24,000 bases of DNA from Gibbsiella quercinecans. Lineage in GTDB: Bacteria; Pseudomonadota; Gammaproteobacteria; Enterobacterales; Enterobacteriaceae. The position numbers were made by a program, and so were the translations under genes. Below are positions 1-24,000 of the stretch, one piece after another. The notes under the pieces are model-generated. The model saw only the letters and a program-made list of their open reading frames with translations. It searched no databases and had not been told where the DNA came from. Positions within the stretch are counted from its first letter, which is position 1; each line of letters begins with the position of its first letter. Where the stretch lies: contig NZ_CP014136.1 in the NCBI RefSeq assembly GCF_002291425.1, positions 4,888,925-4,912,924 on the forward strand. The letters are read 5' to 3'.

Positions 1-38
1 CTGTTATGGCGAAGCCGCCGCTCACCTGCCGCGGGCGG

Positions 39-461
39 CTACCGCCAGTTCGGGTTTTTCATGATGCTATACCGCCCGCACCCCAGCAGCGCGATCGCCA
101 GGCCGGCAAAGAAATAAACTGCGATTTCCTCAAGCCCCCAGCCGCCAACCTTGGTGAGCGTGAAAATAATGCCGGGCTGAGTGATTAACCAGGCGAACAG
201 CATGGTTGCGCAGAAAATCAAGGCGGCGGGCCGCACCAGGATGCCGAAAATAAACATCAGAGGAACGATGATTTCCCCCACAAAAACGCCATAAGCCACA
301 AACGACGGCATACCATGGTGCACCACCATGCCGATAATACTATTGATGCCGTATAACAGTTTATGCACGCCGTGAAACAGCATCATGGCGCCGAACGATA
401 CGCGCAGCAGCAATTTTCCCAGATCGGGTTTGTCTAGCCAACGGTTCATAGATACGTTCAT
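39..461 (-). CDS. DoxX family inner-membrane protein
   Basis: 140-aa ORF with about four hydrophobic segments and DoxX-like motifs (LLRVSFGAMMLFHGVHKL, GEIIVPLMFIFGILVRPAAL). ATG start. The overlapping + ORF 6..188 is a shadow frame. Confidence 0.75.
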   Translation of the reverse strand: MNVSMNRWLDKPDLGKLLLRVSFGAMMLFHGVHKLLYGINSIIGMVVHHGMPSFVAYGVFVGEIIVPLMFIFGILVRPAALIFCATMLFAWLITQPGIIFTLTKVGGWGLEEIAVYFFAGLAIALLGCGRYSIMKNPNWR

Positions 462-716
462 TTTGTCCTATCCTGTTTAAACTTAAGTGACTGACGAGCG
501 GGGGGGGGTCAGGAGAGTATATACCTTAACCAATCCGCTGGGCAGAGCGGCATGGTAACGATAATCTCGTGGAAAAAGTGAAGATTCGCCAGGGGGAAGG
601 CGTTGCAACATGCTGTTTTTCATCCGCGGAAAATAAACGCACCGAATTTGCATCACAGCGCCGAACGTTTATAAAGGGAAGGGTACAAAAAGTGACGGCC
701 AACCCAAAGGTGGTAA

Positions 717-2420
717 GTGATGAGCTCTGATTTTGTCCAGCAACTCCAGCAGGCGTTAAACAAGCTGTATCCTGCCGAGCAGCATGCGCGGTTAATCGAG
801 GGAATTCGAGGGCTGCTGGAAAAGTGGCAGCGTACCGCCGGGCAATTGGCGCAACCGATTGACGAAAAAACAGTTTATTTAATCGCCTACGGCGACAGCC
901 TACACCAGGAGGAACAAAAACCGCTGGTGGTGCTGAAACAGTTTGCCGATCGCTGGTTGCAGGGGCTGGTCAGCGATATTCACTTGCTGCCGATGTTCCC
1001 GTGGACATCCGACGACGGCTTTAGCGTGGTCGATTACCGGCGCATTAACCCGGAGCTGGGCGATTGGTCGGATATCCGGGCGTTGAACCAACATTTTGAT
1101 CTGATGTTCGACTGCGTGATAAACCACGTTTCCAGCGCCAGCGTGTGGTTCCAGGGCTACCTGAAAGGTGAGGAAAAGTACCAAAACTACTTTATCGAAG
1201 CCGACCCGCAGGCCGATTACCATTATGTGATGCGCCCGCGCGCCTTGCCGCTGCTCACGCCTTATGTAAAAGCGGACCAGCAGCGCGTGTATGTCTGGAC
1301 CACCTTCAGCGAAGACCAAATCGACATTAACTTTCGTGAGCCGGCGGTGCTGCTGGAAAGCATCGATGTGCTGCTGCAATATGCCACCACCGGCGGGCGC
1401 TCGATCCGCCTTGATGCCATCGGGTTTATCTGGAAGGCGGCGGGCACGCCCTGCATCCACCTGCCGGAAGTGCACCAGATTATCAAACTGTGGCGCTTGA
1501 TCCTCGATCGCGCCAATACCGGCTGCCGCCTGATCACCGAAACCAACGTTCCGCACAATGAAAATATCCGCTATTTCGGCAACGGCGATGAAGCGCATAT
1601 GGTGTATCAGTTCCCGCTGCCGCCGTTGACGCTGCACGCGTTTTTGCGCCAGGATTCGCGCTGGCTGAACGCCTGGGCCACGCAACTGAGTTCAGAGGTT
1701 CACCCACCCAACACTACCTTCTTTAACTTCCTGGCCAGCCACGACGGCATTGGCCTGCGGCCGACGGAAAACCTGCTGGACGACACCGAACGCGCTTTCC
1801 TGGTCACCGAAGTGGAGCGCCGCAAGGGGCGTATCTCCTGGCGCAGCAACGCCGACGGCAGCAAATCGCCGTATGAACTGAACATCAACTATCTGGATGC
1901 GATCACCGATCCGGATGATGATATCGCCACCAAGGCGGATAAGTTTCTGGCCGCCCAGTCGATACTGCTGGCCTTTCGCGGCGTGCCCGCCTTGTACTAT
2001 CACAGCCTGTTGGGCAGCGAAAACGATCTGGCCGGCGTGGAACGTTCCGGTATCAACCGCCGCATCAACCGCGAAAAGCTGGCGCTGAAGCCGTTGGAAA
2101 ACGCCTTGTTAACGCCGGGCACCCTGCGTGCTGAGGTTTTCCACCGCATGCGCCACCTGATTTATTGCCGCCGCACGCAGCCAGCGTTTTCACCGCAGGC
2201 CACGCAACGAGTATTAAAGCTGGGCGATGCGCTGTTCGGCATTGAACGCTCCGACGCCCGCAGCGGTGAGCGCATTAGCTGCGTGGTGAACATCAGCAGC
2301 CATGCGCAGCGGCTGCAACTGCCGCTGCCGGGCATTGAGCTGATCACCCTGACGGCGTTTGACGGCGCCCTGGTGCTGCGGCCGTGGCAAGCCGTGTGGA
2401 TCAAGCATGAGGGCGGCTAA
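717..2420 (+). CDS. GH13 sucrose-phosphorylase-family sugar phosphorylase (YcjM-like, glucosylglycerate/sucrose phosphorylase type)
   Basis: 567-aa ORF with GH13_18 signatures: LLPMFPWTSDDGFSVVDY, RLDAIGFIWK (nucleophile Asp region), ITETNVPHNEN (acid/base Glu region), FLASHDGIGL. It is collinear from memory with E. coli YcjM up to the C-terminal LRPWQAVWIK. Start is GTG 717 or ATG 720. Confidence 0.85.
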   Translation: MMSSDFVQQLQQALNKLYPAEQHARLIEGIRGLLEKWQRTAGQLAQPIDEKTVYLIAYGDSLHQEEQKPLVVLKQFADRWLQGLVSDIHLLPMFPWTSDDGFSVVDYRRINPELGDWSDIRALNQHFDLMFDCVINHVSSASVWFQGYLKGEEKYQNYFIEADPQADYHYVMRPRALPLLTPYVKADQQRVYVWTTFSEDQIDINFREPAVLLESIDVLLQYATTGGRSIRLDAIGFIWKAAGTPCIHLPEVHQIIKLWRLILDRANTGCRLITETNVPHNENIRYFGNGDEAHMVYQFPLPPLTLHAFLRQDSRWLNAWATQLSSEVHPPNTTFFNFLASHDGIGLRPTENLLDDTERAFLVTEVERRKGRISWRSNADGSKSPYELNINYLDAITDPDDDIATKADKFLAAQSILLAFRGVPALYYHSLLGSENDLAGVERSGINRRINREKLALKPLENALLTPGTLRAEVFHRMRHLIYCRRTQPAFSPQATQRVLKLGDALFGIERSDARSGERISCVVNISSHAQRLQLPLPGIELITLTAFDGALVLRPWQAVWIKHEGG

Positions 2421-2430
2421 ACGCCCGTGC

Positions 2431-3834
2431 CTACAGCGCGCCGCTGGTAAAGTGCTCCGGATATTCCATCAGATCGGCCACCGTCGCCAGGTTGTCTTCG
2501 CATAGCTGGCGGCTATAGGCACCGCCCAGGCACAGCCGCAGCGCGGCCGGCGGATTATTGTCGGTGCAGAACGCCGCGCTGGAAACCGCGCTCACGCGGT
2601 GCTCCCGCAGCCGGATCGCCACGTCGGACGGGTTCCAATGCAACTGTTTGGGCAGGTGCAGCCACAGGTGAAAGCCATGAGGATCCGCCTGATAGTGGAA
2701 CTTATGCAGGTATTTGGCGGCCAGTTTCTGGCGGATCGCCGCTTCCTGGCGAATCGCCGCCAGCACTTTATCGGCAGTGCCATCGCCAATCCATTGGCTG
2801 GCCAGCGCATTGGTGACCGGGCTGGACATCACGGTTAACGCCCGCAGAGCGCCGGCCAGCAACTGGGTAGAGCGTTTGCCCGGCCCTTTCACGTAGGCGA
2901 TGCGCAGCCCGGCGCCGAAGCATTTCGACAGCCCGGTGATATACCAGGTCAGCTCCGGCACCAATTCGGCAAACGGGGTGACGTGGTGTTTGGGCAGTGC
3001 GGCGTAGGCATCGTCTTCAATGATCGGCACGCTGTAGCGCAGCGCGATATCCGCCAGCGACTCACGGCGGCGCAGCGGCACCGTCAGCGTGGTAGGGTTG
3101 TGGATGGTGGGGTTCAGATACAGCGCGCTGACGTTGCCCAACTGGCATTGGTTCTCGAATGCCCGCGGCAGCGGGCCGTCGCCGTCGCACTCCAGCGCGT
3201 GCAGCGGGATATTCAACTGGCTGGCGATTGCCTTCAGCCCCGGGTAAATCAGGCTGCCTACGCAGATCGTGCCGCCTTTGCGGCCCAGCAGCGTCGCCAG
3301 CCCCACCAGCACGCTATGAATGCCGGGGCACACCAACACCTCGTCGGCATCCAGCCGCGGCAGGCGCTTGCCCAGCCAGATCATCGCCGCCTCTTTGTCA
3401 TTCACCGTTCCGCCGAAATCCTGATAGCGCAGCAGGCTATATATATCTTGGTGCGCGAATAGATTCAGCGCGCCCTGGCGAATCGCGTCGGCCACATCCG
3501 GCGCTTCAGGCTCAATCGGCGAGTTCATGGTCATATCGTAACTGCTGCCGCTGCTTAGTGGGATCGCCGGGACCTTGCCGCGGATAAAGCTGCCCATACC
3601 GGGGCGCGAATCAATCAGGCCACGCCTCCTGGCTTCGGCGTAGCCGCGCGTTACCGTGGTGTAGTTCAACGCCAGCGCCACCGCCAGATCGCGCAGCGGC
3701 GGCAGGCGATCGCGCGCCTGGAATTCGCCGCTTTTCACACCGTCGGCGATCAAATCGGCAATCAGCAGGTATGCCGGCCGTTGGGTTTGCTGGCGCAGAT
3801 AGGCCGCCCAGCGCTCATAAATAGGATCGATCAT
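2431..3834 (-). CDS. MocR-subfamily GntR transcriptional regulator with PLP-dependent aminotransferase-like domain
   Basis: N-terminal winged-helix (LPPLRDLAVALALNYTTVTRGYAEA) plus a fold-type I aminotransferase domain with a PLP-lysine motif (GLSKCFGAGLRIAY). The ORF track extends to 3921, but the ATG at 3834 (MIDPIYERW...) is the more likely start. Confidence 0.85.
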   Translation of the reverse strand: MIDPIYERWAAYLRQQTQRPAYLLIADLIADGVKSGEFQARDRLPPLRDLAVALALNYTTVTRGYAEARRRGLIDSRPGMGSFIRGKVPAIPLSSGSSYDMTMNSPIEPEAPDVADAIRQGALNLFAHQDIYSLLRYQDFGGTVNDKEAAMIWLGKRLPRLDADEVLVCPGIHSVLVGLATLLGRKGGTICVGSLIYPGLKAIASQLNIPLHALECDGDGPLPRAFENQCQLGNVSALYLNPTIHNPTTLTVPLRRRESLADIALRYSVPIIEDDAYAALPKHHVTPFAELVPELTWYITGLSKCFGAGLRIAYVKGPGKRSTQLLAGALRALTVMSSPVTNALASQWIGDGTADKVLAAIRQEAAIRQKLAAKYLHKFHYQADPHGFHLWLHLPKQLHWNPSDVAIRLREHRVSAVSSAAFCTDNNPPAALRLCLGGAYSRQLCEDNLATVADLMEYPEHFTSGAL

Positions 3835-3915
3835 GATTTTACAGCCCTTTTTGACGCTGCCGCCCGCGGCAGGGTTAACGGGAACGCTGACACTGTAGTG
3901 TGAAAAACACCCGTC

Positions 3916-3952
3916 ATGCAATCATTGTTGTATTGATTGCATTAATGATTGG
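3916..3952. promoter_or_regulatory. Repeated AATGATTGCAT-type motif: inverted pair ATGCAATCA (3916-3924) / TGATTGCAT (3934-3942) plus AATGATTGG (3944-3952). Candidate operator for the divergent MocR regulator.
   Basis: Read directly in the 406-bp AT-rich divergent intergenic region. The same 11-mer recurs at 4102-4112. Confidence 0.35.
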
Positions 3953-3968
3953 ATATTGATTTTCATTG

Positions 3969-4019
3969 TGCGCATTAATAGTGCATTTAAGCATCAAATA
4001 AGTGCGTACATGGAGTGCC
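3969..4019. promoter_or_regulatory. Two NtrC-like dyads: TGCGCA-N5-AGTGCA (3969-3985) and TGCGTA-N5-AGTGCC (4003-4019). Candidate enhancer (UAS).
   Basis: Resemble the TGCACC-N5-GGTGCA NtrC consensus. Centres are 34 bp apart and lie about 110-160 bp upstream of the sigma-54 element at 4128-4142. Confidence 0.3.
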
Positions 4020-4091
4020 AAGTGATCGATTGTGTATTTATTGTGAATGTAAAGCGGTGAAAGTAAATTTTTTTGCCGGGATATTGCGCCG

Positions 4092-4112
4092 ATGATTCGC
4101 TAATGATTGCAT
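4092..4112. promoter_or_regulatory. Tandem ATGATTCGC / AATGATTGCAT motif copies immediately upstream of the sigma-54 element
   Basis: AATGATTGCAT at 4102-4112 is identical to the motif at 3932-3942 and is the reverse complement of 3916-3926. A degenerate copy lies at 4092-4100. Confidence 0.3.
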
Positions 4113-4127
4113 CGGCGATTTTTGTGC

Positions 4128-4142
4128 TGGCACGCCCCTTGC
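4128..4142 (+). promoter_or_regulatory. Sigma-54 (RpoN) -24/-12 promoter for the Nit1C operon
   Basis: CTGGCACGCCCCTTGCT matches TGGCAC-N5-TTGC(A/T) with exact spacing. It lies about 100 nt upstream of the first ATG (4241). Confidence 0.55.
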
Positions 4143-4240
4143 TCCAGTGATTACGTCGCGTTATCGCACCATTGGCGAAATGCATCGTAATGGGGAGCCA
4201 CTGGCTTCTCACCTATAACTGAGACAATGCGGAGCACACC

Positions 4241-4723
4241 ATGCCAAAAGTAACCTTACCTGCCCATAAAACCGGTGATTTCCTGGTCGACTATGAAGAA
4301 AAAGTTTTTGAAGACGTGAAGGCGGAGCCGGGCCAAAAAGCCCTGGTGACGTTCCACACCGTGGCGTTTGAAGGCTCGATCGGCTTCGTCAATATGCTGC
4401 AGGCCACCCGCTTGCAGCGCAAAGGCTTTGAAACCTCGATTCTGCTCTACGGCCCGGGGGTCACGCTGGGGGTGCAGCGCGGTTTCCCTACGCTGGGCGC
4501 AGAGGCGTTTCCCGGCCACCAGAACTACAACAATCAGTTGACCAAGTTTATGGCGGAAGGGGGCAAGGTCTATGCCTGCCGCTTTGCGCTGCAGGCGCTG
4601 TACGGCCATGGCGAACCTTCGCTGATTGAAGGCATCCGGCCTATCAACCCGCTGGATGTGCTGGATCTCAAGCTGCTGCATACGCGTGACAATGCGCTGA
4701 TCATCGACACCTGGACCATGTAA
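4241..4723 (+). CDS. MSMEG_0572/Sll0783 family nitrogen-starvation-response protein (Nit1C gene 1, NitB-like)
   Basis: 160-aa ORF at the first position of the Nit1C gene order. Its size and position match the conserved hypothetical protein that precedes the nitrilase. Confidence 0.75.
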
Positions 4724-4736
4724 GCGGAGGCGCGAG

Positions 4737-5738
4737 ATGGCTCAGTCACGTACGGTACGTGCGGCTGCGGTTCAGATCGCGCCAGATCTCCACGCGGCCA
4801 GCAAAACGCTGGCCCGGGTTCTGGACGCCATCGATCAGGCAGCGGCGCAGGGGGCGGAAATCGTGGTCTTCCCGGAGACTTTCGTCCCTTATTACCCCTA
4901 TTTCTCTTTTATCACCCCGGCGATGACCGCCGGCGCGGCCCATCTGCGGCTTTACGATGAGGCGGTCCAGGTGCCCGGGCCGATTACCCAGGCGGTGGGT
5001 GAGCGGGCGCGGCTGCGAGAGATCGTCGTGGTGCTGGGCGTTAATGAGCGCGATGGCGGCACGTTGTATAACACCCAGTTGGTTTTCGATGCCAGCGGCA
5101 AACTGGTGCTCAAACGGCGCAAAATCACCCCGACCTACCATGAACGCATGATCTGGGGGCAGGGCGACGGCGCCGGGCTGAAAGTCGTCGATACCGCCGT
5201 TGGGCACGTCGGCGCGCTAGCCTGCTGGGAGCATTACAACCCGCTGGCGCGTTACAGCCTGATGACCCAGCACGAAGAGATCCATTGCAGCCAGTTCCCC
5301 GGCTCGCTGGTCGGGCCGATCTTTGCGGAACAGATGGATGTGACCATTCGCCACCACGCGCTGGAATCCGGCTGCTTTGTGATTAACGCCACCGGCTGGC
5401 TGACCGACGCCCAGATTGAAGAGCTGACGCCCGATCCGGCGTTGCAGAAAGGGCTGCGCGGCGGTTGCAACACCGCCATTATCTCGCCGGAAGGGCGCCA
5501 CGTTGTGCCGCCGCTGACGGAGGGGGAAGGGATCCTGATCGCCGATCTGGATATGCGCCTGATCACCAAACGTAAACGCATGATGGATTCGGTGGGGCAT
5601 TACGCTCGGCCGGAGTTATTGAGCCTGCGGCTTGACGACCGCCCGGCGCGCTATGTGGTGCCCAGCTACAACGAATCCGCCCGTGAAGGAGAAAATGATG
5701 ACGACGCCGAGCCTGTCCAGACAACAACTGATTACTGA
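4737..5738 (+). CDS. Nit1C-type nitrilase (Sll0784 family, carbon-nitrogen hydrolase)
   Basis: 333 aa. Carbon-nitrogen hydrolase Glu-Lys-Cys triad contexts are visible: [41 protein letters not shown] Shine-Dalgarno 8 nt upstream. Confidence 0.9.
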
Positions 5739-6807
5739 ACTGCTGACGCAGGGCGTGAATGTGGTGAACCCGTCGGAACAGCATGTGAGCCGCCACGGCG
5801 GCGCCGGCCCTTCGGATCATCAGGCGGTCACTATCGACGGCGTAACGGTAATGGTGCCGATCTACACCCAAACCGCGCGCCATTCGGCATGGCAGGTGAA
5901 GCATGCCGAACAGGGCAAAACCACGTTATTGAAAAACCAGATCCCGGTGCGGGACATCACCTTTGCCCATAAGCCGCGGTTCTATGATTTGCAAACCGCA
6001 GACGGCATCCCGTACTCGCATATCGCCACGCTGCACGGCACCGATGTGCTGGCCACCACGGTGCTGCAAACCTGTATCCGTTATGAAAACCGGCGCAAAG
6101 CCTGCCAGTTTTGCGCCATCGGCCAATCGTTGGCTGCCGGGAGCACTATCGCCCACAAAACTCCGCAGCAGTTGGCCGAGGTGGCCAAAGCGGCGGTTGA
6201 GCTGGACGGCGTGAAGCACATGGTGATGACCACCGGCACGCCTTCAGGCAGCGATCGCGGCGCTCGCTTGCTGGTGGAAAGCGCGCAGGCGATCAAGGCT
6301 GCGGTGGATTTGCCGTTGCAGGGGCAGTGCGAACCCCCGGGCGACCCGGTGTGGTTCACCCGTATGAAAGAAGCGGGGATCGACGCGCTCGGCATGCACC
6401 TGGAAGCAGTAACGCCGGAGGTGCGCGCGCGCATTATGCCCGGCAAGGCCCAGGTGACCATCGAACAATATATGGTGGCCTTTGAGCAGGCGGTGGCCGT
6501 TTTTGGCCGCGGGCAGGTCAGCACCTATATTCTGGCCGGCATGGGCGACACGCCTGAAGCCATTCTGGCGATTTCGGAACGGCTGATCGCGCTGGGCGTT
6601 TACCCGTTCGTGGTGCCGTTTGTGCCGATCAGCGGCACGCCGCTGGAGCACCACCCGGCGCCCAGCACCGCGTTCATGGCGTCAATTCTCGAACCACTGG
6701 GGCGCATGCTGCGTGAAGGGCAACTGCGTTCAAGCGATATCAAGGCGGGGTGCGGCCGCTGCGGCGCCTGTTCATCCTTGTCCAGTTTTGAACAGGCGGT
6801 CGCCTGA
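5695..6807 (+). CDS. Radical SAM protein, MSMEG_0568 family (Nit1C)
   Basis: 371 aa from ATG 5695, preceded by AAGGAG. The ORF track's 5632 start lies inside the nitrilase gene. Cys cluster [14 protein letters not shown] followed by a glycine-rich [10 protein letters not shown], plus a C-terminal CGRCGAC. Overlaps the nitrilase 3' end by 44 nt. Confidence 0.8.
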
Positions 6808-6818
6808 GGAGGCGCAAA

Positions 6819-7379
6819 ATGCCCGACTATGCCGAATACACCATCAAATGGGTCACCCTGCCGTGGGAACGCCGGCAGGCCTACGCCTTGCGCCAGCGGG
6901 TGTTTTGCCAGGAACAGGGGCTGTTTGAACAGCACGATCTGGATGACATCGACGAACAGGCCCACCTGCTGGTGGCGCTAGGCACCCTTGCCGGTTGGCA
7001 TGAAGAAGTGGTGGGCACGGTGCGCATTCACCAGCCGCAGCCTGGCGTGTGGTTCGGTTCGCGGCTGGCAGTCGACGGCAGCTTTCGCCGGCAGGGCCAA
7101 CTCGGGCCGATGCTAATCCGCCTGGCGGTCAGCAGCGCCCACGCGCTCGGCTGCCGAGAGTTCTACGCGCACGTTCAGCAACAGAACGAGCCGCTGTTCC
7201 GGCGTATGCACTGGCACACGCTGGAGACGGTGACCTTGCGCGGCCTGCCGCATGCCTTTATGCAGGCCGATCTGGCCTATTACCCTCCCTGCCACGATCC
7301 GCTTAGCGGCATGGTGCTTAACGCTCGCCTGCCGCGAGTGCCGGCGGAGCTGGCGCCGCTGATGATGAGGGTGGCCTGA
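6819..7379 (+). CDS. GNAT N-acetyltransferase, MSMEG_0567/Sll0786 family (Nit1C)
   Basis: 186 aa with a GNAT core (RIHQPQPGVWFGSRLAVDGSFRRQGQLGPMLIRLAV). GAGGAGG Shine-Dalgarno. Position in the cluster fits. Confidence 0.8.
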   Translation: MPDYAEYTIKWVTLPWERRQAYALRQRVFCQEQGLFEQHDLDDIDEQAHLLVALGTLAGWHEEVVGTVRIHQPQPGVWFGSRLAVDGSFRRQGQLGPMLIRLAVSSAHALGCREFYAHVQQQNEPLFRRMHWHTLETVTLRGLPHAFMQADLAYYPPCHDPLSGMVLNARLPRVPAELAPLMMRVA

Positions 7380-8335
7380 TGGAATTGCCGGAACTGCTTA
7401 CGGCGGTGCGCCAGCACAGCGGCATTGCGCACAAAAGCGATATCCAGCAGGTGGCCGCCGCGTTGCAACAAGCCTGGCCGCTGGCCGGCCACCCGAACGG
7501 TGACGATTGCGCGGTGCTGCCCGCCGCAGACGGCTTCAGCCTGCTGGCAATGGAAGGTTTTATCAATGGCTTTGTGGAACAGGACCCTTGGTTCGCCGGC
7601 TGGTGCGGCGTGATGGTGAACCTGAGCGATATCGCCGCCATGGGCGGGCGGCCGCAGGCGGTGGTCAATGCGCTATGGAGCGAGCAGGGCGACAAGGCCG
7701 AACAGATTTTGCAGGGCATGGCGGCGGCATCGCGGGCGTTTCAGGTGCCGATTGTCGGCGGGCACACCAACCTGCGCAGCAACCAAGCGCAACTGGCGGT
7801 GGCGGTGCTGGGGCACGCCCGGCGGGTGTTGAGCAGCTTTGCAGTCACGCCCGGGCTAACGCTGATCGCCGCCATCAATCTGGCGGGGCGCTGGCACCCG
7901 CCGGGGTTGAACTGGGATGCCGCCACCGCTGCCGAGCCGGCGGCACTGCGCCGGGCGCTGGCGCTGTTGCCCGCGCTGGCGGAGGAACAGCGGGTGATCG
8001 GCGCCAAAGACATCAGCCAGGCCGGCCTGCTGGGCACGCTGGTGATGATGATGGAAAGCGCGCAGGTGGGGGCAACGGTGGATCTGGCTGCGGTGCCCAA
8101 ACCTGCGGCGTGCGGCTGGCAAGAGTGGCTGTGTGCCTTCCCCAGTTTTGGCTACCTGTTGGCTACTGAAGCACAGCAGGCGGAAGCGGTTATCGCCCGT
8201 TTCATCCAGGCCGGGATTACTGCGGCGGCGATTGGAACCTTTGATGATTCGCTGCGCCTGACCGTTGCGCATAACGGCGAGCGTGGCTGTTTTTGGGATT
8301 TGCATACCCAGCCGTTAACCGGCATGGGCAAATAA
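7379..8335 (+). CDS. AIR synthase-related protein, Sll0787 family (Nit1C)
   Basis: 318 aa with PurM/ThiL-like motifs (GDDCAVL, NLSDIAAMGGRP, VGGHTN). The ATG overlaps the preceding TGA (TGATG). Confidence 0.8.
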   Translation: MELPELLTAVRQHSGIAHKSDIQQVAAALQQAWPLAGHPNGDDCAVLPAADGFSLLAMEGFINGFVEQDPWFAGWCGVMVNLSDIAAMGGRPQAVVNALWSEQGDKAEQILQGMAAASRAFQVPIVGGHTNLRSNQAQLAVAVLGHARRVLSSFAVTPGLTLIAAINLAGRWHPPGLNWDAATAAEPAALRRALALLPALAEEQRVIGAKDISQAGLLGTLVMMMESAQVGATVDLAAVPKPAACGWQEWLCAFPSFGYLLATEAQQAEAVIARFIQAGITAAAIGTFDDSLRLTVAHNGERGCFWDLHTQPLTGMGK

Positions 8336-8350
8336 CTTTAGGAGGTGACT

Positions 8351-8641
8351 ATGCCTGCAATGAATTTTGTCGTGTGTTGGCCGGACGGCAGCAAAGAGAA
8401 CTGTTATTCGCCGTCTACCGCCATCGAAAAACATTTGATCGTTAACCACACCTATACGGTGGAGGCGTTTGTGCTCGCCGCACAAACCGCGCTGGATGAA
8501 GCCAGCGCACGCGTTGCCGCCAAATTCGGCTATGCCTGCTCCAGCGCGATGGATCAATCCCGCGCCATTGGGCAGAAGGCACAACAGTTCGCCGCTACCG
8601 ATCCGGTTGTGGTTGAGAAAATTACGGTGATCGGGCAATGA
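8351..8641 (+). CDS. MSMEG_0570 family small protein (Nit1C, NitG-like)
   Basis: 96 aa from ATG 8351, with AGGAGG 6 nt upstream. The ORF track's GTG at 8345 is less likely. Conserved position between the AIR-synthase-like and FAD genes. Confidence 0.7.
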   Translation: MPAMNFVVCWPDGSKENCYSPSTAIEKHLIVNHTYTVEAFVLAAQTALDEASARVAAKFGYACSSAMDQSRAIGQKAQQFAATDPVVVEKITVIGQ

Positions 8642-9939
8642 ATCAGGTGGGGAACAGCATGCAACGCAATCAATTTCCAGTCGTTATTGTGGGGGGCGGT
8701 CAGGCCGGGCTGGCCATGAGCTATTGCCTGACGCAACGCCATATCGATCACGTTATTTTGGAACGGAACCAGTTGGCGTGGGCCTGGCGCGAACAACGCT
8801 GGGATAACTTTTGCCTGGTGACGCCGAACTGGCAGTGCAAGCTGCCGGGCTTCCCGTACGACGGCGACGATCCAGACGGCTTTATGGTGAAAGATCAGAT
8901 TATTGATTACGTCCAGCGTTATGCCGACAGTTTTAATGCCCCGTTGCGTGAAGGCATTAGCGTTATGCGCGTTAGCCAGCATAGCGATGGCTACCTGTTG
9001 CACACCAGCGCCGGCAACTATTATGCCGGCCAGGTGGTGATCGCGGTGGGCAATTACCACCGGCCACGCTTCCCGGCGATCGCCGCGCGCCTGCCGGCGG
9101 GCATCGTGCAGGTGCATTCGGCCAATTATAAATCGGCGGAGCAACTGCCGGCCGGTGAGGTGCTGGTGGTCGGTTCTGCGCAATCTGGCGCGCAGATTGC
9201 TGAGGATCTACACCTGAGCGGGCGCAAGGTGCACCTGTGCGTCGGCAGCGCGCCGCGGGTATCGCGCTTTTATCGCGGGCGGGATGTGGTGGCCTGGCTG
9301 GAGGATATGGGGCACTACAAACTGACTGTTGACGATCATCCGTTGGGCGAGGACGCCCGGCGCAAAACCAACCACTACGTCACCGGCCGCGACGGCGGGC
9401 GCGATATCGATCTGCGTGCCTTTGCCTTGCAGGGAATGCAGCTCTATGGGCGGCTGCTCGATTTGCGCGACGGCAAACTGATCACCGCCGACGATCTGGC
9501 GAAAAACCTGGACGGCGCCGACGCCACGTCGCAAAAAATCAAAGACAGCATCGATGAATGGATTAGCGCGCAGGGGATCGATGCCCCGAGCGAGCCGCGC
9601 TATCAACCGCTTTGGCAGCCGGAAAACCCGCCGACGGAGATTGATCTGCAACAGGCCAACATCACCAGCATTATCTGGGCGGTGGGGTTCACCACTGATT
9701 TCAGTTGGATCGACCTGCCGGCATTTGATGAACGGGGCTACCCACTGCATCAGCGTGGCCGCTCGGTGGTGCCAGGGCTATATTTCCTGGGGTTGCCGTG
9801 GCTGTGGACCTGGGGCTCCGGGCGTTTTGAAGGCGTGGGGGAAGATGCGCAACACCTTGCCGGGCACATCGCCGAACGCAGCGGCGGCGCAACGGCGGGT
9901 AACTCGCAGGCGGTGGCGAATGATTATGCGCTGCGTTGA
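8638..9939 (+). CDS. FAD-dependent oxidoreductase, MSMEG_0569 family (Nit1C)
   Basis: 433 aa. N-terminal dinucleotide-binding motif VVIVGGGQAGLAM and a second GSAQSGAQIAEDL motif, a two-dinucleotide-site flavoprotein monooxygenase-like layout. ATGA overlap with the upstream gene. Confidence 0.8.
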   Translation: MNQVGNSMQRNQFPVVIVGGGQAGLAMSYCLTQRHIDHVILERNQLAWAWREQRWDNFCLVTPNWQCKLPGFPYDGDDPDGFMVKDQIIDYVQRYADSFNAPLREGISVMRVSQHSDGYLLHTSAGNYYAGQVVIAVGNYHRPRFPAIAARLPAGIVQVHSANYKSAEQLPAGEVLVVGSAQSGAQIAEDLHLSGRKVHLCVGSAPRVSRFYRGRDVVAWLEDMGHYKLTVDDHPLGEDARRKTNHYVTGRDGGRDIDLRAFALQGMQLYGRLLDLRDGKLITADDLAKNLDGADATSQKIKDSIDEWISAQGIDAPSEPRYQPLWQPENPPTEIDLQQANITSIIWAVGFTTDFSWIDLPAFDERGYPLHQRGRSVVPGLYFLGLPWLWTWGSGRFEGVGEDAQHLAGHIAERSGGATAGNSQAVANDYALR

Positions 9940-11632
9940 AACACCGGAGCGGCATCGCTTCCGCGCGGCCTATTGGCGCCAGCAGGCCGAGGCGCTTGAC
10001 TGGCACACTCCGTACCAACAGGTGGCGGCCTATCAGGGCCACGGCCCGCGCAGCCGCTGGTTTGTGGGCGGCACCACCAACCTTTGCCACAACGCGCTGG
10101 ATCGCCACCTGGCGGCACGCGGCGACAAAACGGCGATTTTGCACTGCGATTATGCCGGGCAGATCACGGCGTTGAGCTACCGCGAACTGCACCAGGAAGT
10201 GCAGGCTATGGCGTGGATGCTGCACCAGCAAGGGGTGGGAAAAGGGGACCGGGTGTTGATTTGCCTGCCGATGATCCCGCAGGCGGCGATCGCGATGTTG
10301 GCCTGCTGCCGCCTGGGCGCGGTGCATGTGGTGGTTTATTCCGGGCTAACCCATGAACCGTTAGCCCAGCGTATCCGGGCCAGCCAGCCAAAATCCATCG
10401 TCACTTACGCCGGGCAGCGCGAACAGCCCTGCGCCGCACACCTGACGCAGGCGTTGTGCAGCAGCGGCTATCGTTGCCCGTTGATTGACGTGAGCTCCGC
10501 TCATTTTCAGCAGAAGCGCCAGCGAGCGCTAGGCCGCACAGTGCCGTGTTGTTGGCTGCCGGCGGACGCGCCCTCGCATCTGCTGTATACCTCGGGCACC
10601 ACCGGGGAGCCCAAAGGTGTGGTGCGCGACACCGGTGGCTATGCGGTGGCGCTGTTGGCTTCAATACGCAACATCTTTCAATTGGGCGAGGACGAGATCT
10701 TTTTCACCAGTGCCGACGTGGGCTGGGTGACCGGGCACAGTTACGGCGTGTATGCACCGCTGCTGGCGGGCCTGACCACCGTGATGGTGGAAGCCAGTGC
10801 GCTGAATAAGCCCGGCGCCCGCTGGTGGCAATGGGTGCAACAGTTGGGGATCACCCGGATGCTGACGGTACCCGGCGCGATGCGTATGGCCCGGCAACAG
10901 GGAGCGCCCCGCGCCGATCTGCGCAGCCTGCGTGCAATCTATCTTGCCGGCGAACCGTTGGATGAGCCTACGCGGCAGTGGGTGGCCGCCGTCACCGGCA
11001 TCAAGGTGGAAGATCACTACTGGCAAACGGAAACCGGCTGGCCGATCCTGACCGGAGTAGGCGGCCAACTGCGCCCGGTGTCGCCGCGTGACGTTGAGGT
11101 GCTGGACGATATCACCGGCGAACCCTGCGCCGACGGCGTGCCCGGCACATTGGTGATCCGCGATACGCTGGGGCCTGGCGGCATGAGCACGCTGTGGCAG
11201 GACGACGTTGAACATGATCAACGCTACTGGCGGCGAGAGCAGGGGCGATGGCTGTATTCCACTCACGATCGTGCAGTGCGCAACGCGCAGGGGGCGATCA
11301 CCGTGTTGGGTAGAATGGATGATGTGATCAATGTCGGCGGTAAGCGGCTATCGACCGTTGAGGTTGAGCGTGCGGTGTTGGCGATCGACGGCGTCTCGGA
11401 AGCGGCGGCGGTTGGCATCGCCCATCGCCTGCTGGGGCAAATGGTGAGCTTGTATCTGGTGACGTCGTTTGATGCGGGCCGCGATATGCACCAGTTGAAA
11501 CAGCGCGTGCGGCAACGGATCGTGGCCAGCTGCGGCCGGCATGCACTGCCCCGGCATATCTATTTTGTGGTTGCGTTGCCGCGCACCTTTTCCGGCAAAG
11601 TGGTGCGCAAGCAATTGGCGAGTCGGGGATGA
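9920..11632 (+). CDS. PrpE/Acs-like AMP-forming acyl-CoA synthetase
   Basis: About 570 aa from ATG 9920 (or 9926). The ORF-track extension to 9554 is an alternate frame of the FAD gene. AMP-binding motif LLYTSGTTGEPKG, GWVTGHSYGVYAPLLAG, YWQTETGW, C-terminal SGKVVRKQL. Collinear from memory with propionyl-CoA synthetase. Overlaps the FAD gene by 14-20 nt. Confidence 0.85.
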   Translation: MIMRCVETPERHRFRAAYWRQQAEALDWHTPYQQVAAYQGHGPRSRWFVGGTTNLCHNALDRHLAARGDKTAILHCDYAGQITALSYRELHQEVQAMAWMLHQQGVGKGDRVLICLPMIPQAAIAMLACCRLGAVHVVVYSGLTHEPLAQRIRASQPKSIVTYAGQREQPCAAHLTQALCSSGYRCPLIDVSSAHFQQKRQRALGRTVPCCWLPADAPSHLLYTSGTTGEPKGVVRDTGGYAVALLASIRNIFQLGEDEIFFTSADVGWVTGHSYGVYAPLLAGLTTVMVEASALNKPGARWWQWVQQLGITRMLTVPGAMRMARQQGAPRADLRSLRAIYLAGEPLDEPTRQWVAAVTGIKVEDHYWQTETGWPILTGVGGQLRPVSPRDVEVLDDITGEPCADGVPGTLVIRDTLGPGGMSTLWQDDVEHDQRYWRREQGRWLYSTHDRAVRNAQGAITVLGRMDDVINVGGKRLSTVEVERAVLAIDGVSEAAAVGIAHRLLGQMVSLYLVTSFDAGRDMHQLKQRVRQRIVASCGRHALPRHIYFVVALPRTFSGKVVRKQLASRG

Positions 11633-11696
11633 GGGAGGGCATTGGGGTGGCGAAATGGGGCAGGGAGGCCGGCTTTTGGAGGGAGGAAAGAGAGAG

Positions 11697-12017
11697 CTAA
11701 CTTTTCTGTTGCGTTTGGTATTTTGCCGACACCTTGCGAGAGGTATGTAATATCCGCAGGATATGCACTTCGTTTATCTTTCGTTTCAGCGCATAGATAA
11801 TGATGAACGGGAACTTTGTCAGCACCCGTTTTCTTCTTTCCCCTGACTTGCCTATATCGATCCCCGCTTCCGGCGTGGCTTCCAGCAGCGAAACCGCCGA
11901 CTCGAACTTGTCATCCGCTCCATTCGCCACATCCAGTCCGGCTTCTTTATACAGGTAACGATAGATACCTTCACGGTCTGCCAGCGCTCGTTTTTCCCAA
12001 CGCACACTGACTGTCAC
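11697..12017 (-). CDS. ParE/RelE family type II toxin
   Basis: 106 aa with the typical ParE/RelE layout (W...A..D...I..Y; FPFIIIYALKRKINEVHILRILHTSR). Its GTG start overlaps the antitoxin stop (GTGA). Confidence 0.75.
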   Translation of the reverse strand: MTVSVRWEKRALADREGIYRYLYKEAGLDVANGADDKFESAVSLLEATPEAGIDIGKSGERRKRVLTKFPFIIIYALKRKINEVHILRILHTSRKVSAKYQTQQKS

Positions 12018-12298
12018 AACTCACCTCGCGCCGCCCGCGCTTTCAGTTCATTCATCCGCTGACTGGCATCCTCATTGCTGATGAGCTCGCTTTCTCCCGC
12101 ATCATAACGAGAGAACGCTTCCTGTACTTGTGCCTCAAGCCATTCATCACCGACATTACGCTGATGCTGCCGCTCTTCTTCGGCCAGCTCTTCCGCCCGC
12201 TGACGCATCAACTCTGTCAGCGTGACCTGATGACGCTCGGCGGCCCGCATCGCCAATCGTTTGATTTCCTCATCGATTCTGAAGTGGATAGTGCTCAT
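12014..12298 (-). CDS. Type II antitoxin, ribbon-helix-helix type (ParD/RelB-like partner)
   Basis: 94 aa from ATG 12298, with AGGAGG 7 nt upstream. The ORF track's 12331 start is less likely. N-terminal STIHFRIDEEIKRLAMRAAERHQVTLTELMR looks like an RHH fold. Translationally coupled to the toxin. Confidence 0.7.
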   Translation of the reverse strand: MSTIHFRIDEEIKRLAMRAAERHQVTLTELMRQRAEELAEEERQHQRNVGDEWLEAQVQEAFSRYDAGESELISNEDASQRMNELKARAARGEL

Positions 12299-12449
12299 CG
12301 CTGCCTCCTGTGGTGTCATTCGTGTTGTCATTTTATGCTACTTTCCCTGTTTTTTCCTCTTCTTCGCTTTACGCTTAATCGGACGCGTTTTTCCATGCAC
12401 TTTTTGTGAGTGCCCGATGACGTCCGCGTGTAAACCTGTGTCGCCTCCA

Positions 12450-12583
12450 GCTTCTTATGGCCCAAGATGCTGGGTTGCATCGTCATCACCGTGCAGGATC
12501 TGCGGGAGTTGTGGCACAGTCTGGAAGGATTAAGCCGGGAAGTGTTCGATGAACGCGCCGCCGACTTACTTCAAAGCCGGTAA
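12450..12583 (+). pseudogene. Gene-tail remnant (copy A): reads ...MLGCIVITVQDLRELWHSLEGLSREVFDERAADLLQSR-stop. Homologous to 18140..18325.
   Basis: Nucleotide similarity to 18140-18290 read by eye. There is no start codon or long ORF. It sits directly 3' of a minus-strand low-GC cassette. Confidence 0.45.
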
Positions 12584-12742
12584 GATAAGTTCTGAGTACA
12601 TGGCTAATATTGATTTGGCAATTTATTTTTCTAAGGTTTTTATTTGGATTTTAATATATGAACTGATTTCTTTAGTTTGACTGAGGCAATAATGTTATTG
12701 GGCGACAATTTTTGATGTTACAAGCAAACTCCAGCATTAATG

Positions 12743-13852
12743 TTATCTTTTAGATGGATCAGAATGACCCCATAGTTGTTCAGCCAAACCAGAAATACGT
12801 TCTTCCTCAACCAGTTTATCCCGCCATACTTTCGGGATTCCAGAGTATCCATACAGCGCTCCTGCAATTTGTCCAGCCGTCGCTGCGACGCTATCGGCAT
12901 CGTCAGCCAGATTTGCAGCCAATAAAATAGCATCATGAAAATTCGATGTATTCCAAACAGCCCACAACGCTGCTTCAAGCGTGTCAATCACATATCCGCT
13001 AGAGCGAATATGTTCCCGGGTTTTATTTTTGTAAATTCCTGCATTAATTAGCGCTGTTCTGGCATTCAAAGGACAAGTTTTTGTTGCCAGGGCCTCAGAT
13101 TTGTTAGCGCCATTAAGTAAATGATGCAGTATCATTCCCAGCAGACGGCAGCAGTCCATGGACTCTATCGCTCCATGAGTGGCCTTACCTTGTAATTCAG
13201 ATTGTGCCAGGGTATGTAGTAAGGAATGACGATGAAAAATAGCAGCAGGAGCAAGACGTATTATTTCCGCGTTTCCAGCTGTGCGCGCATCATTATTGCC
13301 GAACCACTCATTCCCATATTGCAGGTAAGCCTCCAGCGCGTGACGAGTTGCATTGCCGATATCAAAACAAATGCCATTCGAACTGTTTGTACCATAGTGA
13401 TACCAGTTCACTAAACGATTTCTAAAATCGGTCACGTTTAGATCATGGCAGTGTACGTAAGTTTCGGCCAGGCAAAGCGCCATAGACGTATCATCAGTCC
13501 ATTCCCCCGCTTTAAGTTGGAATGGACCACCGCCAATCATATCATCGACGTATTTTTGGTCGCGAGGTAAAAACTCAAGCGTAGTGCCAACAGCATCACC
13601 TGCCGCAAGGCCAACAAGAGAACCTTTCGCTCTGTCCAGTAATGTTTCTTCACTCAGCTGCGGCCCGACGGAATGTAGCCAGTCTGGTAAATTGGACTGA
13701 TCGCTAAGCCAACGATTATAATCCAAGTGCAGACCACCTTCTTCTTGAAAAGCCTGATGATAACCATCAGGTATTACGTATGGATAATTCTCATGAATAA
13801 AAATTTTCAAAGAGGAAACATCTGTATGTAAATCTAACAAAATAACCTCCAA
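12743..13852 (-). CDS. ADP-ribosylglycohydrolase (ARH/DraG/Tri1-like) with about 75-aa N-terminal extension
   Basis: All metal-site motifs are intact: [46 protein letters not shown]. Low GC. The start is uncertain: TTG 13852, or TTG 13840 behind GGAGG. Confidence 0.85.
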
Positions 13853-13903
13853 CTAGATAGCGTGTATGGTGCGAATTATAACCAGACATACTAATAAATT
13901 TTA

Positions 13904-14188
13904 TTAGCATGGCATACGCATTAAAGCTGATTTTAGACGTTTCAGTAATGATTCGCTTTTTAGGCAGTCTTTCGGGCTTATATTATCAAGAACAGGGATT
14001 TTTTTATCAATCCAATCAAAACTTTCCTTTGGACCTAATAGGCCATAAATAACAACAGCAATATCTAAATGTCCTTCTAATTTCTTCGCAAGATTACGTG
14101 CAGTATCATCCAAATAATCCTGCGAATAAAAATCAGAGAAATCATTCCACTTTTCATCACCTGTATAATGATTTTCTAACGGAGGCAT
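13904..14188 (-). CDS. Small immunity/antitoxin-like protein, paralog A, with Xre/MbcA/ParS (DUF2384)-like C-terminus
   Basis: 94 aa. Aligns with 16746..17027 and 17501..17782 (WND, D-A-V-I-G, W...P.L....P.DCL....LL.RL...L). It follows an Rhs tail and toxin remnant. Confidence 0.6.
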   Translation of the reverse strand: MPPLENHYTGDEKWNDFSDFYSQDYLDDTARNLAKKLEGHLDIAVVIYGLLGPKESFDWIDKKIPVLDNISPKDCLKSESLLKRLKSALMRMPC

Positions 14189-14190
14189 AC

Positions 14191-14460
14191 CTAAATTCCT
14201 AAGAATGATATTAAGCGATATAACACATCGCTTCGAGCTACATATAAAATATTATTCCAATCATGTAATACATATAATTCTTGACCATTTACTGGATCGT
14301 AGTTTACCTGCTTTACATATTGATGGTAAAAATTTTCAGGGAGTTAACCCTATTGGATCGAACCAAGTAAGCGTATTCGGCGCGTACTGATAAAGATTAA
14401 TCCTGCTCGCCATATCTGATCAAATGCTACTGCCCGTCCGTTCATTCCTATTGACTATGG
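14191..14460 (-). pseudogene. Orphan Rhs core-tail remnant plus degraded toxin stub
   Basis: The minus strand reads ...INLYQYAPNTLTWFDPIGLTP-stop (compare the main Rhs GLNLYQYAPNPLTWIDPLGL). Another frame then continues about 50 codons to a TAG at 14191. Internal deletion and stops lie upstream. Confidence 0.6.
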
Positions 14461-14554
14461 CTGACGCGCATTCTACGTTAGATAGCGCTGTTTTTAAAAT
14501 CGCTCAGCCGGATCACTATAGGCGCGTGTTGACTACCGGCCCAATAGGGGCGAC

Positions 14555-14790
14555 ACCTCCATTGTTACGTTGTTCAATGCGGGCGCGATATGCGCCAGTT
14601 TAAACAGCGTATGCGCCAACGGATTGTAGCCAACTACGGTCTGCTCGCACTGCCGGGCATATATATTTTGTGGTTGCGTTGCCGCGCACTTTTTTCGGCA
14701 AATTGTTGCGTAAGCAATTGGCGCTTAGAGGATGAGGTACGGCATTGGGATGGCGAAGTGGGGCAGAGAGCTCTGCTTTGGGTTGTTGTT
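14555..14790 (+). pseudogene. Degenerate duplicate of the acyl-CoA synthetase 3' end and downstream spacer
   Basis: Aligns by eye to 11455..11696 at roughly 80% identity, for example tattttgtggttgcgttgccgcgcac in both copies. A 1-nt deletion and substitutions break the frame. ORF 14590..14850 is an artefact of this fragment. Confidence 0.7.
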
Positions 14791-15180
14791 CTAAACTTGC
14801 CCTATCTCAAGGGATTTATTCTTTTCCCCTCCCCAAGGATCATCCATTAAATACATCGGTATTATTGGCGTTTCAGAAGGAATGAATGTTAACTTATAAA
14901 ATATTTCATCCCCTTCACAAACCTCATAATAAAGAGAATATAATTTTTCTTCAAAGCTCAAATCTATTTTGAACTTCTCTGTGACCGAAGCAATCTCAAT
15001 GTTTTCATTGTTTCTGATATAAAACGGAACAACTATACAACGCTGAGTGTCTTTATCTATTTTAAATTCATTTGCTAAAGCCAAATGAATATTAGCGCCA
15101 AAAGTATCCTCTGGTAGGGGATCAAAAATCACATAGTCCTTATGAATAACAGCCCCTTGGTTAATGTTTTTTCTCCCCAC
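14791..15180 (-). CDS. Putative immunity protein of the orphan Rhs (possibly ComJ-like nuclease-inhibitor fold)
   Basis: 129-aa low-GC ORF immediately 3' of the orphan Rhs C-terminal domain. Start is GTG at 15180, or GTG at 15132 overlapping the toxin stop as GTGA. Weak pattern resemblance to ComJ (VVPFYIRNNENIEIASV...FKIDL). Confidence 0.5.
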   Translation of the reverse strand: MGRKNINQGAVIHKDYVIFDPLPEDTFGANIHLALANEFKIDKDTQRCIVVPFYIRNNENIEIASVTEKFKIDLSFEEKLYSLYYEVCEGDEIFYKLTFIPSETPIIPMYLMDDPWGGEKNKSLEIGQV

Positions 15181-16240
15181 TGACTTAATTCCGCATCAAA
15201 TGCCCTGGAACGAACTTGAATTTGGCTGTGAGATATAAGTAAATCGACGGTGTAATTATGTTTCATTTCATTGATAGCCTTTTCTCCAGTTATTTTGTCT
15301 CTGAACAGCTTATAATGCAGTCCGATTTCCCAGTCAAGGTATGTCCTCTGCTAACGTAGATTTTGCGGGGGCTCTTGCTGCGGGCTTCGCTCCAGGCGGA
15401 AAACTGCCCTTGCCACACCAGGTTGCCGTGCTCGTCGGTCATGCGTGTCGGGAGGCGTTCAGCTCGGTATGGTACCAGTAGACTTCGCTGCTTTCGCCGA
15501 TGCTGTCGACGCGCGCCAGCGGTTCCCAACTGTTCTCTTGATAAAGGTAACGCGTAGCCTGTTCAGGGTGCAGGCTGCTTTGTTCACCTACCATCCGCAG
15601 GCCGTTCCAGTGGAACGTGATGGTTTCCGGTTCGCCGTGGTGCGGGTAGAGGATTTTTTGGCTGCGGCAGCCCAGGGCATCGTAGCAGTATTCCGCCCGT
15701 TGATAATGCGGGTTGCCGGTAAAAATCACGCTGGCCAGCCGGTGTTCCGCGTCATAGCTGAAACGTTGTTCCTCACCCTGTGGGCCGTTGTGGCGCCAGT
15801 TCAGGCGGCCAAAGCCCCAGCGTGTGCCGCCCAGGCGTTGCAGCAGGTTGTGCCAGACCGCGGCCGAATACTGTGGGTGAGCTGCCCGCGTGCATCGTAG
15901 CCGAAGCGGCTTTGCAGGCACTGCGGCCCCGGTTGGCCGATACCGTCTTCGGTGAACATCTGTTGCACCTAAGCGCATTCTAAGCCAGCCGTGTGTGTAG
16001 CTGTGCCGTGAGTTCGCCTCCGGCGGCCAACGGATATTCGATGCTCTGTGTGAGTGCTCCAACCTATCATAGCCATACTGCGTGCGGTGCCTGGCATAGT
16101 CGGTTTGCGCCAGCAGGCGATCGCCGTTGTCATAATCGAACTGCCAGCGATTGTGGTTGGGGTTGAGCAGGGCGGTCATGCGGCCGAAGCGATCGTACTG
16201 ATAGCGGGTTTGCCGGCTCGCCGGATCGGTTTCGCTCACT
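15129..16240 (-). pseudogene. Orphan rhs fragment (5'-truncated, internally deleted core) with its own short C-terminal domain
   Basis: 15297-16240 is homologous to the main rhs at 19149-20693, at about 90% or better by eye. It carries deletions of about 0.5 kb, about 60 bp, 18 bp and 9 bp plus frame breaks, and the ORF track splits it into 15439..16272 and 15290..15529. After ...HYKLFR it diverges into a 56-codon low-GC tail (DKITGEKAINEMKHNY...). Confidence 0.8.
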
Positions 16241-16294
16241 ATATAAATAGTCAAAGTATACCTAAATCTCATATTACAGACTCAATATAACAAA

Positions 16295-16657
16295 TTAACT
16301 ATTCTGGCCAAAAATACCTATAAGGTAAGATATATATCTTGCAGGTTGAATCTCTGAAAATGTAAAAAATATTAAAGTATTATGCTTATGAAGAGAGCAT
16401 TTACTTTCAAAAAAACATATTGCATCCCCTTTGTAATTATAACGTCCAGAATTCATTGCATTTTCTTTTACGCCTTTAATATGACTTGCAATCTCTTTTT
16501 TAAACAACTCATTCTCTAGATCAAATCGTTTAGAGTTGAAAACCGTAAAAACTACCTGACTGCCACAATACGGGCAATTAATAAAGTTTTTGTTATGAAT
16601 GAAATTATTTTCAAAACCATCATGCAATAATATAGGATTTTTTATTGAATTCTTCAT
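16295..16657 (-). CDS. Hypothetical small protein with CxxC motif (possible orphan immunity protein)
   Basis: 120-aa very low-GC ORF (CPYCGSQ..., ...CSLHKH) between immunity paralog B and the truncated orphan rhs. No family recognised. Confidence 0.45.
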   Translation of the reverse strand: MKNSIKNPILLHDGFENNFIHNKNFINCPYCGSQVVFTVFNSKRFDLENELFKKEIASHIKGVKENAMNSGRYNYKGDAICFFESKCSLHKHNTLIFFTFSEIQPARYISYLIGIFGQNS

Positions 16658-16745
16658 TGTGTTAAAATAAACCTCGCCTTAAAAATAAATTAATTTTTGA
16701 TTAATCGACCTATTGGTTATACAATCAAGGTTCACATGCAATGTT

Positions 16746-17027
16746 TTAGCATGGTAACTCTATTAAATATTGCCGTAATCGTTTAATTAAATCAGGGTCA
16801 TTTAGGCAATCTAAAGGGCGGATATTTTCAAGCATTTTTACTTTTCTCTCCATCCATTCAATCCCTCCTTTTAACCCTATTTTCCCATTTATAACAATAG
16901 CCATGTCGCGTGCACCGTTCATTTTTTCTGTTAAAATATCCACATCCGCATTGGAATATACCTCATCAAAGGATTTAACAAGATCATTCCAAGCGTTATC
17001 ACCAAGATAATCCAATTCTAACCCCAT
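16746..17027 (-). CDS. Small immunity/antitoxin-like protein, paralog B, with DUF2384-like C-terminus
   Basis: 93 aa ending in WMERKVKMLENIRPLDCLNDPDLIKRLRQYLIELPC. Aligns with paralogs A and C. Confidence 0.6.
   Translation of the reverse strand: MGLELDYLGDNAWNDLVKSFDEVYSNADVDILTEKMNGARDMAIVINGKIGLKGGIEWMERKVKMLENIRPLDCLNDPDLIKRLRQYLIELPC

Positions 17028-24000: not shown

Follow-up and report, generated by a model that had tools for sequence, protein, structure and literature searches.

The 94-aa gene and the ADP-ribosylhydrolase gene that stand side by side at the end of an Rhs locus of Gibbsiella quercinecans are, as far as sequence comparison can tell, separate cassettes that were joined by recombination and not a new two-protein system. 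The two genes most probably protect against two different classes of toxins and became neighbours through recombination within the array (we put the probability of this at about 0.85). A sequence-only reading of the same window, by which we mean the whole stretch of 24,000 nucleotides that was analysed, had proposed that both proteins form a joint immunity against a single ART-fold toxin. Its description of the locus holds, with an Rhs tail, a degraded toxin stub, the 94-aa gene and an intact hydrolase gene all present on the minus strand. Its interpretation of the pair is not supported.

The Rhs locus and its orphan modules

Positions 22352 to about 12700 of the window, on the minus strand, form the Rhs locus. 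The main Rhs gene of the array (18588..22352, minus strand) encodes 1254 aa without a PAAR domain and matches the Pfam families RHS_repeat, DUF6531 and RHS. Its C-terminal toxin is Tne2-like and has an NADase fold: with an AF2 model (pLDDT 91.6) the best match found by Foldseek is Tne2 (6b12_A, probability 1.00, TM 0.53/0.64), and Tse6 was matched as well. Directly downstream on the same strand lies a 68-aa gene (18376-18582), presumably the immunity gene of the main toxin. On the 3′ side of these two genes follows a low-GC tail of degraded cassettes (GC 0.32-0.46 compared with about 0.62 in the flanks), and the 94-aa gene and the hydrolase gene are the last two intact genes of this tail. In our reading the window contains the far end of a T6SS polymorphic-toxin (Rhs) locus, where spent toxin/immunity cassettes accumulate. 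A 76-nt repeat present at 12488-12563 and 18188-18263 was considered as a tyrosine-recombinase fragment and was rejected for lack of Pfam support.

Orphan module 1 (17501..18113, minus strand) consists of a RES toxin remnant with an in-frame stop (18113-17787) and an immunity gene paralogous to the 94-aa gene (17803-17501), which is a 100-aa open reading frame and probably encodes 93 aa from an internal ATG. A 67-aa piece of the remnant matches Pfam RES with an E-value of 5.7e-5, and by tblastn the remnant is 80% identical, with a stop, to the C-terminal RES toxin of Pluralibacter gergoviae. Orphan module 2 (16746..17400, minus strand) comprises an Rhs tail with stops, a C-terminal RES remnant and a paralogous immunity gene of 93 aa (17027-16746); here translation and tblastn reveal that just …APSARNPTGTNLISFRGF and the stop codon are left of the RES toxin (about 17100-17032). 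With the 94-aa gene there are three paralogs in the window, which are 38-52% identical, and a RES remnant is found upstream of each of them.

The module that contains the 94-aa gene starts with an orphan Rhs core tail of about 70 nt (14345..14413, minus strand), which reads MASRINLYQYAPNTLTWFDPIGL and runs into a stop two codons later; translation of 14413-14345 gives the core tail peptide …NLYQYAPNTLTWFDPIGL. There is no Rhs core upstream of this tail. Its nucleotides 14346-14400 are 87% identical over 55 nt to 19036-19090, the end of the main Rhs core, and blastn and tblastn show homology between the tail and the ends of Rhs cores from many other loci. What marks an orphan Rhs-CT module, namely that it begins with an Rhs core-end fragment (the PxxxxDPxGL region) that has homology to the main rhs gene, is thus found here.

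The dead toxin stub that follows (14191..14344, minus strand) has about 125 nt without a counterpart, for which the sole match is the sibling contig L003, and then the last 24 nt or so of a RES-domain toxin gene. These final 24 nt before the start codon of the 94-aa gene (14214-14191; 8 codons, …RLISFLGI and the stop) share homology with the 3′ end of a RES toxin gene that is itself intact. In P. gergoviae (L004) positions 5975-6289 correspond to 14214-13900 of the window with 88.6% identity, the homology to the PAAR-Rhs-RES gene beginning no earlier than 14214. The 49-aa reading of the stub gave no Pfam match. By these alignments the stub is the remnant of a RES toxin specifically.

The 94-aa protein is an immunity protein of Rhs-RES toxins

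The 94-aa gene (13904..14188, minus strand) encodes an all-helical single-domain protein that resembles DUF2384 / Xre_MbcA_ParS_C. An Xre/MbcA/ParS-like C-terminus had been noticed before. The match of this single protein to the Pfam family Xre_MbcA_ParS_C (PF09722) is weak (E 0.13, 12.7 bits, residues 57-92) and stays below the cut-off of 24.5 bits; the paralogs at 17027-16746 and 17803-17501 have similarly weak matches with E-values of 0.058 and 0.063. At the level of the family and of the fold, however, the match is real. Among 22 family members 17 match PF09722 at E<=1 (best E 5.5e-6), and a precomputed PF09722 match exists for a distant member, P0173. Neither an HTH family nor Imm51 of Pfam was matched at E<=1 by any of the 22 members.

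The fold points in the same direction. With the AF2 model of the 94-aa protein (pLDDT 93.9) the top nine PDB matches of Foldseek are all antitoxins of RES systems, among them MbcA (6fkg_C), the P. putida Xre (9r35/6gw6_B), VPA0769 (8gug) and ParS (6d0h). The probabilities reach 0.99 with TM values of about 0.5 over 52-60 columns, and the E-values are weak (0.3-2.4). The structural alignments cover the C-terminal domain only. These matches came from the fold search alone; neither the 94-aa protein nor the profile of the 22-member family found anything relevant when searched against PDB sequences.

The 94-aa protein has a PAAR-Rhs-RES protein as its cognate toxin. A profile search with the family returned 53 protein clusters, and the genera represented are Gibbsiella, Brenneria, Pluralibacter, Pantoea, Erwinia, Kosakonia, Pseudomonas and Burkholderia; for the metagenome scan a subset alignment of eight sequences was used, the alignment of 22 sequences being too divergent. 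In four P. gergoviae genomes a 94-aa gene with 89% identity starts 3 nt after the gene of a 1472-aa PAAR-DUF6531-RHS-RES protein. Of the 26 loci recovered through the family, 18 have a RES toxin domain right next to the gene; the rest are distant relatives or orphans within Rhs arrays. We conclude that the 94-aa protein is a small immunity protein of RES toxins that are delivered by Rhs proteins.

The hydrolase gene is an orphan tri1

The hydrolase gene (12743..13852, minus strand, open reading frame of 369 aa) is an orphan tri1 and encodes an ADP-ribosylarginine hydrolase with an N-terminal extension. Here the Pfam family that had been suggested from the sequence, ADP_ribosyl_GH (PF03747), is matched with an E-value of 1.3e-63, and since the match spans residues 77-341, the presence of an N-terminal extension of about 75 aa is confirmed. 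The NCBIfam equivalog model of Tri1 (NF041672) scores 576.2 bits with a cut-off of 490; because this match runs from residue 6 to residue 363, on model positions 2-358 of 361, the N-terminal extension is itself part of the Tri1 family model. The equivalog model of DraG scores 143 bits (cut-off 337). The structures of the Serratia proteamaculans Tri1 (6DRE/6DRH) are matched with an E-value of 1e-134 over residues 50-361, and the first 45 residues or so do not align to 6DRE by phmmer, the length of the extension being right. That the metal-binding motifs are intact, as had been claimed, is borne out by an alignment with 13 homologs: in all 14 sequences GDAxGT (here GDAVGT, with D86), TDDT (D120/D121/T122) and DDADS (D318/D320/S321) are invariant. 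In the N-terminal extension Y23 and P28 are conserved and the remainder diverges. Taken together the model scores and motifs indicate that the hydrolase is Tri1 itself, at the equivalog level, and not merely Tri1-like.

The earlier values of 369 aa for the protein and 51 nt for the gap to the 94-aa gene are correct for the open reading frame as such. The start codon itself is probably a second TTG at 13840, which has a GGAGG 7 nt upstream and at which a 94%-identical database protein (P0001) starts; the protein then has 365 aa and the gap is 63 nt rather than 51 nt.

A tblastn search of the window with the ART toxin of P. putida found no Tre1-like toxin (best E 0.13), and the same query gave no match in the other Tri1 loci. 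In the ORFs upstream of the Tri1 homologs of S. quinivorans, Mangrovibacter, E. amylovora and Brenneria sp. L3-3Z (L001) there was no ART match either. The tri1 of the window, which has no adjoining R-S-E effector (Tre1), is in this respect an orphan like many members of the Tri1 family, and its family membership is unaffected by this.

We compared the contexts of tri1 in seven distinct loci outside the lineage of the window, which is a small sample (Affinibrenneria, S. quinivorans, Mangrovibacter, E. amylovora, two from P. agglomerans, and P. putida). The homologs stand alone among metabolic genes in Affinibrenneria and E. amylovora, come after arrays of Rhs immunity genes in S. quinivorans and in Mangrovibacter (the main toxin of the latter array being LHH), and lie as two copies in long arrays of small ORFs in P. 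agglomerans. In P. putida tri1 is paired in the canonical way, its start overlapping by 4 nt with the gene of a DUF6861+ART toxin. Orphan tri1 genes are common, and one in Pantoea agglomerans was described earlier (bioRxiv 10.1101/2023.03.17.533219); their existence and the broad protection that they confer are already published.

The junction between the two cassettes

The homology of the window to the toxin end and immunity gene of P. gergoviae stops at 13900. On the other side, the homology to the tri1 cassette of Brenneria L001 spans 13898-12717 with 94% identity. The boundaries of the two cassettes hence meet at 13898-13900, and the adjacency of the genes is therefore a recombination junction of two independent cassettes, each mobile on its own. 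The junction has been placed 6 nt after the stop of the preceding gene in one statement and within three bases of the stop codon of the 94-aa gene in another. In Brenneria L001, the nearest of the other genomes, the tri1 cassette occupies a different place in the array, not directly behind a 94-aa paralog: it comes after IS debris and a 71-aa fragment and before a fragment with an Rhs tail and a TNT toxin.

The distribution of the two genes agrees with the position of this junction. A hydrolase gene was found in none of the 26 loci recovered through the 94-aa family, 15 of which extend downstream for 1.2 kb or more, and no homolog of the 94-aa gene lies within 5 kb of tri1 in the seven loci outside the lineage. 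Elsewhere the two genes are adjacent only in L003, a sibling assembly that is 98% identical and collinear with the window from 15421 to 12727. The idea that the pairing represents a new system is accordingly given up in favour of a juxtaposition by recombination.

Both genes are on the minus strand, 51-63 nt apart, and a scan for promoters and terminators from 12500 to 15300 gave no terminator-like site between them; its counts did not exceed those in shuffled sequences, which makes it uninformative about operon structure. Because of the shared strand and the absence of such a site the 94-aa gene and tri1 are probably co-transcribed.

The frame of orphan immunity, in which the sequence-only reading had placed the two genes, was well chosen. 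Both genes are intact and the upstream toxin is destroyed. With dN/dS values of 0.09 for the 94-aa gene (compared with P. gergoviae) and 0.23 for tri1 (compared with Brenneria L001) the two genes show purifying selection, which is consistent with their retention as orphan immunity genes.

Proposed functions and alternative explanations

Going beyond the observed protein identities, cassette boundaries, toxin decay, lack of co-occurrence and purifying selection, we infer binding and hydrolysis activities and a protective benefit. Cassette A (14413-13900) is the remainder of an orphan Rhs-CT module, with the short Rhs tail of about 70 nt, a gutted RES toxin and an intact immunity gene. The 94-aa protein is helical, stands alone and is related to the toxin-binding domain of the RES antitoxins MbcA, Xre and ParS, and it would block incoming NAD+-consuming Rhs-RES toxins by binding them one to one, in the way these antitoxins bind their RES partners. 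Cassette B (13898-12717) is a tri1 without its toxin, Tri1 being known from publications as a bifunctional immunity protein against R-S-E ADP-ribosyltransferase effectors of the Tre1 type. From what is known of the family, the extension of Tri1 is expected to plug the active site of a matching Tre1-type toxin, and the DraG-like domain should release ADP-ribose from the modified arginine of its targets, for example FtsZ. This hydrolase activity would reverse the arginine ADP-ribosylation by any R-S-E ART, non-cognate ones included. Canonically Tri1 is paired with an R-S-E ART toxin, for example Tre1, and not with a RES toxin.

Two papers (PMC11606950, PMC8120803) describe how the extension of Tri1 (helix 27-33) inserts into the active site of Tre1 and how the DraG-like domain strips ADP-ribose from arginine. 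They also report that Tri1 partly rescues TreX intoxication, which is an enzymatic activity against a non-cognate toxin. In the survey of Zhang et al. 2012 (PMC3482391) the immunity family 'Imm-ARG' associates strictly with ARTs of the R-S-E clade.

The joint immunity proposed at the outset would consist of two layers directed against one ART-fold (RES) toxin, with the 94-aa protein blocking the toxin and the hydrolase reversing what it has done. We regard this as very unlikely. The genes are adjacent on the same strand and no terminator-like site separates them, L003 has kept the pair, and RES toxins have an ART-like fold, all of which would suit two layers of defence. For the most part, however, characterised RES toxins such as MbcT consume NAD+ without leaving an arginine adduct that Tri1 could remove, and for this reason we doubt that the two genes share a target; NAD+ consumption by RES toxins was reportedly the subject of work by Skjerning in 2019. 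There is one RES family member, ParT, that is a true ADP-ribosyltransferase and ADP-ribosylates Prs (PMC8120803), and given the ART-like fold together with this transferase a functional link between the two genes is conceivable. If the RES-type Rhs toxin of this lineage were an ADP-ribosyltransferase like ParT, a DUF2384-like binder and Tri1 could have come together as a co-transcribed orphan defence with two layers, to which we give only a slim chance. Both forms of the proposal have against them that none of the 26 RES/immunity loci has a hydrolase, that none of the Tri1 loci examined outside the lineage has the 94-aa gene, that the cassettes meet at 13898-13900, and that the tri1 cassette of Brenneria is not directly behind a 94-aa paralog. 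In addition the hydrolase belongs to the Tri1 equivalog, and its N-terminal extension is part of a family model that was built on partners of Tre1.

Tri1 might also have been kept as a back-up immunity for the intact main Rhs toxin of the same array, whose C-terminal domain has an NAD-using ART-like fold according to the Foldseek matches to Tne2 and Tse6. We hold this to be highly improbable, as a 68-aa gene of its own directly follows the main toxin and the tri1 cassette is found in arrays with other main toxins (LHH in Mangrovibacter). Moreover, the best structural match is the NADase Tne2 and not an R-S-E transferase, on which ground the main toxin was rejected as an R-S-E ART that Tri1 could counter; hydrolysis of NAD+ gives an ADP-ribosylarginine hydrolase nothing to reverse. 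Finally, several close homologs stand by themselves among metabolic genes (Affinibrenneria, E. amylovora), as would be expected if the protein were a housekeeping regulatory hydrolase of the DraG type unrelated to toxins. This can hardly be credited at all for a protein that has the Tri1-type N-terminal extension, scores 576 bits with the Tri1 model (cut-off 490) compared with 143 bits with the DraG equivalog (cut-off 337), and is encoded inside an Rhs array in a low-GC cassette (0.41-0.45, compared with about 0.62 in the flanking genes).

For annotation this means that the hydrolase gene becomes an orphan tri1 and that the three genes of about 93 aa become immunity genes of Rhs-RES toxins. 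The locus is a textbook case of toxin decay with retention of immunity and adds one more data point to the published idea that an enzymatic immunity protein (Tri1) is kept as a broadly protective orphan defence. It reveals no new defence architecture, and it provides a small evolutionary link between the antitoxins of type II TA systems and T6SS immunity proteins.

Comparison with known systems

The Tre1-Tri1 pair of Serratia proteamaculans (PDB 6DRE/6DRH) was reportedly described by Ting et al. in Cell in 2018. The hydrolase of the window is related to this Tri1 at the equivalog level, with about 70% identity over the hydrolase domain, and has the same layout, in which some 70 aa of N-terminal extension precede a DraG-like ARH domain with all catalytic residues. 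It differs in that no Tre1-type toxin adjoins the gene or occurs anywhere in the window, and in that the gene lies in an Rhs orphan array and not in a vgrG-eag-tre1-tri1 operon. The first 45 residues or so diverge as well, with only Y23 and P28 being invariant, and any toxin bound by this extension would therefore be a different variant.

The immunity protein that Zhang et al. 2012 (PMC3482391) give for the RES toxins of polymorphic systems (Tox-RES) is Imm51, and they mention DUF2384 for TA systems only. Here, in contrast, the immunity protein is DUF2384-like and has no Imm51 match. For P. fluorescens F113 a PAAR-Rhs-RES effector, Tfe2, and a putative immunity gene of 92 aa immediately downstream, Tfi2, have been predicted (PMC7970981). 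The arrangement is the same, with an immunity gene of about this size behind a PAAR-Rhs-RES gene, and the 94-aa family includes Pseudomonas members of 93 aa. The one mildly new point is that a DUF2384-type domain without HTH, rather than Imm51, serves as the immunity to Rhs-RES toxins.

With the TA systems RES-Xre, MbcT-MbcA and ParT-ParS the 94-aa protein has in common the fold of the toxin-binding domain of the antitoxin, and its gene, as seen in P. gergoviae, directly follows that of a RES-domain toxin. The toxin, however, is not a small cytoplasmic protein and instead forms the C-terminal domain of a PAAR-Rhs effector of the T6SS with 1472 aa, and the toxin gene comes first in the Rhs-RES module. 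Further differences are that no HTH family was detected in the N-terminal half of the 94-aa family and that the protein of the window is below the PF09722 threshold. It is likely that the toxin-binding domain of RES antitoxins has been co-opted, without the HTH, as the immunity to Rhs-RES effectors of the T6SS.

The orphan Rhs-CT/immunity arrays, finally, are the known systems that the locus as a whole resembles. Like them it has short cassettes, primed by Rhs tails, downstream of the main rhs gene, in which toxins have decayed and immunity genes were kept, and it has a tri1 without tre1. Nothing essential sets the present locus apart, and we read it as one more instance of an ordinary orphan-immunity array.

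Toxin of the main Rhs protein and toxin classes in the array

At its C-terminus the main Rhs protein carries a 147-aa toxin (18588-19031, minus strand). This toxin has no sequence match in Pfam or the PDB, and its AlphaFold2 model (pLDDT 91.6) matches the T6SS NADase Tne2 (6b12_A, probability 1.00, TM 0.53/0.64), followed by Tse6. Judging from this predicted fold, the toxin looks like a member of an unannotated family of Tne2-like NAD(P)+ glycohydrolases, whose 106 database relatives are mostly Rhs C-terminal fragments. The toxin's immunity protein is presumed to be the product of a 68-aa gene that lies downstream (18376-18582, minus strand).

Across the whole array (12743-19031, minus strand) NAD+-using toxin modules predominate. 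Besides the main toxin with its Tne2-like fold, they comprise three RES remnants, each accompanied by an immunity gene, as well as Tri1, the orphan ADP-ribosylarginine hydrolase, and a 120-aa gene (16657-16295, minus strand) for immunity to a TNT-type NADase. The link of this last gene to TNT comes from the Brenneria contig L001, in which its homolog is preceded by a fragment of a TNT domain (Pfam, E 7.5e-12). Only one gene falls outside this group, and it encodes a ComJ-like nuclease inhibitor (15180-14791, minus strand; PF11033, E 7.6e-11).

Signs of rearrangement in the locus

A further fragment of an Rhs core, the second, lies at 15290-16272 (minus strand) and is heavily frameshifted; pieces of it are 94-96% identical to parts of the main rhs gene (repeats D1, D2, D4 and D9). 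This points to either an internal duplication or a second rhs gene that was once present. The main rhs ORF itself starts with a TTG codon and is without a PAAR domain (site 22171-22970), and just upstream of it there is an IS3-type transposase ORF on the plus strand (22443-22970; HTH_Tnp_1, E 2.4e-16). An IS insertion may have removed the N-terminus of the main rhs gene, and the whole Rhs locus may therefore be inactive for delivery.

The 3′ end of an AMP-binding (acyl-CoA synthetase-like) gene is duplicated within the array, 14653-14782 being 85% identical to 11550-11679 over 130 nt, with a broader match of about 14564-14795 to the acs 3′ end. Since the copy brackets the block with the Rhs tail, the toxin stub, the 94-aa immunity gene, tri1 and parDE, we suggest that this whole block joined the array at its distal edge through recombination with foreign DNA. 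The ParD-like/ParE toxin–antitoxin pair (11697-12331, minus strand; ParE_toxin E 5.1e-13, antitoxin RelB/DUF6290-like) has tri1 on one side and the acyl-CoA synthetase-like gene on the other. The sibling contig L003 carries a 200-aa ORF of unknown function in place of this segment, and the ORF is also present in the Brenneria contig L001. A direct repeat of 76 nt (80% identical) is found at two cassette junctions, downstream of tri1 (12488-12563) and downstream of the immunity gene of the main toxin (18188-18263). It contains a reading frame resembling a recombinase C-terminus (…LGHKKLEATQVYT…), which matched no Pfam family.

The neighbour of Tri1 in Erwinia amylovora

In Erwinia amylovora (L033/L034, 17-4822) a gene for a 1601-aa protein precedes that of the Tri1 homolog at a distance of 179 nt. 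This protein has no confident Pfam domain, only a weak Tiki/ChaN-like match in its C-terminal part (E 0.0013), and is possibly an uncharacterised toxin partner of this N-terminal class of Tri1.
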